Origin: a virus
Taxonomy: Duplodnaviria; Caudoviricetes
Length of the DNA stretch: 35,556 bases
Reading direction: 5' to 3' (one strand)
IMG/VR virus record: IMGVR_UViG_3300025676_000048
Span: 1-35,556 of that record
Shown: in pieces, positions 1-35,556 of the stretch
Numbering within the stretch: position 1 is the stretch's first letter
Layout: each line of letters begins with the position of its first letter
Notes under the pieces: model-generated
Told to the model about the DNA's origin: nothing
Seen by the model: only the letters and a program-made list of their open reading frames with translations
Database searches by the model: none
Made by a program: the position numbers and the translations under genes

Positions 1-168
1 TAGAATCTCACCAACAGTTTATTGGTTGTCAGTGCTGTGCCTGCAAAGATCGACAGTTCACCCTCTCCAGTTTGCAATGCCCCATCGGGTGCTATCCACA
101 TTGGTGTTCCCGGCACTAGACCTGTATGCGTATTTTCAATTGACCCAACCGTGAGAATTAATGCAGAG
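1..168. repeat. Terminal direct repeat, left copy (circular assembly overlap)
   Basis: 1-168 matches 35389-35556 except at position 42 (T vs G). The repeat lies inside a coding sequence. Confidence 0.95.
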
Positions 169-1928
169 TCACCACTTAGGAAATTGTCAGCAGCAAACCC
201 TAGAAAATACCCATCAGCAAGCGACGAACTCATTCGTTCCTCACCCGGACGATAAAGCGATACATCTATTGATGCCCCGTTAGTGTAAGCCCACAATGCT
301 TGATGTGCGTGTGTAACCATATGCCCAGAGACACTATACCCGGTCAATAGTGTGATTGTGCTACTGTAGCTGCCGACAATAACACTCGTTACATAGGTAT
401 TTTCATTGACATGCAGAGCGCCGATTAGTGAATGACCAGTGGAAAGCGAACCTTTCATGTATGTAAAAGCACTGCGCTCTGGATCATAAATAATCTCAAT
501 ATCATCAGGGTGAGGTGTAGACCCGTTAGGGTGGTATCCGGGCAACCCATGATTATCGGTAGCATTGTCATGGATGATTGGCGCAGAAGAAGCGCTACTT
601 TGTTCCACCCACAAAGAGTCGATATGATAACTTTTATTATATTCGTGCGGATACGTTCCCTGCTTGAACTGCATGAAAACTTGTAAGTTAACCATTACGC
701 ACTTGCTTGCTTCCCATGCTGTTGTTATTTTGTACTTCCCCGGTGCGAACCCCCAAGGTGAACTAGACCAACCCCCTGTGTCCGTACCGGTGGTGTGCCA
801 TTCGCGCCCCGATGCCCCGTTAAATCCCCAATATTTTGTGTAATCCACACAGATGCAATAAATATCCATGTCAAAAGTGAGTGTTGTACCACTTTCGCCG
901 AGCCAAGGCGCAAAAGTTCCTGCCGGTGAAAACGCATGAACAGCAGTAGCGTTCAGAAAACTGGTATTATTACTGCTATTGAACGGTTGAAAAAGATCAC
1001 CGACTACCGAAAGCGTTGACCCATTAAATGTGTAAATCCCGATTGTCCTGCGACCACCGTTGTTTGAATAGTAAGCGATATTGTAGGGATCGACCGGAGC
1101 CGCAAGATTTCCATAACCCGAAAATCCACCAAGCGCACCCTCAAGTGCAGAATCAAAAGCACCATACGTCAGAACAACTTTATCGTTCACCGCATCATAA
1201 AAAGCGGAACTCTCGTAAAATGTCGCGTGATGCCCGTTATTGAAACTTTGTGCTGCGTTCCACTGTATCGCCCCGGCAGTCAATGCTCCCACTTGAAACT
1301 TAGCACCATTTTCTGTGTCGTACCAAATCAATATCTTGTCATCGACAATACAAGTCGCAATGTATCCGTAATGTTCGTAGCGAACACCCCACAAAAAATC
1401 TGTGACTGACAATGAAGAATCAATATCAACAACGAAATCATCATCTGAAAGCTCGTTCGACACGGTGTGCCCGACGATATACTTTATTTCTGTTGTGCCT
1501 ACCCGATCTTTAGCCTGAACACTATTGTTGCCAACGGTGTAAAAAATAACTGATTGCTCACGCACTGCGTCATAAACAGAATTTTGAATCTTCACCTGTG
1601 TGCCAGACGAAATTGATCCGATCTCGATGTGTTCTGTCGGAAATGCCTGCATGGATTCTCCAACAGACGAAACAGTGCCGTCAGAGTTCAATACAATAGC
1701 ATCGCCTGCTGTCAAATCGCCCAACGCTATCAATTCGACAGCGCCACCAACACCAACTCCACCACCGGCAGAAGTTCCTCCGGCAGTTGTTGTTCCGGCG
1801 GATGCTAATCCATCGACAAAGTTTGCTCTGGTTATCTTCTTGACAGTACCGGCATCGTCGACCAAAACCTCCATCGCATTATCTGCGACCAAAACTTCTG
1901 GTAGGTCGGTTAATTTAGTCTGTGCCAT
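1..1928 (-). CDS. 642-aa virion appendage / putative receptor-binding protein spanning the contig junction (absent from the ORF track)
   Basis: Hand translation from ATG at 1928 (MAQTKLTDLPEV...) is open to position 3 (...IFAGTALTTNKLLVRF). The TAG is completed through the circular overlap (35388-35390). It has a Gly linker and propeller-like repeats (VYDAVREQSVIFY, FYDAVNDKVVLTY). Confidence 0.9.
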   Translation of the reverse strand, partial: MAQTKLTDLPEVLVADNAMEVLVDDAGTVKKITRANFVDGLASAGTTTAGGTSAGGGVGVGGAVELIALGDLTAGDAIVLNSDGTVSSVGESMQAFPTEHIEIGSISSGTQVKIQNSVYDAVREQSVIFYTVGNNSVQAKDRVGTTEIKYIVGHTVSNELSDDDFVVDIDSSLSVTDFLWGVRYEHYGYIATCIVDDKILIWYDTENGAKFQVGALTAGAIQWNAAQSFNNGHHATFYESSAFYDAVNDKVVLTYGAFDSALEGALGGFSGYGNLAAPVDPYNIAYYSNNGGRRTIGIYTFNGSTLSVVGDLFQPFNSSNNTSFLNATAVHAFSPAGTFAPWLGESGTTLTFDMDIYCICVDYTKYWGFNGASGREWHTTGTDTGGWSSSPWGFAPGKYKITTAWEASKCVMVNLQVFMQFKQGTYPHEYNKSYHIDSLWVEQSSASSAPIIHDNATDNHGLPGYHPNGSTPHPDDIEIIYDPERSAFTYMKGSLSTGHSLIGALHVNENTYVTSVIVGSYSSTITLLTGYSVSGHMVTHAHQALWAYTNGASIDVSLYRPGEERMSSSLADGYFLGFAADNFLSGDSALILTVGSIENTHTGLVPGTPMWIAPDGALQTGEGELSIFAGTALTTNKLLVRF

Positions 1929-2226
1929 TTTGGACTCCTGTGATTTTTGCAACGAGCAACTGGCTATTCAATGCCATGCTTTTCTTGTTTGATTCCACCA
2001 TCTCATCACGGAATGACGAAATCGCTTGTGTTTGTCCTCTGTTGGTCTGGCTCATTTCAATCTGCAAAACCGGCATCCATGCGATGGCACAACGATATTC
2101 ATCCAATTCTTCATGTGACTGAGGATTTTTGCCAACCACTTTTGTCCACCAGTGGCATTGATGGATTTTGCCATCTTTGATTTCTTCACACTGGCTACCC
2201 AGAGGGCATGTTTTTACAATTTCCAT
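1915..2226 (-). CDS. Cys-containing tail-fibre-associated protein
   Basis: CPL..C...C.WW...G.NP.....DE..CAIAWMP.L.IE pattern, which I recall from phage genes downstream of short fibre genes. It is coupled to both neighbours. Confidence 0.7.
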   Translation of the reverse strand: MEIVKTCPLGSQCEEIKDGKIHQCHWWTKVVGKNPQSHEELDEYRCAIAWMPVLQIEMSQTNRGQTQAISSFRDEMVESNKKSMALNSQLLVAKITGVQNGTD

Positions 2227-2750
2227 TAGCTTTTCTTACAGATCATAACGTCTACATACTTCAACTCAAGTTGAATACTATCTAGTGTCATTATTGACAG
2301 CAATCCCGATGACATGTCGAGAACATGCTGTTGCGCCCACTCACCCGGAACTGGTTTTGCAACCCAATCTGAGAATCCGTCCGCACCTGTCTCCCCTCCC
2401 GGCACTCCGGAGACAACACGCAAAGCCGCATCATTAATGACTTCTTGAGTCCATCCTGCCGGAATTGCCACTTGATGAAAAACCATTTTCGTGCCAGATG
2501 CAAATGATGATGAAGCCCCACTGGTCGCAGTTGCGACAACGCTATCAATGATAATCAACCAAACGTCATCACCGGCATAAATTTTCAAACACGCATTGGT
2601 CGTGTCTACCCACAACATGCCGAATACTGGGTTTTGTGGGGGGGTCGCGCCCGTGTTAGTTGTCGCAAGTGCCATCAGTGCAGTGTTAATGTCGTTCCTA
2701 ACCTCTGCGCCAGTGCCATTGTCGATTATAAAATCTGGTGTTTGTGCCAT
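2226..2750 (-). CDS. Short tail fibre / adaptor protein
   Basis: N-terminal MAQ.DF.I.NGTGA.VR.DIN.AL.AL anchor, GMLWVDT knob and a collar-like F.SGTKMVF.Q...P.GW segment. Confidence 0.75.
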   Translation of the reverse strand: MAQTPDFIIDNGTGAEVRNDINTALMALATTNTGATPPQNPVFGMLWVDTTNACLKIYAGDDVWLIIIDSVVATATSGASSSFASGTKMVFHQVAIPAGWTQEVINDAALRVVSGVPGGETGADGFSDWVAKPVPGEWAQQHVLDMSSGLLSIMTLDSIQLELKYVDVMICKKS

Positions 2751-2752
2751 CG

Positions 2753-3940
2753 CTAAAATCCTGTCGCTTGATAATTGAATGTTGTTGGAACTGGCACATC
2801 GTTTACATCGACAAATGTCACAGTGAAACCAATCAGGTTTATGTTTGAAATCTCAAAACTGCCGACTAAATCATGAGCCGAAATGCCAATAAATGGTGGT
2901 CTCTGAAACGGCTTGTCAAATGTCACAGTATGTACGCCAGTTGCATCCGTTTCGACACCAAAACCACGCGCAGTCCGGTCAGGTACATTCGCGGTCACTC
3001 CAAGTTTCGTCACGCGCACGTTTGTGTTTTGCATCGGCGACGTTAGCACTAGCCGAAACTGAAAAGCGAACCCGGTCATCTCCACCCCGTCAATGAGTGG
3101 TTGCCAATCATCGTCATGAAATGTTTCGCTCACTGAACCCCTTGAGCGAATTTGAACTTCTTTCGTTACGCTACTCCCTGCGAGGGAATCCCAATCTGCC
3201 CAAGCATCGACTGTTGGCAGACGTTGGTCAAATTTATCTTCAAGCGATAAATCCTCACTATCTAGAATAGTCTTGAACGTTACCGAGCCGACCTCGGTTA
3301 GCGTTAATCCATTGTCAAAATTATAGATTCCTTGCTCTGGAACACCGTAGCTATTCGTCACCAGAATATCATCGCCAGTATTAGTGATAAGAGTATCGCC
3401 GTTATTCAACTCAACAAGAAACGGCTCAGGCATCAATTGCAGCGCATCATCAACCACTTCTGTCTGCCAGTGCGAGCCTGCAAATTCGATGTGCTGAATG
3501 AACTCCTGCAATTCGTTAAGTTGTTTTTCTTCTACTGTGGAAACTGCCGCAACATGATTCGGCGATTCCATTCCTCCACGAACCACTTTCATCATGTAAG
3601 TGCCAATCTTATGCGGCGTTGCCGTCATGACATGCCCATAAGAAAGTGTTTTTATTTTTGTGCCATCAGACCATTTGGCATCCACCAATTCTGATGTGTG
3701 ACGAAGTTCTAGTTTAGCTTTTTGGTCAGTTATTTTGTTCCACTCAAGGTTTGCAACAGAGTCCGTCACGGTCACATTGAGATACTGCAAATCAGTCGGT
3801 GCGTCCTGATGCCCATCAAAAGTAATATCTCCGTAGTGCCATGCGCTAGGAACTCCTGCAACATTGACTGTCCGAACTCGCAACTCAAACACGGTGATTT
3901 CGTCAACAACATTGTTGATATATTTGGTGTAACTGGTCAT
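2753..3940 (-). CDS. Tail tip protein, C-terminal part (gpJ-like, FN3/Ig segments)
   Basis: Begins with the FN3-type strand FELRVRTVNVAGVPSAW. Contains FQFRLVL and ends with an H-type-lectin-like VTFDKPF...P...GFTV...FNYQATGF. ATGA overlap with the upstream gene. Confidence 0.75.
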   Translation of the reverse strand: MTSYTKYINNVVDEITVFELRVRTVNVAGVPSAWHYGDITFDGHQDAPTDLQYLNVTVTDSVANLEWNKITDQKAKLELRHTSELVDAKWSDGTKIKTLSYGHVMTATPHKIGTYMMKVVRGGMESPNHVAAVSTVEEKQLNELQEFIQHIEFAGSHWQTEVVDDALQLMPEPFLVELNNGDTLITNTGDDILVTNSYGVPEQGIYNFDNGLTLTEVGSVTFKTILDSEDLSLEDKFDQRLPTVDAWADWDSLAGSSVTKEVQIRSRGSVSETFHDDDWQPLIDGVEMTGFAFQFRLVLTSPMQNTNVRVTKLGVTANVPDRTARGFGVETDATGVHTVTFDKPFQRPPFIGISAHDLVGSFEISNINLIGFTVTFVDVNDVPVPTTFNYQATGF

Positions 3941-6123
3941 GACGAAGCAACCTTGTCGGTGTTTGACTCAATCTCGTCAAGTCGAATCCACTCTCCGGTG
4001 CTGTGACTGCGATATTCAAATTCAGCGTAATCAGCAAACGGCTCGTTGGTTTCCCAAGTCACTGTCGCTTTTGTCACAAGCGTGTCATCAGGAGCAATAT
4101 TGTCTAGGGATTTTGGTGCATACGTTATTTCCTCATTCCCCACCATATTTGTTGGCGGCAAACAAGTGTCGAGATTTGGTAGATTTGTGTCTGGCTTTAT
4201 GTCATCGTGAATCACCAGATCGGACAAGTCATAAACTGATTCATCGTACTCTCGACACCCGATTAAGATTTCATCGTTGGGTTGCAACGACATTTTCAAT
4301 ATCCGAAACGGTTTAGCTTCCCACCCCGGCGTAGGATGTGTAACGTTGATAACATCACCGACCTCAACAACTAGCCCAACGATGGTTGCCGTGAACTCTA
4401 CATAGATTTGTTGTCGTGACTGTTTCAGATTAGCCAAGGCAATCTGTTGCGCTGTTGCCATGTCGCTTGTGAACGGCAGTTTAAGATCGGCTTGCAGAAC
4501 AAGATTATTGTCGAGTTCTTTGAGTTCGTCACGCTCGACAACCACTTGGTCATCCTGCCACGTTTCTTCCTTGTTGAAAAATCTAGCCCTGACAGAGTTG
4601 AATGTGTTTGATTTATCCCCTAAAGAAATGCTCCATGAGCCAGTGATATTGTTTGCATTCGCTGTGCCAGTTACGGTCGTTGGCTTGTCTACGATGAGCC
4701 TATATTTGCCACCCGAAAAAACCATCATTCCTCTGCAACTTGTCAATAAGTCGCTCAAATTGCTCATCGCTTTTTTATCTACATCGACCACGCCATTGCA
4801 GGTGTATCGTTTAGCCGCTAGGTCTTGTCCTTGAAACAATATATCAAGACTAGCACCTCTATCATAGTTCATAACCAAATCTGGATTGGTGACCACTTTG
4901 ATGCTCGTCAACGCGATAGGGTCATTCAGAGTGATGGTAACCGTTGCTCCCCTGTGGCTTCGATTTCCTAACCAATAACTATCTGATGCGGATATTTCTC
5001 CACCGGGCAATCCGTGTGACGTTGCCAACAATGTCGGGTCAAGAATATTACCGACAGCAAATCTATCGTCAAGGGTTTCAGATGCTTCAATCGTTACGCC
5101 GTTGCTGTAACTTGCCTTAGTTAATGAATGATCTATTCTGTCACCCACATCAAACTCAACACCATCGACCAATAAACGCAATGCCCCGAATGCAGGATGT
5201 GTCTCTGTAGCGCTAACCGTTATGATGATTTTTTTCACACCGCTAAATGTTGCCGGAACATCGCTCGTCACCGCGTATTCTTCTTGAGTCGCAACGCCTG
5301 TCTGATATGGCACAGCCAGTGTTGCAATGTCCTGCATCTTGGCATCGCTTGTGCCTTTCGTCACCAGTTCATCACAATAATCTGCCGCAACGATAATCGC
5401 CGCATCATCTATGTGAACTTCATCAATTCCGCGCCCATATACCTTGTTAGTCAGATAATCTCTAATACAAAGTGCCGGATTATCACTCCAAGCATCAGCG
5501 CCAGTTCTTGGGTCATGTACTTTCACGCCTTTCACATCGAACGTGAATGTTGGTATCCCGGAGAAAAAGACCTTTCTATCATGGTAGAGTCGAACGTATA
5601 TATATGCCACCCCACTCAGTTTATGATTTGCAGTCCACTGGTCTGGCATGCGCTCAATCAGATTTTCATCGGCAACCTGATCCCATGCGCCAAGATGTTC
5701 GTTGAACTCTACAACCGGAACACCTCCATGAGATACGCCGAACCGCTCATTCACAACACCATCAATTTCATACTGTGTGTCGTTAATCCAAATCTGTTCA
5801 AACGATTCAATTTCACCCTCGGCAATCGCAAGAACTATATGAAGTTCTCTATGATTCTTTTCGGATGACCCAACAAAAACCCTAGTTGCTCCAACCCTAC
5901 GCTCACCATAAATCACCTTTATTGGCGCAAGCGCAGACGCTTTATTTGCAAGCATTCCTTGGCTGTCCATGCTTGGCATGTCCTCGCCCAGAAGTTTTTG
6001 CATACCATAACTGACAGCCATAGCAACGCCAACTTTCGCCGCCGCAATAGCCACAGTTACCACTGTCGTTGCTGTACCATACGACATACCCATTGCCATC
6101 AGGTACGGGACTAACGCAGGCAT
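3937..6123 (-). CDS. Tail tip / central hub protein, N-terminal part (gpJ-like)
   Basis: Motifs PI.VIYGERRVG, AEGEI, HKLSGVAY, WSDNPALCIRDYL, YTCNG and VEVGDVI. The ATG at 6123 is the more likely start than 6138. Confidence 0.88.
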   Translation of the reverse strand: MPALVPYLMAMGMSYGTATTVVTVAIAAAKVGVAMAVSYGMQKLLGEDMPSMDSQGMLANKASALAPIKVIYGERRVGATRVFVGSSEKNHRELHIVLAIAEGEIESFEQIWINDTQYEIDGVVNERFGVSHGGVPVVEFNEHLGAWDQVADENLIERMPDQWTANHKLSGVAYIYVRLYHDRKVFFSGIPTFTFDVKGVKVHDPRTGADAWSDNPALCIRDYLTNKVYGRGIDEVHIDDAAIIVAADYCDELVTKGTSDAKMQDIATLAVPYQTGVATQEEYAVTSDVPATFSGVKKIIITVSATETHPAFGALRLLVDGVEFDVGDRIDHSLTKASYSNGVTIEASETLDDRFAVGNILDPTLLATSHGLPGGEISASDSYWLGNRSHRGATVTITLNDPIALTSIKVVTNPDLVMNYDRGASLDILFQGQDLAAKRYTCNGVVDVDKKAMSNLSDLLTSCRGMMVFSGGKYRLIVDKPTTVTGTANANNITGSWSISLGDKSNTFNSVRARFFNKEETWQDDQVVVERDELKELDNNLVLQADLKLPFTSDMATAQQIALANLKQSRQQIYVEFTATIVGLVVEVGDVINVTHPTPGWEAKPFRILKMSLQPNDEILIGCREYDESVYDLSDLVIHDDIKPDTNLPNLDTCLPPTNMVGNEEITYAPKSLDNIAPDDTLVTKATVTWETNEPFADYAEFEYRSHSTGEWIRLDEIESNTDKVASS

Positions 6124-6521
6124 CGCATCACCTCGCACTTGTCGATTTGACCGCCAAATCGTCCGGCAACTAATCCTTTGTGCCTGTCAATGGAGTACCC
6201 AAGACCCTCCAAGAAGATATGTGCGAACACAAAACTTTTCCCCTGCCGCAATATCAAGTCACCGTTTCGCAGTGTAGTGACTTGCTCCCAACCGAGCGTG
6301 TCTAAAATAGATCGCCAACTTGGAAAATCTTTGTAGAATTTGACCGCCTCACTGAATGATTTGTATTGACCCTCAACGGACAACAACACATCGCTGTTCG
6401 ATACTCTGTCCATCCATAAAATAGCTAGAGTGTTACAATCGTTAATTCCCCACGCAAACGGTTGGTTCCGAACCTCGCCCAACAATCTCGACAGAAACAT
6501 CTGATCGCTGATGGTAATCAC
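6111..6521 (-). CDS. NlpC/P60-like tail assembly protein (gpK position)
   Basis: PFAWG.NDC motif, GDL and H, located between the gpL-like and gpJ-like genes. Confidence 0.8.
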   Translation of the reverse strand: MITISDQMFLSRLLGEVRNQPFAWGINDCNTLAILWMDRVSNSDVLLSVEGQYKSFSEAVKFYKDFPSWRSILDTLGWEQVTTLRNGDLILRQGKSFVFAHIFLEGLGYSIDRHKGLVAGRFGGQIDKCEVMRCLR

Positions 6522-7087
6522 TTAATTCCCCACTTGATTTCATCGAGGACTTGGTCAGAGTATTGAAATCCTTTATCAGTTGAGTCCCACCGAGATACTT
6601 GCTCATTGTGACTTGTGTGCCTACCCCCCCTGCGCTCAAAATCGACCCAGTGACTAGCCGCTTCAATGCCGATAGAACAAGTGCCGGACTCAGGGTCTTC
6701 TGCGATGATAGGTTTATTGATTCGACCAGAAAATATTAGCACCGGATCAGCAACGGGAGTCATGGCAGAAGTCAGAAAGCATTTATACAAATCCATCTGT
6801 CTATCCAGATAATTCTCTGACAAGAACAGAGCAATCATCGACTGCTCAATACCTGATAACTGCGCTGTTATGTTTGATGTAATTAATTCTGACGTTTCTT
6901 CAATATCAGAAAAAGAAAGCAAATGACCAAGAGCGGTGTATATGCCGTTATTTGTCGTGAGTTCCCGGTTGAAATCAGTGAGTCGAACAATCGCATCATC
7001 CCAATGTAATTCCAACAGATGCACGACAATGCATTGATCTGCCCCGATTTCAGCAATTACATCTGCTGTCGCGCCCCTTGCCGCCAC
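6518..7087 (-). CDS. Minor tail / baseplate hub protein (gpL position)
   Basis: G.Y.ALG.LL.FS.IEE, F.GRI and D.GF.Y....I.WG motifs, plus synteny. Confidence 0.8.
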   Translation of the reverse strand: MAARGATADVIAEIGADQCIVVHLLELHWDDAIVRLTDFNRELTTNNGIYTALGHLLSFSDIEETSELITSNITAQLSGIEQSMIALFLSENYLDRQMDLYKCFLTSAMTPVADPVLIFSGRINKPIIAEDPESGTCSIGIEAASHWVDFERRGGRHTSHNEQVSRWDSTDKGFQYSDQVLDEIKWGIK

Positions 7088-7651
7088 TTAGATCACCTCG
7101 ACCAGTGACAATTGAAACGAATGAAACGAATGCACATCAATGGATGTATCTTGTTGATCGCTTGCCAGTGCAACCGTGAACTCAACTGATTCACACACGA
7201 TGCTTTCTGATGCTTCAATATCAGCGTGTAACGGTGGCTCGATGTGAATGCTTGAACTATTCGGAACATTAGTTACCATGTAGCATTTGTTGTGACCACT
7301 AAATTTGATGAAATCACCGGCGGTCAGCGATTGTGAACTTGTGCCGATGGAGTATGCTCCTGCCGGTTGGTTGATCCATACAGTGACCGCTGTATTTGTT
7401 CCAGTGGCGCTGTTGCCATAGTTACCCGGCACGAAAGTGAATGTCTCAAACTGCCCCTTACGCGCAACAATGAATGCCCAAAGTGGCGCAAATTCAATTC
7501 TACTCATCGGCGGATATTCAGCTTCGATCAACCACCGGTGACCCCCACGCTGTCTGACTTGCCGCTTGCCAGAATGGGTTTCCGAGATTAGCGTGGGCGT
7601 GTGCGATTTGATCGTCAGTGATTTAAACTTTGGATTCACGGGTAATTGCAT
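7088..7651 (-). CDS. Distal tail protein (Dit / gpM position)
   Basis: Directly follows the tape measure gene. SGKRQ.R, YPPMSR..F and AGDFIKFSGH.K.Y motifs. Confidence 0.8.
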   Translation of the reverse strand: MQLPVNPKFKSLTIKSHTPTLISETHSGKRQVRQRGGHRWLIEAEYPPMSRIEFAPLWAFIVARKGQFETFTFVPGNYGNSATGTNTAVTVWINQPAGAYSIGTSSQSLTAGDFIKFSGHNKCYMVTNVPNSSSIHIEPPLHADIEASESIVCESVEFTVALASDQQDTSIDVHSFHSFQLSLVEVI

Positions 7652-9297
7652 TATGCGGTGACTCCTGTCCTACCTTGTTTTCTATATGCCTGGTCAATCA
7701 TGCCAACAATGTGTTTTTGATTCTTCATCAGGAATGCTGTGCCGCTTTGCGTATCAACGGCATTAATTTGGAATGTGACATGAAGCGGTGCGCCACCATC
7801 CATCTCACGATTTGGAATTATTCGTCCTGCTGTATTGGGCCGGAACATTTCCTTGCCATGCTCACCCACGATGACTGACTGCCCTCCCTTGACTGTGCCA
7901 CCTGCAGCAGCAAACTTTGTCGGCTCGCTAAAAGTGAAACCCTGTGTGTTTAGTGACTGTAATCCGAGCGATGATCTGTCTATAGAAACCGAGCCTGGTG
8001 ATGCTGGTGCAATGCCTGGAAAGATGGCCGTTATCGCTTTAAGCAACTGCATCTTGATAATCATCTGTATCAGTCCTGCAATAACCGACTTCGCAAAGTC
8101 CTTGAACGATGCTTTTCCGGTCATCAGCGCATTGGTCAAACCCACGCTAATATCATCAATGAACTTAGTCGTAAACTTCGCCGCTTGCCGTTCCAGATTA
8201 TCAAACCCCTGAGTGAGTTTGCCGAGTTCGTTACCAAACTCACCGAAATTAAAATCCGGCAACAGACTCCACCCGTCATCACTCTTACTGGCATCCTTTA
8301 CTTTATCGAGGGCATCCTTAGTTCCCTCAAGCGCAGTAATTTGGGTATTCAGAGATGTGATGTTTAGTAAAACATCTGTCTCCATTTTATCCAGGCCATC
8401 GGTGACTGTGCCGAGCGAAATACCAACCTTGTCCAAACCCTTACTGAGAAAATCATTCTGTACAACGAAATCAACAATGGACCTGATTACTGCAATCACA
8501 CCCAGATTGAATTTCTCGATCAGAATCAGAACCTCTAGGAACATGACTTTAAGTGCTGTCATTGGAGATGAAACCAGCAACGTCATGGCATCATTCAAAC
8601 CCGTGATGGCCGGTGCGACAGACGCAGTGATCTTTGTGGCAACACCTCCAATCGCCTCACTCAGCCTACCCCATGAATCGTTCATGTCAGCAATCGCTTT
8701 CGCATTAGCGCCAGAAATAGTGCCACCGAGTTTGTCCAACTCTGATGATAGCTTGCTGACACCTTTGGCCCCGTTCTCCATCGTCTGTAAGAGCGCTACA
8801 CCCTCACTATCGAACAATTTCATCGCCAGGCGAACCTTGTCCGACTGATTGCCGACTTTTGAGAGTGCTTCAGCTAAAACTGAAAATTGATCGTCCAGTT
8901 TCATCCCTGCTAACTTGCGAGCATCAATCCCCAACTCACGCAACGCACCTTGAGCCTCGCCAGCACCGTGAGATGCCTCTGCGATTCTTCGGGTCATACG
9001 CTGCAATCCCATCGTCATGGTGTTGAAACTGACACCGGAAATCTTCGCAACGTAACCGAGTTTTGAGAGTGCTTCAGTGGTCGTACCGAGCCGCACACTG
9101 AGTTTGTGCATCTTATCGACAGACTGAGCAATGTTCTTGCCGACTAACCCACCGATGGCAGCACCGACACCAGCCATTTGTGTTCTGATGCCACCGAATG
9201 AACGATTAAGACGGCCCATTTTACTTTCAACGCTCTTAAAAGCAGTCCGGGTATTGTCTTTCGCGTTGATGTGTAACTTGATGTCCTTACTTGCCAT
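7651..9297 (-). CDS. Tail tape measure protein (548 aa)
   Basis: Ala/Gly-rich helical protein with N-terminal I.AKD.T..AF and C-terminal GG.V......VGE.G.E.F.P...G.I.PN. It follows the chaperone pair. Confidence 0.92.
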   Translation of the reverse strand: MASKDIKLHINAKDNTRTAFKSVESKMGRLNRSFGGIRTQMAGVGAAIGGLVGKNIAQSVDKMHKLSVRLGTTTEALSKLGYVAKISGVSFNTMTMGLQRMTRRIAEASHGAGEAQGALRELGIDARKLAGMKLDDQFSVLAEALSKVGNQSDKVRLAMKLFDSEGVALLQTMENGAKGVSKLSSELDKLGGTISGANAKAIADMNDSWGRLSEAIGGVATKITASVAPAITGLNDAMTLLVSSPMTALKVMFLEVLILIEKFNLGVIAVIRSIVDFVVQNDFLSKGLDKVGISLGTVTDGLDKMETDVLLNITSLNTQITALEGTKDALDKVKDASKSDDGWSLLPDFNFGEFGNELGKLTQGFDNLERQAAKFTTKFIDDISVGLTNALMTGKASFKDFAKSVIAGLIQMIIKMQLLKAITAIFPGIAPASPGSVSIDRSSLGLQSLNTQGFTFSEPTKFAAAGGTVKGGQSVIVGEHGKEMFRPNTAGRIIPNREMDGGAPLHVTFQINAVDTQSGTAFLMKNQKHIVGMIDQAYRKQGRTGVTA

Positions 9298-9442
9298 CGT
9301 CCTTACTCGCTTTGTGTTTTATATATATCCCCCACCCATAGAACTCGCGTAGGTTCATCTGCATAATCTCAGCGACCGTTTTGTGTAGATGCTCTGCAAG
9401 TTGGAATGCGAACATCACCTCTGGGTCGCTAATCAGTTTTTT
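9287..9442 (-). CDS. Tail assembly chaperone GT extension reached by -1 frameshift
   Basis: The slippery heptamer A AAA AAC (9442-9436) precedes the gpG stop. The -1 frame reads KLISDPEVMFAFQLAEHLHKTVAEIMQMNLREFYGWGIYIKHKASKDDGK*. Confidence 0.88.
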   Translation of the reverse strand, partial: KKLISDPEVMFAFQLAEHLHKTVAEIMQMNLREFYGWGIYIKHKASKDDGK

Positions 9443-9792
9443 TCAAGTTCCTCCACTGTAGGCTCATCTCGTCCAATTTCGGTAGCAATCCTTTCAAGGA
9501 CCTCGCAATTAACTTCCTTGGTAAGTTCGTCAATTTGAACCTTGCGGAAAACCGGCTTGCCATCCTCATCCCACATATTATAGACAATGGTCAGCGCATA
9601 ACTTTTGGCCTTTTGACCGCTTTCAGCAAGTTCGGTAATTTCGCATTTCTGCTGCAAAGTCATGGTCGGTCTTATGTAGAATGTGGTTTCCCATTCTTCG
9701 ACATAAAACGACCTCGGTTTCTGAGTAAGCACCTTGCGCTGATGCGCTTTCGCTCGCTCCATTACACTGAGGCCTGACGTTTTATCCGTCAT
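9433..9792 (-). CDS. Tail assembly chaperone (gpG-like)
   Basis: Lies between the tail tube and tape measure genes and ends in EKN* over the slippery site. Confidence 0.88.
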   Translation of the reverse strand: MTDKTSGLSVMERAKAHQRKVLTQKPRSFYVEEWETTFYIRPTMTLQQKCEITELAESGQKAKSYALTIVYNMWDEDGKPVFRKVQIDELTKEVNCEVLERIATEIGRDEPTVEELEKN

Positions 9793-10194
9793 CTATGTAA
9801 CCGTCAAAGTCTGCAAATCATCACGACCCTGGAATGAAAACGATGCCTCGATGTTGCCATCAAATGTCGCATTCCGTGACTTCGTTGTGACCAGTGCTGG
9901 ACCTTTGTAATAAGTATCGCCTGTTGATGTTCCTGCTGGGTATAACTCCAGTTCAACATTACCATCCATAACTGTCTGACCTGTTGTGTCAGTTGGGTCC
10001 CACCAGCATTCAAATGATCCGGTCCATGCTTTGAATCCCGTCTTATAACTGCGCGTTGTCGCGCCCATTGCGGTATCCTCAACAGTCTCCTGTTCTTCGT
10101 CAATCGACCATGACCGAACCTCGGCAACAGCAACCACTGTTCCACCGGCATCGGCTGCTTTCACTATTCCATCGCGCCCACTATATGTAGCCAT
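9793..10194 (-). CDS. Major tail tube protein
   Basis: G.DG.VK, EVRSWSI, EDTAMG, LELYP.G and SFSFQG motifs, plus synteny. Confidence 0.88.
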   Translation of the reverse strand: MATYSGRDGIVKAADAGGTVVAVAEVRSWSIDEEQETVEDTAMGATTRSYKTGFKAWTGSFECWWDPTDTTGQTVMDGNVELELYPAGTSTGDTYYKGPALVTTKSRNATFDGNIEASFSFQGRDDLQTLTVT

Positions 10195-10203
10195 TTCTAT
10201 CTC

Positions 10204-10644
10204 CTAAATCGCCACATCTGGCGTTTGCATTTTCGTAAAATAAGTAATCAGAAAGGTCATCGTGACCACCCCGATTGGTACTTCACCATCACCGGTGAAG
10301 TTGATTTCTGTTCCAGCTAAATTGCAGTCACGGGTCAAGCCTCCTAGAGTTCGATCAGTAGCCAGTGCAGATTCAACCTCTGCCGACAGTTGATCCAGTT
10401 GGTTATCAATGGTCGCTGATGACTTAATGTAGCCTTCAACAATTAGTGATAAAGATCGGCCGAGCGTATCGCCCATCCCGTCCGTTTCTGAATCTTCGGT
10501 AGTGGTATAAACCAACAGTGCTGGCATTTCATCATCTTTCAACGGATAGATTCTCGACTTGAACACTCTCGTTCCTGCCGTCAATAAACCTGTCACCGCA
10601 TCACCGGCTGCATCTCTGATCTGGTGGCGAATATGATTAGGCAT
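10204..10644 (-). CDS. Tail terminator (gpU-like)
   Basis: H.R.QIR, VF.SRIYP, P.L.VYT and LD.L..EVE.AL..D.TLGGL motifs. Start revised to MPNHIR at 10644. Confidence 0.82.
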   Translation of the reverse strand: MPNHIRHQIRDAAGDAVTGLLTAGTRVFKSRIYPLKDDEMPALLVYTTTEDSETDGMGDTLGRSLSLIVEGYIKSSATIDNQLDQLSAEVESALATDRTLGGLTRDCNLAGTEINFTGDGEVPIGVVTMTFLITYFTKMQTPDVAI

Positions 10645-10942
10645 CTTGCAACTCCAAAACCAGTTCAACCATTCCAGTGCCATCCGGCCTGACTGTCACA
10701 ACATTGTATTTCTGACTGCTAATCGTGAACTTATCACCGTGACCTGTGCCAACGATGTCGCTCGCTTTCGCAACCAGCAAAGACTGCCGACCCTCCACCC
10801 CAACTGTTCCAGAATCAATTTCAAAATACTCGTTCTGGAAGATCACATTGATTGACCGCTCTGACAATCCTGACGGAGTGTAACTAGCAGCAATCGCGTG
10901 TTCAGTTGTCGCAAAGAACTGATCTAAATCTTCGTCAAACAT
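10637..10942 (-). CDS. Head closure / head-tail joining protein (gpFII-like)
   Basis: F.EDL..FF...E and the C-terminal Y.V....PDGTGM..L.L motif, plus synteny. Confidence 0.82.
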   Translation of the reverse strand: MFDEDLDQFFATTEHAIAASYTPSGLSERSINVIFQNEYFEIDSGTVGVEGRQSLLVAKASDIVGTGHGDKFTISSQKYNVVTVRPDGTGMVELVLELQDA

Positions 10943-11141
10943 TCTTCGACTTCTTCCGGGTCGAGCGTTTCTTCACAATCTCACCATCACGACTCTCAGG
11001 TGCAGACGATGCCGTTGCCGGAACCGCTTTGCCCATGCGAATCAATGTCAGTGCATCTTCTTCGGATAACTCAACCGTTTGCCCGGATTTAAGATCAAAC
11101 CCACCGGCAGCCGTATTGCGTGTTATTGTTACTTTAGCCAT
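10935..11141 (-). CDS. Small head-associated protein (gpFI position)
   Basis: G..VEL.E.DA..LI.MGKA motif and a basic tail. GGAG lies upstream of the ATG at 11141. Confidence 0.7.
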   Translation of the reverse strand: MAKVTITRNTAAGGFDLKSGQTVELSEEDALTLIRMGKAVPATASSAPESRDGEIVKKRSTRKKSKNV

Positions 11142-11203
11142 ATCGCTCCCTCCAATCAGAACCCCAGGCACAAGGCCCAGGGCATGATTGGTGCTGATGA
11201 TGG

Positions 11204-12967
11204 TTATGCACCTTTAGCGAACGATTCAGCGTGTCTTACGCCAACATCCACTGCAAGATGAATACCCAATGTCAGAATACCGGTACTTGCGCTGCGCTCA
11301 GTTAGTACTTCTATCGCACCGAATTGACCGATGATTAGGTCTGACCAGTTACCGAATATGATGGTGCTGGCAGGACAGTTGGTAGTTGTTGCCACTCGGT
11401 AGCCGTTCATCTCATTAGACTCAATGACGAATCGACCAGAACCTGCATCTTTAGCAGTCTGCTTCAAAGCACCTGCCATTGATGGAGTAGTCACATAAGC
11501 GAGCGACCCGGTTAGTGCATTGTCTTGTGAAATTTGAGTTTCAATATCAACAATCTCCCCGAAAGTCGGAGCAGCCGCACTTGCCAAGGTCACAGAACCG
11601 ATACCAGTGGCTTGTAATACGCCAGAGGGTTCGTTAGCACCACCACCGTTAAGGGCAGCAGTATCCAGAGCATTGGCAACACCGTTGGTGATGTCCTGGC
11701 GAATGATATTCTCAACACTTGGATCAGATTGAATCATCAAATTCCGTGTTATATCAACGTAAGCTGCTACGTTCTTCGGTGTGAGCGTCACTTGTCTGAA
11801 AGTTGGAGCGCCTTCTGTCGGTGCTGCACCCTCTGCGACCCAATACACATTTGTCTTAGCATTTAGTGCCGGAATTGCCACATTGCCCTGTAGGTTGCTC
11901 ATCACTCTAGCACCCAATTGGCTGGTCACCATATTGGCGCGAAGTGCGTCAATGAATGAACTGCCCATGTGGTCAGTGCCAACAATGTTGCCTGAATTGC
12001 TTGCTGCAAGATCACGACTCCATGCCATGTCAACGGGTAAGTAAAAACCACCGTTTGATTGACCGACTCGTTGAGCAATCGTATCGCTCACTTCACGTTC
12101 AAGACCAGCGCCTGTCCAATCGCCAGAGGCTTGTGCTTGAATGGCTCGCATTAATGAATACTGCTCACGCTCTGTGCGTGACATATCAACCGAGCGAACT
12201 GGTGCGTCCGGCATTACTGTCGGCTGACGTTTCATTTCGTCCTTTGTGCGGTCAAGTGCAACCTTGTTAAAATCATCAATCGGCATTCCATCCTCGATGG
12301 CCTTATCTGCGAGTTCACGCAAATACCCTGCATCTTTAGCCATTGCGTTGATGGTACTTACGCGCGTTTTTTCCTCAGTGAGTGCGGCAGTTCTTGCCTC
12401 GTTCTTCACTGCATCAATATCTATTGTTTGTTCAGTCATAACAGTTCCCTGTGTGTTGTGTATTTGTGTTTCGTGATCGCCAACCAAGTCTCGCCCAATC
12501 CCAACAGAAGTGTCTGCCGGTACTGATACGATGGATACCTCATGAGGCTGCCAATCGGTTGCTCGATAAATCTCAGCATCCTTTTCACCCTCCACGTTCA
12601 TTTCGTGAATGCGGTAGCCAACAGAAATGTTGGTACGGATGCCGTCAATTACGTCTTGCCAGATTTCTTCGGCTCGACTACTTTTGGAAAATCGAACAAC
12701 GGCTGCGCCTCGTCCATTTTCTATCGTTGCGTTTTCTACGCGACCAATTTGGTCAGTCAAATCGTGATCTAATAGCAGCGGTGCGCCCCCGTTCATCCGG
12801 TCCAGTCGAACACTGCCCGGCTGGTGGTCTAAGACCTCCTGGCCGAACCATCTTTCCACTGGTTCTTCGGATGAAAAAGATAAGCGAACAGTTCTGCTAT
12901 CAGCATCAATCGCTGATCTGTCCAAATCAAATATTCTGTTTAAGTCACCTGTTTTAATCTTCGTCAT
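11204..12967 (-). CDS. Fused prohead protease - HK97-fold major capsid protein
   Basis: Protease motifs PLLLDHD, ISVGYRI and EVSIVSVPAD are followed by capsid motifs WVAEG, LTPK, P.GVL and IIFGNWSDL. AAGGAGG lies upstream of the ATG at 12967. Confidence 0.93.
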   Translation of the reverse strand: MTKIKTGDLNRIFDLDRSAIDADSRTVRLSFSSEEPVERWFGQEVLDHQPGSVRLDRMNGGAPLLLDHDLTDQIGRVENATIENGRGAAVVRFSKSSRAEEIWQDVIDGIRTNISVGYRIHEMNVEGEKDAEIYRATDWQPHEVSIVSVPADTSVGIGRDLVGDHETQIHNTQGTVMTEQTIDIDAVKNEARTAALTEEKTRVSTINAMAKDAGYLRELADKAIEDGMPIDDFNKVALDRTKDEMKRQPTVMPDAPVRSVDMSRTEREQYSLMRAIQAQASGDWTGAGLEREVSDTIAQRVGQSNGGFYLPVDMAWSRDLAASNSGNIVGTDHMGSSFIDALRANMVTSQLGARVMSNLQGNVAIPALNAKTNVYWVAEGAAPTEGAPTFRQVTLTPKNVAAYVDITRNLMIQSDPSVENIIRQDITNGVANALDTAALNGGGANEPSGVLQATGIGSVTLASAAAPTFGEIVDIETQISQDNALTGSLAYVTTPSMAGALKQTAKDAGSGRFVIESNEMNGYRVATTTNCPASTIIFGNWSDLIIGQFGAIEVLTERSASTGILTLGIHLAVDVGVRHAESFAKGA

Positions 12968-14336
12968 CAGGCGTGTCCTCCTTTTCGGTAATCGGTTGTA
13001 GTCCATACTGAGCGGCCAGTTCTTTCTCTTTCTGCAACTGGTCGTACACATCTTCCAAATCACGGCCCTGAGTCGCTGCAATGTCGGTGAGTGATGTAAT
13101 GCCCATCTGATAAGCTAACTGATGGGCCTGCATATCCTTAACTGGATCGACCCATGTCCACCCTCTAGGCTGCCAGTTCACATTCGTAAGTCGCTTGAAA
13201 TCGGTTGCGGCATAACCAAGATTCGTGATATTTGCCGATAGCCATGCTTCAAACACTCTGCGGTGCAGATGTTCAACAAAGAACGACTGCTGTTGTCTCC
13301 ACCGGTCACGTTCTTCAATCGTGCCGGAGCGAATAGAGGAAAAGTTAACCTGTGTTAAATCACCGGATAAGGCGTGATAACTGACCCCCAACCCGGTTGC
13401 GATACCTTTAAGGACCGCAGAAACATAATCAGCGAAAGCACTGACCGGATGCTGTGGGTCAATCATGCCCATCTCAACGCCCACCGGTAATTCGGTCATA
13501 CCAAGACCACCGATGTCGTTCGGCAATCCATAATCGTTCTTGTCATCTTCCAGCCAATCGCCGGTTGGTGTTTTGTAATAGCCGATCTTTTTGGCTGAGA
13601 ACTCGGCAGCAATCATTTCTGCGCGTTCATAACGGTTCAGCATCAACAAATGGATCATGGCCGGTGCTAACCACGATGCTCCACGCATTTGACCGGCTCG
13701 GTCAGTGCGGAAGATGTGGATAATCTCATCGGCTGGAACCCGGTCATACTCAACGCGCGGATTCTGGAAGATGCCCCCCGGATGATCGCCCGGATGACTT
13801 TTCGATAGATGATAGGCAACCGGTTTCGCTTGTCGGTCAACCTCAATGCCCTGCACGATGCGGTTTTCTGTCTCAGTGCGGTCACGATTCAATGCGTGAT
13901 CGAGATAATCGGCCTCATAGACCATCAGTTTCAAGCCGTCCGAGTTAATCAGACGTATTAAAACCTCACCATCCCTGGCAACAGACCGCACGACCAAACG
14001 CTGGATGTCATGCCATGACAGTCTGCCGTCTGCGGAGCATTGGCGAGGCCTGCCCCACTGCATCCATGCGGATTCGATAATTCGATTGGTGCGCTGATCT
14101 AGTTTCTTTTTAGAGGTTCGTGCCTTTGCTTGCAGCCGAATACCTTGTTCACCGATCATATTGACTTCGACCAGTTGGAGATATTTGGCCGCATAGTCGT
14201 TGTTCTGTTCTAAATCTCTGGCCCTTGCTCTGAGCGCTGTACCTTGCTCACGCAAATCCTGGTTAATCTCTTTCGATTCTGAAATCCAATCTTTAACAAC
14301 ATTCGGTGATGCTGCCGCAAACATTCTCTTACTCAT
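12954..14336 (-). CDS. Lambda-family portal protein
   Basis: LR.RARDL..NN.YA, DGEV, RAGQ.RG.SW, SGDL..VNFSS.R and RGW.WVDP.KD motifs. Confidence 0.95.
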   Translation of the reverse strand: MSKRMFAAASPNVVKDWISESKEINQDLREQGTALRARARDLEQNNDYAAKYLQLVEVNMIGEQGIRLQAKARTSKKKLDQRTNRIIESAWMQWGRPRQCSADGRLSWHDIQRLVVRSVARDGEVLIRLINSDGLKLMVYEADYLDHALNRDRTETENRIVQGIEVDRQAKPVAYHLSKSHPGDHPGGIFQNPRVEYDRVPADEIIHIFRTDRAGQMRGASWLAPAMIHLLMLNRYERAEMIAAEFSAKKIGYYKTPTGDWLEDDKNDYGLPNDIGGLGMTELPVGVEMGMIDPQHPVSAFADYVSAVLKGIATGLGVSYHALSGDLTQVNFSSIRSGTIEERDRWRQQQSFFVEHLHRRVFEAWLSANITNLGYAATDFKRLTNVNWQPRGWTWVDPVKDMQAHQLAYQMGITSLTDIAATQGRDLEDVYDQLQKEKELAAQYGLQPITEKEDTPDDED

Positions 14337-14890
14337 CCACGAACTCCAAAACGGCCACGTTCGCGAACCGATATTTCTGCCACTGTCTTATCGCGCATCT
14401 GTTCTAACTCGGTCAGATCACCAAATGACATCGAACGGCCTGCAATTGAATAACTGCTGCTAGTCTTGCTGGATAGGGTTTCTATAGCTGTTTCCAGATT
14501 CGATAACCGTTTCCGCAAGTGTGAAATTGGGTCAGCAGAGTCGGTGCTGGAATCTTTATCCGCAAATACCTTGAACAACCCGGTGCCGAGAGTGACCCGT
14601 TGGCTGTCGCTGTTGCGGATAATGTAGGATTGCCACTGATAGGTGCCGGTGGTCCATGTCGCTGTAACTGCTGATGCGATTTCGATCAGATAGTCAACGC
14701 CCGATGCGACTGCGGTGATTTCGATCTCTGAAAGTCCATCCCCCTCTTTACGAGCCGCATATTTCAGCGTGTAGTCAGTGTTGGGATAGGCGGCATGAAT
14801 ATCTGAGCGCTTGAAAGCGACTCGATCCCCGACAACGATTGAAGTCGGTTCTGTGACGGCATAGTTTGCCGTGAGGAATTGGTTCTTCAT
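14333..14890 (-). CDS. Head-tail adaptor (gpW-like C-terminus with a beta-rich N-terminal domain)
   Basis: C-terminal SYSIAGRS......EL motif typical of gpW. Lies directly before the portal gene. Confidence 0.78.
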   Translation of the reverse strand: MKNQFLTANYAVTEPTSIVVGDRVAFKRSDIHAAYPNTDYTLKYAARKEGDGLSEIEITAVASGVDYLIEIASAVTATWTTGTYQWQSYIIRNSDSQRVTLGTGLFKVFADKDSSTDSADPISHLRKRLSNLETAIETLSSKTSSSYSIAGRSMSFGDLTELEQMRDKTVAEISVRERGRFGVRG

Positions 14891-14913
14891 AGGCTAATTT
14901 TCTCAAATCAACC

Positions 14914-14942
14914 TGTCTAGTATCCATAGTGAAAACTAGACA
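14914..14942. promoter_or_regulatory. Dyad TGTCTAGT-N13-ACTAGACA, candidate late activator site
   Basis: Perfect 8-bp inverted repeat 24 nt upstream of the head operon start and downstream of a Mor-like gene. Confidence 0.5.
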
Positions 14943-14967
14943 ATCTTTAGATGAAACCCCCTACTTC

Positions 14968-15131
14968 CACCTAAATATCACCTAAATGTGACATTTTTCA
15001 CCTAAATATGACATTTTTTAGGTGTCAACCATAAACCCATTAAATTCGCGGCCTCCAGCATGGGTGACACCCACTTTTTGATGGTTGACGGTAAATAACT
15101 GGTCAGGTGCCAACCATTGACTGCCAACCAT
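14968..15131. repeat. Non-coding cluster of short direct and inverted repeats
   Basis: CACCTAAAT at 14968, 14979 and 14999, with inverted TTTAGGTG at 15017. TGYCAACCAT at 15023, 15108 and 15122, with inverted ATGGTTGAC at 15081. Confidence 0.8.
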
Positions 15132-15139
15132 CGAGTGTG

Positions 15140-15421
15140 TTAGTGCGAATTAATGATCTGATAGACCCTTGCGCGGCTGATACCGAACCGCACCATAACT
15201 TGCTGAACATTACGGCCATTCCACATCAATCGTACTGAGCGAGAATCGACCCGGTTGCGTACCGGCACATAAACATAGCCACTGGCATACTCTCTGCGAA
15301 TGGCATCCCATAGCTTTTGTTCCAGTTCTTCCTGCGTATCATCGTCCAGACCACTATCAGCCATGACTGTCGATATAATGTCAGCTAAAGCCACGCTCCA
15401 CCTCCTTGCGGTGAGTTCCAT
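15140..15421 (-). CDS. Mor/C-like HTH transcription activator
   Basis: EY.SG.VYVP motif followed by WNG.NV..V..RFGISRARVYQII. The start is uncertain and may be the GTG near 15394. Confidence 0.78.
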   Translation of the reverse strand: MELTARRWSVALADIISTVMADSGLDDDTQEELEQKLWDAIRREYASGYVYVPVRNRVDSRSVRLMWNGRNVQQVMVRFGISRARVYQIINSH

Positions 15422-17160
15422 CGTTGTTTTGGTGGTTGCTCTGTTTTCTTCGGTTCATCGACAACTTTCTTCGTTGTCGGTGCTAACAACCGCAATGCAG
15501 CCAATGCGTACACCCGGCAATCAAGCGCTTCATTTCTTGGCCGTGTCTGAACCCATTCTTGCCGAGGTCTGCCTTTGTTGTACCGTGTTACCAACTTTTC
15601 AGCCGTTAATTGCTCAAAATACTCGTCATCATAGTCGGCCTGATTGGGGAAATGACAGTAAGCAGCGCCCGGCTCAGTTATCTTGAGTCGTGAATAGATA
15701 ATTGATTTACCCTGATCGACCCCAATTGGCTCCGGTGCAAAGGCTCGTTTGCGCTTCTTCCGCAGCCTGGCGTTGCGTTTCTGTGTATCCTGAACCAACG
15801 GTAACCCTTGGCCTGACACCCCTTTGATCGCCCAGACCCATCGTTTGCGGTCAACCCAATTGTAAACAAGTTGGGTGTTATAGCCTGAGTCGATGCACAT
15901 ACCATCCGGCTGCAAATCAGCAACGACATCATCAAGTGCTGACCAAACCTCTTGGCGTGTTGTGTCACCGGGAACAATGATGTATTCCAACCCCCAAGAT
16001 TCTTCACCCTCACCCCAGCCAACCAATTCCAACTCAATCCTGTCTTTTTGGACATCGGCCCCGATAGTCCTCCACAATATCGGTGGCTCATCATATTCCT
16101 CTCGCCTGAGTATCAGTGAATTAGGGTCGGCTTGCTCCCCTTGTTCTTCCCATGTCTCGCCCAGAACCGTATTGACCCATGTCTTGAGTTGTTCTTCACC
16201 GACCTTTTTAGCCGCTAAGAAGTCAGCCACAGCATCGGACCATGAGTACCACCCAACCGGTGAATACAGGCTGCTGAGATGGAATCCGGTAAACCGGCCC
16301 TCACTCGTTGCTCGCCATTCACCATCACTCAGTAACTTTGTCTTGTTCGACTCCGGCACAATCACCCCACAATGCTGACAAGTCATTGCTGCTGTGTCTG
16401 GGTCGTTGTCTGTCCAGGTAATCATCTTCCATTCCAATACCTGAAACTCACCGCACTCAGGACAGGGGATGAAATAACGCCTTTGGTCAGATTGCTCGTA
16501 ATAATCCTCAATGGCTGAGATACCCTTGATTGTGGGTGTGGACACAATGAATATCTTGCGGTTACGTTTATAGGTTGCCGTCCTGCGAATCGCTAACTGG
16601 ATCGGGTCACCCTCACCGTCCAAGTCCGTTGGATAGCCATCGACCTCATCCATGAATAGATAACGTGCTGGCATTGAGCGCAATCCAATGGCTGAATTTG
16701 CACCGGTCAGAATGAGTGTTCCACCGGGATAGTCTTTCTGAAATAGTGTGTTGCCGGAATCCCTCGCTCTAGCCACAGCAACCTTTGCTTTGACCTCTGG
16801 AATAGCATCAATCATCGGAGCAATACGCTGTTTGCTTGCTCTTTTAGCAGCGTCAACTGTCGGCATAACGTAGAGCATCGGTGCAGGGGCATGGTGAATC
16901 GTGTAGCCGAGCCAGTTATTACCGGCCTCGGTTGCGCCAATCTGCGCCCCTTTCATGAACACCACAATGCTCTCAGGCCGTGTTGCCGACAAGCAGTCCA
17001 TGATTTCTTTCAGGTACGGTGTTCGCCGGGTGCGCCACTTGCCCGGCTCACTTGATGCAGCCTGATCGAGCAGACGATACTGGTCAGACCACTCGGAAAC
17101 AGTGACATCAGGTTCTGCCAGGATTGCGGCAGCAACAGAAGTACAGTAAGCACTAGCCAT
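15385..17160 (-). CDS. terL: Terminase large subunit, lambda gpA family
   Basis: EPGKW...RTPY, MKGAQIGATE (Walker A variant), LFMDEVD, STPT, PCPECG, GADVQKDR and NEALDC motifs. Confidence 0.96.
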   Translation of the reverse strand: MASAYCTSVAAAILAEPDVTVSEWSDQYRLLDQAASSEPGKWRTRRTPYLKEIMDCLSATRPESIVVFMKGAQIGATEAGNNWLGYTIHHAPAPMLYVMPTVDAAKRASKQRIAPMIDAIPEVKAKVAVARARDSGNTLFQKDYPGGTLILTGANSAIGLRSMPARYLFMDEVDGYPTDLDGEGDPIQLAIRRTATYKRNRKIFIVSTPTIKGISAIEDYYEQSDQRRYFIPCPECGEFQVLEWKMITWTDNDPDTAAMTCQHCGVIVPESNKTKLLSDGEWRATSEGRFTGFHLSSLYSPVGWYSWSDAVADFLAAKKVGEEQLKTWVNTVLGETWEEQGEQADPNSLILRREEYDEPPILWRTIGADVQKDRIELELVGWGEGEESWGLEYIIVPGDTTRQEVWSALDDVVADLQPDGMCIDSGYNTQLVYNWVDRKRWVWAIKGVSGQGLPLVQDTQKRNARLRKKRKRAFAPEPIGVDQGKSIIYSRLKITEPGAAYCHFPNQADYDDEYFEQLTAEKLVTRYNKGRPRQEWVQTRPRNEALDCRVYALAALRLLAPTTKKVVDEPKKTEQPPKQRWNSPQGGGAWL

Positions 17161-18361
17161 TAACTAATTCTGCTTTCTTACCAGTGAAATCCTCCCACCG
17201 CTTAACAATCACATCGCAATACTTTGGGTCTAGTTCCATCAGGTAAGCGTTGCGGTTGGTCTTTTCGCAAGCAATGAGGGTTGAGCCAGAGCCACCAAAG
17301 CAATCATGAATCACATCACCACCCTTACTACTGTTCAGTAATCCCTTTTCAATTAACTCAACAGGCTTTTGTGTTGGGTGTACATATTGCCCCGTCCCAC
17401 CTCTGCTCATATACCACACATCCGACTGCGCTTTATCTCCATGCCATTGACCACCACAATAAAAGATAAACTCATGTTGTGGTCGATAGTCACTACGACC
17501 AAGACCTATGCTTTTTTTATCCCATACAATACACGCTGACGGCTTGAGACCAATTGAAGTTAATGCCGCATGGAACTCGGCGTAAGTTCTCCATGTAAAA
17601 CAAATATAAGATGCGACTCCACTTTTAGCACCCATAATGGCATTGCTAATGCTATCTGCCACCATTGCCAACAAGTCATCTCCTTTTAAATCATCGCCTA
17701 TTATCATTCCGTGCGCTTTTACAAGCGCACCTTTGGTTGTAGAGCCAGCCGCTCTCCCACCGCCGTATGCCATTCCGTATGGTGGGTCAGTGAATACCAT
17801 GTCAGCCTTAACACCACCCATCAACAACTCAACCGCATCGATGCTGGTGCTATCGCCACACATCAATCGATGATTGCCAAGTTGGTAAATATCGCCCAGC
17901 TTGGTGGTCGGTTCTTCTGGAACTTCTGGAACTTCATCTTCGTCCGTTAATCCCTCAACCTCTGGATTCGCATCCATAGCATCGAGTTCATCAATCGTGA
18001 ATCCAAGCAAATCAATATCAAAGTCGAGCGCTTGTAGTTCTTCGATCTCAATCGACAACATCTCCAAATCCCAATCAGCGTTCAGTGCTAATTTGTTGTC
18101 AGCGATTATGTACGCTTTCTTTTGTGCCTCTGACAAATCACCCAACCGAATACACGGCACATTCTTTAGACCTAACTTCTGCGCTCCCATTAGTCTGCCA
18201 TGCCCGGCAATGATGCCGTTATCTTTGTCGATGAGGATTGGATTGGTGAACCCGAACTCCTTGATGCTTGCCGCTATCTGACTGACCTGATTGCTGTCGT
18301 GAGTCCGTGAGTTGTTGATGTAAGGTATTAAGTCATCTGCTGCTATTTGCTCAACTTTCAT
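17153..18361 (-). CDS. ParB-like domain fused to an N6/N4 DNA methyltransferase
   Basis: FGFTNPILID..NGIIAGHGR and ADNKL (ParB). TDPPY, HPTQKP and DCFGGSGST give a beta-class amino-methyltransferase order. Confidence 0.93.
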   Translation of the reverse strand: MKVEQIAADDLIPYINNSRTHDSNQVSQIAASIKEFGFTNPILIDKDNGIIAGHGRLMGAQKLGLKNVPCIRLGDLSEAQKKAYIIADNKLALNADWDLEMLSIEIEELQALDFDIDLLGFTIDELDAMDANPEVEGLTDEDEVPEVPEEPTTKLGDIYQLGNHRLMCGDSTSIDAVELLMGGVKADMVFTDPPYGMAYGGGRAAGSTTKGALVKAHGMIIGDDLKGDDLLAMVADSISNAIMGAKSGVASYICFTWRTYAEFHAALTSIGLKPSACIVWDKKSIGLGRSDYRPQHEFIFYCGGQWHGDKAQSDVWYMSRGGTGQYVHPTQKPVELIEKGLLNSSKGGDVIHDCFGGSGSTLIACEKTNRNAYLMELDPKYCDVIVKRWEDFTGKKAELVNG

Positions 18362-18704
18362 TCAATGTTTCCGAAATAGTTTGTAAGGTGTCGCGTATCT
18401 CTCGCCTGAGTTCCTGCAATATCTCATGCTCAGTTCTACCAACCAACAACGATGCTACTCGGTCCGGCAGGGCCATGAATGAATCCCTTGTGAGTCTGCC
18501 CACAAAATCAGCATCGGCCATCACTTGAGTCTTTTCGATCAGTTCGCCACGTTTCTCACGTTCACGCAATTCAGCGAGATTGGCGAGATGTGTCTTTTCC
18601 TTTGCTCTGGCATTTGAGTAAAACACGAACGCCTTGCCAGTGGCATCTGCAACTGTTTTGGGCTTGCCACCAGCACCAGTTCTCTTACCCCCATGTTCAG
18701 CCAT
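18351..18704 (-). CDS. terS: Terminase small subunit (Nu1-like)
   Basis: HGGKR.GAG N-terminus, ARA.E...A..AEL....RGELI and LPDRVA motifs. Lies upstream of TerL. Confidence 0.85.
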   Translation of the reverse strand: MAEHGGKRTGAGGKPKTVADATGKAFVFYSNARAKEKTHLANLAELREREKRGELIEKTQVMADADFVGRLTRDSFMALPDRVASLLVGRTEHEILQELRREIRDTLQTISETLNES

Positions 18705-18734
18705 GCTTTGAACCCATCAAAATGAAAGCAAATA

Positions 18735-18797
18735 ACACTAGCGAAATACCGCGCTGCGTATAACCCTCAGTACCAAAAGCCCCAGGAGTACCTTTTG
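18735..18797 (-). other. Putative cos packaging region
   Basis: The minus strand reads AAAAGGTACTCCTGGG...GGGTTATACGCAGCGCGG...CTAGTG immediately upstream of terS. AGGTACT resembles lambda cosQ (GGGTCCT), and TerL is gpA-type. Confidence 0.55.
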
Positions 18798-18800
18798 CCC

Positions 18801-19595
18801 TCATCTCGCTGTCCTCAGCGCCCGTGTTAGTGCTACCTTGAAGTTTCCCCTGAACCTAGACCGAACCACGCCACCAGCGATGTCATAGAAAGGAAACCGT
18901 TTCTCGTGCTTGGTCTGTGGCTCCCATGCCACCAGCATCTTGATCGTCTTGCCTCTGGTCTTACGCTGTGCTGTCCACGTTCCACCTGAGTCGTTGCCAC
19001 GTTGCCAGATACCGGCATCAGATTGGTTCCATCGCTGACCCCTTGGCACACCACTGAACGTGTTTGATTTATTCAGCAGCGTTGCTATCTGCTTGCGCCC
19101 CATGTTGCCATACTTGTTCTGCTTTACATTCACCGGTACTGCAACAGCTTTGCGTTCAGGCAGTCTTATCCCACCATCAACGACAAAGGTCATATACTTT
19201 GTACGGTCAGCCTCCGAACCTTTAAGCCCTGTTGTTCCAGCGACATACACAATAGCGTCAAGGTCACGCTTGGTTGCCCTCTTAACCCTAAAGCCTTTAA
19301 CCGTGAACGGTGTAGGCCTATCCATCTTCTTTGGAGCCTGTGCCATCAGTGCCGCCCTTGCCTGCCATGCCGTATCATTCAACGCCTTACTGGTTGCAAA
19401 TGGTAACTGTCTCAACTGAATATGATTTAAATACTGTGCGACTTCCTTGATGTTCGACTCAACACTAAGCGTCATATTGATGCGAGGCATCCTAACAGGC
19501 TTATCATCAAGCGCTCTTAACGCTGATGCTGCCCCATGTCGTGCCAGTGCAGCACCGCCAACTCTTGCCGCTATTCCAAGCAACTGAACTACCAT
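18801..19595 (-). CDS. gpZ-like (tail completion / neck-type) protein
   Basis: Q.PFA...ALN.TA, DRPTPFT and a C-terminal F..AL..AL.TAR. Basic protein. Confidence 0.6.
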   Translation of the reverse strand: MVVQLLGIAARVGGAALARHGAASALRALDDKPVRMPRINMTLSVESNIKEVAQYLNHIQLRQLPFATSKALNDTAWQARAALMAQAPKKMDRPTPFTVKGFRVKRATKRDLDAIVYVAGTTGLKGSEADRTKYMTFVVDGGIRLPERKAVAVPVNVKQNKYGNMGRKQIATLLNKSNTFSGVPRGQRWNQSDAGIWQRGNDSGGTWTAQRKTRGKTIKMLVAWEPQTKHEKRFPFYDIAGGVVRSRFRGNFKVALTRALRTAR

Positions 19596-19607
19596 ACTAC
19601 CTCCTTG

Positions 19608-19796
19608 TTATCGTTGGTGCTTTATCTCGACCAGGAACTCATCATCTGGTGCTATTTTGTACCTCTTACCACAGCAATGGCAAACCATTTGCATTGACGA
19701 ATACAGTCTGACAAATGATGTGTTACCGCACACACATCTTCCCTTGCGCTGTTCATGCGCCGGTTTGACCCATCGGTTTAACCACTCAATCATCAT
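19608..19796 (-). CDS. Small zinc-ribbon protein
   Basis: CxCG and CxCCG pairs. Start revised so that it overlaps the upstream stop. Confidence 0.55.
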   Translation of the reverse strand: MMIEWLNRWVKPAHEQRKGRCVCGNTSFVRLYSSMQMVCHCCGKRYKIAPDDEFLVEIKHQR

Positions 19797-20133
19797 TGAC
19801 CTCAACATCCTCATACTCTGGTGTTCCATGTGATTTAGGCATGTGTATCCTCATCAGTTCTTTGAGATAGAACTCAGCCTTACCCAAATTCTCATACTTA
19901 ACAAGGTTCTTCTGTTCTTCATCCATTTCTTTCGTGATCCCTTTGGAATCCCATCGCCATAAATACTTGAGTATGCTGAACATCAGCGCTCCTATGTACA
20001 TCGTTCTCGGTAGAAATGTACGCATGAGGTCAATGAACTCAATGCCCCCTTTTTTGTAATGTGCCGGTTCGTTAATGTTTTCCAGGACAGTATCGAAAGC
20101 GCTCTTTTTCCTCATTCTGACTGTATTACTCAT
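19786..20133 (-). CDS. DUF3310 (SaV-like) protein
   Basis: IN.P.HY..GGIE.ID, KYLWR...KG and L.KA.FYL motifs. Confidence 0.88.
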   Translation of the reverse strand: MSNTVRMRKKSAFDTVLENINEPAHYKKGGIEFIDLMRTFLPRTMYIGALMFSILKYLWRWDSKGITKEMDEEQKNLVKYENLGKAEFYLKELMRIHMPKSHGTPEYEDVEVNDD

Positions 20134-20432
20134 GATTGGTTATCTGCTGCTGAATGTCTTAATTGAAAGAAATCTTTGTGCTGTGGGTGTTGCTCTAGAA
20201 ATAACCTAGAATAAAACGGCTTGTAGTTATTATTAATCTTATAGTCATTGTCGGTGGTGATAACCTTAGTTTCCCATCTGATGCGGTTAATTATCATCTC
20301 AGCCGACAAACGGTCATGCCCTCTGTAAATCGCATCAAAAGTAAAACGCTCAAACATCTGGTACACCTCCGGGTTAGCCTCATGAAATACTTTAAACTGC
20401 TGCTCTTTCTTATGCTGCTCTGCTTTAGTCAT
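20130..20432 (-). CDS. Conserved phage hypothetical protein
   Basis: F..FH..NP.VY..F, I..RIRWE and YKINNN..PFYSRLF pattern. Translationally coupled. Confidence 0.7.
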   Translation of the reverse strand: MTKAEQHKKEQQFKVFHEANPEVYQMFERFTFDAIYRGHDRLSAEMIINRIRWETKVITTDNDYKINNNYKPFYSRLFLEQHPQHKDFFQLRHSAADNQS

Positions 20433-20550
20433 CCCATTCTACTCCCTCAAAAAAAGTACCATCCAACACCTGTATAACAGCCACCGCACCGGCCAACAAC
20501 AACAACCAGGGCAACAACATGAACGCAACCATCACCCGAATAACTGTCAT
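20425..20550 (-). CDS. 41-aa membrane microprotein (not in the ORF track)
   Basis: MTVIRVMVAFMLLPWLLLLAGAVAVIQVLDGTFFEGVEWDD. It has an ATGA overlap with rusA and overlaps the next start. Confidence 0.6.
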   Translation of the reverse strand: MTVIRVMVAFMLLPWLLLLAGAVAVIQVLDGTFFEGVEWDD

Positions 20551-20894
20551 AAAATCTTAATACTCCCCTGCTCGGCCCAGAACTTCTTAGAGTGAATGTC
20601 GTAGATATGACAATCCTCTTTCAACACCGCATCCATCACAGCCTTTAGCAAGTTATCGACATCTGGTTTCTGCTGATGGCCTTTACCTAACATCAGCGCT
20701 TTCTTCTTCTTGGACCAGCTTTTGGGCATTGGCATGAGGAAATGAATCTCAGCGCCATTCACCACGTTCACACCCTTTGCCCGGCACTCATCCGCAAATG
20801 CTCTATATCTCATTACGCAGGGTCTTTTCTTCCACCGATCGGCTTGAGTCTGTCTTGGCTTAGGCACTGGCGTTATGTCGAACTGCTCACTCAT
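20547..20894 (-). CDS. rusA: RusA-like Holliday junction resolvase
   Basis: P.PKPR, PMPKSWSKKKK and KPDVDNLLKAVMDA...ED motifs. Start revised to 20894. Confidence 0.9.
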   Translation of the reverse strand: MSEQFDITPVPKPRQTQADRWKKRPCVMRYRAFADECRAKGVNVVNGAEIHFLMPMPKSWSKKKKALMLGKGHQQKPDVDNLLKAVMDAVLKEDCHIYDIHSKKFWAEQGSIKIL

Positions 20895-21048
20895 CGGCAA
20901 TGGTGGCCGTGTAACCGCAGAACTTCGCAACATCATCGACACGCTTAGTGAGCGCTTTCATCTGCCTGTTGATCTCATCCGCTTGTCCGATCAATGTTTC
21001 CAATAATTCGACAAGAGTCATGTCCTGTTCTTTTTCTCGCGTTGTCAT
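20887..21048 (-). CDS. 53-aa coiled-coil hypothetical protein (not in the ORF track)
   Basis: MTTREKEQDMTLVELLETLIGQADEINRQMKALTKRVDDVAKFCGYTATIADE exactly fills the gap between the methyltransferase and rusA. Confidence 0.65.
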   Translation of the reverse strand: MTTREKEQDMTLVELLETLIGQADEINRQMKALTKRVDDVAKFCGYTATIADE

Positions 21049-22365
21049 CTATCTTCCTGTTTCATTAATATCAATCACATCCATTGTTGCCCTAATAAAT
21101 TCCTCTGCCACTGGTGCTACGATTGCGTTGCCGTAGCCTTTGAGTCTGATAGTCCTCGCTTCAGCGCTTGCGTTTGGCGTAATGACTGAATCGCAGCTAT
21201 GCACCACGCCTCTGGCAATCCCATCAACCAACGGCTTAATGCCGGATTTAATTGGCCTGTACTTTTGGTCGCGGCAGTAGAGCCATTCAATATCATCCCA
21301 ACCTGATGCGGTAGGTGCATCTGCCTCCCATTCTTCTCGTTGTTGAGCGAGTTCTGTGGGCTGTGCCTCAAGTCCTGTACTTTCGGTGTTGCCCACCCTG
21401 CTATCTGTGCTTGACTCTGCTCCTGATCTCCGGCCATCCATGCCGCTGTCGCTAACGGATTGCCGCTGTTCACTCCGCGTGGATTGTTCGGATTCTTGTC
21501 CGGCCCCCCTTTGGGCATCGTTGGTGTTGGCCATCCGGCTATGCTCGCTATTGCTCCGATGCCGTTCTGCCTGTCCTCCCGGTAACGGTTGCAGTCCTTG
21601 TTCGCATTGTTCGCCATTGGTGTTGGCCATCCGGTCAGAAAAGCCTGTGTTGAGGTTGAGTCGTTCCTGATTCTGCCTGTCGGACTCCCGAATATGTAGT
21701 TCTCCAGGTTCCCTGTGTTTTTGTAATCTCGCGTTGTCGGTGTTGCCCACCCCGATACCATCGTCACGGCCTGACTCAAATCCTCCGGCTTCATGTTTCT
21801 CCGCTTCAACTCCCTCTCCGCACCCTCTGGAGTCCGGTTGTTCTTTCCCCCATCTCCGTGTCTTGGAGTGGGCCACCCAATAGATTCTTTTCCTGATGTG
21901 CGGTTTGCTGACGCTGTGTGCGCCAATAATTGCCGACCCGATGGTGTAGTCTTGGTTTTCCATTTCTGTGTATAAATCATCGAGCCATCCGTGCTTAATC
22001 GCTCCCTCAACCTGTTCCCCAAAGATTGTGTGAAAGCTGCACTGTCCGACCAATTCGAGGAAATGGGGGAGAAGATGTCGATCGTCTGATTGTCCTTTTT
22101 GATTTCCGGCTGCACTGAATGGTTGACACGGCAATGAAGCAGTTGCGACAGGTCGATCATCGCCCCATCCGGCATTTCTAAGTGCGTAACTCCAGACTCC
22201 AATTCCGGCAAAGAAATGGTGCTGAGTAAATCCATTAAGGTCATCTGCTTGGACCTCGGTAATTGATCGTTCATCAACCACGCCATCGGCAATATCTCCA
22301 TTAATTATCAGTTGTCGCAACCATGCTGCTGCTTTTGGATCAAATTCATTGTAATAAACTGTCAT
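21049..22365 (-). CDS. C5 cytosine DNA methyltransferase, alpha-type subunit
   Basis: HFFAGIG (I), PCQPFS (IV), GEQV (VI), PHIRKRIYWVA (VIII) and LKGYGNAIV (X). No recognisable motif IX. Confidence 0.93.
   Translation of the reverse strand: MTVYYNEFDPKAAAWLRQLIINGDIADGVVDERSITEVQADDLNGFTQHHFFAGIGVWSYALRNAGWGDDRPVATASLPCQPFSAAGNQKGQSDDRHLLPHFLELVGQCSFHTIFGEQVEGAIKHGWLDDLYTEMENQDYTIGSAIIGAHSVSKPHIRKRIYWVAHSKTRRWGKEQPDSRGCGEGVEAEKHEAGGFESGRDDGIGVGNTDNARLQKHREPGELHIRESDRQNQERLNLNTGFSDRMANTNGEQCEQGLQPLPGGQAERHRSNSEHSRMANTNDAQRGAGQESEQSTRSEQRQSVSDSGMDGRRSGAESSTDSRVGNTESTGLEAQPTELAQQREEWEADAPTASGWDDIEWLYCRDQKYRPIKSGIKPLVDGIARGVVHSCDSVITPNASAEARTIRLKGYGNAIVAPVAEEFIRATMDVIDINETGR
21117..22301 (-). 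CDS. Nested +1-frame gene, putative methyltransferase beta subunit with five W(P/A)TP modules and motif IX
   Basis: A 394-codon stop-free frame inside the methyltransferase gene. It has five GW(P/A)TP repeats and C-terminal GQLNPALSRWLMGLPEAW. The true start is uncertain. Confidence 0.8.
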   Translation of the reverse strand: MEILPMAWLMNDQLPRSKQMTLMDLLSTISLPELESGVTHLEMPDGAMIDLSQLLHCRVNHSVQPEIKKDNQTIDIFSPISSNWSDSAAFTQSLGNRLRERLSTDGSMIYTQKWKTKTTPSGRQLLAHTASANRTSGKESIGWPTPRHGDGGKNNRTPEGAERELKRRNMKPEDLSQAVTMVSGWATPTTRDYKNTGNLENYIFGSPTGRIRNDSTSTQAFLTGWPTPMANNANKDCNRYREDRQNGIGAIASIAGWPTPTMPKGGPDKNPNNPRGVNSGNPLATAAWMAGDQEQSQAQIAGWATPKVQDLRHSPQNSLNNEKNGRQMHLPHQVGMILNGSTAATKSTGQLNPALSRWLMGLPEAWCIAAIQSLRQTQALKRGLSDSKATATQS

Positions 22366-22556
22366 TCTGGATTACTTTCAAAACTGGCCCACTCCCCACA
22401 ATCCGCACACAACCCGACAGATTCATGCACATTCCCCCCTTTGGGTTCCGCACCACAGCAATTACTGACCGGGCGAATGTTGTCATCATCCATTAGCAGA
22501 ATGCCGTATGACTTCATCTCGTCTTTCTCGTCTTTTTCTCGGCTCATCTTGTTCAC
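22362..22556 (-). CDS. Small zinc-ribbon protein
   Basis: SNCCGA...LCADCGEW. Overlaps both neighbours by 4 nt. Confidence 0.7.
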   Translation of the reverse strand: MNKMSREKDEKDEMKSYGILLMDDDNIRPVSNCCGAEPKGGNVHESVGLCADCGEWASFESNPE

Positions 22557-23095
22557 CCATGCACCAATTTCAAGTGCTTGTCATTCGGCCCCGGAAGATT
22601 GTCAGACAATGGCGCTGTTAGTGCGATGTTGTATTTATTCATCAACTCTTTTTGACTCTTGCTGTACCCATTAGCCAAAACATCGGCAACAATGTCATCA
22701 AAAGCCAATAGGTAATTGGTCGCTTGAGCATTGAGATAAAACGAGTCCTGGTTGTTTAAATCGTAATGACCTATCTTTGCCCGAAACATCACCCCCAATG
22801 GTGTACTGGCACTCTGCGCTTGTGCCACCAATGCACTAGCTGTGGGTGCTTCAAGTTTGGATGACTGTGAGCCTATGCCTATCTCACGCAAAATATCTGT
22901 AATTGCTGCTGGCGTTGGCCGCCATTGTGATCGAGTGGCGTTTATCTTCAACGCTTGCATCACATCTTTGAGTGAGTATTCCAGCAACGCATCAAAGCAG
23001 ATAACCATCACATCTTCTTCAACAGCCTTGCCGGTCACCATTTTGCTGTAGACATTCCACCCATCAGCGAAATCTTCAAAGTCTTTGTCTTTCAT
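22553..23095 (-). CDS. Replication P-position protein (helicase loader / inhibitor-like)
   Basis: Follows the initiator gene. F.AL.EY....V..AL........W.PTPA.I N-terminal pattern. Confidence 0.65.
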   Translation of the reverse strand: MKDKDFEDFADGWNVYSKMVTGKAVEEDVMVICFDALLEYSLKDVMQALKINATRSQWRPTPAAITDILREIGIGSQSSKLEAPTASALVAQAQSASTPLGVMFRAKIGHYDLNNQDSFYLNAQATNYLLAFDDIVADVLANGYSKSQKELMNKYNIALTAPLSDNLPGPNDKHLKLVHG

Positions 23096-23811
23096 GTCGT
23101 ACCCCCTATGGTTCGATCAACAACAACGCCCTCAATTACACTGTCCTCTGTACCGAGGAACTTGCGTTTCAACTGGTATTTGCCTTGTGGTGCTTGCGAT
23201 AGCTTAATTGGCTGCATATCATCTTCCCAACGATCACCGTTGAGGTAGGTCTGTGGGTTAGGCACATAAACACCACCATCCTCGATCCATTTGCCGTCAT
23301 TGAGTAATCTTGCTTCAATGTCCGACACAATCATTTCGCCAATGTCATCCAACTCTCTGCGTTCCCAAATTGCAGCACATTTCTTGCGCTCCCTTTTCTT
23401 CGGGTAGACAGACCAGAAATCATCAAACGATGTAATATTACTATCAGTCTTATTACTATCAGTCTTGTTAATATTCAGTCTTATTAAGGGCGTCGGTTTC
23501 CCACTTGTGGGTTTTCCACTTGTGGGTTTTGCACTTGTGGGTTTCCGACCAGTGGTTGATTCCTCTAGCTTTCCGACTGTTATCGTTGTTCCGTCTGATG
23601 TTTTGGTGGTGATATACAGGCCTATTTGCTTCAATTCATTGGTCGCAGAGCGCCATTTATGACTGCCGATCCCTAGCGTTTTGCGTATCTCTGCCGAGCG
23701 AAATACCCAATCTTTACGCTTACTACTCATGTACACAAAGATACCAAGAGCATCCATTGACAGGCCCAATTCAAACCAACTGTGATAAACCTTGGTGTAT
23801 CCCTTAGACAT
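23092..23811 (-). CDS. Replication initiator (O-like)
   Basis: N-terminal wHTH-like segment, internal iteron-encoded KPTS repeats, and FDDFW.VYPKK and PNPQTYLNGDRWED motifs. Confidence 0.88.
   Translation of the reverse strand: MSKGYTKVYHSWFELGLSMDALGIFVYMSSKRKDWVFRSAEIRKTLGIGSHKWRSATNELKQIGLYITTKTSDGTTITVGKLEESTTGRKPTSAKPTSGKPTSGKPTPLIRLNINKTDSNKTDSNITSFDDFWSVYPKKRERKKCAAIWERRELDDIGEMIVSDIEARLLNDGKWIEDGGVYVPNPQTYLNGDRWEDDMQPIKLSQAPQGKYQLKRKFLGTEDSVIEGVVVDRTIGGTT
23438..23554. repeat. Putative replication origin: iterons plus AT-rich repeats
   Basis: Four tandem 15-mers resembling GGTTTTCCACTTGTG at 23495, 23510, 23525 and 23540. Adjacent AT-rich TTACTATCAGTCTT repeats at 23438-23486. Confidence 0.8.
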
Positions 23812-23813
23812 CC

Positions 23814-24017
23814 CTAATCGCCCCTATCCGTCTTGTTGCAACTTGGCATATCAATGCCTAATCTGTGGCTGTGTCCAAACAAGTGAGTGAGAGCAACATG
23901 ATGCAAATAATCCGCAATCGTCCTATCATCCAACGCAGCCAGTTTAGACAACGCAAGATACTCAGAATCAGTGAATCGAGATTTCACCTCATGAACTCTT
24001 TTCTCATCTCCAACCAT
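23814..24017 (-). CDS. CII-position regulator (ribbon-helix-helix-like)
   Basis: GAGG lies upstream of the ATG at 24017. KRVHEVKSRFTDSEY.AL..LA......ADYL pattern. Downstream of cro. Confidence 0.6.
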   Translation of the reverse strand: MVGDEKRVHEVKSRFTDSEYLALSKLAALDDRTIADYLHHVALTHLFGHSHRLGIDMPSCNKTDRGD

Positions 24018-24057
24018 TTGCCACCTCATCAGTTCGATCTGTTCGTTGAATTTGCCC

Positions 24058-24083
24058 AAAAAGAACCCCCTGTGACGGGGGTT
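24058..24083 (-). terminator. Intrinsic terminator after cro (tR1-like)
   Basis: Minus strand AACCCCC-GTCACA-GGGGGTT followed by CTTTTT. Confidence 0.7.
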
Positions 24084-24096
24084 AAAGGGCGCTTGC

Positions 24097-24294
24097 TCAA
24101 CCATAAATGTCAGGACGCAAATCCTTGCGAGATATGCGACCAGATGTAATGCTTTCTATTTCTCGTGCTGTGGCAAATGAAACTTTGCGTCTGCCTTTTC
24201 TGATGTGTGAAATCATCTGGACCGACATACCCAGCTTGTTGGCTGCCTCTAGGCTGCTACCGCACGAATCAATAAATTCCAAGAATTTTTCCAT
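24097..24294 (-). CDS. cro: Cro-like repressor
   Basis: HTH (AANKLGMSVQMISHIRKGRR) and IE..T.G.ISR.DLRPDIYG. Divergent from cI. Confidence 0.9.
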   Translation of the reverse strand: MEKFLEFIDSCGSSLEAANKLGMSVQMISHIRKGRRKVSFATAREIESITSGRISRKDLRPDIYG

Positions 24295-24302
24295 AGACTT
24301 AA

Positions 24303-24354
24303 TTATACACTATGGATAATTACCGGGCAACATATAATTATACATCAAGTATAA
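24303..24354. promoter_or_regulatory. Right operator pair (OR-like)
   Basis: TTATACACTATGGATAA at 24303 and TTATACATCAAGTATAA at 24338, both near-palindromic 17-mers. Confidence 0.8.
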
Positions 24355-24386
24355 CCAATAATATGAGGTTCTCTCATACTATAGAG

Positions 24387-24701
24387 ATGCCTCCTATTGA
24401 CCCTCTATGGATAACAAAAACGCGCAAACTGATGCGTGATCGTAAATTAACCCAACTCCAAGTCGCTGACCGTCTGGGTGTGACTGTGGGAGGTTTTTCT
24501 CACTGGATGACAGGGATACGGGAGCCGAGATACGACACAATCAAAGAAATAGCAACCATATTGAAGGTTCCTGTTACCGAGCTACTTGTGGAACAAGACA
24601 ATGATGAGGCCGAAATCATTGTTCTTTTTCGTTCACTGTCGCATGAAGATCAACAGACAGTCACCTCCCTCATGCAGTCACTCTCCAGCAAGTCAAAATA
24701 G
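24387..24701 (+). CDS. cI: CI-like XRE repressor (no peptidase domain)
   Basis: LTQLQVADRLGVT....SHW.TG.REP....I..IA..L.V. The start is likely 24387 or 24363, because 24312 lies within an operator. Confidence 0.88.
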   Translation: MPPIDPLWITKTRKLMRDRKLTQLQVADRLGVTVGGFSHWMTGIREPRYDTIKEIATILKVPVTELLVEQDNDEAEIIVLFRSLSHEDQQTVTSLMQSLSSKSK

Positions 24702-24737
24702 ACAATCTTTGTAATCCAATACTTACCTCCTCCCCGA

Positions 24738-24798
24738 TTATACATAATGGATAATAAAAAAAGATAACCTTTGCATATCGGTTATACATAGTGTATAT
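24738..24798. promoter_or_regulatory. Left operator pair (OL-like)
   Basis: TTATACATAATGGATAA at 24738 and TTATACATAGTGTATAT at 24782, upstream of the early operon. Confidence 0.8.
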
Positions 24799-24829
24799 TT
24801 AAGGTGAACCAAACGAAAAGGCAAAGACG

Positions 24830-24976
24830 ATGACCGATTACAAAAACTGCACATCAAGACCAATTCAGCAGCCACAACCAGCCGAATCATGGCTGGAATC
24901 TGTGTTAACTGGTATCGCATTCCTTGCTTGTTTGGCAGCATCCTGGGCAGTCCTTGCCCTTGTATCTTTTAACTAA
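24830..24976 (+). CDS. 48-aa membrane microprotein (not in the ORF track)
   Basis: MTDYKNCTSRPIQQPQPAESWLESVLTGIAFLACLAASWAVLALVSFN, the first ORF after OL. Confidence 0.6.
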   Translation: MTDYKNCTSRPIQQPQPAESWLESVLTGIAFLACLAASWAVLALVSFN

Positions 24977-24987
24977 CGGAGAGATTC

Positions 24988-25161
24988 ATGACCACACTTC
25001 AAGAACTTCAACTCGATGAAGAACAACGCATCGAGGACATCAAACAAGGCCGTGACGATGCCATTAGTGGTAAACCGGCATCAGAGGGTTCCGATGAGTA
25101 TTTATTCGCTTATGCGGATGAACACCTAAGTGCAGCACTTAACCTATTAGGGGGTGAGTAA
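24988..25161 (+). CDS. 57-aa acidic hypothetical protein (not in the ORF track)
   Basis: GGAG RBS. Reads MTTLQELQLDEEQRIEDIKQGRDDA... and has a TAATG overlap with the next gene. Confidence 0.65.
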   Translation: MTTLQELQLDEEQRIEDIKQGRDDAISGKPASEGSDEYLFAYADEHLSAALNLLGGE

Positions 25162-25442
25162 TGAATCCATATAGTGATTACGCAACTGATGAGCAGCGTG
25201 ATGGGGTTTGCAAAGCAACCAATCAACACATTGCTATCGACCAAGTAGAGTTCGCAAAGGTTATGGATCGGGTACGCAACAAAGCAGACGATGAGGCAGC
25301 ACAAAAGATTGAGGCCAAGCAAGAACTCTTAGAGAACTTGGAAGAAATACTGCTCAATCTGTCATTCAACCGAGAGGCATCACCGCATCTATATGAGGCA
25401 GTTGAAGAAGAACGTGACACGCTGAAAAAGGAACTCGCATGA
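25161..25442 (+). CDS. Hypothetical protein
   Basis: Coupled on both sides within the early operon. Confidence 0.7.
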   Translation: MNPYSDYATDEQRDGVCKATNQHIAIDQVEFAKVMDRVRNKADDEAAQKIEAKQELLENLEEILLNLSFNREASPHLYEAVEEERDTLKKELA

Positions 25443-26098
25443 ACATCAGACAAAAACTAAGCATTGTGCAACGGAACCTGGTTGCTAATAAAGGCCAGAT
25501 CAATGACTTCGCTAAAGGCAAATACAGTTATCGCTCATGTGAGGACATCCTTGAGGCATTAAAGCCTCACCTGGATGGCTGCACCGTTACGCTATCCGAT
25601 GAAATGGTGATGGTGGGTGATCGTATATACGTCAAATCTACCGCAACCTTTGCCGATGAATCCCATGCCATTGATGTCACAGCATTTGCGCGTGAACCGG
25701 AAAGTCGCAAAGGCATGGATGATGCCCAACTTACAGGGGCAACCAGTTCATACGCTCGCAAGTACGCCCTTAATGGCTTGTTTGGCATTGATGATGTCAA
25801 GGATGCCGACACAATGGACAACCGCAAATACGAAACGCTCAAGGCCAGAGTTGGGTCAGTAGAGGAATCTGCCGATGCCATGATTGAGTTACTTAGTGAT
25901 CCTGACCTTAGTGACGATGAGCGAAACTCATCCATTCATGAGATATGGTCGGAGTTGACTTCCGATGAAATGATTGTGATATGGAGAGCCAAAAATAAGG
26001 GTGGCTATTTCACCCAAGCAGAAAAGGATATTTTGCGTCCACTTTGCAGATCAACAGCCAAATCAAATTCAACCACAGATAAGGAAAAAGCAGCATGA
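25439..26098 (+). CDS. erf: ERF-family ssDNA annealing protein
   Basis: YSYRSCEDILEA.KP and KGMD.AQ.TGA.SSYARKYALNGLF.IDD.KD.D motifs. Confidence 0.93.
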   Translation: MNIRQKLSIVQRNLVANKGQINDFAKGKYSYRSCEDILEALKPHLDGCTVTLSDEMVMVGDRIYVKSTATFADESHAIDVTAFAREPESRKGMDDAQLTGATSSYARKYALNGLFGIDDVKDADTMDNRKYETLKARVGSVEESADAMIELLSDPDLSDDERNSSIHEIWSELTSDEMIVIWRAKNKGGYFTQAEKDILRPLCRSTAKSNSTTDKEKAA

Positions 26099-26400
26099 GC
26101 AAAATAGGCATAAATATTAGCATTGATGTCAGCAAGATCGACAAAGCAAGGCTATTCAAAGGTAAGAAAGGTACATACATGGACCTGACTACTTTCATTG
26201 ATCCAGAGAAACCAGATCAGTACGATCAGCATGGTTTTATCTGCCAATCCACTTCCAAAGATGAGCGTGAAAAAGATGTTAAAACGCCCATCCTGGGCAA
26301 CTGCAAAGTGTTTTTTACTGAGGGGGGTAGCACTGCTACTGCTGTTGGTGATGCACCAGCAATGGGTAATGCTGCATTTGATGACGATATTCCGTTCTAG
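26095..26400 (+). CDS. Phage single-stranded DNA-binding protein
   Basis: Follows ERF. IDV.KIDK..L..G.KG.Y and TPILGN motifs, with an acidic DDDIPF tail. Confidence 0.8.
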   Translation: MSKIGINISIDVSKIDKARLFKGKKGTYMDLTTFIDPEKPDQYDQHGFICQSTSKDEREKDVKTPILGNCKVFFTEGGSTATAVGDAPAMGNAAFDDDIPF

Positions 26401-26408
26401 AGGTCACA

Positions 26409-26630
26409 ATGAGTAAACAATTAGCAGACTTCGCCATGAGGACAGAATCAGAAAAAAGAAAGATGACGTTAGCTTATGAGGTCTTGATGAAAGAAATCAA
26501 AGACGTTGATCGTGAACCTATAGTGGATATAGCAATAAAAATGGTTGAGGTCATTGAGATCAGATTACTGATGGTTGAAATGAAATTGGCTGATGCTGAA
26601 CTAGCAATAGCAGAACTCAGAAAACTATAA
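26409..26630 (+). CDS. Hypothetical helical protein
   Basis: GAGG RBS, in operon context. Confidence 0.65.
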   Translation: MSKQLADFAMRTESEKRKMTLAYEVLMKEIKDVDREPIVDIAIKMVEVIEIRLLMVEMKLADAELAIAELRKL

Positions 26631-26641
26631 AAGGAGCAAAC

Positions 26642-26917
26642 ATGAATAAGCATGAACTTATCGAGGCTATTGCCAAATCATCAGGACTAAAAAAAGTAAG
26701 CGCTGAATCAGCGTTGAATGGTTTTATCACCGCAGTGACCGACTCTCTCAGTCGAGGTGAAAATGTCAATTTAATTGGATTTGGTGCTTTTACCGTAAAA
26801 CATCGTGCTGAGAGAAAAGGCCGTCATCCACAAACAGGCGTAGAGATTACAATTTCAGCAGCAAACATTCCTGGATTTAAATCTGGAAAACTGTTGAGAG
26901 AGAATATTGCCAAATAA
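26642..26917 (+). CDS. hup: HU-family DNA-binding protein
   Basis: MNK.ELI.AIA and L.GFG.F....R..R.GR.PQTG..I.I.A...P.FK.GK.L motifs. AAGGAG RBS. Confidence 0.96.
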   Translation: MNKHELIEAIAKSSGLKKVSAESALNGFITAVTDSLSRGENVNLIGFGAFTVKHRAERKGRHPQTGVEITISAANIPGFKSGKLLRENIAK

Positions 26918-27068
26918 GCGCGTAAATCTGTGAGTGGCGTGGGAGTCATGCCCAATAACCGCAGAGGATGCCGGTCCAGTAGCATCAAGAATGGGTGGTT
27001 TTCTGAAAGTCTTTCCATCCCTCTCCGTACTGGATGCGGCATCACTTAACAATAACAAGGAGAAAAAC

Positions 27069-27254
27069 ATGACAGTTTCATTAGTGATAGACCAAAATGA
27101 TTCATACGAAATGACACGGAGCAAACTTTATAAAGCGCTCGTTGATAGCAATTTCGACAAGTTTTTAGCTAGTGAAATGCTTTGTCTGAAGATTTATGAA
27201 ACTCAGAGGCTTATGTCTGAGTACCAAATCAAACGCCCCTACACCCTCGCATGA
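27069..27254 (+). CDS. Small protein with a degenerate Fis-type HTH
   Basis: AAGGAG lies upstream of the ATG at 27069. LYKALVDSNFDKFLASEMLCL...RLMSEYQI resembles the HTH_8 pattern. Confidence 0.5.
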   Translation: MTVSLVIDQNDSYEMTRSKLYKALVDSNFDKFLASEMLCLKIYETQRLMSEYQIKRPYTLA

Positions 27255-27808
27255 AAGTTTGTCGCAGATGCACGACTAAAAAGTCTATGGATAGCTTTTA
27301 TGTGAACCGGGCAAGGTCAGACGGTCGCAACTCAGTGTGCCGTGAGTGCCTTAACTCTGAACGCACAACTTTCATCACCTGCAAAAAGTGCAGTGTTGAA
27401 AAACCATCAACCCAGTTTTATCTGAGCGCCAGCCGTGACAGGCGTATGAGCGTGTGCAGTGAATGCTATGGTCCAGCACCAACTCGGAAGTATGGTGAAA
27501 AAATATACGAGCATAAATGCACTACGCCTGTTGATCCAGTTGACTATAAGCGTATCAGGTCGCATCTTGCATCCACCATGAACCAACTGCCATCTGACAA
27601 TCGGAAATTGGTTGAACTGTGGAATGACCACACAGATTTCATTTTGCCGCGCAACAGAGATCAGGGGATGCCTCTGAAGGTGATTGGTGAGATTCAAATA
27701 AAGAAACAACCACAATATGTTTCAGCCGCAGACCCAAGAACTCAGGAACTGCAAAAATTAAGCGACTACTTTAGCCATCGTGGACCTGATTATTCAAGAA
27801 GAGAGTAA
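27251..27808 (+). CDS. Protein with two tandem CxxC...FY...CxxC zinc-binding repeats
   Basis: CRRC..FY..CREC and CKKC..FY..CSEC. Confidence 0.7.
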   Translation: MKVCRRCTTKKSMDSFYVNRARSDGRNSVCRECLNSERTTFITCKKCSVEKPSTQFYLSASRDRRMSVCSECYGPAPTRKYGEKIYEHKCTTPVDPVDYKRIRSHLASTMNQLPSDNRKLVELWNDHTDFILPRNRDQGMPLKVIGEIQIKKQPQYVSAADPRTQELQKLSDYFSHRGPDYSRRE

Positions 27809-28002
27809 TGACATGGCCTTGGCATGGAGCATTGCAACACCAATGCTTAATCAAGGATTCCCCAGTGGGCGGTGGGAGTGAATAGGAAAACACCCACAGC
27901 CGGAGGCGCTAGACCCTCTCCGATGATCTGCGTATTTGGAAAAGTGGAGCAGATTATTTTCGGGGTCAGTGTTGATCCGGCAATTTATTTCAGGAGCAAA
28001 AG

Positions 28003-28296
28003 ATGCAGGACATAATCCAAAGTGACACAACAATTTACCATGAACCTCCAAAGCCACGCCTTAAATCCTCAATGGACAGAAAGATAGATTGGGCAATGCT
28101 CATCATAAAATTGAAGTCTCAAAGCGGTCTACGAAATCGAGATATAGCCAAGGACATTGGCATGAGTGAAGTAAAAATGACAAAAATAATCAGCGAGGCC
28201 AGTGACTTTCAGGTGGCAGACCAAGCAATAGCGTTATTAGATGCTTATTTGATCTATTGCGATGAAACACCACCAAAAATTGGCGATTCCGAGTAA
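28003..28296 (+). CDS. HTH DNA-binding protein
   Basis: IDW..LI..L....GL...DIAKDIGMS. AGGAG RBS. Confidence 0.7.
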   Translation: MQDIIQSDTTIYHEPPKPRLKSSMDRKIDWAMLIIKLKSQSGLRNRDIAKDIGMSEVKMTKIISEASDFQVADQAIALLDAYLIYCDETPPKIGDSE

Positions 28297-28300
28297 AACA

Positions 28301-28561
28301 ATGAACCTCGTTACCATCAAAAGATTTGCGGATTTGTCTGGATACAGCCAAGATGCTGTACGATCCAAGATAACCAGAGGCGAATGGGGCGATGGTATAA
28401 CAGTCACAGCGCCCGATGGTAGGGTATTAATCAGCGTATTGGGGTATGAAGCATGGGCGGAGTCAGAGCAGCATCCAAAACAACAATCGAGATCACATTC
28501 CAACTTGAATGCAAGCGCCACCGGGAACGACTTCAACTTATCCCCACCGCCGCTAATTTAA
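28301..28561 (+). CDS. xis: Excisionase-like wHTH protein
   Basis: VTIKRFA.LSGYS.DAVR.KI.RG.W......APDGR.LI...GYE.W. Overlaps int. Confidence 0.88.
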   Translation: MNLVTIKRFADLSGYSQDAVRSKITRGEWGDGITVTAPDGRVLISVLGYEAWAESEQHPKQQSRSHSNLNASATGNDFNLSPPPLI

Positions 28562-29568
28562 AGAAAGCGCAGCGCCACCGTGATGCCATCGTTGAGGCTA
28601 TTGATGCCGGTGTATTCGACTATGCCACCACTTTCCCGGACAGCAAACACGCCTTAAAGCCAGTAACACTAACACTTGAACGTTATCTGGCCGAATGGTT
28701 ATCGGCCAAACGGCCAACTCTCAAAGCATCCACGATTGCTGGATATGACAAGATCATTGGGCAGATTATCGCTCAGTTCGGCAACGTACAGTTACACCAA
28801 TTAACGCGCAGAATGGTCCGAGAATGGGTAGCTGGCATGGAATGTTCCACCAAGCGCATCTCAAACATATTATCCCCACTGCGGTCAGCATTACAGGATG
28901 CGGTTTATGATGATCTGATTAAGGTGAACCCTCTCTATGGCTGGAACTACAAGAAAAATGAGCCGCCCAGGGAGAAAAGAATCGACCCACTGACCAAAGA
29001 CGAACAAAGGGTACTGCTCGATATAGCCTCTGGTTCGGCCAATAACCTAGTAAAACTTGCCCTTTGGACCGGTTTAAGGACATCAGAGATAGTTGCCCTT
29101 ACCTGGGGGAATATCGACTGGAATAGGGGTGTTATTTCGGTCTGTATGGCTAAGACCCAAGATGCTAGACAGGCAGAAACACCTAAAACCCTATCAGGTA
29201 TCCGTGAAGTTAAACTATTACCCCCGGCAATCGATGCTTTACTACACCAAAAAAAGTACACGTTCTTAGCAGATGGCCCTGTATTCGTTAATCCACGCAC
29301 CAAACAGTGCTGGACCGGAGATCAGCCGATCAGACGCACATTATGGATTCCGTTACTCAAAAAGGCCGGTATTCGTTACCGATCACCGTACCAAACACGA
29401 CACACCTACGCATCAATGATGCTATCAGCCGGTGAACCGTTAGCCTGGGTATCGAAGCAGTTGGGTCATTCGGATGTGTTGGTCACAGCTAGAACCTATG
29501 CGACCTGGATACCTGATGCACGACCAGAGGCCGGTGAAGCTGCTGTGAAATTGTTTGGAAAAGGTTAG
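28453..29568 (+). CDS. int: Tyrosine integrase with an N-terminal arm-binding domain
   Basis: TGLRTSE, K, YQTRHTYAS, QLGH and Y catalytic pattern. N-terminal IEITF....R.RERL...PT.AN.K.A. Confidence 0.96.
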   Translation: MGGVRAASKTTIEITFQLECKRHRERLQLIPTAANLKKAQRHRDAIVEAIDAGVFDYATTFPDSKHALKPVTLTLERYLAEWLSAKRPTLKASTIAGYDKIIGQIIAQFGNVQLHQLTRRMVREWVAGMECSTKRISNILSPLRSALQDAVYDDLIKVNPLYGWNYKKNEPPREKRIDPLTKDEQRVLLDIASGSANNLVKLALWTGLRTSEIVALTWGNIDWNRGVISVCMAKTQDARQAETPKTLSGIREVKLLPPAIDALLHQKKYTFLADGPVFVNPRTKQCWTGDQPIRRTLWIPLLKKAGIRYRSPYQTRHTYASMMLSAGEPLAWVSKQLGHSDVLVTARTYATWIPDARPEAGEAAVKLFGKG

Positions 29569-29569
29569 A

Positions 29570-29745
29570 GAAAATGCTGGCAGAATTGCTGGCAAATCTT
29601 GACCAACTATGCCCAATCATGACCAACTTCGTGCCAGCATTTTCCCATGAACCCAGTGTTTCTGGTGGAGGCGGGGGGAATCGAACCCCCAGTTAGTTGT
29701 TGATTTATAAGGGTTTTTTCAAGATGATGGCATAATTGCTGCCAA
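29570..29745. other. attP with a tmRNA-type 3'-end core (29663-29690, minus strand) and arm repeats
   Basis: Core reads GGGGGTTCGATTCCCCCCGCCTCCACCA on the minus strand. A 19/22 direct repeat sits at 29574 and 29724, and a 13-bp inverted repeat at 29570/29632. Confidence 0.85.
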
Positions 29746-29776
29746 TATCAGTTTGATTCCGTCTTTGGGAACCGAA

Positions 29777-29878
29777 TCAGTGGTAGTACACCCCGAAAGC
29801 GTGTAGCACCTTAACGGCCATCGCTGATGCCACCGCTGCCAACAATACAAACAGAACCATCTCACGAATGATTTTCAT
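29777..29878 (-). CDS. 33-aa single-TM microprotein in the lysis cassette
   Basis: MKIIREMVLFVLLAAVASAMAVKVLHAFGVYYH, overlapping the end of the endolysin gene. Confidence 0.5.
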   Translation of the reverse strand: MKIIREMVLFVLLAAVASAMAVKVLHAFGVYYH

Positions 29879-30227
29879 GCCATCTCGCCTTTGGGCCGCT
29901 ACGCACATCAATGTGGACCCAACCCGAATATAGACCGATGCCAAACAGGTCAGGATAACGCTCATTTAACCAGTGATATATTTCAGCCGGTGTGTGGCTC
30001 CTAACGATGATGTCGGCTGCCTTAGAAATAACATGATAGCTTTTTAAAGCGCCACCAGAGGCTTTATTTCGTTTTGTGCATCGGTTGCCTGATGACACGA
30101 TTATCGGCCCTGTGTGCTGTCTCAGAGCCTCTAAGACACGAATTAGTTGGTAGTCAACGCTATCCTGTCCACACCCACACTGACAAGCAAATTCTTCACG
30201 ACTAAAATGCTCTGATAGCTTAGTCAT
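29862..30227 (-). CDS. Peptidase M15 endolysin
   Basis: HF...EFAC.CGC, SSG.RC..RN...GG...S.H....AADI and WVHIDVR motifs. Confidence 0.92.
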   Translation of the reverse strand: MTKLSEHFSREEFACQCGCGQDSVDYQLIRVLEALRQHTGPIIVSSGNRCTKRNKASGGALKSYHVISKAADIIVRSHTPAEIYHWLNERYPDLFGIGLYSGWVHIDVRSGPKARWHENHS

Positions 30228-30450
30228 TGGAGCAAGTGACTACCACTTTATGTGGGTACACAGCATCATTGAACGCTGTCCTGATGCCTTTTCTCCCAAT
30301 AGTTCCACCGGGAATCTTGCAATATGAGGTCACTGCAAAAGATGCAGCCTTACTAGCTGTAGCAGCGCACCCGGTTAATAACGGCACAACCATCATAAAA
30401 ACCATAGCGAAAATAAAGTATCGTGGAAATGTAATGCTATCTTTTCTCAT
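30220..30450 (-). CDS. Small lipoprotein
   Basis: Hydrophobic signal and LLTG-C lipobox, with two further Cys. Confidence 0.7.
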   Translation of the reverse strand: MRKDSITFPRYFIFAMVFMMVVPLLTGCAATASKAASFAVTSYCKIPGGTIGRKGIRTAFNDAVYPHKVVVTCSND

Positions 30451-30808
30451 AGTGACCGGCTCCAAATAATCGTAAAGTGTAATAGATAACCAACCCCTGA
30501 GTTTTCCGCATACCTAATCCCAACATCGACTCTAAAAGCACAGAATCGGCTTGCTTTCGTGTAAATCCCAGATGGGCAGACTCAGCACTATATAAATAAT
30601 CGTGGATAACACTCCCCGGTCTGATAGTCCAGTGGTCTGACGAACAATAAAAGGCCAAAATCGGAGGGATAGACGCAAAATTCGTCTTAAAATTTTTGGG
30701 TACGATGATAATATCCCCCAAATTCGTAATATAACTAAACCGTGAGGTGAGGATGTAAAAATCTTCCCCTTGCACAGCTTCAATCTTCAATTTATTCTTG
30801 AACATCAA
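30437..30808 (-). CDS. DUF1353 family protein
   Basis: VP..F.T.FASIP, HDYLY, RKQAD....E.M and RLFG motifs. Confidence 0.9.
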   Translation of the reverse strand: MMFKNKLKIEAVQGEDFYILTSRFSYITNLGDIIIVPKNFKTNFASIPPILAFYCSSDHWTIRPGSVIHDYLYSAESAHLGFTRKQADSVLLESMLGLGMRKTQGLVIYYTLRLFGAGHYEKR

Positions 30809-31023
30809 ACTCCTCCGCTTAATTTGATTGCCTCTAAGATGCCAAACTCCGACACGAGAGCGTATGCGATAGCGCCAACAACCATGTTGCGCACCTGATT
30901 AATTGTTTTTTCGATGTTCAGCAACCGATCATTTGTATCCCTTACTTGCGAGAACAATTTACCAATTTGCTCTGCGTGAAGCAGCAATTCTCGCGCGTGA
31001 GTGTCGCACTGCTCTTTGTCCAT
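30805..31023 (-). CDS. Coiled-coil protein with a C-terminal hydrophobic segment (XhlA/holin-like candidate)
   Basis: Heptads followed by MVVGAIAYALVSEFGIL. Lysis region. Confidence 0.55.
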   Translation of the reverse strand: MDKEQCDTHARELLLHAEQIGKLFSQVRDTNDRLLNIEKTINQVRNMVVGAIAYALVSEFGILEAIKLSGGV

Positions 31024-31307
31024 TATTTCCCCCTAATCAACTCGTCTAATTGTCGTTGATATCTGTCGATTTTTGCCTTGTCCAAGTTGCTTGGATTATC
31101 CAATAGTTGGAGTTCAAAGATTTTATCTTCAAGGTCGTTCTTCCTGATGTTGCTAAACTCTTTTTTTGTTTGCGTCTGCGCTTGATCGAAAGTCTCTGCT
31201 GACACATATCTAGCATCTGCCCAGAGCAACGCACCTATCGACATCGTTATAATTGAAATTCCGGCACTCATTATTATCCCTAACGTTGTTGTTGTTTTAT
31301 CCATCAA
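31023..31307 (-). CDS. Protein with an N-terminal TM and a coiled coil
   Basis: LGIIMSAGISIITMSIGALLWAD.RY followed by a charged helix. Confidence 0.6.
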   Translation of the reverse strand: MMDKTTTTLGIIMSAGISIITMSIGALLWADARYVSAETFDQAQTQTKKEFSNIRKNDLEDKIFELQLLDNPSNLDKAKIDRYQRQLDELIRGK

Positions 31308-31614
31308 CTATCCACGCTTGCGTTTCTTCGTTCCACATATACATCTGGTCATCGTCCGGCATTGGGGTTGGTGCATCCCATCGGCAAGTATCTTCGTTCA
31401 GTACCCATGACGGATATTGCTTCGGTGGAATAAAAGCGTCACGAACTTTGTCGTATGAGTATCCGATTCCTGCGTAGTTCTTGCGGAAGTTTCCGTTGTA
31501 GGATGTTTGTACCCAGAGAAATGAATCTCCAACGTAACCGGAGTTTATAAAATCTTGTTCAGCTACTATGACCTGAGTGACTACGTTGTTTTCTAACTTT
31601 GCGAAATGGCTCAT
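31297..31614 (-). CDS. Conserved companion of glycine-rich fibre proteins
   Basis: M.HFAK....VV.QVIV, W.QTSYN..FRKNYAGIG..YD..RDAFI.P..YPSW.L.E.TC.W.AP motifs. ATGA-coupled. Confidence 0.8.
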   Translation of the reverse strand: MSHFAKLENNVVTQVIVAEQDFINSGYVGDSFLWVQTSYNGNFRKNYAGIGYSYDKVRDAFIPPKQYPSWVLNEDTCRWDAPTPMPDDDQMYMWNEETQAWIVDG

Positions 31615-33731
31615 ATTGCGTACCTCACTACTACTATGCCGGAGCCACCTGCCTCATTGGAGGAGCTTACTCCTGCATTACCGCCGCCACCCCCACCACC
31701 ACCGCTATTAACCGCACCAGCAGTACTCTCAGCACCAACGCCAGTGTTGTACCCATAACCACCTCCGCCAGTACCCGGAACTCCACGAGTAGGATCGCCC
31801 CCACCACCTCCGCCACCGCCGTAATAAACTGATGTTCCATTGATGAAACTGCACTGGAGTCCAGAACCACCAGCAGCACCGTTAGCAGCAGTGCCTGCTC
31901 CACCACCTCCACCAGACTGCTTAGCACCAGACCAACTGGTACTGGGCGGATTGGCTCCATTGTTTCCATGATAATTAGTGCCGCCTGAGATAGCTGATCC
32001 CCCTACAGCACCGGGATTGATACCGCCGCCGCCGCCTGAACCTCCATCGAGTCCATGATCTTTAGAATCAATAAATCCTGCTCCACCTGCTCCGCCACCG
32101 ATAGCGGTTGCGACTGATGAAAGTGCTGATGCAGAGCCATTATATCCAGTCTCCCGCACGTCGGGAGGAGATGCCCCTCCTGCACCGACAGTTACACTCA
32201 ATGTTCCGACATCGAAACTCTCAGTGACTCCGCTTTTATATACTTGTCCTGCGCCACCACCTCCGCCGCCAGCATTATGCCCTGCGCCACCTCCTCCGCC
32301 GCCGCCTACAACCAGCACCTCCGCCACCCCACCATAAGTTACTACGAGATTGCCAGAACTCGTAAAAGTATGAGACCGGTAGTCAATACCGTCCTGCGTG
32401 TATTGGGTTTCTGTCCCACCACTCATTACTGCCGTATGGCTAACCGAACCCTCTCCATAACCAACATTAGCCCACCTATTCAGACCAGTAGTTGCATCTG
32501 TACAAATAAACGCTTCACCAGATGTGGAGTTAATCCAGAAGTGTCCTACTGCAAGGTTTGATGTAATAAGTGGGTCAGTTGTTGCTGTTGTAGAGTCGGT
32601 TAATTCTGCGAGTGTTGTTGCTCCACCACCTGTACCACCGGCACTAGCAGTCGGAGCTGTGATTCTAAATCGTGCTGTTGCATCTGCACCTGTGTTATTC
32701 GTGATCGTTGTCGTGAACTCGTCGGTGAACTGAACTCCCCAATCGTTGTATGTTTCTAGTTGCCAGTGTGTTGATGCTACTGAATAAGTTGCTTCGTATC
32801 GACTTGTGGGTGGTGTGAATGAAGCTGTATATTTTGCTACTCCTACAGACACGATTAAATCGTCCATATAGCCGTTGAATGGATAACTGTCACCAGCGTA
32901 ATACCCTCCCACTTTAGACGGGGTATTAGAAAAATCAGTGCTTGAAACCCATGTCGCGCCTTGCTGAGAGCCGTCGACAAACAGCATATGATTATTACCG
33001 GATTTCACAAAAGCAACGTGTTGCCACGTGTTTAGCACTGGGGCGGATGCGCCATTTATCACAAAACCTGTGGAATGTATTGCCCAATTGCCGGGATTAG
33101 TTGCTATAGCAAAACCATTGGGGTTACCATCCGAAGTCCTAGAATCCCAATAATGCGTGTAAGTCGGAACTGATGTGGTGTATGCCCAAAACTCTATCGT
33201 GAAATCATCAGTACCCGTTGCGATAGGCACTGACAGGCTCGATGATAATGGAAATGCAAGAGAGTCGTATCCAGTCCACTTTTGTTGAGCCGAACTCAGA
33301 ACCACTCCTGAATTTGTTATAGATATTAGCCCGACATTATCAGTGAGAGAACTTTGCACTACTAATTTAGTAGTGCTTGGCGTATAGGAATTTCCTGCAA
33401 CCTCAACAAACTTCTCAATATAAACCGAGCGTAGATCGCTTGCATCAGCGACATGGGTTAGTACAGTTGTTGCCCCGGTAGCTACCGTTAATGTCTCATC
33501 ATACTCATCTCTACTAGCATCGTGGTTATCCCATATAACGCCTGCTGTTAGGTTGGTTGTGCCGCCTGTGCCGCCACCTGATCCGACAACCTGAACAATC
33601 GAGTCATCGGTATGCTTAGTGAACAATTTCCCGTCACTAGTATTTACGGCTAATTCTCCGACATCTAAGTCAGACGAAGTCGGTTGCGCTCCGGCAGTTG
33701 AAGATTTCTTTGTTAGAATTCTGTTAGCCAT
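31611..33731 (-). CDS. Fibre / adhesin with an Mtd_N-like N-terminus, a LamG/ConA-like lectin domain and a C-terminal glycine-rich domain
   Basis: L.VGELAVN..DGKLF. DFTIEFW...WQHVAFV...FVDG...FNGYMDDL. HTFTSSG...VVGGGGGGG...GGSGIVVVRY. Confidence 0.9.
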   Translation of the reverse strand: MANRILTKKSSTAGAQPTSSDLDVGELAVNTSDGKLFTKHTDDSIVQVVGSGGGTGGTTNLTAGVIWDNHDASRDEYDETLTVATGATTVLTHVADASDLRSVYIEKFVEVAGNSYTPSTTKLVVQSSLTDNVGLISITNSGVVLSSAQQKWTGYDSLAFPLSSSLSVPIATGTDDFTIEFWAYTTSVPTYTHYWDSRTSDGNPNGFAIATNPGNWAIHSTGFVINGASAPVLNTWQHVAFVKSGNNHMLFVDGSQQGATWVSSTDFSNTPSKVGGYYAGDSYPFNGYMDDLIVSVGVAKYTASFTPPTSRYEATYSVASTHWQLETYNDWGVQFTDEFTTTITNNTGADATARFRITAPTASAGGTGGGATTLAELTDSTTATTDPLITSNLAVGHFWINSTSGEAFICTDATTGLNRWANVGYGEGSVSHTAVMSGGTETQYTQDGIDYRSHTFTSSGNLVVTYGGVAEVLVVGGGGGGGAGHNAGGGGGGAGQVYKSGVTESFDVGTLSVTVGAGGASPPDVRETGYNGSASALSSVATAIGGGAGGAGFIDSKDHGLDGGSGGGGGINPGAVGGSAISGGTNYHGNNGANPPSTSWSGAKQSGGGGGAGTAANGAAGGSGLQCSFINGTSVYYGGGGGGGGDPTRGVPGTGGGGYGYNTGVGAESTAGAVNSGGGGGGGGNAGVSSSNEAGGSGIVVVRYAI

Positions 33732-33739
33732 AATTTTTC

Positions 33740-34591
33740 CTAGAAAGTGCCGCCGTCAAGAACCGCATCAGCATCCATTTTGAGTCCAATAGCGTTGGTG
33801 ATTGTTGTCGCAAAGTTCTCGTCTGCGCCAAGAGCCGCAGATAACTCAGCCAATGTGTCCAACGCTGCCGGAGCAGAGTTAACCAGGGCATTGATCGCTA
33901 CAGTTGTCGCAGATGTGACGAATTGAGTCGTTGCCAGTTGCGTTGTGTTTGTACCTGCTGCCGCTGTCGGTGCTGTCGGTGTTCCAGTGAATGCCGGTGA
34001 GTCTGTTCCTGCTCCACCACCCCCAGAAACAGCCGCAACTGCTGTGGTCACAAAAGCAGTGCTGGCTATCTGTGTTGTGTTGGTTCCTGCCGATGCAGTC
34101 GCAACATTTGCGATGCCGGTGAAGGTCGGACTCGCAAGTTTTGCGTAAGTCGAATCAACCTGTGCTTTCGTATAGTACGCTGTGTTGTGGTCGTGACCGG
34201 TATCAGATTTCAGTGCAAGTGCCGCCGCATCTTCTATCTTGGTATTTGTAGTCGCTTGGTCGGCTTTCGCACCGACTGCTGTGTTGACTTCGGTCTTTGT
34301 GTACGTTGTAGACTGATTTGCTTTGGCATCAAGCAACGCATCTGTCGCTATTTTTGTGTAAGTGGTCGATTGATCGGCTTTCAACCCGACTGCATTATCC
34401 ACTTGCGTCTGGGTATACACATCAGCCACATTCGCTTTTAGCGCTTGATCGCCGCCGATGTTTTTGATGTTGCCACCAGACTCACCAATAAAAAGATTCT
34501 TTGAGTTCTCAGAGTATGCAAGTTCACCCTCTACCAGAGATGTGGGTGTCGCTACACTCAACGAGCGTTTGATTTTAATTACATTAGCCAT
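33740..34591 (-). CDS. Repeat-rich fibre shaft protein
   Basis: IKIKRS...P..L.EGELA N-terminus, 19-aa KA.Q.TTYTK repeats, two SP.FTG...AGTNTTQ.A.T.FV repeats, AP.ALDTL.EL..AL, and a C-terminal DGGTF. Confidence 0.88.
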   Translation of the reverse strand: MANVIKIKRSLSVATPTSLVEGELAYSENSKNLFIGESGGNIKNIGGDQALKANVADVYTQTQVDNAVGLKADQSTTYTKIATDALLDAKANQSTTYTKTEVNTAVGAKADQATTNTKIEDAAALALKSDTGHDHNTAYYTKAQVDSTYAKLASPTFTGIANVATASAGTNTTQIASTAFVTTAVAAVSGGGGAGTDSPAFTGTPTAPTAAAGTNTTQLATTQFVTSATTVAINALVNSAPAALDTLAELSAALGADENFATTITNAIGLKMDADAVLDGGTF

Positions 34592-34602
34592 AGTAGTTCC
34601 CT

Positions 34603-34845
34603 TTAGAAATATCCACCGTTGAGCGACAACTCAGTTGGTGTTTGATTGTGAATCGTGTCCGCATCAAGACCACTTCCAGAGCCATCGACCGTTTTCAGTT
34701 TCGTGAGAATTTCACTCGCTGTTTCAGCCGTTGCCATGTTCGCGTTCTTGATTCGTTTGTTGATGCCATTGTCATTAATGACAAACTCCATCTCGTCTTT
34801 GGGGGTAGTCAGTTCCGGTAACCCGGAGATTGCTGAATCAGCCAT
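34603..34845 (-). CDS. Small fibre adaptor protein
   Basis: MADSAISGLP N-terminus, EILTKLKTVDG.GSGLDAD and a C-terminal LNGGYF. Confidence 0.8.
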   Translation of the reverse strand: MADSAISGLPELTTPKDEMEFVINDNGINKRIKNANMATAETASEILTKLKTVDGSGSGLDADTIHNQTPTELSLNGGYF

Positions 34846-35158
34846 TCAGACCTCGCTTTTCAGCCTTAAGCTGAAACTCCCATGCCGCATCAATGCCGGA
34901 CGAGTTAACTGTTATTTGTGCAACGTAAACGGTATTGTGTCGCAACTGCAAATCGCTCTGCAAACTGAACGCATAGTCACCATCGCTAGTCGCAACATAA
35001 TTCATAGCGACCGGAAACGATTGACCTGCAACTGCATTGCCAGATGTGTCATTCAGCGACAGCATCACAGTCGCGTCATTGACAACGACATTCGTTGCGG
35101 CATTCGTTAGCCCAGAAATCGACACGATATTGTCATTGCCGATGTACAAAGTTTTCAT
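34838..35158 (-). CDS. Small beta-sandwich virion protein
   Basis: Alternating beta pattern (M.YV..SDG.Y). GGAGG RBS. Coupled to neighbours. Confidence 0.7.
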   Translation of the reverse strand: MKTLYIGNDNIVSISGLTNAATNVVVNDATVMLSLNDTSGNAVAGQSFPVAMNYVATSDGDYAFSLQSDLQLRHNTVYVAQITVNSSGIDAAWEFQLKAEKRGLNG

Positions 35159-35388
35159 ATTCCTACCTCCAATTTTATCCTATCGACACCGTTCTCTTGC
35201 AGCAAATATCCGCCGTTTTCCAACAGCAGAAACGAATCCGGCAACACGGGCAAAACAATCTCGTTAACTGCAATCGTGCCTGACATGCTGACTGCCACAT
35301 TGAGTGACATATCGAGCGCAATCTTGCTATCAATACTCGTCTTTTTGAGTGCCGGAGAAACATCGAGTTGTGCCGTTGCATTTGCCAC
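35155..35388 (-). CDS. Small adaptor protein with an LLLENG..LLQENG motif
   Basis: GTG start overlaps the TAG of the 642-aa gene (TAGTG). C-terminal FLLLENGGYLLQENGVDRIKLE. Confidence 0.75.
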   Translation of the reverse strand: MANATAQLDVSPALKKTSIDSKIALDMSLNVAVSMSGTIAVNEIVLPVLPDSFLLLENGGYLLQENGVDRIKLEVGI

Positions 35389-35556
35389 TAGAATCTCACC
35401 AACAGTTTATTGGTTGTCAGTGCTGTGCCGGCAAAGATCGACAGTTCACCCTCTCCAGTTTGCAATGCCCCATCGGGTGCTATCCACATTGGTGTTCCCG
35501 GCACTAGACCTGTATGCGTATTTTCAATTGACCCAACCGTGAGAATTAATGCAGAG
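35389..35556. repeat. Terminal direct repeat, right copy
   Basis: 167/168 identical to 1-168. Confidence 0.95.

What the first reader, a model, noticed from the sequence alone, without database searches (positions are those of the whole stretch)
21383..21878. Array of five W(P/A)TP cassettes joined by nucleotide repeats: candidate shufflable multi-specificity module
Seen: GW(P/A)TP anchors at 21865, 21739, 21619, 21523 and 21385, spaced 126, 120, 96 and 138 nt. All spacings are multiples of 3, so both frames survive gain or loss of a unit. The joints are conserved in DNA (TTGGTGTTGGCCATCCGG at 21521 and 21617; TCGGTGTTGCCCACCC at 21383 and 21737), while the interiors are unrelated, basic/polar loops closing with an L...(A/V)-type helix. 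Known: multispecific C5 methyltransferases of Bacillus phages (SPR, phi3T) carry tandem exchangeable target-recognition domains between motifs VIII and IX. Inference: each unit may be a mini target-recognition domain exchanged by recombination at the joints (ERF is encoded), giving a programmable anti-restriction repertoire hidden in an overlapping frame. This is my best candidate for an under-described system.
Basis: partly seen in the sequence, partly recalled or inferred. Interest (0 to 1): 0.88.

Follow-up and report, generated by a model that had tools for sequence, protein, structure and literature searches.

The report
Swappable cassettes in two-frame phage methylase
A phage DNA-methylase gene is open in two overlapping reading frames, and the hidden frame carries five short cassettes that related phages swap in number and order; each cassette likely lets the enzyme shield one more DNA sequence from host restriction enzymes, though no methylation has been measured.

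Summary
Confirmed. The five GW(P/A)TP units (21294-21878, minus strand) lie in a 394-codon frame nested at +1 inside a phage C5-methyltransferase gene (21049-22365). The outer frame has catalytic motifs I-VIII and X; the nested frame has motif IX, as in M.EcoHK31I. Among 22 close-scaffold arrays (near-duplicates removed) there are 2-5 units of about 21 types and no two arrays are alike. DNA similarity breaks at the joints, and variants co-occur in single samples. Units are conserved as protein in the nested frame (dN/dS 0.08). The outer frame drifts there but has 0 stops in 2,592 codons, against about 100 expected. A unit-head profile without its W and P columns picks the 'TL' sites of the Bacillus multispecific enzymes SPR, rho11s, H2 and phi3T. 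Each unit is therefore likely a mini target-recognition domain. Not shown: methylation, expression of the nested chain, a role for ERF, or fast 'programmable' switching. AlphaFold did not fold the units. The scan found this family before on other DNA (8 notes seen); my paper searches found no description of the cassette array. Verdict: a new variant combining two known designs.

The parts
21049..22365 (-). Outer ORF (alpha, 438 aa): C5 methyltransferase catalytic chain. Permuted start (YYNE...DER before FFAGIG), PCQ, EQV, RKRIYWV, a ~190-aa low-complexity linker over the cassettes, then motif X; no motif IX
   Evidence: PF00145 E 1e-13; phrog_363 E 1e-66; M.HhaI E 1e-5; motif numbering by established C5-MTase knowledge
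21117..22301 (-). Nested +1 ORF (beta, up to 394 aa; start codon uncertain): conserved helix and hairpin, five units, motif IX
   Evidence: phrog_1008 E 3e-28; 3,819 homologs
21906..22049 (-). Beta residues 85-132: conserved helix and beta-hairpin, predicted to pack on alpha residues 120-166
   Evidence: (pLDDT 72-91)
21753..21878 (-). Unit 1 (42 aa); 97% DNA identity to unit 1 of L003
21633..21752 (-). Unit 2 (40 aa); same type is first in L001 and second in L054
21537..21632 (-). Unit 3 (32 aa); same type in L001, L046, L053, L054 and in 3 of 80 prokaryote-genome loci
21399..21536 (-). Unit 4 (46 aa); same type is first in L048 and L054, second in L004
21294..21398 (-). Unit 5 (about 35 aa, up to the conserved 3' scaffold); 6 matches among the top 120 homologs
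21204..21251 (-). Motif IX-like LNPALSRWLMGLPEAW in the nested frame; predicted to pack on alpha motif X
21118..21138 (-). Motif X (GYGNAIV) in the outer frame
21863..21878 (.). Joint 1 (anchor); similarity blocks and contigs break here
21737..21752 (.). Joint 2
21617..21634 (.). Joint 3
21521..21538 (.). Joint 4
21383..21398 (.). Joint 5
25439..26098 (+). ERF-family annealase; a candidate, untested, for exchange at short homologies
   Evidence: PF04404 E 4e-33

Best explanation
The gene is open in two frames that likely make a two-chain DNA cytosine-C5 methyltransferase, and the five exchangeable units of the nested chain likely act as alternative target-recognition domains, each predicted to add one methylated sequence that would protect phage DNA from host restriction enzymes. 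Shown: both frames are open and conserved; the units are selected as protein in the nested frame while the outer frame is only kept stop-free there; the units vary in type, number and order, with breakpoints at the 15-18-nt joints. Inferred: the chains assemble (IX from beta onto X from alpha); one unit at a time docks with its invariant Thr in the role of the TL threonine, with base-reading residues after it; exchange happens by recombination at the joints between related phages.
For: Motif split as in M.EcoHK31I (PMC2836561 and PMC3404938 passages). In 80 genome loci picked by alpha motifs alone, 71 had an intact alpha by pattern; the +1 frame was open across the variable region in 70 of 71, the +2 frame in 0 of 71; 69 of 71 had at least one unit by pattern and the other two by eye. 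Same-type units: dN/dS 0.08 in beta and 3.4 in alpha over 47 non-independent pairs. With one pair per type, 300 interior codons gave 30/12/90 changes at beta positions 1/2/3. Alpha-frame stops: 0 in 2,592 codons, against a mean of 102 and minimum of 77 in 1,000 synonymous shuffles; third frame 156. Of 190 pairs, 10 had both scaffolds at least 90% identical; 9 of these share 0-50% of unit types, and L046/L053 differ by one added unit. A profile of 456 unit heads without the W, P and P columns ranks T-[LIV] sites as the top 3 hits in SPR, the top 4 in rho11s and in H2, and 2 of the top 3 in phi3T. In 17 single-chain MTase variable regions the best hit had L/I/V/M at the omitted column in 15 of 17, against a background of 72 of 183 Thr. 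Alpha+beta complex score 0.87, best control 0.00; this mark was reached by 116 of 157 solved complexes and 2 of 215 mismatched pairs; runs agree in at least 42% of contacts; partner pLDDT at least 54. Residues 221-233 and 251-259 (unit 3 anchor and the next joint) are in the confident interface. Halves of a split enzyme can pass by likeness to solved single-chain MTases.
Against: No methylation data, and no proteomic or expression evidence for beta. AlphaFold left the units mostly under pLDDT 50 in beta alone and in a natural frameshift fusion, L114. The fold search aligned only about 168 columns, roughly the size of the catalytic domain. A beta profile found nothing in the PDB at E up to 10. 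The likeness to Bacillus domains covers about 9 residues; only 9 of 17 single-chain regions reached p<=0.05, and several are near-copies. In the units the Thr is at the start, whereas in Bacillus enzymes more variable sequence precedes it. With the W and P columns kept, the best outside match was a post-motif-VIII 'WPEP' linker of an NgoMIV-type MTase (6.3 bits, against -3.9 for the phi3T/SPbeta TL site). The literature places the M.EcoHK31I TRD in alpha, not beta. The first 84 and last 22 beta residues change like a passenger frame.
Confidence: 0.7

Rival explanations
1. The units together, or only the one next to motif IX, give a single or relaxed specificity; the others are silent spare domains carried as a reservoir.
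For: The complex model docks essentially one unit confidently. Members with a single unit exist, e.g. L161, L176, L187. Inactive TRDs in Bacillus enzymes are recalled, not checked.
Against: Internal units are conserved as protein as strongly as terminal ones (t3, t5, t6, t7: 0-3 changes in 23-35 codons). The same types occur at first, internal and last positions.
Confidence: 0.14
2. The units are not DNA readers. They are repeats of the post-motif-VIII linker (W-P-x-P, then a helix) or protein-binding modules, for example decoys or anchors for host defence proteins.
For: Best full-profile match outside the family was FSWPEP in an NgoMIV-type MTase. The units do not fold confidently.
Against: The Thr is 95-98% conserved and the following T/A-x-D-x-K-G pattern picks out TL sites. 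The alpha variable region is drifting, low-complexity linker, so no other candidate TRD exists. No intact member was seen without a unit.
Confidence: 0.1
3. There is one polypeptide made by ribosomal frameshifting (alpha I-VIII into beta, then back into alpha X), or beta is untranslated.
For: PMC4351075 leaves two products versus frameshift open for overlapping mycobacteriophage methylase genes (passage). No beta start is strictly conserved.
Against: Alpha stays stop-free across the whole array. Beta stays open far upstream, where its residues 85-141 show constraint in both frames. Two separate shifts would be needed. M.EcoHK31I works as two chains.
Confidence: 0.06

Closest known systems
Multispecific C5-MTases of Bacillus phages (M.SPRI, M.Phi3TI/SPbeta MtbP, M.Rho11sI, M.H2I)
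   Same: Phage orphan C5-MTase with tandem short modules between motifs VIII and IX, each with a Thr-anchored head; unit-head profile finds their TL sites; tandem-TRD role described in PMC8936443 and PMC12707154 (passages).
   Different: They are single chains in one frame. Here the modules lie in a nested second chain, have T-P in place of T-L with a preceding W, start at the Thr instead of carrying it late, number 1-8 in homologs, and come in at least 21 types among close relatives alone. The family is broad (210 phage records).
M.EcoHK31I (YGGCCR)
   Same: Beta chain encoded wholly in another frame of alpha; alpha has motifs I-VIII and X, beta has IX (PMC2836561, PMC3404938 passages).
   Different: Monospecific; those papers put the predicted TRD in alpha. 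I did not obtain its sequence, so homology of its beta to this one was not tested. Motif order here is permuted.
M.AquI (CYCGRG)
   Same: Two-chain C5-MTase whose small subunit holds the distal variable region and motif IX (PMC3404938 passage).
   Different: Its small subunit also has motif X; no module array is described in the passage read.
Overlapping methylase genes of Cluster O mycobacteriophages (Corndog 6/7) and phiH
   Same: Split, overlapping phage cytosine methylase with unresolved expression (PMC4351075 passage).
   Different: No cassettes were noted there; the second gene is described as holding the three C-terminal helices. Sequence relation not tested.
Coliphage N15 gp58; PHROG 363 (alpha) and PHROG 1008 (beta)
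   Same: Same family: N15 gene 58 hides a 242-codon +1 frame with two units, one 77% identical to a unit of marine relative L009.
   Different: Annotated only as a possible cytosine methylase; the nested frame is not annotated in the record.

Membership tests
DNA cytosine-C5 methyltransferase | Motifs I (FxGxG), IV (PC), VI, VIII, IX, X and the HhaI-like catalytic fold | tested here: met
   fold search of relative L114 gives M.HhaI E 2e-8; IX lies in beta
DNA cytosine-C5 methyltransferase | Methylates cytosine C5 in DNA | not testable with these tools
   needs assay
EcoHK31I-type two-frame heterodimer | Motif IX in a nested alternative frame, I-VIII and X in the outer frame | tested here: met
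EcoHK31I-type two-frame heterodimer | Two chains associate | tested here: inconclusive
   model score 0.87 against best control 0.00; a prediction that may rest on likeness to single-chain structures
EcoHK31I-type two-frame heterodimer | TRD in the alpha chain, as stated in the papers read | tested here: not met
   alpha variable region evolves as a free linker, dN/dS 3.4 against 0.08 for beta
EcoHK31I-type two-frame heterodimer | Sequence homology to M.EcoHK31I beta | not tested
   sequence not found in my plasmid searches
Bacillus-phage multispecific C5-MTases | Tandem 30-50-aa modules between motifs VIII and IX | tested here: met
   internal units median 36 aa, though in the second frame
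Bacillus-phage multispecific C5-MTases | TL-type Thr motif in each module | tested here: inconclusive
   Thr and downstream pattern match, but L is replaced by P and the match is short
Bacillus-phage multispecific C5-MTases | Single polypeptide | tested here: not met
   two frames
Bacillus-phage multispecific C5-MTases | Modules exchangeable between enzymes | tested here: met
   natural exchange
Bacillus-phage multispecific C5-MTases | One module confers one specificity | not testable with these tools
   needs methylome

The most novel reading that the evidence does not exclude
A widespread phage family keeps a large pool of 28-46-residue DNA-reading modules in an unannotated nested frame and recombines them at 15-18-nt joints. 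This would be a population-level, combinatorial anti-restriction code with one unit type per recognised sequence, and the smallest natural plug-in library of methyltransferase specificities.
Probability: 0.5. Interest if true: 0.85.

Novelty: new variant of a known kind. Interest (0 to 1): 0.68.

Why it matters
Multispecific methylases are known mainly from a few Bacillus phages. If these units are TRDs, thousands of phage and prophage genes annotated as plain 'DNA methyltransferase' (including N15 gp58) are multispecific, and their specificity parts lie in a frame that annotation misses. Unit type could then predict which restriction systems a phage evades and explain orphan 5mC motifs in methylomes. 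It also makes an open question directly testable: whether overlapping phage methylase genes give two chains (raised in PMC4351075). The locus is a clean natural case of one frame being held open only as a linker while the other is shuffled.

Tried and rejected
AlphaFold of beta (mean pLDDT 55.6) and of the natural frameshift fusion L114 did not fold the units; the fold search identified only the catalytic domain. PDB sequence search with the beta profile, ESM Atlas, Pfam and NCBIfam gave nothing for beta. No natural single-chain form with I-VIII, units, IX and X was found among the top 120 homologs. The longer-protein search gave 6 hits; the 4 read were beta chains, long or fused to other domains; this is weak evidence. 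The 'relaxed' m5C MTases of Paracoccus and Sinorhizobium prophages are described as about 700-aa proteins; I took them as a different group without comparing sequences. Plasmid hits H136 and H142 were single-chain NgoMIV-type MTases, not EcoHK31I (H142 judged from annotation and its translation). RNA runs X18 and X19 hold only short relative pieces as contigs and say nothing on expression. Palindrome avoidance in the genome (GATC, AGCT, TGCA, CGCG) could not be tied to units. Paper searches for WPTP, overlapping-frame or multispecific phage methylases and N15 gp58 found no description of the array; subscription papers and REBASE are not covered. Trautner 1996 and Bujnicki 2002 could not be read. 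No supplements were read.

Full report
Setting. The window is a whole 35.6-kb virus record with lambda-type terminase, portal, capsid, integrase, ERF, RusA and a second, ParB-fused N6/N4 methylase. Runs holding it are marine metagenomes. The host is unknown; the best genome match to the catalytic chain was in a Methylophaga MAG, which is only a hint.

Observation. All five anchors, spacings and joint strings check out, and GW[PA]TP occurs nowhere else in six frames. The units lie in a 394-codon ORF (21117-22301, minus) nested at +1 in a 438-codon ORF (21049-22365). The outer chain matches PF00145, PHROG 363 and M.HhaI. It has motifs I, IV, VI, VIII and X but no IX. The nested chain matches PHROG 1008 and ends in a motif IX-like segment. 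Motif names follow established C5-MTase knowledge. This is the split described for M.EcoHK31I (PMC2836561 and PMC3404938, passages).

Both frames are real. In 80 prokaryote-genome loci chosen by outer-chain motifs only, 9 lacked motif X in frame (broken or truncated) and 71 passed as intact by pattern; at least one of these, L191, looks frameshifted on inspection. The +1 frame was stop-free over the variable region in 70 of 71 (the exception stops after motif IX), the +2 frame in 0 of 71, and some reverse frame in 10 of 71. At least one unit was found by pattern in 69; L174 has a W-to-L variant and L129 three units. The nested chain has 3,819 homologs among 6,582 candidates and matches in 210 phage records, N15 among them.

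The units are shuffled. Loci gave 22 arrays with a close scaffold: the window plus 21 relatives. I dropped repeat fetches, near-duplicates (L005, L011, L057), two fragments (L038, L041) and two copies identical to the window (L045, L056); five more distant loci (L018-L022) did not match the scaffold pattern; L050 is cut at its 5' end. Removing near-duplicates favours distinctness. The 64 units fall into 21 types at 50% identity (this cut merges two related types seen apart), with 2-5 units per array and 22 of 22 arrays different. The window is t9-t7-t3-t5-t15; L001 is t7-t3-t4; L003 is t9-t6-t1; L054 is t5-t7-t3-t8, with t5 on the other side. Blocks of DNA similarity to the window end at 21863-21875, 21737-21761, 21632, 21531-21535 and 21285-21297, that is at the joints and the 3' scaffold edge; some blocks end elsewhere in the 5' scaffold, for example at 21973. 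Scaffold identity does not predict shared types (Spearman 0.01 over 190 non-independent pairs); L046 and L053 have an identical 5' scaffold and differ by one unit. Among the top 120 homologs, which were selected for sharing units, types 2 and 3 stand in the reverse order in 43 of 44 proteins holding both. Contigs in runs X4 and X6 branch at joint 1 into other unit types while other contigs of the same run match the window exactly. One sediment run, X8, holds at least three array variants. Run X1, possibly the source, shows one form.

Which frame matters. In same-type units, dN/dS is 0.08 in the nested frame and 3.4 in the outer frame (47 overlapping pairs). Typing by nested-frame protein biases this, so I also counted changes by codon position with one pair per type, anchors left out: 30/12/90 over 300 codons, with 30 nested and 105 outer amino-acid changes. 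Yet the outer frame has no stop in 2,592 codons, against about 100 expected and 156 in the third frame. So the outer chain crosses the array as a free linker, and the information is in the units. Outside the array, nested residues 85-141 and 338-372 are constrained in both frames, while residues 1-84 and 373-394 look like passengers; the nested start is not fixed.

What the units are. A profile of 456 unit heads, with the W and both P columns left out, ranks T-[LIV] sites as the top three hits in M.SPRI (L065, 99.6% identical to K02124), the top four in rho11s and in H2, and first and third in phi3T/SPbeta, where the second hit lies outside the variable region. SPR has three specificities (reference title seen); that these sites mark the mapped TRDs is recalled, as Trautner 1996 was not held. 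Across 17 single-chain variable regions the best hit had L/I/V/M at the omitted column in 15 (background 72 of 183), with p<=0.05 in 9; several are near-copies. Against this, the full profile prefers a post-motif-VIII WPEP linker in an NgoMIV-type enzyme, the match is short, and the Thr opens the unit instead of lying late in it. A complex model scored 0.87 against a best control of 0.00 (mark reached by 116 of 157 solved and 2 of 215 mismatched pairs; contact agreement at least 42%, partner pLDDT at least 54). It packs nested IX on outer X and puts the unit 3 anchor in the interface, but split halves can pass from likeness to solved enzymes. Single-chain models left the units unfolded, and the fold search gave only the HhaI-like catalytic domain.

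Mechanism. Most likely (0.7): two chains assemble; one unit at a time occupies the TRD slot; each type reads one sequence; phages exchange units by recombination at the short joints; the result is broader protection from restriction. Assembly, specificity, the anti-restriction role and the recombinase are inferred. The gene is accessory: contigs in two studies join 21058 to 22365, relatives without it.

Comparison and novelty. It works like the Bacillus multispecific enzymes and is built like M.EcoHK31I, but fails a defining feature of each (single chain; TRD in alpha). Overlapping phage methylase genes were noted, unresolved, in PMC4351075 (passage). PMC8936443 and PMC12707154 (passages) describe tandem TRDs for Bacillus phages. 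My searches found no paper on this array; the library lacks most subscription papers. The scan's own notes list the family on other DNA (8 shown); they are not independent support. This window adds a close-scaffold population with breakpoints at the joints, variants in one sample, and the held-out TL test. Verdict: real, a new variant of a known kind, interest 0.68.

Noticed in passing
window 21058-22365: Contigs in runs X5 and X18 (two studies) join these positions with 12 other letters between: relatives lacking the whole methylase gene, so it is an accessory gene.
   Followed up: partly
window 21250-21290: The outer-frame segment WLYCRDQKYRPI overlaps in DNA with the nested GQLNP. It resembles the hairpin that precedes motif IX in single-chain enzymes (e.g. 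EYPKYKIRKL in phi3T), so this may be the ancestral frameshift point.
   Followed up: no
window 22215-22365: The outer chain begins with motif II/III-like segments before motif I: a permuted order shared across the family.
   Followed up: no
window 21395-21489: A contig in run X8 skips 93 nt with 12 letters between, a net 81-nt in-frame shortening of unit 4.
   Followed up: no
window 17153-18361 (-): ParB-fused N6/N4 methylase directly upstream of the terminase large subunit, the ParB-Tls arrangement described in PMC6536676.
   Followed up: no
window 26642-26917 (+): Phage-encoded HU/IHF-like protein (PF00216).
   Followed up: no
L114, L118, L121, L142, L157, L191: Genome copies with frameshifts that switch between the two frames inside or after the array: decayed prophage genes or assembly errors.
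   Followed up: partly
P0124, P0127, P0128: Nested-type chains fused to an N6/N4 methylase domain, to a primase/NTPase-like region, or carrying an endonuclease-like insert; possibly read-through artefacts.
   Followed up: no
whole window: Strong avoidance of GATC, AGCT, TGCA, CGCG and of TGATCA, CCATGG.
   Followed up: no
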